A stretch of DNA of 63,389 nucleotides, filler included, from Rhabdomonas costata (lineage: Eukaryota), in the NCBI GenBank assembly GCA_019059605.1. It is 27 parts of 27 records of this genome, joined end to end, with 100 filler letters (N's around TTAATTAATTAA, not from the genome) between each part and the next. Parts side by side here need not be neighbours in the genome. Positions count along the whole stretch, not along the records: positions 42,326 to 44,575 come from JAHMHO010004537.1; 26 more parts are not named here. The stretch is one strand, 5' to 3'. A program made the translations under genes and the position numbers. Numbering within the stretch: position 1 is the first letter of the stretch; every line of letters starts with the position of its first letter. Shown piece after piece: positions 1 to 63,389 of the stretch. The notes under the pieces are model-generated. The model was given only the letters and a program-made list of their open reading frames with translations. It searched no databases and had not been told where the DNA came from.

Positions 1-13775: not shown

Positions 13776-14143
13776 AACTGATAGGTTGGGGATGGGCTCA
13801 TCGGGTTGGTGTTAAGGATACCACCGACTTGCCATCCCACTACTGAAGTCAGATAGACAAACAACAGAGTTGCTACAGCAGCCGACGTGGAGCATGGCGT
13901 GGAGCAAGTCCGCGTTTCAAACGAAGCCCAGCCACCACCAGCAAGGCAACTAATACAGATTCTTTCTAATCCTTTTGCGGCTTGAATGCGCGCCTTCTCA
14001 CAATGTCCCCCCAACAACNNNNNNNNNNNNNNNNNNNNNNNNNNNNNNNNNNNNNNNNNNNNTTAATTAATTAANNNNNNNNNNNNNNNNNNNNNNNNNN
14101 NNNNNNNNNNNNNNNNNNCTGTGAGAGGGGCTGCTTTGTCCAG

Positions 14144-16237
14144 AGATGCTCTGCGAGAGGAGCTCAGCTCTATTCGAGCTACATTTCATGCAAAGCTGCA
14201 AGAAGAGGTGCGAAGAGGTGAGAAGTGTTCTCATTTCCGATTCGCCAGCCCCGGCAGACAGGCAAGAACTCAATGGGAGGGGGAGGGTCAGGGAAAAAAG
14301 GAAGCGCGCGAATTTGGTGGTTCAGAGGAAAACGGGGAGGGGAGAGAGCATGTTTACAGACGGGACGGGATATGAATAGTGGTATACTGAGGGAGGGGGT
14401 GAGGTGAGAAAAGAAGATGGAGTGGATAAGAATCTGTGGTCACTGCCTTCAGCAACTGTATCGCAGCCGTCGACGAAGCCCCGACGGGCTGAACCATGTT
14501 AGACGTCAAGCGCCTCATCAAACAGACTGGACTCGCCACATCTCCTGAAAGCCGGAGAACCCTCAGGCAACTTGTCAGAGCCTTCTGCCGCGCAATGCCG
14601 AGACCACCTCTTCTTCTTCGTTTCGCATCAGGCTGAATGTGAACTGAAAACCTTGAACGAAGAGCTGGGATCGTGTGCACTCGATGGTTTTCACCGACAC
14701 GTCTTCGTAAGCGGGGATGTCTACGAAGGAACCTGGAGAGGCGGAAAGATGTGCGGCCAGGGAACCTACCACTGCGCCTTTACTGGAGAACGGTCTGCTA
14801 TTCTGGACGTTTTGCCTTCGTTTTTCGCCCGTTGAAAGACAGACAGAAGGAAGGCAAGCGCTTCCCAGAGAGCGGGATGGGTCACAACTCATTCCACTTC
14901 TAAGGACTTCAGCAGACAAATGCCCCCGTGGAGTTCTCCATTTCCTCGATATATCATCGTCATCAACAATGTATTTTCGTTTTTGTATAGTCTCACGAAA
15001 GTCATCAGGAGTTCAGGAGTTCAGGAGTTCAGCAACAAGGACTTCTAAGGACTTCTAAGTTCGAGGTAGGGTTGATTTGAATGTTGAAGTGCCCTGGTCA
15101 CAATGAACTTTGATCTCTGAAGTTTGATCTTGGAACCCCAAAAAAAATTTCTCCATAAATTTGTTTTTGCTGCGTCGGACTTTGAACATTTAATTGAAAT
15201 GACTTTTGAGCACCCCCACAACGAACTTTGAGGTCGGTGTTACCCTGTTCTAGGGCAGCATGATGTTGGGCAATCTTGCTGAGTATGACACTCGCTTCAT
15301 TGGACTTTCACCTTCAAGCCGTTTTGCTCTTCGCTCATTGCCAACAAACGGTCATCAAATTGGTGTTTCGGCTAGTGACTTCCAATATCCTGTATTTTAC
15401 ATTATACTGACCCAGTCACACGAATACCTGCATTTGCGTTGAGAAGACGCCAATAACCGTATTACGGGCATTATTGTCGCCATACCAGAACTTCGCAATG
15501 GAACATCGCAGGTGAAATCTGGTCAGTGATCGACTGACTAGGTCATTCTACCAACCTGGATCAGCAAGAGCAACTGCACATACGACACAGCTTTCTTAAG
15601 CGTGTGGTTGTTTCCGGGTTTCCGCACACCCGCCAGACGGCAGTAAAGAAAAGGAGACCATCTTCAGCGAAACAAACCGCCATATAACAGCAACAGTGAA
15701 AAGCGTAATGCGCAGTCGGTTCTGGCCTGGGTCCATCCAAAAGAGCTATACAAACAAAGGTCACCCCTGTTCCTCTCAACCTCGGCACTCACTTCCATCG
15801 TCTCAAAGCGGGAGCTCTTCACTGCTCCCGCCTTCACAGCTGCCTACACTTGGCTTGTTGTTTCTTGCCTGCAGGTACGAAGGAAGCTGGCTAAATAATC
15901 TCAGGGACGGCGAGGGTGTGCAAACGTTAGTGGGAGTAAGCGAGAAGTTGTACTCCGGTCAGTGGAGCAAGGGTTTGCGCCATGGCACGGGCACCCTGCA
16001 GCGGAAAAATGGTACGTCCTCCCACGGGTTGTTCCTCGTTGTCAGAGCAACCATTTTTTCAACCACGTTCACTTTCTCACAATTTTGTGTAGGAGATTGC
16101 TACGAAGGGGAATGGATAAGAGGTCTTCCTTGTGGCCAAGGCACAATGTCGCTTGCAAATGGTGACGTATACTCCGGTGAGTTTGCCGATGGGGAGTTTG
16201 ACGGCCACGGAACTATGACCTACGCGAACGGCGACAG
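14144..16237 (+). CDS. MORN-repeat protein, partial; exons 14144-14207, 14632-14792, 15875-16011, 16093-16237
   Basis: Repeats GDVYEGTWRGGKMCGQGTY, RYEGSWLNNLRDGEG, LYSGQWSKGLRHGTG, GDCYEGEWIRGLPCGQG, GDVYSGEFADGEFDGHG. All introns GT-AG with consistent phase. Confidence 0.93.
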
Positions 16238-16275
16238 GTCCTTTTGCAATGTGTTTGGTTGAACTGTTTGCTTGT

Positions 16276-16360
16276 GCAAAATTAAAACCGAATGACTTTT
16301 TTGTCGCTTTCATCGTGCTACTTTGAAAGCGACAAAAAAGTCATTCGGTTTTAATTTTGC
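16276..16360. repeat. Perfect inverted repeat, 37-bp arms, at contig end
   Basis: 16276-16312 versus 16324-16360, followed by a C/A-only tail. Confidence 0.95.
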
Positions 16361-18977
16361 CCAACCACANNNNNNNNNNNNNNNNNNNNNNNNNNNNNNN
16401 NNNNNNNNNNNNNTTAATTAATTAANNNNNNNNNNNNNNNNNNNNNNNNNNNNNNNNNNNNNNNNNNNNTTGTTGTTGTACATAGTGGCACATTGCTGTG
16501 TTCTGCCTTTGTGTTTCTGCTTCTCGTTTTCCTTTGAGTTGCTTTCATGCATTTCATTTGATTGTGCCTCTGTACCACACCTTGCCCTTGATTTCTGTGT
16601 GAGTACACTCTTCCACGTTTTCTGTGTGAGTGCGCGAGCGTGGGATGATTATTGCCGCTCAGTGGACCAGTTTCCAAGTGCAAGAGACCTGCTATTGCGC
16701 TGCTGTCACAGCCGGGAAGGAATGTCTAAAATAGGAGCGCAGGAGCACTATTGGTGCACTGATTGGGTGAATGGCGTTTCGTTAGGAGGATACTACCCCG
16801 CAATAAAGTGCACCCTCAACCCCTCCATGGCCTCCCCAACCACTGTCCGGTTCCCTAACCTGGCTCCGAGGCTCCATCCGCCGGCTCCGAGCCGTTCATC
16901 CCACCTCACGGACCACCAGAGCATCTGCCTTCTATCCCCTCTGTCCCCACAGGAGCCATCTTTTCAGTTGGGCTCACCTCCCCGCTGCCAGCTACTGCAC
17001 AATAAGTTGAACTCCTATTCAGTGTTTCACCCCTGACCCGTCACATCCTTCACCCCCACCGAGAGTCTAGGGGTTTGGAGCTCCGCCTGTACGGGAAAGA
17101 TATGTTTACTCGGGCATAGATATATTTACTCGGGAGTAGTGTCTCATCAAATCGATTTTTAGGGGTGAGTTGGTCTCATGGGAGTACTCTCCCCACTTTC
17201 CCTCTCTCAACCGCAAAGCATCGGCGGTCTTCGGAGGGTCGTAATTTTCCATCCCGAGGCAATAAATCGCCAATTTGTTTTGTACCTTCACCTTCAAGTG
17301 CATCTTGACGCTCGATTTCATTTCCTGAGCTCCGTGGATCATATCCGCGTTTTTCCGCGTTTCCACCCTCGCAGCTTTTTTGTTTTTAAATTTCTTATTC
17401 GTGCATACCTGAGTCCCCTTTGTGTGTCCACATTTGGTGAGAATGGACGAGTCCTCCAGAATGAACGAGTCTGTTTCCGACCCTCCTGCCAGCTACAACA
17501 ACAGCTACAACTACTCAATGGTGGAGGAGGAGGTTCCTGACCTGGGACAGTCCGCGCGGCCGATTTCGCGCTCGCGCTCCCCAACCACGCAAACATACAC
17601 ACCACAACCCAAAACGCTAGACAGGCAGAAGGAGAAGTGCACGCGAGCCAGAGAGAGAGAAACAGTGACAAAGGCGGTATTGCTAGCACAGACTCGACTC
17701 CAATCGATCCAAAAGGGAACACGACAGTGCCGACAGCACCCCGTTTGAAGCAGCGTGGGGCCGGAACTACCCCAGCCACCATTGCTGATACACACAGTCA
17801 TCGTTGCATCGTTGCCTTTTTAGCGGGGTTGACACTCAAACGCAGCCATACCGCACTGTGAGCCTCCACCCATTGCTGTGCTGAGCCAAGGTCCCCACAC
17901 CGAAGAGCCTCCAGCAAGCTCGGAAAATCCATTCACAATGAATGAAAAGACAAGGAAACACACAAACAGAGGTAGACGGGAAAGACAAAGAAGGACGGCA
18001 GCGAATGGGAGCCTCACAAAGCAAAGATGCCGTACATCCGATGGTCACACACTGCGGGGAACAGAACGAACAGACAGAGAAAATGCACAAAGGACACACA
18101 CGGCTGCAGAACAAAAGAAATAAAAGGCATCACTTCAGCACAAGCGCGGCAACGAATTCCAAAAAAAAATGGTCTCGGCTACCGCTTTGCATTTTTTGCC
18201 CAACGCACCAGTCTGCAGCAGTCATTAGTGATTCGACCTGCCGATCTGACCAGAAAGCCCACACGAACTCATCGCTATTTCAGTACTCCGCAGCATAAAG
18301 ACTGAAGGTGCAGCAAAACCGTCATTCACCCGGAAAGGCACACTGTCCACTGTGGCCCGCAATGGGCCACTCTCTCCGCCCTCCCTTCAAATTTTTCCAC
18401 CGAGTAGGGCTGATGCCTGCACCACCACCCCTCCCTCAAAAGCCGAGCGGGAAAAATGTGTCAACTTCTCTTCAGATTCCCCGTCTTTCCCAATTGTGGG
18501 GCCAGGATAAATCACATGAACATGCCATTTGAAGTCTCGTGCACCGTGCAGGCAAACTTGAAATAAAAAAAGACACAGGTAACCCCACATACAGAGAGGA
18601 CAGCGACCAAACACGGCATTTGCACAGTAAAAGAGAGAGTAGCGCACAGGGAGAGCCGGATGCATGAGGCGTCGAACTGGAACCGAGGACGAGCGGGCCC
18701 ACGATGCACCACCATTTCCTNNNNNNNNNNNNNNNNNNNNNNNNNNNNNNNNNNNNNNNNNNNNTTAATTAATTAANNNNNNNNNNNNNNNNNNNNNNNN
18801 NNNNNNNNNNNNNNNNNNNNGTGTGGGGGTTGGAAAGGGGAGTTAACAGAGGAAACAATTCTTCGAATGGGAGTATATTAAAAAAAAAAGGACACAAAAA
18901 TACATTTCAGGCCCAAATTTCGTCTATACCACAAGGACCGCAATCCAGGGAGGAGTCAGAAAAGGCTTCCGTCTCCT

Positions 18978-19864
18978 TCAGCAGCGGTCACCGGAGGTGA
19001 CAGCCGTGGGGACTGATAAACCAGCTCCCGAAGGAAAAAATGCTGAGGTAAAAAAAAAGGGTCGAAAATGAGTTGCAAACCAGTCAAAGAAAAGAGTGAC
19101 AAAAGACCCAAAAAAGCCCCAATTCATTTTTTCGGGAGTTGGAAAACACAAAGAAAAACCCGCCAATTTCTCAGGTTGCACTCTCCCCCCCCCATCCCCA
19201 GACAAACAGACAAGCGAGGGGCACCTGGGGGCGAAGGAGCAGCTTCGACCACGTCGCTGGAAGTCGGCTTGGTGTAGCAGATCCACCCACGGCCAATTGC
19301 TCGGGGACAGGGCTGACATTCCTTGTTGAAGAGATGGCAGATCTGGTTGCATTCCGCCTGGTCGTTGACGCAGGGATACGCTGACGAAGGAGAGCCAAAC
19401 CAAAAAAGCAAAACAAAAAAAGAGGAGCTCTGACCACAACTGAACCTCCTGCGCTGCAGGGCATCGGGCGGGACGACTGCGGTGGGTTCGACGACTGAGC
19501 TCAAAGGGGCAGGCATGCAGGGCAGTTCACAAGGACGCTCCCTTGAACCACACCGTGGGGAATTTTCGATTCCCGATTCCCGAAATCGGTCTGTTTCAAT
19601 AAAAAAAGGGGTGGAAACACGGAAACATAATGGTGGTGGGGAGAGTCATGATGGTTTCCCACCACAGGAAGAGAAGAAGGAGAAAACGGAGGTCCAAGGA
19701 TGCCAAATGCTGTGCGGAGCATGCAAGCAAAAGAATGTGAAGGGGTCCCGCAGGTGGGCGGGGCGAGAAAACAAACTTGTAAGGAGGTTAGCCTCCGCCG
19801 TAGTCCCCAGCAGCAGCGCAGCGACCAGCCCAAGGCTCACCAGGCGCAGCACTCGGGGCACCAT
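18978..19864 (-). CDS. Small secreted cysteine-rich protein precursor, 110 aa; exons 19864-19777, 19494-19441, 19380-19225, 19012-18978
   Basis: Three phase-1 GT-AG introns give MVPRVLRLVSLGLVAALLLGTTAEANLLT-IVEPTAVVPPDALQRRRF-TYPCVNDQAECNQICHLFNKECQPCPRAIGRGWICYTKPTSSDVVEAAPSPP-VPTAVTSGDRC*. Exon lengths 88+54+156+35 = 333 nt. Confidence 0.72.
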
Positions 19865-20913
19865 TTTACTCTGCTTTGGGGATTGCGTGTTTATGTGAGA
19901 GGAAAGTTACAGAAAAAACTGCAAACCGAAGAAGGAAGACGGAATTGCCTCAGGGACCCACCCTTCACGTTGAGGTGTTCACTTCGATTCGCCCGGAGGG
20001 CACATCCTCACTTCCCCGGCTGTGTAATTTCCATTCTGAAGCCCACGAACTGGACCGAGACTGGCGCTGAAATAATAACGTGAAGGCCCCACTGAATCAC
20101 CACTCGCTAGGCTTCTCCTTCCAATGAAAAAGGACTCTCGTAGCCACAAAAAAACACCATCAAACAGAAAGTGTACACAAAGGGGCACGTGAGAGGGGGG
20201 GGGGCAGCAACGTAAAATTGGAAAAATCGGAATCTGCGGGGTGCACCATCTGTTGTACTGGTTTAGGCATTGGGTGCGGTATGCGGAAGGGGATTCGGGT
20301 TTCTTCGGGTTTCGAGGGGTTCCGAGCTGCCTGAAGGAGTGTGCAAGGGGTAACAATACGGGAAAAAAAAAGAGTGGGCAGCGACCGGTCCATTCTTGAC
20401 GGGGTGGAAGCAAATGTCAAGGCGGTGCGAGTTGATGAATATGCACCTTCCTATCGTGGGGCCAGGGTCAACTAGGCTTTTGCTTTGTGTTAACTTGGAG
20501 ACATCTTCATGGTTTCCTAAGGAAGATGTTTCCTCCAGAAGCCACACTATAGGCGGAAATGTAGGGAGTACGCCGAAGACCAATCACGAGGGAAGACTCA
20601 AACACCTCCTTTGGCTTCAAACAGCACACCCTACCACTGCAACAACACCTAGGCCCACTCTCATCCGCCTGTACGCCAAAATCGGATCGGAAACCCACTT
20701 CCACAACCTACACAATCACCGCCCAACTACGGTTACGGTATAGCTTAACTCCCATGGTCACACCCGCAATTGCAGCAGCACGCGAATAGAGTTCCTTTTT
20801 TTGTTCGGCTGATGTCGGGGCGAGCTGCCGTGAGTGCTAGAAAAGGAAAACCTGGCTGACCCTCTGTGAGTGGCAGTGTGAGTGTGAGTGTGAGTGTTGC
20901 GTGTGTGGATTTC

Positions 20914-21068
20914 TGGATGTGTGCGTATCTGCACGTGTGTGTTTGTGTGTGTGTGTGTGGGGGGGGGGTGATCAACTCATTTGGCTTCCACAACAAATGT
21001 CAATGCGTTGATCACCCCCCCCCACACACACACACACAAACACACACGTGCAGATACGCACACATCCA
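20914..21068. repeat. Inverted repeat of ~62-bp arms containing a (GT)n microsatellite, at contig end
   Basis: 20914-20976 versus 21007-21068, differing only in homopolymer length. Confidence 0.92.
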
Positions 21069-21642
21069 CCCNNNNNNNNNNNNNNNNNNNNNNNNNNNNN
21101 NNNNNNNNNNNNNNNTTAATTAATTAANNNNNNNNNNNNNNNNNNNNNNNNNNNNNNNNNNNNNNNNNNNNGCTATTGCATTCTTACACCGTTTAAACCC
21201 TCCTGTCCCCAGCCGCTGTGGTGTCCCAATGGTGTCGATGCAAATCGATGCAATCGATGCAAAGTTTTGAAACGTTTAACCACGCTAAATTGTTTACCTC
21301 TCGCTCACCCACCTCAAAATTGCAATTTGAACTGTGTTTCTGGGCGGCTTGTGACTTTTGGCTGTCTTTGGTCACCCAACGGCGGCCTTAAGAACGCTGT
21401 AAAATCGGAAAGTGCTATTTGGTAGGGAAGTTTTTTTTTGGCACCGCGAATCAGAGGGGAGATCTGTTGAGCGGCGAATGAGAGGATTCAACCCCATGAC
21501 AGAGGAACCGGATGTGGGGTGGGGTTCCGCATCGCAGTTTATGTCCTTTGTTTGTTGGCTCATGTTCCCGTTCAGCCTTGTGCCGGATTGTGGAGGTAGA
21601 ACTGCGTCATTAATGTGACAACACCTGTCATTTGCTCGTTAG

Positions 21643-22005
21643 GAGATGACGCGGTATGGGTTCACCCGGGCCCTCTTTGACGAGAACTGGGGCCCCCTGC
21701 ACGGCTACCACTACACCCTGAAGAAGGTCTGCGACGAGACCGGGGGCCTGGGGTTCCGGCCATGGAGGTACCGCGACAACCTGGTCATCCGGACGTCCCG
21801 CAAGGCCACACGCTACGAGCACAGCTACCTCCCCTTGGCCGAGCACCGCGCCAATCGGGAACGCCTTCTGGCCCTCGCCGACATATACGCGGAGATGCCC
21901 CCAGTGCTGCACTACCCCAGTCTGCTGACTCACAGCGCCTTTCATCTGCCAACGACCACCCCAGGAACGCGTGGCCCCTCCCCCTCCTCCTTTGCCAGGG
22001 TGTAG
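21643..22005 (+). CDS. Exon of an unknown protein (3' boundary uncertain)
   Basis: Acceptor CTCGTTAG, then strongly GC3-biased codons: EMTRYGFTRALFDENWGPLHGYHYTLKKVCDETGGLGFRPWRYRDNLVIRTSRKATRYEHSYLPLAEHRANRERLLALADIYAEMPP. Confidence 0.6.
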   Translation, partial: EMTRYGFTRALFDENWGPLHGYHYTLKKVCDETGGLGFRPWRYRDNLVIRTSRKATRYEHSYLPLAEHRANRERLLALADIYAEMPPVLHYPSLLTHSAFHLPTTTPGTRGPSPSSFARV

Positions 22006-25000
22006 CGATATGTAGAATAATTAACCAGTAGAATGCGGGGCCCATCATATCTTATTAGGCTATCCCGACGCTGAGCAGGTTCTCAACGGTTGTACAATGA
22101 CGCGTCGTAATGAGTTCTAATCTCTCTGTGCAGTCCCGGAACATTTCTCGTTGGCAATTTTGATTGGTGGGAATTTACTTCATGTTGTGCTTTGGCGGAT
22201 AAGTGAGACAGGTTTACTGAACCTCTTGTATTGCAGGGGGGGGGAGCTTAAATTCATAAAAAACAAATCAATTTTCAATCCCTCTGAAATAAAGCTATGT
22301 CCCAAATATCTAAATTTTTAACCTGATCGGGTTGCGTTTTTCTGAACCTCCGCTCAGGGAATGCCTTGCTGGTGTACCTGGAGGCTGCCACAATGCCGCT
22401 GCCTTTGGTCCAGACGGAGGCAGAGTGGGAGTCGGCAGGGCTGCGCGTGCTTGGGGCGAGGGAGTTCTGGTACTACCGCTGCCCAGCCTACCTTCAACTT
22501 CACCCCGTGATATGAGAGCATTGCCCCCTCCTTCTGTGGTTGCGGCACGAATCAGGAACCTCCGCCGAATTCCCAGAGCGGCGATGGGCACCGACAGAGG
22601 AGTCCAACCAACCCGCCGTTGAGAAGGCGGCGTTACAAGTTTGAACACGGCTCCTCATTTGCCGCTTCCGTCGTGGCCCGGCTCAGAGCCATCGATTCCA
22701 TCGATTGCGAAGGGTGAGCGGGAAAGTTATCCGCAGTTCGGACAAGGGATGGCATGGTAAGGTTGTGGGATGGCTATGCGGGGAGTGCCGTGCGCGGTGA
22801 AGCACAGGGAGACGGATGCGGGTCATCATTCCATTAAGAAAGTTGACTGGTTTGTCCGCGGTGGACGTGAAAACTTCTTGTGCTCCAAAATTCTTTGGCG
22901 CCTCCCAACGGGGACGGTGTGAAGTGGCTGTTTGTTCGAAGTTTCGGAGACTGAGTTTTTTTCATTCTCACCCGCCGAGGAGAGTGGAGGTTTGATCCGA
23001 AGCTCTAAACGTCTTCTGAAGAATCCGTTTTCCGTCCCTGGCAAACACTTCGAGACAGTTTCTTTTACCAGGGACGAAACGGAATATCTTCCGTTCCATT
23101 TGGCCGATTCGGCCATGGACCACGCCAGTGCCATGTTATTGGTACAATACCGACTCCCTTAGCTTCCTTCTGGGTGGAGTCTGCGGCTTTGCTGGTCGTG
23201 GGTTTCGGTCCTAATTGGTGGAAAGCAAACTCTTCTGGTCCTCGAGTCAAGGGCCCCTTCCTCCTGACCTCGTCGGTCACCCTTGTTTCTTGTTTCGCTT
23301 GGCAGTATCTTCTCTGCGAGTCTTACTTCCGTTCCCTTTTTCTTGTGCTCTCCCCTTATTTCTTTCCCTCCTCCGTCGCCCATCTTTCCACACACATACG
23401 CGCGCTCTCCGCCACCCCACCGNNNNNNNNNNNNNNNNNNNNNNNNNNNNNNNNNNNNNNNNNNNNTTAATTAATTAANNNNNNNNNNNNNNNNNNNNNN
23501 NNNNNNNNNNNNNNNNNNNNNNCGTTTGATGGGGTGGGCGATGCTCCGCACTGCTATACGACCGAATTGGACACATTTAGGGGAAATTGTTTCTAGGGAA
23601 CAGGGGTTAGGTTGGGGAACAGGGGTTAGATAAACTGTATGAACTACCCCTAAATGTGTTTGTTACAGCGGTTGCGGGTAGTTGTACTGTTTTTTTTTCA
23701 GCAGTAAAGACTTTCGGAGTGCTCTTTCAGCCTCAAATGTGAGATGACACACTGGCTGCCCCGTTTTTGTACTTCTCAACCCTGGATCGGTGGTATGTCT
23801 CCTCTAAGAAAAGTCTCTGTTTGTGGTGGAGCCAAATATGCGAAACCTGTCTCGTTCTTGGGGTTTGCGAGGGTGTAGTTGCTTTCCCCCTTACTTTTAC
23901 TGCTGAGGGCTTGCAGAATATTCTTTGCGAAGCCGAGTGGTGGATTACTTCTTCTCGAAAGTTTTGTGCATTCCGGGTGGGCTATTTTTTTCACATAGAC
24001 TTTAGACGATAGTTCCATTGGATTGTTGGCTTTTCTGTCTGTTTCTTATCTTTGAGTCGTTTTCCTTTTGCTGCGAAGAGGCAGCGTGACGAGGATGTAG
24101 ACTTCGTCGCTTAAAGGTGGCTGGACGACACTGCGATAAAATCACACACACTTTGTCAAAAGGGTATTGTAAGAAAGAACGAGAAACGTCATGGACCCCT
24201 CCCCGAGCTATTTGCTGATGTTAAGTCAACGAGCTGGGTTGGTGTTGATTTTTAGGTAGTGTTTGCAATTGATGGCATGACGCTATGTCACCACGTTTAA
24301 CCGAAAGTGAGGAGCTGGGCAATTATTCTTCTTGAAAGTTAAGGAATTCCGGGTGGGCTATTTTTCCACATAGACGGGAAGGCCAGCGAGGATGGTTTCA
24401 GTTGGATTTTTTTTTTGGGGGGGGGTTGGAGAGTGGAATGAGGCTCCAGTTTCCGCCACAGAGAGTCCGGTAAATCGTGTCTTTACATATACGCTTCCCC
24501 AGCGTACCCGTACCACGACCCCTGCAGTGAATGTGCACTCAGCATGCTGACCTAGTGTGGCCATGCGGAGCAAGCTTACACTTCCGCTTCCGGTTGCGCC
24601 CTCCTCGAGACTGGAGGAATGTCCTTAAAGAAGAAAGGATCCCCACACTCGCCGAGAACAATCGTATGGGATCGGGTTGGACCGATTGTAGGGTGTGGGA
24701 TGTACGGCAATCTCGCGTTCTCAAGGACGGAGTTTTGAGCCAGCTCCTATGCCGTACTCCTCGAAAGACAACAGATAAACCGGTCTTGGAGCTGTTTCTG
24801 CCCGGCGTTGCGTCGGGGATGGCATCCACTTTTTCCTCCAAACTGTCTTCTCGGGACTCTTTCCTTCGGCTTGGGGTGGTGGATCAGCTATCAGTCGAAT
24901 CCTGGATCCCGAGAACTCAAGACTTGATAAAAACCAAACCTTACAGTACACGGACAGTATCATGTTTTCAGAAGGACGGCCTCTTGCATTGTGTCGGGCA

Positions 25001-25474
25001 AAGCCTTCAGTGTTCACAGGCTTTCAGTCTTATTTTTCTGAAAACTTGTTACGCGTCCCGACTGTAAAATACCCCTGTCCCCAAAAACTAAGGTTGCTTC
25101 CTCCACATCCTAACACGACGACGAATGCGACAAGTTTGGAAGGGACGTGGGGCCGCGGATCCCCCAAGAACGGTTTCCTTTTTTTTTTGCCGTTTGACGA
25201 CGTTCTACCGCATTGTATCGGTATAACTGTAGAATACTGTTACTGAATAATATCGATATACTGGATGTGTATTTACACCGCAGTACGTCACACGTCATAC
25301 CATATAACGACGTATGCTGCATACTACCGTTATACTATATAACGTCCGTTTTAGCGCTTAGCACGCCCCCGCCCCCTCCAAAGTGCCCACGAAATGCATT
25401 ATATTCGCTGGAGATATGCATAGGCAAAGTGCAAGAACCACGGGAATGCCTTTTCTTCATCCTTTTCACTTCAG

Positions 25475-25729
25475 TGGGCAGCCTGGCGTCGCCGCCCCCG
25501 GTGGGATGGGCGGGATGAGCGGAGGGACCGTTATGGGCGGAGGTTACGGCATGGGAGGAACGGCCATGGGCGGAGGCAGGGTGGTCGGTAGCACGGTCAC
25601 GGGCGGAGGTTACGGCATGGGTGGGATGGGCGGTGGCGCGGGCATGGGCGGCATGACCCCGACGGAGATGCTGGACGCCATGGATGGTCGGATGGACGGG
25701 CGCCACTTTGGCGCCCCCATCGCGAACAC
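25475..25729 (+). CDS. Internal exon of a Gly/Met-rich low-complexity protein ending in LDAMDGRMDGRHFGAPI
   Basis: Acceptor TTTTCACTTCAG, donor GTATGC, 255 nt (phase 2-2). GGGYGMGG occurs twice with a matching DNA repeat. Confidence 0.75.
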
Positions 25730-28364
25730 GTATGCCCGAATCACCCCAGATTCTCTTACTTTTCATGGTTTGANNNNNNNNNNNNNNNNNNNNNNNNNNN
25801 NNNNNNNNNNNNNNNNNTTAATTAATTAANNNNNNNNNNNNNNNNNNNNNNNNNNNNNNNNNNNNNNNNNNNNCTCTCTCCTTAGCCTTAAACACACTTC
25901 AGTGCTGGCTCCGTCCTGGTTCGCAAGAAGGGCACCTCTGCGTCCTTCTCCTCTTCTCCCTTCGATAACCCCAGAGAGACCCGGGGAACCTGCAAAGTGC
26001 CGATCCCCACAAACATACACACACAGGCGTTTTTTCAAGTGCAACACACTTGAGAAGGGGAAAGCAGAGAGAGTTTGGCGAGAAGGCGACGACGGAGCCG
26101 GAAGCGAGGAAAGTGAAAGTGACTGCGCATTTGCGTGCATGTGTGCTTGCGCGCACGAGACATCATTAAATACGTGTGCACACACAGGCGCACGTGTCCG
26201 CGTGTGGAGAGGGAGAGAGAGAAGAAGGCGGGAAACGGACAGATGACAGAGAAAAAAGCAGTCACTGATCTCCACAACAACGTTGCGCTCTCAGGTCTGT
26301 ATTAATGACTCATCTCATCCTCTCAACTGCATGGGGACGGGGAGTGTGTCGAAGTCAAGTGTGCAGTGCCTCATTTTGACCCATTCTTTTTGCATCTTAT
26401 CATGAAGTGATTCTCACCACGAGGAGCTTTGCGACCGTGCAAAAAGACAATTAACAATATTGTTCTCTAGCAGGAAAAAATAGGAACAGTCAACCGATGG
26501 GACAATAAATCACCGAAGGTAAGCAAAAAGAGCGGATGTACGGCTATTCCGAAAGACTATGGCGTAAACAAAACCTGCGGATTCGGAACAGAATGGCAAG
26601 ACATTGGGATGTGGTCGGGTGCACCGTGAAGGGCAGGGCCACGACCAGCCTTGTTCGATGGAGCCCTGTCGTAAAGGGACACGACAAACAGAATCCAACG
26701 GTCGACAAGATCACAGTAAAACACTCCAAACACCTACAATTCAGATCTGGGAACTGTTACCCCTGTTTTCTGAGAGAGGGAGAGGAACCCACCGCACACC
26801 GGTTGCTTTTGTTGCAACACCAACTACTAATTGTCACTTGGAAGCCCATCGTCCAATTGTTGAAGACACAAAAAAAAGTGAAAGCGTACATCGTATTTGG
26901 CTCACATTGAATTCGGCGGAAGGAGTCCTGAATGTCTTCCTCGGGCACCTCCAGTGAGACACATGAAGCCTGCACAAAGTCCCAGCCCTCCAACATCCAT
27001 TCGCAACGCTCCCCGATCTCAACACATCAGCTGGCAAAACCACTCGGACCGCGCAATTCGACGTTTCAATAGCATGCTGGCGCACCAGCGAGGCACCAAA
27101 ACGTTTCCAATCATTTTTGAACCAAAACGGCACCGAAAAATACAGCAAATGGGAGAACACGACCGCCCCGTGCGTCGCAATTTCCACGGCCCCCGCTATC
27201 CTTTAGCGCCAATGCACTCGAAATGCAAAAGAAGTGGGACCTCGGCGTCGAAAAGGTCGGGTTCCGTGGTGCTGGCTGCGAGGGGGCTCCCAGAGTGAGA
27301 GAACCCGACCAGGGTGTTGCGAGCCATTCTTGGGGTGGGACAGCGGTAGGTCCTTTCCAAAAGAAAAGAGGGACCGTGCCGCGCCCCCAGCAGACCACCT
27401 AAATTGCCGGCCGTTCTAAGCATTAGATCGAGTTTCATCTTCAACAAAAAAATATGCAAAACATTCCCGCCGTTTTTCACCCAAACACATCAGCATCAGG
27501 TCGTCAGCTGCTTGCCATGGTGATCAAGTTTGGCCAACACCTTTCTCTCGCGCACTCAAGCACAAGAACACATCACGCTCATCACATCACCCACCTCAGC
27601 AAGTTGGGCGCGGTCAAGCAGCGGAGTAGGGGTGCTTCGGTCTCTCCTCCAAGGTCATCAAACGAAACGCGGATAGGCTAAATGGCAAGCCCAAACAAAG
27701 ACGGAACAATGCTACCATTTAGCATTGTAGAGAGTGAAGTAAAAATAATTCGCTACCTCCCAAAGGCAGAAAAAGGCAAAAAAAAAAAACTTGGGATTCT
27801 ACAATGTCTTTGCCAGCCTTTGTCTGTCGTTGAGCTCGCGAGTGAAAACCACAACGACGACCACAAGACGGCAACACGAACGAAATCACAACAACAAGGC
27901 GAAGAAGAGCAGCAGCAAACTGCAGCGCAAATCTACACCTTGCTTTGCATATCTGCGGGCTCAATGCCCTCACACTAAAAGGCACTCGACCACTCGAGCA
28001 ACAAAAACAACACAAAAAAGCAGGATGAGGCAGCTGAATAGGACGAGGACCACCAACCGAAATGTCAAGCCCAGATTGAGGCTGATCTGACCAGATCGAA
28101 GTTGAGATGACCTGTCCACAACNNNNNNNNNNNNNNNNNNNNNNNNNNNNNNNNNNNNNNNNNNNNTTAATTAATTAANNNNNNNNNNNNNNNNNNNNNN
28201 NNNNNNNNNNNNNNNNNNNNNNTGTGTTGTGGGAAAATGGGAAATGGGGCATGTGGTTATTTAGCGCCCGGGTGTGCCGATCTGTTTTTTGTTGATTCTT
28301 CGGTCATTCCTTGCGTCTGGATAGTGGCACCGACCCACAATCAAAAAAGAAGGCAGTTGGTTTT

Positions 28365-29240
28365 TCACGTCTCAATACATCGGGTGTATTCAGATGCTCT
28401 GAAGGCTTGGGTTTTTTTATGTTGGTCATCACCATCTGTGCCTATATCATAGCTTTTGTGCTCTTCTTGCCTCCGCTTCACTGTTTTTTGTACTTTGCTC
28501 ATCTCCAATCGGACAGTTGGACCGCCTTCCCGTCGGATGAATAGTAAAACAGTGAGACAAGAAAGCCGCATTTGTTTGGTGTAGTTTGCTGTGGACTGGT
28601 CCTCTCGACCCACGCTGCCGCAAAATTGAGCATGAGAAAAGTGATAGTGGTTCATGTGTTCGGGTGTTTGGTGTATGTCGGACTTTAAGGCCTTCATTTT
28701 GAGCAATTGGGCAACGAATTGCTTGAGTGATTTGTGGTTGATCCCGTAGTAGTGGGTTGGAGGAACGTAACAAAGTGGAGTGACGAGATCGATGCCTTTT
28801 TTCACCCCAGCCGTAGAAGCGTAGCGACCAGGAACAGACAATACATGGTAATTGGGTGGATCATCAGTAATCATAGAGGGAACCACATGTAGGCATTTGG
28901 ACGTTTATTTGGAGTGAGCGTAGCGACACAACCACATAGCAAAGTTGGGACATATGATCATCAGCGAATGTGGCAGAAGGCAGAATTCCTGGGCGACATC
29001 AAGGAACTCTTTCTTCTTTTACTTTTTTCTTCTGACGTCGGCCTCCGAGGCTTCCTTTTGCACAATGCTACCATTTGATTCAGCGTCGTCCATAGTAGCC
29101 TTGTGTCATGAGAGGAATCTTGACTCAATAACAGCCATCAAAGTAGCGTTCATGTCATCGTCACATTGCGCATCTGGTGATGACGATGAGTTGGAGGATG
29201 GCATGCTCTCTGTTGTGGTGATGGCGCATAGCTTCACATC
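28365..29240 (-). pseudogene. Decayed intronless gene of unknown family
   Basis: One minus frame runs ~290 codons with only three internal stops (TGA 29108-29106, TAA 29021-29019, TAA 28907-28905) and includes ORF 28365..28886. Confidence 0.5.
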
Positions 29241-30879
29241 TCAATATTGACTCACGCCTACATACCTACATCACCTTCTGTATGTGATGCCATGGTTGCT
29301 TTGGCTGGATGCACTCTATGCCGTTACTTACAACAACTGTGGTAAAGGTGATGCATGGCATATTGCTTTGATGGCTGTGTGTGACGTTAGCCATATTGCC
29401 ACGTGTACTACCATTGAATAGTAGAAAATAACCCTATGCTGCAAATAATTCGCTATGTTATGCTACATCTTCCGCTATGGGTTGAATTATAGCTCTTTAC
29501 AAACATTGTGGTGGCATGGTCCCCACTACTCCACCAACATCACCGCCAACATATAGAACATAAGATATACACGTGGCATGAAACTATAGCATACAGTGCT
29601 ACAGTGTTGGAATCATAGTTGTGTTGTAGCGGCACTATGTCGCCACACTCTCATTGGTGAATAGAAAACACTACGTCTATGACATCTTACAAGATGTTGT
29701 AGGCAGCCAATATGCACTGCCACCATGGACATTGTAGTATTAGTCTCCAATATAAGTCCATAGCCCACCATGCGAAGCATGAAACTATCACTATTGTAAC
29801 CCCGCCGATGGGTTGGTATGCATAGCCGTCATATTGCTATGGTGGTATGTCATACCACTGACTTATTACATAACGCATAGCCCTAAAAGGGTCATCGTGG
29901 ATACTTGGGTCCTGAGCTACTACACACAACACGCCAAGGTTCTACGTGGGGTTACCACATATACTCGCATATACTACTATAATATCTGGAGCTTCGGCTG
30001 CACTGGAGTAGAGAAGCCGCGGTGAAGGAAACATTGGCGTATCTGACAGACGCCAATCTCCAGGGTGATAGTGGAGAAGTGAGAACCTGGACGGAGTTGC
30101 AGGATCCGCGTGCGCCTGATCTGCTGCGTGGGCTGTATGATGGGCTCAAAGCTTCCAAGCTGGTGCGGTACACGGCCATGGAGTTGGATGTCTTCCGGCA
30201 TCCATCCTCCAGACGGTGATGTTCATGTGGCAGCGATACTACACCAAACACCGATGATACAGCCACTTCTGGTGCGAGCTCCTTATGCACGGTGCTCCAA
30301 TGGGCTGCTTTCAGAAGGAGATGCGAGGAGGTGCTACATCCCAGCCATGTGGCGGCAACAAAGACTTGGCAGTGAGTGTCTAGAGCCACTTGATGCGGTG
30401 CATACGTACTGGAAATGGTTGATCTTATTTTTTTAAAGTTTGCGCAAACTTTCAAAAAATAAGAACAACCACANNNNNNNNNNNNNNNNNNNNNNNNNNN
30501 NNNNNNNNNNNNNNNNNTTAATTAATTAANNNNNNNNNNNNNNNNNNNNNNNNNNNNNNNNNNNNNNNNNNNNTGTGGGGTGTGTTTGGTGGTGTGGTTT
30601 GTGTTTGGGTGGGTCGGTGGAGGAGTGTTCGATTCTTGGATTAAATGGAGATAGGTTTTTTGGCTCGAGCGGCGTGGATCTCGATCTCGTTTCTGCGGGT
30701 TAGGTCAGCGGGGCTTGGGGTGGATGTGTAAACCTTGCGGGATTTTTTTAACCCGAATAACCCTCGTCTCACTCTTTCCTACATGAACGCAAACCACTCT
30801 TCTTTTTTCCCCTGACCTCTTACCTTCTCATTTGTGCTGTGGTGTGTGCGTGTGTTTGCTGTATGCCCTCGGACGACGA

Positions 30880-32377
30880 ATGATTAGCATCCCGTCTGTG
30901 CGGGCCAGTCTTCGAAGGTTTGTCGAGAAATGTGTCGTGGAGAAGGGCGGAGGATTCAGTGCCGCTTATCACCAACTCAAAACCTGGCCTTTTCTTTGTC
31001 CAGCGTCGGAGTGGGTGGCGTGAACGAATGGCTTGTGGGTGGGCGCGTGCAGGCCGTGTTTCAGCAGAACTGTGACCGGCGCCAGGCCCGAGGCCGCGCG
31101 TTGATTGCCGAGCAGAAGTTTGAGGAAGCCGGCAGGTACCCCAGTGCGCTTGAGGCTTCTCTTTCACACGTTTCACTGTGCTTTTGTCATGCAGTGCCCG
31201 TGCACCCCCCCCCCCCCCTTTTTTTTTCTCCTTGAGTCCTTGAGTGGAGTGGAGTGGCTGCTTTTGGGTATGCAGGATATTTGATGAGCTGATTGAGACC
31301 AACCCGGACGACGCGGAGGCGTACCGCCTGCGCTCCTGCTGCCTCAGTGGCCTGGGGATGTATTCCGCCGCAGTGCAGGTGCACACGTGTGCTAGAGCTG
31401 CACCCTCACGCGCACAGGAGGACAGCACCCCGACAGCACCTTTATGTTTCCTTGTCGTCGAGCGTGCCCAACATGTAATAAGACTGGTTCCTTCACGGTA
31501 AAGCCCTCCAAGGGGACATCCGCAGACTCTCAAAATCAAGTAAGGCCGGCGGGAGGGTTGGCATAGAGACATTTGGAGAGATTATGAGAACACCCGAGCT
31601 CGCGGAACGGCAAACGCGTTTCCTTCGGGAACGTCATATAGCGAATACGCGCAGCTTTCGCAGGAGTCAACGCTCGCACCCCTCCCACCTGCAGTTGGGA
31701 GGGTGGGGTGCCTGTAATCTCAAAGGGAAGGCTCATTGGGCTGAGACGAGTTTCGCTATGCGTCGCACTGGCTCAAATGGCTCCTCTTCCTCGTTTCATG
31801 GCACAGGATCTGTTTGAAAGCATCTCCAAGTCCGGGGGTGGGCCCACGATGACGGCCGGGATGGCACAGCTTTCTGAGACCTTGGTTATCATCGCAGAGG
31901 ACCTCACTAGAAATGGTGTGGTGTGGTTCCGGGTGACGGAATGAAGTTATGTCATGAACATTGTGAGAGCTCTCGGAATGGTGGGATGCTGCGGTCGTGT
32001 GGGTGTTCTGTATGTACTTGCTTATTGAGGGGAGTTTCACTGCTACAGATCAAAACGAACTCAGAGGGATATTTTTCTCAACATCACTGGTGGTGAGCGT
32101 TTTGTCGTGCGAAGCGCATTCTCTTCGTTCCGAATTCCCTCTTGCTTTTCTCATTTCACGGCTCAACCCGCCACAAGCGCAAAAGCAGTCTTCTTGTGCC
32201 CGCCTTGCAGGGGACCATGTGCAGGCGCTGGAGTACTTTACGGAGGCCATCAAGTGGGGCGAGGGAGTGGTCAGCCTGTACGTCAAGCGCGGGCAGTGCT
32301 ACGAGAAGCTGCAGCGCCAGGAGCCCGCCATGGCGGACTACCAGCACGCCCTCACCCTCGACCCAAACCATGAGGAG
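30880..32377 (+). CDS. TPR-repeat protein, 5' part; exons 30880-30917, 31004-31135, 31276-31378, 31807-31915, 32211-32377
   Basis: TPR motifs GRALIAEQKFEEAGRIFDELIETNPDDAEAYRLRSCCLSGLGMYSAAVQD and GDHVQALEYFTEAIKWGEGVVSLYVKRGQCYEKLQRQEPAMADYQHALTLDPNHEE. All junctions GT-AG and in phase. Confidence 0.9.
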
Positions 32378-32943
32378 GTTCTGCCCAACACACCCAACTT
32401 CCTGTTGACCTCCTCGCAGCCTTCTTCTCTCTCACTTTTGCTCGGTCGTTCGATCCATCGATCGCTGGCTTTGTGGTTCTTCACCGACATTTTGGGACTT
32501 TCCACCGTTGCTCTCAGCAGGTGTTCCCTGAAACCTGAGTGGATAAGAGGTGCGAACTGTGAATGAACGGAGTGATGAGGAGGGTCCGGGTCGCTGTGAT
32601 GGACGAATGAATGAAAAAGAAATGGAACGTGCTGGGAATGGTGCGCGTTATTTTTTTGGACCATACTTTCGTTGATTGAGCATGGAAGTTTTCGTCCCAA
32701 CCCCACTGCCGTAGCTGAATCTTAGGCCTGAACCCTGCCTTATCTCTGTCTATGCCCCTTCCCTTTCACTCCTCCTTAAGATCTCCCTCCCATATCTCGT
32801 TCCCTCCCCCCTTCACACACCCCACNNNNNNNNNNNNNNNNNNNNNNNNNNNNNNNNNNNNNNNNNNNNTTAATTAATTAANNNNNNNNNNNNNNNNNNN
32901 NNNNNNNNNNNNNNNNNNNNNNNNNGAAGGGGTGAACACGTAC

Positions 32944-34101
32944 GTCGGACGGGGCTTGCTCACTCGCGTGCACCGTTCCGCCGGTGATCCAGATTCGGCC
33001 CTGGAACGTCGTGATCCCCATTCCGCATCGCGGAGAAAACGGCGCTCGCTCAACCACTTTGCTCCACGTGCCCCGCAAGGGGTCGGAGCTCCGCCACACG
33101 TCGTTGAACGTGGAGAAACCCCAACAACCACCCACCAGCCAGACCTTGCCCCGGAAGGGTACCAGCCCAACGCGCTCCCTGGCGGAAAAACCGCCATCCC
33201 GGCCAGGGCTCCACTTCTGCCCATCGGGGGTGACCCAAACGCTGCGGATGGGGAACCACATTTTGTGGCTACGGTGTGTCAATCCTGCGATGATCACCAC
33301 CTGCAGATTGATTTTGAGTATCGAAAAGAAAATTCTTCAGCCAGAGTCACTAGAAAGAAATCAATCTAACAACAAAGCAGGTTGCATTGCGAAGTAGGAA
33401 CTCATGATTTAACGGGAAAAACATAATATAAAACTCCAGATCGGAATCTACTGTCCACGATTCTGTGTTTTTTTTTCGCAATTTCTTTGCAATTTCGCTT
33501 CAAAGTTTTGGGACCGGGAATCATTGGCACAGCCCCACACCCGCAGTGTTGTGATGGAGTCCCCCCCGGCCCTTGGACAGTTCCGGGTGAATGGTGTACC
33601 CTTGATAACCTTGATAACAATGCCCCAGCCGCCTGGACCATAAAAAAGGGCTTAGAAGCGGGCCGGACTATGCCCATCCCCAATTTACACCGAGGCAGCC
33701 ATCTCACTGCAACGGTACCCGAAGCCTAGGGTCAAGCCGATTTCTCGGTAACCTGTCCCACTTGCTCACCCTCTCCACTACCAGGCTCGAACAGCGGATC
33801 GGATGCACAACTAAATCTTAAATCTTAAATCATCACCGTTTTTGACATTTTGGGGGTGGACAAACCTGATCACCGTGCACCGCACATCCCGCAGCGAACC
33901 GAGGGCTGAACGACGGCGAAGAATGAGCGTCTTTCCACGTTACGGCATCAGCGCTCCGCCACACGTCGTTCAAGGAGATGTACTCGGAGGAGCTCAGGCC
34001 TCCAAGCACCATCAGCTCCCCGTGGAAGACCACCATGCAAGTGCTCTTCCGAGCCGGTAAGAACGGCGAGGTGGGACGCACCGTGCGCCATGCATACCCA
34101 G
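32944..34101 (-). CDS. Kelch-type beta-propeller protein, partial; exons 34101-33866 and 33300-32944
   Basis: Blades VFHGELMVLGG...NDVWRSADAVTW, FRGKVWLVGG...NDVWRSSDPLRGTW, FQGRIWITGG, with FSPR/FSAR linkers. Phase-0 GT-AG intron. Confidence 0.9.
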
Positions 34102-35542
34102 CTGTACAGTAGGAAACCACGATAGCTCCATGATCCGCTCCTAAGAGACTTTCCTTCATATTCTTCGGGAAGAAGATATTCCTTTCGGGATTCGACTTAG
34201 GCAAATAACACCCCAAAACTCAGAATTTAGTTGCTGGCATGTTTTTTAGCGTATGTTTATGCCGGTGGTCCTTCGCGGCATCCTGTGCTCTGCCGTGGTT
34301 GAAACTCTCAGTTTACGGTGTAGCCCCCGTGCATCCGTGCATTGGAGCGACGCGGGGGTTTTATGCTGCTCCATCTCTTGTCCGCCTTCCCTTGCGGAAT
34401 CCCAGAACACATGTATCGCACACAAAACCCCCTGCACAGTGTGGTTTTCGGATTCGGGGCTATGTCTGCGTGGAAAGCAGCATTTACAGCAAACTCAAAG
34501 GGCACTGTTTCCTGTTTTCACATGGAAGCAACGATTTCCCAAGATACGGCTACCGAGATCCAAAACATTACTTGAAACATACGGCAGACCTGGGAGGTGC
34601 AGGGGAATTCGCTGCTTCTGATCCGCCCAGGAACCATTGGCAGTAACAACTTTCCTGGCTTCGCTTGGTATTTTGTTAATCCCTGGAGAAAGCGAACACA
34701 GTGCTGAAAAAAATGCAGAGGGAACACACACGACACAGCCTGCCCTTTTTGCCGAAAGAAAACATTCAGTTCATATTTTTCCGAAGGACAGTAAAGAACT
34801 AGTAATCACAAAAGTGAGGTTTTTACATGAAGGGTGTAACACCAGTAAAACACAAACATGCATGCCGTAATTGCCCCATTCCTGGCACGCTAACCACTCA
34901 GGATGAGGAATTGTGCAGCTTTTCCAGTGCAGCGCAGGCACTCCAGCAGGACAGAAGTGCGCTACTGGAATTCCTCCGTAATTGCAAATGAAAAAACTGG
35001 CCACCCAGAGGAGACCGTGACACCGCGCGGAAAGACAGCAAGAAAAAATGCGAAGGGGCAGAGGGACGGGGACGAGGAATGGTAATACAAACCTTTTTCA
35101 ATTCCGCACGCAGACAGTGGAATAAGAGCCGCAAGAACCGCTGCCAAGGCAAAGGTCTGCAGAGCCTCAAGGCCCNNNNNNNNNNNNNNNNNNNNNNNNN
35201 NNNNNNNNNNNNNNNNNNNTTAATTAATTAANNNNNNNNNNNNNNNNNNNNNNNNNNNNNNNNNNNNNNNNNNNNTTTGTTTGCAAATAATGGGAGTGTG
35301 TGGTGGACTTTTCGGTCCGTTCGGTCCACGGAATACGTCTAAGACATTTTTTTTCACGCAGTGGTCCGAACGGACCGAATTTTTTTTGGGGGGGGGCAAA
35401 ACGAAGAAATGAGGTGGATGATTATTCAGTACTTGAAATACGACTGACGGAGAAAGATACGCTCATGTGTTGAATCCATACTCTTTCTTTCACTGCTTTG
35501 CTGACCAGCGCATCCCCCCCCCCCGATGGACTTTGCGTGCAG

Positions 35543-36141
35543 AGAACCCCACGGGGATTCTGCTGGCCTCGGCGGAGCTTCTGACGGGGTTGGGGATGAA
35601 GGAGGAGGCTGCCCGGATTGTCAAGGCCCTGGAGAAGACGTACGTTTCGGACAAGGTGCGGAGGGTGGGATTATGAGGTGAGGCGAGGGGAGGAGGTTTC
35701 TTTCCGTTGTTCCTGAGGGCTGAAAATTTTCTCACCAGTGTCTTCGAAAAGACGTTAACAACGTAAGGCTAGTTCCATCCAGAAACAGAAGAAAGGTTCA
35801 GCGCTCTGAAAGACTTGCCCTGTATGCGAAACCCCAGTTGGGTTTTTTAACATTTACCTAGCGCTTCCTTTCCAATTGCCGCAGGGCATCTTGAGAACGT
35901 AAAACATGCAAAATGAAGATACGTGTAGAATGAACCGGGCCTGCAATAAGGGTCGCCAACCTGCAACCCGGCACCTGGACTCGTGTGTTCTGTGTGAATG
36001 TGAACCTTTTATTCTTGCGCCTCTCCGTCTGTCTTTCTATCTGTGTTTCTCTGTCTGTATTTGCAGGTCTTGCCCGCCAGCGTTCCCTCCGGCTCTGCCA
36101 GCCTGGGCGACTTCGTGGACGCGGTGATCAAGAACCTGTAG
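35543..36141 (+). CDS. Isocitrate/isopropylmalate dehydrogenase family protein, last two exons (35543-35655, 36067-36141)
   Basis: NPTGILLASAELLTGLGMKEEAARIVKALEKTYVSDK-VLPASVPSGSASLGDFVDAVIKNL* matches the family C-terminus NPTA.LLS...ML..LG....A..I..AV...T.DLGG.A.T.EF.DAVI..L. Confidence 0.85.
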
Positions 36142-37927
36142 CAAAAGGCAGCAGTGGTGCAAAAGAAATGGAGGGGGAGGGGCCGACGCGGAGGACTTAT
36201 CGTCACCTTTTGTCCGTCTGGGGTATCGGTTCCCGCGTTAATATGGTGGGCACCCCGCATTGGTGAAAGTGCGCCCTCTTTTCTTTTGCACCGCCTCTTC
36301 GTGTATATATCTGCAAGGGCCCCCTCCGGACTTGTGACATGACATTTGATGTGTAGCTCGTTTGTGCGGCCCTGGCGCGGCGTGGCGCGGCGGTACTTTT
36401 GGGTGGGTCTTTTTGGGCCATGTTTGCTGACCAATAAGGCGACCCCCTGCCAGCAACAATTCTCCTCACAGCTGTTCACGGACCATAAAGACCGATCTGG
36501 TTTATTTAATTGATACGTTTTGACAATAAACTGCAACAAATTGCACGGTAGGCGTTGGTTCTGCCCGAGACCTGCGGCTGGAGATTCCTGTTGCATGCTC
36601 CGCATCTGTGGGGTCATGGCAGGTCACCCTAGCTAGGTACTTTGTGACTTACTTTTGGCATGCGGCCCACGTGTGGCAGCTTTCTTGAAACATCTTTTCT
36701 TTTTGGAGCGTCTCGCAGGAGACAACTCGAAAGTACCACTGCCTACGTGTGCACAAATGTTTCCCTGGTGTGCGTTCCAGCGTGTCTCGTGCGTCGTGTT
36801 GTTTGGGCCCTGTTTTGGCAAATAACTTGGCTCTTGATGATCCTGTGCCCCCTATACAGGTGCCTTTAGTTATCTTTCAACGGCAATGCAACCTTGGAGT
36901 GCGAATTTGGGGCTTGTTGCATCGCCTTCGTGTTTTTTGTGGTTTTCTGCCGTGGTTTTTTTTTGGGGGGGGTTGTTTCCAAAATGCACTTTTGTACTTT
37001 TGTACTTTTAGGGTGCTCTGCCGTTTTGGAAGTGCCATTAAAGACGAAGTCGAGCACCCCACCGCGAGCCGATATTTTGGGGATACAATTGCCTGTGGGA
37101 GCCGTTGACCGCCCGGAAGGTGCGAGCAGAAAATTTCACACCACCACCTTGCGCAGAAGAATTCCGGAACAAGAGCTCAAGAACCCCTTATTGTAAGGGA
37201 CTGCGGGCTCTTGATGCCTTGCCCATTCCTAATCCTTACAATCAAATCCTTTCCTAATTCTCTTTCCGAATACCGCGACCAAACCGTTTACAAGGAACCC
37301 AAAGCTCAAATTTTAACCAGCAGAGAATGGAAAGAAGGAAGATTGTGTTAAAGTTTGGCAATAACGCCATTTTGTGATGGCGGCCCCCGTGCGCACGGGG
37401 GAACCCACCAATTCCGGCCCGCGGAGTTCGATCTCACCCAGGGGCCACATCCGCAATTCGACCAGCAGTGGTCTTTGCCCGCCCTTCGCCTGCGTTTCCA
37501 GAGGATTGGCCGGGCAACGAACACCNNNNNNNNNNNNNNNNNNNNNNNNNNNNNNNNNNNNNNNNNNNNTTAATTAATTAANNNNNNNNNNNNNNNNNNN
37601 NNNNNNNNNNNNNNNNNNNNNNNNNGGGGTGGTTGGGTATAAACGTTAGCAAAGGGGGCGAGGGTATAAATAACCTACGTTGATCAGTGTTTATAAACCC
37701 TATGGTTTTAAGCGCACGCCTTCCCATTGACGTGTGGCACCAGAGAAGAGGGATAAAACGGTTCGGAAACCGGATAAAACGGTGCTCGGCAACCGTTATT
37801 CTCGTTTGCATCCCGTTTGGAGTCTGTTACTGCATGCATGCATTTCAGTTTTCCTTTGATGTCCTGCAACTTCGAAGAGAGTCGTCTTTTTGTGTTGATG
37901 CTTATGCAGGACTTCTTTCCACTTACG

Positions 37928-39728
37928 ATGTATCATTTTCTTCCCTGGTTGCTCTGTGGAGTGGCAGTGCTGTTTGCTGCGTTAGGCAGTTACCTATTCA
38001 CTCGAGCCTTTCAAGATTCCTCTCACCGGAGCACTCTGCCCACCGTCATCACTGTTTTCGGACTCACAACATGCCTCCTCTGCCTACTTCTCGTTCCCGT
38101 CGATATTGTCAACATCAATACCACCACACAGACCGAGGCGGACTACTCGGGAAACGCGCAGACCATCCTTGATGCTTACTACGCTGCCTTTTCTGTGATG
38201 CTTGGGGTTGGCTTTGTTGTGGTCCCATTTGCCTATTTCTACTTTGAAGAGGAAAGGATGGAGGACGAGCCCAACGAGCGGTTCTTGGACGCTTTGAAGT
38301 ACACCTGCGGCTTCCTGTTCGGGTGCTCTCTTTTTCTTCACATTTTTTTCTGCTTGATCACTTGACCGCCATCACTTTCCACCACAGCTAGTAATGCCTC
38401 CTGTAGGGCGGGGTCCCGACGCAACGTCGGGACAAAATGATGTGCGCGGCAGACAGGAACGGAGAACGCAGAACAAACACAAGCAAGAAACATCAAACAA
38501 ATGTGCTGCGCTGGTGGTAACTTTAACTACTTTCCTTCTGCACACTTTGCGTCGGAGGGTTTCGAGTTCCCAGCCTGGAGCTCCCCTTCTTTCGTTCTAC
38601 CTTCACTACCTTCACAAGTTTGTTCTCTCTGTGTGGACCCCCACTGTCGAGACAAAATTTGAAAAACAACAACAACATGAATACAGACCCGCCAGGGGTG
38701 AAACGACCGGGGGCAGTGGGTCCCTCTCTGGAAGCTGTGACTTCCGCAGCAGGCACAAGCACTGCGGAGTCGTGAACTTGACGGAACCCTGCTTGTTTTC
38801 CGTCATGTTTCTCCCCAGGCTCGCGCTGTTAATCGTGGTGGCCCTTGTCCTGGGTTTCTCCCAGAAGGTTCCCACCGGAATCGCCGACTGGGCCAGGAAC
38901 TTGATCAACAACCTGCAGTCCTTTGAGAGGGCTTTTCGCTACCTTGTTGGCATTCTTGCTTTTCTCGGACTGGTGTTTCCCACCTCTGCCCTCTTTTTTC
39001 CGGGTTTCAGTTTTTTAATGCGAAATGAAAGAGATGACGTTTCTTTCAGGGCATATGGGTAGTGTATACCGCCTTTGGCTTGGCTTACCTGCCCGTTGCC
39101 ATGATGCGCCGGAAGGTGTATGGGGAGGACCTTCACAACGAGCTGTCCGAGGCACTTCGCTCAACCAGGGTTGGTGTTTTTTCAACTGTGCTGGTCTACT
39201 TGGTGATTGGGAGGGCGATAAAGCTTTTCAAATTTTCCACGGTTTAATCCTGAGCTGAACTTTCACACAGCTTTCGTTGTTCGTAGCACTTTTAGGGCAT
39301 AAAAAGGAGAGAAATTTGAGAAAGTGCGCTCCCCTGAGAGAAAATTGTTTCAAAGCTGCACTGTGCAATTGGAGGGCAAGGCATTTTTTGGGTTTGGCCG
39401 GAGTGTTAGAGGAAGAGTTTCCGGAGAAGTTTTGTGAACTGAGAGGGGGGGAGGGCGATTGCTTCAACGCTTAGCAGAGGAAGTTGAGGTGGGGTGTACC
39501 TCGCACTGCCCCCGAGGAGAAGTTCATGGTCTTTGGCGTGATACACAGGAGTGTGTGCGGGAGATTCAGAGCCGCACCGAGCTTATCGGAGTGAGCCCCT
39601 CACGCAAGGAGCAGCAGCTCCTGGCCTCTTACGAGACCCAACAGGCTGTTCTGGAGCGCAGGCTCAGGGAGCTTAGTCAGCGGCAGGGCAAGGACACCTG
39701 CCTGTCCATCTGCTCTCCTGTAATTCGG
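37928..39728 (+). CDS. LMBRD1: LMBR1-family membrane protein, LMBRD1-like (lysosomal cobalamin export), 5' part; exons 37928-38322, 38819-38972, 39050-39169, 39549-39728
   Basis: Motifs LLLVPVDI, VVPFAYFYFEE, ALKYTCGF, VYTAFGLAYLP, several TM helices and then a coiled loop. GT-AG introns in phase. Confidence 0.88.
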
Positions 39729-39780
39729 GTGTGCGCGCTGAACTGTTACCACAGTAAACAATTCTGTCATGTTTGGGTTC

Positions 39781-39870
39781 TGCCCAAAAAGTACTGTCAA
39801 GGGCAAGTCAAAAAAGATGAGAACCTCTGCTCAACTTTTTTGACTTGCCCTTGACAGTACTTTTTGGGCA
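39781..39870. repeat. Perfect inverted repeat, 36-bp arms, at contig end
   Basis: 39781-39816 versus 39835-39870, followed by caacc. Confidence 0.95.
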
Positions 39871-39975
39871 CAACCNNNNNNNNNNNNNNNNNNNNNNNNN
39901 NNNNNNNNNNNNNNNNNNNTTAATTAATTAANNNNNNNNNNNNNNNNNNNNNNNNNNNNNNNNNNNNNNNNNNNN

Positions 39976-42207
39976 GGTGTTTGGGAAGGATGCTGTGTCC
40001 GATGAGCGCGTGGCCCGCGTCGTGGTCATGGTCCATCCCCCCGCTGAGCCTCCCGCGCAGCCCCCTCAGCGTCGTCACAGCCCAACCACCTGTCAGGAGA
40101 TGCCCCTGGGCGTCTTTGTCACCGAAGAGGTGGCCAACGTCATATTGGACTTCCGGCACAGAATCAACGATGCTATGGATGTTCTGATGAGCAGCGAAGG
40201 TTGTGTGATCGGCGAAAGAGTTCAAAGGGTTAAAGAGGGGATTACGTGTTCTCTTCTTTCTTGTCTTCTTTTGTGCGGGAATTTGGAAACTGGAATGCGA
40301 GCAGTGAGAAGAGTTTTCGGGGTCTTTCCTCCATGTTTTCTGCTTTTTGTAGTATGCCTTGGAAGGGACAAAGAAGCACTTTCCCAGCTGCATTTCCAGT
40401 TCAAAGATACGGGGGCAGCGATGGCCTGTGTACCTGTGGTAATAGCTGAAGGGATGACTTTTGCAGTGACTTATAACCCTCTTCCACCCGTGCGAGACCT
40501 GAATCCTCATTCAGGGGTCGCACCTGTTGCACTCCCTAATAACCAATAATCTTAGGCCGCGCCGAAGCGACGCAACACATCCAGAACACGTGGGGGACAT
40601 ATAGGCCTTATTGCCCACTGCGAAATATTCTATTGGAAACCCAGAAGCACGTGCATCGCCCTATTCTCAGCAAGCCCCTGATTGAAATTACTCGGGTGTG
40701 GAATGCTCCAAGTCATTCCTTTGGTGTCCACCGCTCTCTCTCTCCAACAATGGCCAGCTTTACACCAAAACAGAAAAAATTGCCATTGAATCAAAAGGTG
40801 TGTGAAACAACAACCGCACCGCAGCACAAAATTATTTTTCTTTTGTTTCTGCTATAAACTTCGAAGCGGTCGTGTGACATGCGAGAAGTGCATTTTCCTC
40901 TCAAAATTCTCTTTCGGTAGATGTCCCTGCAGTTTCGGTTTATTTTGGTGCGAAATGTCGACGCCTGCTGTCCGACTTTGCCTGAGATTTGTTGGATATC
41001 GCTTTGATTGCGGAAGTTTAGCTGCTAACCATGCTTCATTCAAGATTGGGGCAAAACAAGGGTATGGATCTATTGAGATTGGAGGGTAGAGGACAAAAGA
41101 GCAGAAAAGACATGGCCCCATCTCAGTCGGCAGCCGTGGTGTCGTATGAGTCTTTCCTTTTAAAGTACTCCCAATTCCAAACCACTCATAGCTTGGGGGA
41201 AGGTCGAATTATGACTGTCATTAGTCCTTTGGATCTGAGGAAAATGCCAACCATTCAGCGCTCTGGTTAGCTTTGGCTGCTGCGATAACAAGATTACACT
41301 TTGCCCTATTCCAGTTTGAAATGACGAGCTTTTATGACACCAAATTTGAACTTAGGAATGCAGTGGTGCTTGTTGTCGCGAAGAAGAGCTGAGCCTTTGC
41401 CTATTGGCAGGTGGGCGCCGGCTACCTGCGAGAGTGAGTGACTTTTTTGGCTGGTTCAGGTGGGGACCAATGGGGAGGAGCTCTGAACTCAGTGCTGCGG
41501 CTCTCGGAAGGTCTGAGCGAGGCGCAGGTTCATGAGGCCTTGTTGGGCCCACTGCAGCGGTTCAGCAATGAGCTCCGGTCGCGGTTCCTGCACGACCACA
41601 CCTCAGCGGTGCAGCGAGAAATCCTCACGCTACGGCGGGGCGTTCGGTGGCAACAACAGTTCTGCTGCCTCGGCGACCGTAGGGTTGTGCGTTGTGCTTG
41701 TAATCCAGCCCACCCACCAATCCACCTGCCAGGCCACCCACAGCACAGATTCTTTGCGGTGGGGTTTTTTTACTTAGCTCAGAGGGCTTTCCAGTGAGTT
41801 CGTGGAGTGGGGGTGAACGTGGGAGGAGGGGACACTTATGCAGTTGTGAGGAGTCAGCCGAGGAGTTGCTGGGCGGTTGATTTTCTTTCGACTTGCATAG
41901 CCACACGCGATCAACATATTTCCGTTTGTCCTCCAACCCTTCTCTTTACCCGCGCACAGGTATTTTGCAGTGGGCTTCCACTGGCCTTCCGTCGAACTGT
42001 GTTGCGTTGCATTCGTGTATGGGTGGAGCAGGCCCACCTCCGGGGCTGCTTTGAGGTTGCCCAGTCCCTTCTGGCCTCTCATCTGCTCACCTTTCTAGAC
42101 GTCCTGATCGCCCTCTCTGACATAATGTCCCACAGCGTAGCATCCGCCAACGACGGGTCGTCCACCTCTGCCTCACGAGCGCCAACGATGCCAGCAGCAG
42201 CTGGAGG
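39976..42207 (+). CDS. Unknown protein, partial; exons ~39976-40199, 41460-41683, 41960-~42207
   Basis: GC3-rich exons joined in phase by GT-AG introns (...DVLMSSE-G-GDQWGGAL...CLGDRR-VFCSGLPLAFRR...). No family recognised. Confidence 0.65.
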
Positions 42208-42407
42208 TTGTTCCACCCCCCCCACNNNNNNNNNNNNNNNNNNNNNNNNNNNNNNNNNNNNNNNNNNNNTTAATTAATTAANNNNNNNNNNNNNNNNNNN
42301 NNNNNNNNNNNNNNNNNNNNNNNNNGGGGTTGTGGTTCCTTCCCTGATTTTGCTCCTCTCCCCGCTCCCCCCTTGTTATCTCCGCCCTCGTGGGCCCCTC
42401 CTGGCAG

Positions 42408-44189
42408 ATGCGGTGAAGGCCCGAGAACAGTCTGAGGTGGAGCGTTTCCGCCGCCGCCGCGGCCTCACCGTGTTTGGGGCCGACCTGTGCCGCCCCGTGC
42501 AGGCCCTCTCCGAGCTGAGTTGCTTGCCAGAGACCCTCCTGGAAGGGCTGCGGGCGGATCTGCGAGAGCCCGAGCCAGTGCAGTGCCAGGTCTGGCCCAG
42601 CGCGCTGAGTGGCAGGGACGTCGTGGCGATTGGCTGCTCCGGGTATGCCATTCCCTTCCTTTCCCTTCCCTTCTTTGCATTGCTTAAGTGGCACACACTT
42701 GTCAGTGACAGCCCCATGACCGCACAAAACGGCTGTGGGGGCTCACGCTACGGTACCCGACCCAGCCCGGCACCAATTATCCGTGTTGAATTGACTTTGG
42801 AGCTTCCTTTGTTCTTAGTGTTCTTTTGGTTATGGGGGACAGAGAGGACTGAAAGCAGAAAGCACGGAATCGAAAGATGCTTGAAAAACGATGTCCCGCG
42901 CATACAGCGCATGTGTGCTGGCACGGAGATCCCCTTAATCCTGCTATGAGCCGCAGGGCTCCGGCTCACCACACAACAGGACACAACAGGACAGGACAGG
43001 CCTGCGCCGCAGGTCCCAGGCACATACAGCGCGAACATGCCAACATAATACAAACAGAAAACACACCTGGCCATCGGCAAATGTAGCGGCTGCCGAAAAG
43101 ACACACCCACAACCCATGAAAGGATACCTAGCGGCCACCAGGTGCTCCCACATTCTCACCCCAACTTAAAGAACAAAACGAGGAGGAAGCCTTGTCCCAT
43201 CATGGCACTCAACTCCCGATGCTCTGTTTTGGCGGTGCCGTCTGTGCTATACACGCATATTGGGATGGAGAAACATTCGCTCTTTTCACAGGCCTGGTGT
43301 GGTACTGGCGTACACCGTGCCTGCGATCCAGCACATCAACGCGCAGCCCCGGCTGCGGCCTGGGGATGGCCCTGTAGTGCTGGTGCTTTGCCCAACCCGG
43401 GAGAGAGCGGAGTTCGCACAGGAAGTGTTCGTGAGGCTAGGTCAGCCCACAGGGGTCAAGAACACCACCCTCACCGGTGGGATTGCCAAGGGCCCCCAGA
43501 TCCGCAACCTTCAGAAAGGTGTGTCTGCACGCGCGCTGGAACGACTTCCGCCTCTTCGTCTTTTTCTTCTTCTTCTTCTTCTTCTTCTTCTTCTTCTTCT
43601 TCTCTGCCACCTTCATCATCGAGTTCCAATTTACAAGAGACCCTGCTGTGTGAATTTGGGTGCTTGCGACATGGTTGATGGCGCAGCAGGGCAGGTTTTT
43701 CACCAAACCCCAGAAATTGTGAATCAGCTTTTCTAGCAAGTTAAGTTTCAGCGATCTTGGATCTGGGCCTGGGCCCCGCCAATAGAAAGTGGCAGGGAGA
43801 TTGGTTGCGCAGTTACGTGGTTGGTGCTGTTGAAAAACGATCCGCTCTCAACGGGCGTAATCCTTAGTGGATGTCAGAGGCAGGGTGCCGTTAGAATTCC
43901 CGGCAAGGCAAAGGCGATCTCTGATGGGCGCTGTGGCTCAGGAGTGGAGACGGTGATCGCGACCCCAGGCCGCCTCACGGAGCTGCTGGCTAGCGGGTGC
44001 ACTAGCCTGTTGCGGGTCACCTTGCTGGTGATCGACGAGGCGGAGCAGATGCAGCCCCTGGGGTACTCCGAGCACCTGCGGCAGCTGCTGCGGTGCACCC
44101 GGCCTGACCGCCAGACCCTGGTCTTCGCCGGAATGCTAACGCCATATGTGCAGGAGCTCTGCGGGCTGTGCTGCAGCAACCTGGTGCAG
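42408..44189 (+). CDS. DDX5/DDX17/Dbp2-like DEAD-box protein with degenerate catalytic motifs, RecA1 domain; exons 42408-42642, 43292-43518, 43942-44189
   Basis: Dbp2 signatures QCQVWP.ALSGRDVVAI, HINAQPRLRPGDGPVVLVLCPTRE, GGIAKGPQIRNLQKGVETVIATPGRL, RVTLLVIDEAE, RPDRQTL. GT-AG introns in phase. Confidence 0.92.
43566..43602. repeat. (CTT)n microsatellite inside an intron
   Basis: Directly visible; explains the poly-S, poly-L and poly-K ORFs. Confidence 0.95.
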
Positions 44190-44689
44190 GTCTGCTTCTG
44201 AGTGTGAATGTGTGAGTGTGGTTTTTTCATGGGTATGGATGCTTAGATTGGTAACCATCACGACAAAAGCTCAGCAAATGGAAGTCGCTCGGGGCATCTG
44301 TCCCAACAGGAGAGAGCCGCAACGGGGAATGGAGGAAGGAAGGTAACCTCAGATAATCTGAGGAGCACTCAATTTGCTCAGGATTTTTCTTTTAATTCGG
44401 TATTTGGGAATCGTTTGATGTCGATAATTTTTTATTTAGGTCCACATGCAAACGGTATACAGCAGACAACACGTATGGAACAAGAAAGAGATGAGAAGGC
44501 GGAAGGTACGCAAACGGTTAGAGAGCTCAAACGGCGGGAAAGCATACTCCTGGAAGGTGTAAGGGTTAGAAACAANNNNNNNNNNNNNNNNNNNNNNNNN
44601 NNNNNNNNNNNNNNNNNNNTTAATTAATTAANNNNNNNNNNNNNNNNNNNNNNNNNNNNNNNNNNNNNNNNNNNNGGTGGGTGTTCATT

Positions 44690-44830
44690 TTTAGGGTGTT
44701 AGGGTAGGGGTAGGGATTGGGCGTAGGGGGATGAGAGTTGGGCTGTAAGGGTCGGTGATCAGGATTAGAGTTCTTAGGGTTGGCGCTCAGAGCTCGGAGA
44801 GGAGAGTTACCGTGCTAGGGTCGGGGTTCA
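44690..44830 (+). repeat. Degenerate TTAGGG-like repeats
   Basis: tttagggtgttagggtaggggtagggatt...gtaagggt...cttagggtt...gctagggtcggggtt. Confidence 0.55.
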
Positions 44831-47270
44831 GCATTGACAGGTGAGCGTTGGGGCTTCGGGGTTGAGGCTGAGCTTTGAGAGATCAGGGAGATGGAGAAAG
44901 GTGTTTGATTTGGGGCTTAGCGTGGTGAGCTGAGCGTTGGGCCGAAACATACATGTCCCAAGCATAGGGACCTCACCTCGCAGAATGCCATACTTCACCT
45001 TCCTGGTGCCCACCAATTCCCTTGGTGCACTCAGAGAACCCCCACCGCTGTTCGTTTCCCATGGAATACGCACAAAAAGCAGACACGCCGTGCCTGAAGA
45101 CGCTGCGTTGCTTCCTTCAGGGGGGGGCTCCAGCTGAACCCGAGCAGCCTCATCCTCACAGGACGGCAGCTCCGCCAAGATCACCCACATGCACAAACTG
45201 AGCTGGGTGTGAAGGGCAAACACTGGTGCGGATACTCTATGGCATCAAACGTTGGTCTCTCTTACGCTCAAAGGGGAAGGCAACTCTGGCTCCACACGAA
45301 CCCGGACTTCCCCCTTGAAACGTAAACGTCGGGACCAGCAAGTGCCTGGTTGGTAAGTTGACCAAGCTTTCCAGCAGTCAAGAAACTTGAGGTGGTGCTG
45401 AGAAAGGTGATACACAAAAGTACAAGTGTAAATAAAAAGTCTCACTTTTGAGGTGACGCGCGTCAAAAAATGGGACACAAAGGGCAAAAGAAGTATCCGT
45501 ACTGAGGCACTGGATCGGAATCTGATTGTGCACTCGGAGGGTGAGAACTACGCTTGCTTCCCCACCACACAGACTTCAAAAATTCTTCTAAAGGATTCTC
45601 AAAGCCATCAAATCATCGGCTTGGACCCAGTTTCCCAATTACAAACCAAATCCACCACTTTTGAATAAAAACCGGAAACAACAACAAAAACGTAGGGCAT
45701 GCCCGCACAAGTCGGGTGCCAATGCGGTGGTTTAACCACTAAGGACAGAATCCAGGGTCTCTGCAAAAGCAGAGCACTGGGAGTGATTCTCGGTCCCTAA
45801 AGACGGAAGCCGAAGGAGAGCTGGGGTTCATTGTGTTTCCAAGGGACCTCCTGAAAGGCTGCGGGGCTGGTCTCTACACCCTGGGCCCTTGGCCGGAAGG
45901 TGCCCCATGACCTATCCGTAGTTGCGACGCTTCTTGTTCTGACAAAGCGGACGGTTTCTTGACGCGACGTTTCTTGACACCCATACCATGAAATTAAGTG
46001 ATTCCCTTCACGAAATATGTGAAACCAAATAGCCCCAACAAGGGTCAGGCCCGAGCCAAAACTTAAGCCACCTCACCATAACTGCCTCCCCATTGGGGCA
46101 CAGACTCAAGTTCCGGCCCCTTCCCAAGTCGAAACCTACCCAGAACATTCCCATGGCGGTCGTCCTTCTCTCTCAAATCAAGCAGCGGGTCGAAATAGCA
46201 CAGCAGCAGTCTGTAAATTGACAAAATGAAAAGAAAGGAGGACCCACTCAACAGTTTACTCCTTCACCCTACTTTCCCCCCAAAAACCAACCTCCGTGAG
46301 GCATCAGTAAAAACGATCCGCCAAAAGGGGCACGCCGGCTGAAGAAAAGGATTCCCTTTCAGTTTTTAGGGAGGATTTTCAACATAAAAGGACCCCAGGT
46401 GTGCTGTGGCTTTCCCTCGCAATGGCGAAGCGAGGATTACCGTTAGGCCCCCCACAAAGCAGCACCACGACCACTGCAAACACGGCAAGGCCCCATCCTC
46501 CTTTTAACCTTCGTGGCCATTCTAACATCGTCATACCTCCCTGTTTTCTCGGGTTCCGCACTGACCACTGGCTGGCCAATTTACTTTTGCTATGATTTTG
46601 TTTTTGAAAAGGCAAGTATGCAAGTTGCTGCCGAAAGGGATATATGTTGAAGCTGTTCGAAAGGGACTCATTTTCGGTTTATCGGTTTGCTGTTCCCTTT
46701 TGGGTGGTTGGTGACGGTCGTGCATTGTGTACGTGATTCGTGGGGATTTTCTTGAGCGAGCAGGGATGTCCTTCCGCTTCTTGCTCTTCTTAGGTTTGTG
46801 GCCCGACTGCTGTGTATTCTGCTGGGCTTGCACTCAGCATTAGCCGCCGAGGGTGACAACATTCCTCTTGGCGCTTCAGTGATGGTACGGATTAGCGCTT
46901 GTGTCCCATCTCTCTATTGGGTTAANNNNNNNNNNNNNNNNNNNNNNNNNNNNNNNNNNNNNNNNNNNNTTAATTAATTAANNNNNNNNNNNNNNNNNNN
47001 NNNNNNNNNNNNNNNNNNNNNNNNNTTGTTGTTGGCGCCCCCTTTCAGCCCATTTTCACAGGTGCCCGCTGAAGTTGGGCGTGTCCTCCAGGTTGGGTTT
47101 TGGTTTTGAGGGGTATAGCTGTCAAGGCTGGGTTATCTCGTTAAAAGATTGGTCTCAGTTGCGAGCACAACCTTCCTCCCTCAGCGTGCCTGCTATCCGT
47201 TGTCCGTGTGGTTTTTTTTTAGCCCTGCGTGTGTTTACAGGAGCTGCCGGCGCTTTTTGTATTGATTTAG

Positions 47271-48081
47271 GTCTACCCCGCAATCGCGCACTCCCGCGGC
47301 ACGGCCGGCCTGGACGGAGAGACCATTGTAGTGCACTGGAACGCCGCCCGTGTGTGCACCTCGGCTCGGATGCAGGCCCTTGCTGCGTTTTTTCCTCTGC
47401 CCCCCCCCTCCCACCCGCTTCTTTTGCTCATGCCTTTCTGCCACGTCAGTACTGTCATGATAACTGAAGGCTAATGGCTGAGAATACACCTTTTTCTCTC
47501 GCTTCGTCGTGGTTCAGCGCAGACAGGAAAGGGGACAATTCTGGTGCTTCTTCCTGCTTTGGGGCATTGACTTTGGCTGTGTCTCTTATAAAATGAACCG
47601 ACGAGCATTTTTGGATGGGATGAGCCATTCTGTGCCAGGCTGTTCGATTGTCTGAGTAAGGACATGAAGCAGTCTCTGTGACTGATGGGGTTGACCGGGT
47701 CCAACTTAGAAATTTTCTGAAAATTTTCGAGTAAGAATTGGTTTTGGTGAAGCGGGAGTCAACCCCCCTTGCCCTGCTCCGCTCTGCTGTGAGTTATCCG
47801 TCAGTGTATGCGTGAGGTGAAGCCTTTTTCGCCGGCCTGATACACCGTTGGCGTGGGGCGGATGCTGTACATGTGATGCAGACAAAAATGCTGAGATAAT
47901 CCATGTATCATGCCAAAGTGTGACTCTATCTACCCTTGCCTACCCTTTGCGGCAGGCTTGTGAGTTGGCCGTGAAGCTTCTGGAGGGCTGCAGGGGCACC
48001 CCGTTCACGCTGAGCATGGGCATCGCGTTTGGGCCGGGCACGTACACCTCGCTGGGCTGCGATGCCCTCTCCGTGCTGACG
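47271..48081 (+). CDS. Class III adenylate/guanylate cyclase-like domain, partial and degenerate; exons 47271-47375, 47956-48081
   Basis: Spliced VYPAIAHSRGTAGLDGETIVVHWNAARVCTSARMQ-ACELAVKLLEGCRGTPFTLSMGIAFGPGTYTSLGCDALSVLT parallels G...KFIGDAIMAFWNA.....H...AC..AL......LRIGI..G....G..G.....T. Confidence 0.72.
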
Positions 48082-51000
48082 GTGTCTTTGATGCGAGAGG
48101 GTTGGTTATTGCTAATTATGGTTGGATGGTGGCCTTGGTGCCTTGGTGACTGTGGAGCTGTGTTTGTGTGTGTATGTGTGTGTGCCCGAGACCGTCGTTC
48201 TCTTCCCAGCTTCTCATCCCTCCTCCCTCTCTCTCCGCACATACTCCCCTTCGCTCCTATTTCTCCCGCAAAACGCAGTCCCCGCCAGCCAAGTTCGAGG
48301 GTTCTTGTTCCATTCGCAGTGGTCAGTCATGGTCGAATCGTATCGTCCGCCTGCTTTCCCGCTGGTGTTTCCCACCTTGGGCGGGCAGTGCATTCTGCTC
48401 GGTGTGGTGTTCCTGTCCGTTTCCCTATGTGGGTGCCTCCTCCGCGTTGGCATGCACGGTGCGGTGTATGATGGGGCAATGCCCTCTTTCAGAGCGACAT
48501 ATATCATGATTGGCACTTCTTATTGCCAACGGGGGAGAGAAGTTTACCGGGGGGGGGGATACCCCAGAAACCAAACCGAACGTACAGGTTTCCGAACCCC
48601 CCCCTCCCCCAAGCCGAGGTAGAGCGCGTGCGGTGCAGTGGTCATGAGGTAATATGCCATCCGGGAGTTACGAGTGCGTCGTTTTTGAATAAATACTGCC
48701 CGATCCGCTCTGGTTTTTTTCACTCCTCCTTAGGGGCTGATCTCTTGTTTTGGGAACTTTTGGGTCGGTATGAATTCTTAAATACGGCCAGGTATGGCCG
48801 GGATTAAATGCGCTGCATGAGCCCAAGAGTACACAAGAGTGTTTCGATAAGTAGCTGCCCCAGCATGGGCGAAACCTTTGCATTCCGTTGACACAGATTT
48901 TAATTTGGAGCAGGTTTAACCGAAATGGCGCAAAGGAACCTTGCTATTTTACATATGATCCAACTACTCCAAAAAAAATTGTTCACGGACAGCATTTCTC
49001 TTCCCGGACTTACAATTGCACCCAACGCGCACCTTCGCCCCTAAACTAATGGCTACCCACTCGTCCGCCCATACCCCCGCCATAGACGAGTCCTCTGCCA
49101 CCAGTAGTTTTAACGTGCTTAGCAAGAACACTCTTCTAGGGAGTACTGACAAACTTTCCTCATTCCCCTTAAACTAATATTAAGTTATTTTGAGGGCACT
49201 ATGCGGTAACTTTGACAGCTCTTGTTGCTCGTTGCAACGGTTGGCACCTCCGTCGCCCTTCCTACCACCCACACCNNNNNNNNNNNNNNNNNNNNNNNNN
49301 NNNNNNNNNNNNNNNNNNNTTAATTAATTAANNNNNNNNNNNNNNNNNNNNNNNNNNNNNNNNNNNNNNNNNNNNTTCTTCGGTGCTCTTGATCTTCTGT
49401 AGTCGGGATGAGTGGGATTTACACGTGTCTTGAGGTTCGGCCTTGGCTTTCTTCCTTCTGCCTTCTGCATTCAGGGGTTTGACTTCAGGTAGCGGTGCCT
49501 GTCGTCATTGAGTTCTGGATTCGGGGAAAGTGCAGTGTGGTGCCGCGGTTCGGCCCGTGCCCTTTTGGACAACTTTCGGCTGGGGAGTTATTCGGTGATC
49601 CACCCACTGTTTGCGGCTTTTGGCACTTCTCCTTCGGAGGCTCCATCAGCTTTGCGTTGGCGGCTGCCTTTGGAACCATCGTACGGCCTTTTGCTGTGTG
49701 CGGTGGAAGCTGTTTCTGGACTGTGCAGCCGTAGCGTGGAGACTTTTGCGTGGGGGCGGCAGGTGCCTTCTCAGGTCACGTTTTGACCCGTGATCTTTTT
49801 ACTCTTTGTGCTGCGTAAGCGGTGAGGTTACACAGCCAGCGTTGGTAACTCCTGCGTCCCTCTTGAGCGGCGCGATTGGAAAGGGGATGGTACATTCGTT
49901 AAGCTACAAAAGGTCGTTTCGTACTTGGTATGAATTAACATCAAAAATGAAGTTTTGCATTTTCTGAAGCGCTGTTGCGTCTCGCAAGCCAAGGCGCAGC
50001 AACACGTAGCCGGTTCTCTCTTCGCCACCAGTTGTATATGAAAATACCGCGCTGGAAAGGCCTTGGACGCAATGTCCTACCCTGCCAAAGTCAAGGCAGC
50101 TTGTCCAAGAGGTTCAGTTGAGAAGAAAGACACCCGGAGGCTGGCGCGAGAAAAACACCAGGAAAAACGACAAGTAATGACAAGGAAGGCCTCAAGGGGG
50201 ACGCCAAGCCGAAGACTGGGCGCAATATCAGCGGAAAACGCAGTAACAAAGCAGAATGTGCTGGATGGGTGGGGTAAGAGAAGTAAGTCGGAATACCGCC
50301 TCTTCGTGTCTGGGTGCGTGTGTGGGCTGGTGTGCCTCTGCGGGCGCGTGAAGAAACCTGCACGGCAGAGCCTAAAGAATGCAATCCGCTTCCGCAAGGC
50401 GCCGCCCTTTGGTGTCAAGGCGGCCCTCCACGATGAGGTGTTTGCCACCGCCGCGCTCTGCTGCCCGGCGCCATGATGCTTCTATTACGTGGCTCCGCCT
50501 TCCAAAAGTAACTATATCCGGGCAAGTTGGCCCTTGCGTTTATCCCTGGTAGCTCTGGTGGTTCTTTCGGCTGGCTCCGCCTTTTCGAAACGTTGGAGTG
50601 AGGCTTTTTGTTTTTGCCAAGCCACATTTGTGAAAATCTGACCGTGTCTGTCGGGTTACGTCGGGTTTTCGTATGGCTACTTGAATGCGTTCGGCTAGGA
50701 TGGTCCCGCCGTTTATGTGCTTCCACAAACTGAAGGACCCCAAAAGAAAGCCGCGGAACAGGCGGGCGACATCCCACACATCCCTACCTTATGTTTTTCT
50801 TTTTCACCATCCACCCATCATCCCATCATCCCATCGTCCCATCCGCTGTTGAACCGTGTCTGCTGTTCCGGCCCCCGGTTCCGCTGTAGTTCTTCCTCGG
50901 ATCATTTTCTGGCTTTTTAATTCTCGGAGTTCTTGGTTTTGGACAAGGACCTTTCAATCATTCCCAAAAGCGCAAGCTCATTACCCAAAATTTAACCATC

Positions 51001-51902
51001 CTTAACCATCCAGGCTGAATGTGAGAATTCTTTCAAATTGATTTTCCAGGAAATATGTCGGCGGGATGTGTTTAGAAAAAATAGTGATAATTGTTGTTGG
51101 CGCAGGTGTAACAGCCGAACTCTCCGGATGACTCCCATATCACTTTGCAGATCAAAGACCTCGCCGGCGTCACTTGACCTCACTTTCTTGCACCGCAGTC
51201 ATTACTCTGCTTCCAAATATCGACTCGTCTACCCACACCGAAAATTTGAAACGTCCCCTGCGAGTGCAATGCCTCCTCCATGCCTTCAAACATCCTCTTT
51301 TTCATCATCATTTGTCGCTCTGGCGCCACCCTCCGTTGGATCTTCTTCCTACAACCCGAAGACCACGCCCTTTCCATCCAGGTTGCTTCTGTTATTGGCC
51401 CACTGGTTGCAATGTCTGCTGGTTACAAGATCCACGTCTCGGAACACGACGCCTTAATTCCGTCGCGTCTCATTCCATTGTCCAAGGCCGCAGCAATCGC
51501 CTAATGTGCACCGAGGTAGTGAAAATTTTAAGCTTACTAAACGCAGAGAATGTAGCAAGTGAAGTGGATCCATGATCTTTGGCAAGTTGTATTGCATAAG
51601 TCATCATCTTTATCACCCAAAACANNNNNNNNNNNNNNNNNNNNNNNNNNNNNNNNNNNNNNNNNNNNTTAATTAATTAANNNNNNNNNNNNNNNNNNNN
51701 NNNNNNNNNNNNNNNNNNNNNNNNTGGATCGGGGGTCACATGGGGTAAACCAACCCTATGTGACAAGACAGCGGGACAAGGTACCATGGGCGGACAAGGG
51801 TGTGAGGCCCGATGGGCCCATGCCCCATCGAAAGGTGGGAGCCCAGGGGGGGAAGTGGACCTCGAGTCCTCCCCAGAAAAAACTCATCCTTGCCAAGTGC
51901 AC

Positions 51903-51905
<3 letters not shown>

Positions 51906-51942
<37 letters not shown>

Positions 51943-51943
51943 C
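51906..51943. repeat. (GT)n(GC)n microsatellite; similar (CA)n tracts at ~10459-10484 and ~12601-12621
   Basis: Directly visible. Confidence 0.95.
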
Positions 51944-52739
51944 GTCCGTGAGAGTCGGGATTCCCCCCTCCCCTGACAGTCCGAATTCTGATTTGTCCGA
52001 ATTTTGATTTATTTGGTTTAGGATCAGTCGCATAACCCGCTACCGCTGCTGAAACCCTCTACTGCAACGGAAACCCATGATATACTTGTTATGAAAAAGC
52101 CTGGGCGCCACCTAACCCCCTGAAATAGCCTCTATTGGAATCCCAGGGGATGGATGCATCGCCCTCTAACCCCCTGCAAGTCTTCTACGACAACCGGGGG
52201 TTCAGGGTTAGTAAAAATGTCTTCTTTTGTGAGCCATGTCAGCCTAGTTGTTTCTTGTGCACTGGGAGCTCCTAAGTTCCGGTGACCCTTTCTGGCGTAT
52301 GCCGATGTTTTCCCGGTGTGTCAGTGACATTAGATGTAGTTTTTCGCTTCTCACTTTTGACATGGCTTGGGACATTCCATGGGGCACACAACATGCACGT
52401 CGACTCAACGGACCTGTAAAGCCATTCTTGGACGTCCGGTCCAATCCTCCCGCCCATCCGTGTATATATCCATGCACATATGCCACCCCATGGGAGCTCT
52501 CTCCCTCGAATCGTACCTTCCTGGCTTATTCCTGACTGCACACGCGTTGTGAGCCGTCCTGGATTCCGCAATTACCTGCCCTGTACCCTCACTGAAGAGT
52601 CCACAACTCCTTAATGGCATCGCCCCGATTCGCTTCGCTTCGCTTCGCATCGCACGCATCGCTCGCCTTAGCTTCGCTGCGTTCCGCTCCCACTGCATAT
52701 CACACATAACCGTTCCCCATATTTCCAACTCAAATAAAA

Positions 52740-53804
52740 ACATACCTGCCCCCATATCGCCTAAACAAATAAACAAGGAAGGGCGCTGCGCTCCGGGCGC
52801 CGCGCTCAGTGGTCCCCGCTCAGGGATCCCGAAACAAAACAAAGGGATTTACTGTGTTCCTTTTCGATTATTTCTCCGAGGTTAAGCGGTGCCTATTCGT
52901 GTCTTGTACCCCCAGAAAAGAACCGCAAGCTACAAGTGTTGCCCTGTTGTTCATCCCGGGGGGCGGCAGAAGGCCGCGCCGGTCGTCTTCGTTGGATTGT
53001 AAATGACGCAAAAGTAGCCGTAAGAACACATCTCAAATGCACAACCCGAACCTCCCAAACATCAATTTGGATAGGTTTCCGGAGGGTTGATTTTTCACCC
53101 CGGTGACCCCATTGTCTACCCTTTTGCAGGGCCTTGGAGTGCCCCCAAAGGCCATTTTAAAGGCAAAGATAGGAAAAAAAAAAGACGAGTAAACCACCTG
53201 AAAAACGGCTGAAATCGGCGTAAAAAAAGCGTTTTTTCGGCACACCTCAAATACGTCAAGTTTGGTCGATTTCCGAAGGGTCGATTTTTTCACCCCGGCA
53301 CCCCATTTTGGGCCTATGTCGGTGGACCTCGGTGGTCGTTGTTGTAGGGCTCAAAAAGGGTCATTTTGGCTGAAATCTGCCTCAAATCGGTTGTTGTGAG
53401 CCTCCAAAGCGTGCTTTTCGTGTGTTATACGACCCCTTAAATTGGGCGATGGATCACCTTTTCCAACTTCAACACGAGGTCTACTCCGTTTTATTGTCCT
53501 TTGGGGGGGGGGTCCCAAAAATTAATTTTTTTATGAGGGGGGGGTTCATGGTTCGAAAAAAATTAAATCGTCGATTTTTTGCCCAGGACTTTTTCCATCT
53601 GCTATTTTACCCCCCAGAACCTAGGGGCTGAAGGACCTACGGCGGCTTGAGACGCTGACCACTTCCCAAAAAAATAATGCAAAAATCTTGAGACAGGCAT
53701 CGGACAGACATAAAGACGCACGCACTACCTTCATACCTCACTTCGTTTCGGGAAAACATAGACCCCCCATATCGCCTAATCAGATAAAACATATGGAGGT
53801 ATGT
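52740..53804. mobile_element. Probable non-autonomous DNA element (MITE or Helentron-derived type)
   Basis: ACATACCT (52740) / AGGTATGT (53797) terminal inverted pair. CCCCCATATCGCCTAA repeated near both ends (52749, 53764). Internal ~38-bp diverged repeat at ~53076 and ~53270. No coding frame. Confidence 0.5.
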
Positions 53805-54090
53805 AGTTTTTTAATTGCTGTATTTTTTATCCTCCATTTTCTCTTTTCTTTGAAAGTTATATGAGAACCCGACGAAGAGCGTCAAAGGCAGGCGGAGATG
53901 GTGCCTTGCTGATGATGACCCAACCACTCCGCTAGGGTCGAAACGCCAGTCACTCCAGTAAGACATCAGATCATCCAGCTGCTCAACCCANNNNNNNNNN
54001 NNNNNNNNNNNNNNNNNNNNNNNNNNNNNNNNNNTTAATTAATTAANNNNNNNNNNNNNNNNNNNNNNNNNNNNNNNNNNNNNNNNNNNN

Positions 54091-54331
54091 GAAGTAAATC
54101 AAGATCAGGAAATCTTTCTCCGAAAGATTTGAGCCCTCCAGGAGACACCGTTCTTCGACAGTTATTGTCACAGCACCGAAAACCAGACTTGCCTCTATAG
54201 TTGTCAGCCTTCAAAACAGCTCCACAAGATGGGCATCCATCACAGCCAGGATGAATCCCATACTTCTTCATCCATTTTCGTCGCTTAGAATCATTCCCAG
54301 CAATTTCCAGAACATCGTAGAGCGTTAACAT
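54091..54331 (-). mobile_element. Merlin/IS1595 (ISXO2-like) transposase, N-terminal zinc ribbon, truncated by contig edge
   Basis: MLTLYDVLEIAGNDSKRRKWMKKYGIHPGCDGCPSCGAVLKADNYRGKSGFRCCDNNCRRTVS...F..LDL has the CPxC-x~16-C-x4-CR..VS pattern preceding ISXO2-type DDE domains. DDE core is outside the contig. Confidence 0.65.
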
Positions 54332-56659
54332 GTCAAAAAACAAAGAAAAAAGAGATAAAATCCTGGGCACAATAGTAAAGTAACGCCGAATAAAATTCCC
54401 TACGGGTCGTTGTGTTCTCTTCTGTGGTTTGTTCTGATGCCCCGGTATTTTTTTGCCAGCAACTTGGGCGCACATAATCCACCCTAACAAAAGAGGAACC
54501 TGGTGAAATGAACCGTTTGAATTCCGCAATCAACAGTTGCCGTTGCAAGCCTGTCGCCATTGAATGAACTAAATGTTCCCACGCACTTCATGACTAAAAT
54601 CAACCGTCCGTTTGCGCGGGAATATCCACTTTCTTGGCTTTCTGTAAAAAGCCCCGCACCGCGGAGGACTAAATATAAGAAGGACTCTTACGCACTGGAC
54701 GGGCGCGTGGCGGGGCCCATTGTGCCCGATGAAGACCAACCCAACGACCGCACTGAAGAAGAGGACAATGAACCAGGCGGGGCATTCTCCGACTATCCTC
54801 CTCGACCTTCCGCTCGTGACCGCGCTCCTTGGGCACCTGGTCGCCCCATGATCTTCAACAAGATTTGCAAACGACGCTCGCCCCCTTCGTGTCTGCGATC
54901 GCTGCTGCGCTCCTCGTCCTGGAGGTGAAAACGTTTTCTGTCATCCGCGTTTAGGCGGCAGCCGGTGTAGTAGCACAAAGATCCTTCAGGAGGCCGGAGG
55001 GAAAAGACCACGCCATTCAAGAGACATTTCACATTTACTGTAAGGTCCCCTTTCGCTACATCGTGACTCCGGCTCTCAGTACGCCCAGTTGATCTGCGCG
55101 TGCGTATGTCGAGGAAAACGGCCGAAGGAGCTACCTAAGAATGCGCTGTATCGCGATCAAAGATGCCAGTGCCATGGTGGTTGCACTAGATGAGGTTTGC
55201 AGCACCATGCATCGACTGCGAAAAATGCGCGGCTGTAGCCATCAAAGGGCGCCTTCTGTAAGCAGTCAGCGGCACCGTCGGCTGCGAGGTGCTAAAAGCC
55301 ACCCATGCTCGCGCAATGTCCTCTTCCAAGCTTGATGGCATGACCTATTTCACCACATTGCGCTGGAGGTCGTGGTCCATTGCTTGGAACCTGTTCATTA
55401 TCATTGCCTGTTGGAACCGATTGTAAATTCTTCCAATTCTTCCTTCATGCTCCAGTGCTTAGTCAGGTGTGGCGCAGGAACTGGAAGAACAACTCCAAGG
55501 TGTCGAACTCCTTGTCACTGTGGAACATACCGATGACATGTTCTACCAAGGCGATGAGGGCATACTGGATGACTTCTGGAAGATTTCGCTGCTCATTGCG
55601 CACCTGGAACTACAGTCCCAGAGGCAGAAATTGCTCGGTGTTCCACTTGTACTGTTGTAACTACGTGTCCTTTTCTTGCAACTTGCGGAGGTGGTCCTCT
55701 TGAGACGAAGTAGCAATTTGATGAGTGTGGAATGCCACCACAAATTACAATCAACAGTTCATCGAACGGCAGCTGGAGTCGAACAAGTATGCCCTATTTT
55801 CAACCGCAACATTTATACAAACTGCTGTAGAGCCGGAATGCTGTAGACCGTACCTGACGCAACACGCTTGTCTAGAGAATTTATTGTATATTTTCTGATG
55901 CTTATACCCAATATACTCAAAGTATGATGGAGGCTCCAACCATACAGCAAATGGTCTAATCCAAACCCACCGAACTGCAAAACATGGAATACCAGTCTAA
56001 CGGCAACAATTTTACACCAACATTTCCACAAAGCGCCGAAATTCTACACAAACAAACGAAATGAATGGCTTCGTGGTCGTGGGTTTACAGAATTTATTTT
56101 TTTGGGATTGGTTGTAACTGAGTAACATAAAAAAAGAATCCTATAAACCAATTGCAATCCAGGTGGTCTACTTTCAACCGAATTCTTCTGAACACTTTTA
56201 ACCGATATCCAACTGGCAGATTTTGTTTTTTTGTTTTAAAAAACACAGAAACCACATAAATACAACGTATTATTTATAGAAAAGGTTGTTTACCGAGGAA
56301 ATTAAAGCAAAAAAGGACCAACGCATGACATGCGGACACANNNNNNNNNNNNNNNNNNNNNNNNNNNNNNNNNNNNNNNNNNNNTTAATTAATTAANNNN
56401 NNNNNNNNNNNNNNNNNNNNNNNNNNNNNNNNNNNNNNNNCACCAACAAGACTGCCAGCCGCGGAAGCACAACAGTGAGTGTCCGATTTGAAAACTTGTT
56501 GGGCATCGAATGGATACACGAAATTGTCGTCTCCCCAACACATCAATCAGTTGTCCAAAAGGTCTCATTATGCTATTGCTCCTTATGGTGCTGAATCCTT
56601 AAAGTGAGGACAAATTGGCAAAGTACCCAACGCCTGCTGTCTGCTTCTGTCTTCAACTG

Positions 56660-58660
56660 TCGCACACACCTCGGAAGTGGTCCGCGTTGACCTTGGCGAC
56701 GCCCTGAGGGGAGAGCTTGCCTAGCAGGTCAACCTCCTGAACGCTCAACTCCCGCGCTAGGCCCTCCCGAAAGTACTCAAAGATAGATGGGGACATCTTT
56801 GGTGGACAGGTACGAGAAAAAAGACACGCAAGAATCGAAAAAGTGTCGGGGTTGGGTGGGGGTGGGGAGGTTTCGCACGAATAGTCGACGGAGGAGAAAT
56901 GCAGGAATCTGCATAGGAAAGACACACTCAAATCACTCCAAGTGCTGAAGTGCTGCGGAGCAAGCTCCTCCGTCTGCTGCGTACCAAATCCTCAATAAGC
57001 AGTCACTCCCTGCGTTTTCCCCAAGATAGTATCTCTCTGAATGATCGCCATGGATAGGATGGATGTGCTCCTTTTTTTTTTTGAAAATTCAAAATACAGT
57101 TGACACTCAGCTCGACTGACAAAGGGAACTGGGACTGTGGAGGACGAGTAGGACAGCACTGACAGCAATATCTGAAAGTACAGCATGGGTTCTGCTATCA
57201 CAGGCAGCGACGGTATGTGCTTTCTACAACCCCTGCGGTTCAGCGGAAAGGGTTTCACAGCGTGCAACCGCGGCAGCAGCCAGCATTCGAACCTCCGCGG
57301 TCACCGGGTCTGTAACCTCTCCCAGGGCTTCCAGCGCTCGGAGCAGTGAAGAGCAAACAGAAATATCCAGAGACAGTCCAGATGGGGTTTTTGATGTCAA
57401 TCCTAGCGGTTCGAGCAATCCGCCGGCACGTACACCTCCCACCACAACCAAGGCTCTTGCCTGTGCCAGGGCATCTTTGCGGAATGGGGCAAGCCTTTCA
57501 GCTGTGCCAAAAGGCCGAGATGAATTTCTGTTCCGCGGCAACCCATTCGACGGCGCCCATTTTAATCTCATTCTCTGTCCTTCAATCTGTCATTCAATAA
57601 ATTCGACACAATGCACTTCAGTCACAGTGTTTTTACTTCTGTCGATCGGCAGCAGAACGAAATTTCATTTAACACAATTGGGCAGGTGGCAGTCTTTTCC
57701 AGAGTCAACGACAAAAAAGGACAATGCTAGAATGCTAGTGCCATACCAAAGTCACGCCGGTGCTCTGGAGAAACTTCGCGCAATGCTAAGGAGGTCGCCT
57801 TGCGCAACACCAGGTCAACGGATTGCAATATGGTTTCGGCAGGAGCGCCTCTTTCGTGTCCATCTTCAGATGCCTCAGCAGGGACAGGATGCTTGAGACT
57901 GGCAAAAATGAGATTCATTGTTATGGAAACCATTTCATGCAAAGGCAACATGTCCGTTGTCAAGACAACGTAATTCTGTTGCCAAGCATCCCCGAATTTC
58001 CCGTAGGTTGATGTGCCATAACCAGCGTCGGAGGTCCGGCGCAGCAGATCCAAAGGCCACTGAGGAGAAACAGGGGGAAGCTCCAGTTCCATCATTCCAG
58101 AAATCACGGCCTCAGGAACCTGTTCGCTGCGCACGGCGTTTCGAGAGCGGCACGTCTCTCGAGAAGCCACCAAAAGAACCTACACAAATCAGAAGAAAAA
58201 ACCCAGAACGGAACAAACGAACATTAAAAGTAAAAAAAAAAAAAATCACAAACCACAAACCTGCGCAAATGCGTCCCCGTGAAGTCGAGCGAGTTGAAAG
58301 AATTTGTAGCGCCTGCTCGTATGACTAAAATTGTCCTCAATTAAGACAACGGTGTCAAACGTGCGTTCGACCTCGGCGCACATTTGCGACGCAAGTTCAA
58401 AAATCATTTCCGAGTCAGCAGAAGAATCTGAAGGAAAATGACCGAAAATAAAGATTATAGAAACAAAGGTTAACTGCATGAAGAAGGCTGAACAACCTTG
58501 CTTGAGAGACGGTGTTGCCACAAGAACAGTAACCAGTTCCACAAGGCGAAGAAACCAGGACTGTGCCTCATGCCAAAGTGAGGCGCTGAATGATGAAGGT
58601 TCCAATCGACGGTGGACTTTCCAACGTTGAAAAAATTCGTCGAATGAGCAAACCACAAAG
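56660..58660 (-). CDS. Unknown multi-exon protein with short introns (exact junctions not resolved)
   Basis: Successive protein-like minus-strand blocks (in ORFs 58246..58656, 57727..58173, 57224..57571, 56653..56931) separated by T-rich segments with GT/AG ends, e.g. GDAFAQ|GTTTGT...TGTGTAG|VLLVASRE. Confidence 0.5.
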
Positions 58661-58942
58661 TTCAGGCCCCGACAAGACGCCCCACAAACANNNNNNNNNN
58701 NNNNNNNNNNNNNNNNNNNNNNNNNNNNNNNNNNTTAATTAATTAANNNNNNNNNNNNNNNNNNNNNNNNNNNNNNNNNNNNNNNNNNNNTTGTTGGTTG
58801 GACTGGATTGGTCATGCACAATTATTGCATGAACTTCCCATCAGCTTGAAAGGCTGAAGTTACTGTAGGCACTTGTCTCGACGGTGGAGGGAAATTGCCG
58901 TTATGCTTGTCTGATGACTAGGTTTTTGTTTTGGTGTCCCAG

Positions 58943-60250
58943 GATGCGGTAAGCGAGGCACTGCGGACGGCCTCGGAGGACCAGGGGGGGCTCAAGCGCG
59001 ACCTTGCCCAAGCTAATGCTCATATCGGGAGACTGCAGGCCCAGCTGAGTGATCCACAGCAGGGTTTTCTGGTGCGTCTTTGCGAGAATGTGCGTGTGCA
59101 TTTTGTGGAGCACTTGCCGAGGGTTCGGCATCATTCAAGCAGTGTGCATGTTTTGGATTTGGGGTACAGAGATGGATGAATGTCCTTAACATACACCGCG
59201 CTCTACTTGGGTGCTAGCACCTAGATCCCCATAATCCTGTTGTGTGCCTCATAGCACCGGTTCACCATACAACAGGAATCTCCGACTGCCCCGCGGGCCC
59301 CACATAGCACGCGTATAATTCAAAATAACGAAAGCAAAAAAAAAACGCCTGAAAAAACACATCTGTGTGTTGGGAGCTGGGAAGCAGGCTAGCAACCCAC
59401 CCTAGCAGCTTCCAGGCTGTAAAACTTTTGGCATGTCAAGCTCTCACACTCCACCCCCACCTCCTTTGATATTAGGGCCCAAGTTCCGAAGACGGAGGAG
59501 GTCGTCTTGGGTTGCAGTGCCCTCGGAACGCGTCTTTGACTACCTCTCCTCAGGGGCTGGACCAGGGGGCGAACGAGCACGCCAGTGCAAGGCACTTAGC
59601 GGAGCTACAGGTGGCCTCTGCGAAGGAGGCCTTGCGGAGCTTGGAGAGGACCATGGAGGCGATGAAGGCGGAGCGAGAGGTGGGGAGATTCCTTGTTTCC
59701 TTTATGTGAATGGACGCACTCCAAAAAGAAAACGCTCACTCAATAAAGGCGATGTTGAACCTATGTTTTTTTTTCCAGATTCTGTGTAAATCTGTCGACC
59801 TCTTCAGCGCAGAGAGATGTGCGTTCGAGCGACGTCATAGGCCATGGTCGTCTGCCTTTTCACAAAGCAGAGGTCTTCTTTGGTGATAGACAAGCCCAAT
59901 GCACGAGAAATCCTGTGATATTTGCAAACTGGAGGAATGTCACCGGATGACACATTATTCTGCTGGGTTTTGTTTGGTATGTGATCGTGGAGTTCACGAG
60001 GCAGCGAACTTGAGATATTTGAGCAATTTGACTGCGCCAATTCCGGGAAAAAATCAGAGGGCAGGGGTAGAGGAGACTCGGCAGTTCTAGATGGCGATCT
60101 CATGCAAAGGTGGTGAAGGGAGACCTACTGGTTCTGGGCTTCTCTTGTGTACAGGGCTCGCCTTCCAACAAGGAAGGCAATGCAGGAAAGAGAAGTGCTC
60201 AGCGGAGCGGAGACAAAGTAGGGAAGGAAGCGCACCAGCCGCCTCTGTAG
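58943..60250 (+). CDS. Coiled-coil protein, 3' part; exons 58943-59071, 59554-59679, 60155-60250
   Basis: Phase-0 exons of 129, 126 and 96 nt: LKRDLAQANAHIGRLQAQL, LAELQVASAKEALRSLERTMEAMKAERE, ending EAHQPPL*. Last exon least certain. Confidence 0.65.
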
Positions 60251-61148
60251 GGTGGCCTTGGCGTGAAAAAGCGCGGCCAGCTCGGCCTGAGTTGTGGGCT
60301 GTGGCGGGGCAGGGAGCAGTTCACCAACCCCCTGGGCAACTTTACCATCGCCACCAGCGCCGGCCACAGAGTACCCCTCCCGAAGCTGCAGCTCAGGCTG
60401 CGAAAGGCGAGGGCAGGGGGCAGGGGGCAGGGCTATTCACAACGACCTTCTCGCGTAAAGCAAACAAGACAGACGGTTAAGGGAACCGCATACGAAGCAA
60501 CAAAGTACACAGGCAACCAGTTCCCGAGTAATGCTAGGAAGCTTTCTTTGCAAAGCGACTGAAAAGCTTCGAGGTATACTTTGATAGTTCAAAACTCAAA
60601 ACGTGATTGCAGTCGGCCCCAAAAAAACTCTGGATCACCTCATCACTTGAAAGCCTCTGCTTGGAGGATGGGGGCTGAGCAGACGGGTGAGATATGTAAC
60701 CTGCACAACCTGAGCAGGGAATTCCACCCGGCGCCGAAACAGGTGCATTACGTCAGCTGAGGCAGGATCAAGAAAAAGGCTGCCCACTCACGCTCAGCAC
60801 TCCTCCAAAAAAAGCCTCACACACGACTGCAAGGAGAAGGGAACGGAAATGACGTCAGCCCGCTGCGCTCAATATCTGAGCCAGTCTTTCCTCTCCATGG
60901 AGAATTCGTAAAGGTTCAGGTTCAGGCAGTGCTTGGAGTACCATGGTTGATAACATCAATCGCGAATGAACCCAAGAAACAGTCGAATGAGTCTCAAGTG
61001 GACGTCATCTGGACCCAAGCCGGAAAACCACCCACCCCCANNNNNNNNNNNNNNNNNNNNNNNNNNNNNNNNNNNNNNNNNNNNTTAATTAATTAANNNN
61101 NNNNNNNNNNNNNNNNNNNNNNNNNNNNNNNNNNNNNNNNTTTGTGGT

Positions 61149-61254
61149 GGGACCTCCTAAAGGTGTGCCCTTGTGCTCCCTTTGAAATTCTCCTCTTCAA
61201 AATTGAAGAGGAGAATTTCAAAGGGAGCACAAGGGCACACCTTTAGGAGGTCCC
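61149..61254. repeat. Perfect palindrome, 52-bp arms, 2-nt centre, at contig start
   Basis: 61149-61200 versus 61203-61254, preceded by G/T-only bases. Confidence 0.95.
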
Positions 61255-63389
61255 GATACAAAGCAAGCATCTCCTGCTGCACTGACATTCGCGCAGCGAG
61301 AAACGGTCGTTTGGGAAGGGAGTCGGGCTCACAACTCCCCCAAGTGCGGGGTAGATGGCAAGAGAATAAACCAAAGGGAAATAGAGGGTATAAAAAAAGG
61401 TGAGCAACCGATGTTCACTGCAAGTTGGTCAAGTGGTACAGAAAAAATATACGCCCGTCATACCCAGCCCGAGCCGAGCAGGGGGGACCTGATGCTATGG
61501 TTCAGAAAATATTTCAGAAGTCGGAACCGGATCCTAACTCGTCCTGGTAGGACAAAAAAGTACCGTGTTTCAGTGCATCCCGCCATGGGGATACGATCAA
61601 GAAGCAAAGCCATCAAATCCTTCGCGTACCAGCACCCATTCTGAAATTCTACCCGCAAGCCTTTCTCAGCGGGTTGGTCCCTCCCCTTGCTTTTGCTCCA
61701 GCTCCAAAGCAAAAGCACAGCAAGTAAACCGTACAGAGAGGGTGGCTGCGTGCAGAAAGACGACCCGCACCAGGAAAAGGCGTGGTGCCGATGGGAGGGG
61801 AAAAACCAGGAGGGAGGCCCAGGCACCCTATTTACACAGGAGACAGGCTGGGGGGCCCTCAGTGCTCTCCGCCCCGCATTCCCCTCCTCATCGTTGCGAA
61901 GCGGAAGAGCAAAGGCAGCCAACAGTGGAACAAAGAAGGTGCGTACGTGTGTGGAAGGTATGTCTGTGGGGGGAGGTGAAGCCTGGCAATGGTGACAAGA
62001 ACGAACCTGATCAAGCAGGCAGAGGAGGAGAGAAAGTTGGCAGATGGGAGTTCACAACAGGGTATTTACAGAAAGAACAGGACTATCAAGTCGTGTGCTC
62101 GCTCCGACAAAGAGAGAAAGAGGGAGATGATACAACAAACCATCGGAGGTTGAAGAGAATCCTTCGCTCAAGGGCGGCCACCGGCTGAGTCATCACCCTA
62201 CAAGCTCTACTAACCCAAATTACTGAGTCAATATGGTTCCACCCGAGTGCAGGGTTTTCTCCCCTTAGCACCGTTGAAGAGTATCCAAAGCCAGAAACCA
62301 CAACCCCATCATTCCCTTTCCTTTGTTTCATCACTCATGGCAAGTGCAGCAAATTATCATGACTAAGTTCACAGTCACAATGGTGGGTGGGTGGTGGGAC
62401 GTTGCCAGAGTAATGTTGGCGTTGGGGTGGACGCTTCGAACGTTTAGCAGAAGGATATGGACCAAAACCGCGTCAATTCCATCAGGCAATTGTCCTGACA
62501 TCCTATTTAACTTATTCGGGCGCAGTACATTAGACGCCCCCCCCCTCCAGTTACCCAGACCCCAGACCAATTCCAGAAGTATAGTACCTCCGCTGCTCCG
62601 CTGCGCTCAGCGGCCCAGGACATCGTGGAGAAATCCACCGAAATCTCAGGTAGCACGTGCATCGCCTCCTTACCCCAACAACAGCTTCCATTAGAAGCCC
62701 GGGGGCGGGGGAACACGTGCATCGCCTCCTAATCCCATCAGGTGCTTCTGCTAGAATCCCAATGGACAGGTACATCACCTTTAAGACCGTTGCAAAGGTT
62801 GCGTAGCGATCGTTGGGCACAAAGTGAGTAACACCGCTACTCAAAAGTGAATAACTGGTATTCTCTGTATTCTCAATATGGTCCCGTAGAAAAACTACAG
62901 ACAGACTCAACCATCCCCTTGCCAGAAGGCTCTCAGAAAGGTGGAAGTGGTAGAAGAACCCCCAACTTGGGGAGGCAAGAGAGACCGGAGACCCCCGTGC
63001 ACTTCTCCTATTTAAGAAGCAGCAACAGGCGACCGCGAAAAGGTCGAACGAAGGTCCATCCCCCCGTCAAACTCAGAGGGACGTTAGGAAAGTGGGGGGC
63101 AGCACCGCAAGGGATTCCAGCCCGGCTCCCGCTCCCTCTCGGCCAGCTCGGCCAGTGCTGGAGAATACTCGATCGACGAACCTCCCGGACTGAATATACG
63201 CGGAGGGAGGGTTGTTGTGCAGCGTAGGTGTGCGTTTGTGTGATGGCCAGTGGGGTACGATAAGCTGCGGCCCAAAGAAGAAAGATCGGGCGAAGAGAAA
63301 AAGAAAAGAAAGAATGTCGTCGATGAAGAAGAGGAGGGGGCGAGGAGGATGAGATAGGATGGGAGATAAAGAGTCCCACACCCAACAAA

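Follow-up and report, generated by a model that had tools for sequence, protein, structure and literature searches.

The three exons described here, from a gene of Rhabdomonas costata, probably encode part of a member of a conserved pseudohelicase family derived from DDX5/Dbp2, which would have been stripped of the residues that bind and hydrolyze ATP and would serve as an ATP-independent RNP scaffold. From the sequence comparisons, we put the probability of this reading at roughly two in three. It is read as a conserved "dead" helicase because a full-length, expressed R. costata relative, P0125, shares the loss. DDX5/Dbp2 proteins are among the most conserved RNA helicases, and their non-enzymatic roles are hard to disentangle from the ATPase cycle. 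If our reading is correct, a putative paralog retained without ATP motifs would constitute a natural separation-of-function mutant, and its conserved surfaces would indicate what the DDX5 fold can do without ATP. We found no description of a euglenid DDX5-derived pseudohelicase family in the papers searched, and the supplementary tables of the R. costata paper might list the transcript.

Locus and gene structure

The window, i.e., the whole stretch of 63,389 nucleotides that was analysed, is a chain of 27 unrelated contigs of about 2250 bp apiece, separated by linkers of the form N44-TTAATTAATTAA-N44. The gene is confined to the contig at 42326-44575 and is cut off at either end, and the sequences placed next to it in the window do not adjoin it in the genome. 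Due to this composition, only part of RecA1 is visible: the visible portion of the gene amounts to 236 codons on one unplaced 2250-bp contig, with RecA2 (motifs IV-VI) lying off the contig, and the exons upstream of 42408 are missing because the contig ends at 42326. The features are as follows.

42326..44575, no strand assigned: gene-bearing contig, 2250 bp; N runs end at 42325 and resume at 44576
42326..42407, + strand: pyrimidine-rich 3' end of an intron lying upstream, ending ...ctggcag (sequence, coordinate-based splice)
42408..42642, + strand: exon A, phase 2, covering the N-terminal flank and the Q-motif region and ending in the first half of motif I (...AIGCSG) (sequence, splice script, tblastn)
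42569..42583, + strand: Q-motif equivalent PEPVQ (alignment columns 33, 54-58)
42643..43291, + strand: intron 1, GT...AG, 649 nt, GC 0.53, without a micro-exon encoding GK[TS] (splice script, frame scan)
43292..43518, + strand: exon B, which completes motif I (PGVVLAY) and carries GDGP, motif Ia (PTRERA) and the GG doublet (Pfam DEAD and PDB matches)
43299..43304, + strand: Val-Val codons at the Walker A Lys and Thr sites (alignment columns 81 and 82, K to V and T to V)
43392..43409, + strand: motif Ia, PTRERA (PTRELA in the canonical rows; alignment)
43476..43481, + strand: GG doublet (sequence)
43519..43941, + strand: intron 2, GT...AG, 423 nt, GC 0.51 (splice script)
43942..44189, + strand: exon C, with motif Ib (TPGRL), motif II (DEAE), RPDRQTL and the motif III site (AGM) (Pfam DEAD, PDB Dbp2)
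43962..43976, + strand: TPGRL, motif Ib (sequence)
44034..44045, + strand: motif II, DEAE in place of DEAD (alignment column 188, D to E)
44127..44135, + strand: AGM where SAT of motif III belongs (alignment columns 216-218)
44190..44575, + strand: putative start of intron 3 (gtctgc...), GC 0.45, with a read-through stop at 44199-44201 (sequence, tblastn)

An earlier note on this DNA had joined position 42642 to 43292, and this predicted splice holds at the sequence level, as does the second predicted junction. Coordinate-based splicing gives CTCCGG/gtatgc...ttttcacag/GCCTGG and AGAAAG/gtgtgt...ggctcag/GAGTGG for the two introns and GTGCAG/gtctgc at the end of exon C, following the GT-AG rule throughout. 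The three exons together make 710 nt, read from phase 2 as 236 residues free of stops, and the product aligns to P0125 with no gaps. An open frame of 236 codons turned up 68 times in 20000 shuffles of exon composition and once in 20000 random sequences of intron composition, which places the observed openness beyond chance. The other two reading frames of the joined exons contain 9 and 4 stops. The GC3 bias that had been reported is likewise present, with GC at the three codon positions of 0.71, 0.48 and 0.82 compared to 0.53 and 0.51 in the introns. Intron 2 also contains a TCT microsatellite at 43553-43603.

The part of the read-through ORF upstream of exon A has no match to the relatives, the P0125 match starting at 42398 (tblastn), and no exon was detected between 44190 and the contig end at 44575. 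Searching the whole window by tblastn with P0125, P0004 and P0124 yielded no additional exon on the other contigs, and an Rfam scan of the entire window gave no matches at gathering scores.

Motif state of the window protein

Exons B and C match the Pfam DEAD family (PF00270) at 27.3 and 35.2 bits, respectively, above the cut-off of 26, and the window protein departs from an active DEAD-box RNA helicase at each of the catalytic motifs of RecA1: instead of G-K-T, D-E-A-D and S-A-T it carries GCSGPGVV in motif I, DEAE in motif II and AGM at the motif III site. Motif I reads AIGCSG/PGVVLAY, with a Gly codon split by the intron 1 junction, and the two Val residues replace both the Walker A Lys and Thr. 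These replacements had all been described before, together with PTRERA at motif Ia, and sequence and alignment agree on each of them; the stretch following motif II is replaced as well. The broader statement that every ATPase motif is altered stands for motifs I, II and III of RecA1. The Q motif is mixed: the Gln of PEPVQ is preserved, but Thr is changed to Glu, Ile to Val and the upstream Phe to Leu (alignment columns 33, 55, 57 and 58). RecA2 lies beyond the contig. The P-loop glycine framework G-x-x-G-x-G and the D-E-A of motif II are also preserved. Relative to DDX5/Dbp2, the protein retains HINAQP, GDGP, PTRE.A, GG, GPQIR, TPGRL and RPDRQTL, including the four elements (GG, TPGRL, GDGP and RPDRQTL) that had been listed as intact.

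Relatives sharing the loss

Exon B was used for an exhaustive phmmer search; single exons and P0125 served as queries throughout the remote and fold searches. With exon B, 1218 proteins were retrieved at E<=0.001, of which the best eight (P0123-P0130) were examined. Two of these carry the loss: P0124, a genomic ORF fragment of 144 aa (101 bits, 64% identity to exon B), and P0125, a protein of 715 aa (86 bits, 59% identity). The top-scoring P0123 was rejected as a member, being a canonical-looking tandem fragment without the motif I region, and owes its rank to the summed scores of two tandem, canonical-looking exon copies. P0125 is the uncharacterised RCo033770 of Rhabdomonas costata (EukProt EP00906), and the RCo protein set was derived from transcripts (PMC8219788).

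That relatives might share the loss of GKT, as the earlier note had envisaged, was borne out. P0125 has GVTGVPRV in motif I, TPIRL in Ib, EDVD in motif II and ANT in motif III, and P0124 has S-V-V at the motif I site. The Walker A Lys and Thr are thus absent in 3/3 members (V-V in the window, R-V in P0125, S-V in P0124) of a family of three known sequences, one of which is a 77-residue piece. P0125 also lacks the Q-motif Gln and the arginines of motif VI; in alignment to Dbp2, the positions of motifs V and VI read LLSSYSVLQTTEL and SRLWLLVR, and its Pfam Helicase_C match (14.9 bits) stays under the cut-off of 23.5. An AlphaFold2 model of P0125, which draws heavily on aligned canonical helicases, has pLDDT mostly >90 over residues 190-610, with Dbp2 (8arp) and DDX17 (6uv4) as its top Foldseek matches. 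The long N- and C-terminal tails are disordered, the C-terminal one being basic and Ser/Arg-rich; the corresponding regions lie outside the visible part of the window gene.

The window protein is 48% identical to P0125 over 236 residues, again without gaps, and its exon B part shares 61-64% identity with P0124. In tblastn, P0125 matched the three exons at 97, 83 and 74 bits compared to 73, 74 and 45 bits for the canonical helicase P0004 of Euglena longa, with exon A giving 73.6 versus 45.4 bits. Positions that depart from the canonical consensus and are common to the window protein and P0125 number 36/235 (0.153) and include ELSCLPE, LCPTRE, GVKN and LVFA; the same measure in 33 canonical rows has a mean of 0.037 and a maximum of 0.077 (18/235). 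The C preceding PTRE was rejected as a unique family signature, being common in canonical helicases.

Further searches added no member to the family. Among 301 proteins scanned for loss of GKT no true further member was found, the other rows flagged being eight exon fragments that start past motif I, plus P0255 (GSAKT). With the P0125 core as query, 8000 proteins were scored and 30 passed E<=1e-5; the other 29 all carry Helicase_C and none is a new member. In the ESM Atlas the core met generic DEAD-box clusters only. A metagenome scan with exon B gave 15 loci at most 55% identical, and 7 of the 9 examined cover motif I, all with GSGKT. Among longer proteins, exon A matched 0 of 282 candidates at E<=10, while exon C had 132 matches, the best about 50% identical; the nine examined are canonical, save for DEVD at motif II in P0011, which was rejected as a family member because it is 56% identical to P0204, of another DEAD-box branch, versus 44% to P0125. 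The window's own exons have no close match in the collection of 5.8 billion proteins, and this gene was thus met there neither as an annotated protein nor as an ORF from transcripts.

Descent from DDX5/Dbp2

A PMSF tree (39 rows, 236 columns) groups the window protein with P0125 and P0124 in a clade with 100/100 support inside the DDX5/Dbp2-like sequences. The canonical rows were chosen by requiring G.GK[TS] and DEAD, and few other eukaryote DEAD-box subfamilies served as outgroups. When the motif I, Ia, II and III columns are left out, the SH-aLRT support of the clade is still 99. The branches are long (stem 1.66, window 0.9, P0125 1.38), which leaves some chance that long-branch attraction produced the clade, although the tree tool's own warning did not flag the joining of these three sequences.

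Comparison with solved structures points in the same direction. The best solved relatives of exon B are DDX17, Dbp2 and DDX5 (68, 66 and 66 bits), followed by DDX42 at 36 bits, and those of exon C are Dbp2, DDX17 and DDX5 at 54-55 bits. For P0125, Dbp2 and DDX17 score 251 and 228 bits, the next being DDX46 at 133 bits. Both the score gaps and the tree position place the window protein in the DDX5/Dbp2 subfamily by descent; judged by its sequence, it is a DDX5/Dbp2 descendant that fails the defining catalytic features of that family.

Uneven conservation

The losses are concentrated in the ATP-motif columns, while the RNA-contact motifs Ia, GG and Ib are preserved. Of the columns conserved in at least 90% of the 33 canonical rows, the window protein keeps 7/18 ATP-motif columns and 42/55 others (Fisher p=0.0077), and P0125 keeps 5/18 and 38/55, respectively (Fisher p=0.0027), with the ATP-motif columns assigned by general motif definitions rather than by a tool. 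In contrast, 12/13 columns of Ia, GG and Ib are kept in the window protein, the sole change being Leu to Arg in PTRERA, and 11/13 in P0125. The window protein also agrees with the consensus in 29/46 columns that are at least 95% conserved versus 16/64 variable columns. Together, the intact frame, the GC3 and this column pattern suggest purifying selection on the window gene.

Proposed function and alternative explanations

Based on these observations, we propose that the three exons on the contig are internal exons of a gene from a small, conserved family of the DDX5/Dbp2 branch. Members of this family would still fold into two RecA domains and keep most of the motifs by which RecA1 contacts RNA (Ia, GG, Ib). 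The Walker A Lys is indispensable for ATP hydrolysis in DEAD-box proteins, and the window protein is predicted to be incapable of hydrolyzing ATP and probably also of binding it. With the ATP residues lost, ATP-driven RNA unwinding or clamping would not be expected, whereas RNA contact through RecA1 may persist. The protein would then probably have a structural role in an RNA-protein complex, as a subunit or adaptor that needs no ATP, by analogy with Utp25 and MUT-15. We favour a scaffold over a clamp because RNA clamping by DEAD-box proteins normally requires bound ATP. The label "ATP-dependent RNA helicase" that automatic annotation would give to such genes is probably wrong here. A more far-reaching version, which we hold only tentatively and think rather doubtful in its entirety, would have the window gene as a functional member of an old, euglenid-wide family without any ATP motif that kept the RecA1 RNA surface and scaffolds a nuclear RNP, possibly one tied to spliced-leader trans-splicing or to the removal of nonconventional introns.

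The same sequence could also belong to a dead or unexpressed duplicate, or a fragment, of a real family in a repeat-rich and badly assembled genome, too young to have acquired stops. The copy sits on an unplaced contig of 2250 bp, the searches with exons A and C found no closely matching protein in the collection, and identity to P0124 over exon B is low enough to imply more than one copy or lineage, all of which fit such a history. On the other hand, all three exons lack stops, none of the six splice-site dinucleotides is altered and no gap separates the product from P0125; GC3 (0.82) exceeds the GC of the introns (about 0.52), so third positions have not relaxed to background, and, as a rough estimate, the 0.9 changes per site on the terminal branch could not have accumulated mostly under neutrality without stops or indels. 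We therefore regard a young pseudogene as unlikely, while giving it real weight. Persistence of nucleotide binding or hydrolysis through an unconventional site, in a divergent active NTPase or a nucleotide-sensing switch, would agree with the survival of G-x-x-G-x-G, D-E-A and the Q-motif Gln in the window copy. We consider it improbable: the Lys and Thr sites vary among the three relatives (V-V, R-V, S-V), which resembles drift and not a new conserved site, P0125 in addition no longer has the Q-motif Gln, the DEAD sequence (now EDVD) or the arginines of motif VI, and the Walker A Lys is essential for ATP hydrolysis in this protein class.

Least credible, to the point of being hardly tenable, is that an ordinary active DEAD-box helicase has been misread, with GSGKT, DEAD and SAT hidden by another junction, a micro-exon, RNA editing or assembly errors. 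Motif I does straddle a junction predicted from sequence alone, and nonconventional introns are known in euglenids (PMC8219788). However, the two Val codons, DEAE and AGM sit within exons and not at the splice junctions. The earlier note had named a micro-exon or a different junction that brings back GSGKT as grounds for abandoning its reading, and neither was found: the contig 42326-44575 encodes GK[TS] in none of its + frames, nor does any of the 318 alternative in-frame donor/acceptor pairs create it. Moreover, the product is collinear with the transcript-derived P0125, which misses the same motifs, and P0124 independently has the same Val-Val pair.

Comparison with known systems

The pseudohelicase family proposed here can be compared with active helicases of its own branch, with its one complete member and with two pseudohelicases of other origin. 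Among solved structures, exons B and C and P0125 come closest to Dbp2, DDX5 and DDX17, and the P0125 model has their domain order and fold. The window protein differs from them at the Walker A Lys and Thr, at the final Asp of DEAD and at SAT, and P0125 in the replacement of motifs V and VI and a Helicase_C match under the cut-off. P0125, the sole full-length member of the clade, resembles the window protein in the degeneration of motifs I, II and III, but the residues differ, with R-V instead of V-V, EDVD instead of DEAE and ANT instead of AGM; P0125 moreover lacks the Q-motif Gln and reads TPIRL, whereas the window protein keeps the Gln and TPGRL.

Utp25/Def is a DEAD-box-like pseudohelicase of the SSU processome with two RecA domains, with a structural role for which its helicase motifs are dispensable (PMC9539457). 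The likeness lies in the DEAD-box-like two-RecA pseudohelicase architecture; the structural RNP role is that of Utp25 and is proposed here by analogy. The origins are separate, since the window protein is plainly DDX5/Dbp2-like in sequence, and Pfam searches with each exon and with P0125 returned DEAD and weak AAA_22 and Helicase_C matches only, with no Utp25 family profile among them. MUT-15, in the CPUG complex of C. elegans, has a RecA1-RecA2 arrangement with NNAE for DEAD and no detectable ATPase activity, scaffolds enzymes and was recognised only by structure search (bioRxiv 10.64898/2026.09.04.749402). It shares with the window protein a DEAD-box-like fold and degenerate ATP motifs but stems from an unrelated lineage, whereas the family of the window protein and P0125 is identifiable by sequence as DDX5-derived. 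If our reading holds, this family would be the third independently derived DEAD-box pseudohelicase after Utp25 and MUT-15, and one still recognisable by its sequence.

Gene model and motif states

The helicase-like gene fragment comprises three exons, obtained by reading the sequence and splicing from coordinates by script; Pfam DEAD scores above its cut-off on exons B and C.

42408-42642, + strand: exon A
43292-43518, + strand: exon B
43942-44189, + strand: exon C

Re-splicing exactly reproduced the exon model proposed in an earlier note, with GT-AG introns throughout and an open frame of 236 residues. The altered motifs described there were read again from the spliced exons (I, GCSG/PGVV; Ia, PTRERA; II, DEAE; III, AGM), as were the intact motifs GG and TPGRL (Ib), and the reported GC3 bias was recovered (0.82 vs 0.53 and 0.51 for intron GC). 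Shuffling with exon composition produced a 236-codon open frame by chance in 68 of 20000 trials, and random sequence with intron composition did so in 1 of 20000. Among solved structures, exon B scores 66-68 bits with its three nearest, DDX17, Dbp2 and DDX5, and 36 with the next, DDX42, and exon C gives the same ranking; the label "Dbp2/DDX5-like" is correct, because these three are the top solved relatives of both exons.

A micro-exon or alternative junction restoring GSGKT had been considered in the earlier note as a possible refutation. GK[TS] is encoded in no + frame of the contig (42326-44575), and none of 318 in-frame alternative junction pairs at intron 1 (donors GT or GC, acceptors AG) creates a junction that encodes GK[TS] or K[TS]L. 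Intron 1 contains five K[TS] dipeptides, all in unrelated contexts, and the Val-Val codons, DEAE and AGM are all exon-internal. Intron 2 contains a microsatellite (43553-43603) made up of 17 TCT/CTT units.

The window (63389 bases) strings together 27 contigs, each 2249-2266 bp long and ordered roughly from longest to shortest, with 26 linkers (N44-TTAATTAATTAA-N44), and the gene is confined to the piece 42326-44575, with both ends cut off. Since the pieces are artificially joined, the genomic context of the gene is meaningless here. The first piece has a GC content of 0.369, compared with 0.45-0.58 in the remaining pieces. On a separate contig, an open frame unrelated to the helicase-like gene (15600-16259, + strand) encodes MORN repeats (Pfam PF02493, 99.6 bits, four stretches).

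Relatives with the same loss

Among longer proteins, exon A as query found no match, and a word-based search with exon C returned only helicases, about 50% identical; eight of the nine matches inspected were canonical, and the ninth, P0011 (232 aa, JGI metagenome), carried DEVD at motif II. P0011 has a normal SAT. Despite 52% identity to exon C it was rejected as a relative of this kind, being nearer to another branch (56% to P0204) than to the pseudohelicase clade described below. An exhaustive phmmer search with exon B retrieved 1218 proteins at E<=0.001, and among the best eight of these, two were set apart, P0125 and P0124. P0125 is a 715-aa protein of Rhabdomonas costata (RCo033770, EukProt), expressed as a full-length mRNA; an excerpt of PMC8219788 describes the RCo protein set as transcriptome-predicted. 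P0124 is a 144-aa ORF fragment from a 186-kb ENA contig. The question raised earlier of whether relatives share the GKT loss can be answered positively, as P0125 (R-V) and P0124 (S-V) also lack the Lys and Thr.

Motif states of the window protein and its two relatives
Motif; window; P0125; P0124
I (Walker A); GCSGPGVV; GVTGVPRV; S-V-V at the Gly-Lys-Thr positions
Ib; TPGRL; TPIRL; not covered
II; DEAE; EDVD; not covered
III; AGM; ANT; not covered

Both ends of the homologous stretch of P0124 match the ends of exon B exactly or within two codons, and its flanks resemble translated read-through intron ends. Read from the P0124 protein alone, this suggests that intron positions are conserved between the window gene and the P0124 genome.

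In P0125, the motif V and VI positions are also replaced (alignment to Dbp2), and Pfam Helicase_C scores 14.9 bits vs a cut-off of 23.5. In the AlphaFold2 model, built from an alignment of 34 sequences including canonical helicases, residues 190-610 mostly have pLDDT >90, while the tails (1-181 and 621-715) are predicted to be disordered; Foldseek ranked Dbp2 (8arp) and RNA-bound DDX17 (6uv4, TM 0.83 by target) on top. The model agrees with a retained two-RecA fold, although it depends on the canonical helicases in its alignment. The C-terminal tail appears Ser/Arg/Lys-rich by eye and has a short basic run resembling a nuclear-localisation signal. P0004, a canonical DDX5-like protein of Euglena longa (EukProt; GSGKT/DEAD/SAT), has a long C-terminal extension with two similar segments and a weak Pfam RRM_1 match (23.2 bits), an architecture unusual for the subfamily.

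Phylogenetic placement and pattern of change

From 301 collected proteins, 185 had at least 380 aa, G.GK[TS] and DEAD; these were narrowed by id range to 90 eukaryote-type and 6 RhlE-type rows and thinned (<72% identity, at least 200 filled columns) to 39 rows including the window protein, P0125 and P0124. In the main tree (IQ-TREE, LG+C20 PMSF, 236 columns), these three form one clade at 100/100 with a stem of 1.66, nested in a DDX5/Dbp2-like set that is split from two bacterial rows at 100/99; P0038, labelled bacterial by id range only, was placed among the eukaryote-type rows. We conclude that, at the level of sequence, a DDX5/Dbp2-derived protein with replaced ATP motifs is represented by at least three members of one clade.

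Long-branch attraction behind this clade stays formally conceivable because the branches are long, but shared strings in the poorly conserved N-terminal flank (ELSCLPE) argue against it. The clade keeps an SH-aLRT of 99 in a quick tree lacking the motif I, Ia, II and III columns. The window protein and P0125 share 36 of 235 departures from the canonical consensus with no alignment gaps, compared with at most 18 of 235 (mean 0.037) for the 33 canonical rows, and P0125 scores above the canonical P0004 in tblastn on all three exons. The main rival to a retained gene holds that the window copy is a recently formed pseudogene, or a duplicate within the pseudohelicase family that is not expressed. 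In favour of this rival, the contig carrying the copy is only 2.25 kb long and unplaced, and searches with exons A and C found no near-identical protein in the collection; against it, the frame and splice sites of the copy are intact, it is free of indels and its GC3 is high.

Agreement of the window protein with the canonical consensus falls from 29 of 46 columns where conservation is >=95%, through 36 of 58 (80-95%) and 33 of 67 (50-80%), to 16 of 64 where columns are variable, a gradation with column conservation indicating a sequence shaped by purifying selection. The losses are unevenly distributed: at columns conserved at >=90%, with the ATP-motif set chosen from general motif definitions, 7 of 18 ATP-motif columns are kept vs 42 of 55 others in the window protein (p=0.0077), and 5 of 18 vs 38 of 55 in P0125 (p=0.0027). 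The RNA-contact motifs Ia, GG and Ib keep 12 of 13 columns in the window protein and 11 of 13 in P0125. The dead positions are filled differently in each member (V-V, R-V, S-V; DEAE vs EDVD; AGM vs ANT), as would be expected if constraint had relaxed following an old loss.

Proposed function and known systems

A pseudohelicase of this kind would lack ATPase activity and, with it, ATP-driven RNA clamping or unwinding, would serve an RNP as a structural or adaptor subunit, and may still contact RNA through RecA1. DEAD-box clamps such as eIF4AIII grip RNA in the ATP-bound closed state, and we therefore prefer a scaffold over the "RNA clamp" also suggested in the earlier note. In the literature searched, no description of a lineage-specific pseudohelicase family derived from DDX5/Dbp2 was found. 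DEAD-box-like pseudohelicases are an already known kind, with precedents, according to excerpts of the respective sources, in Utp25, whose own DEAD-box motifs are dispensable (PMC9539457), and in MUT-15, which is DEAD-box-like, lacks ATPase activity and acts as a scaffold (bioRxiv 10.64898/2026.09.04.749402).
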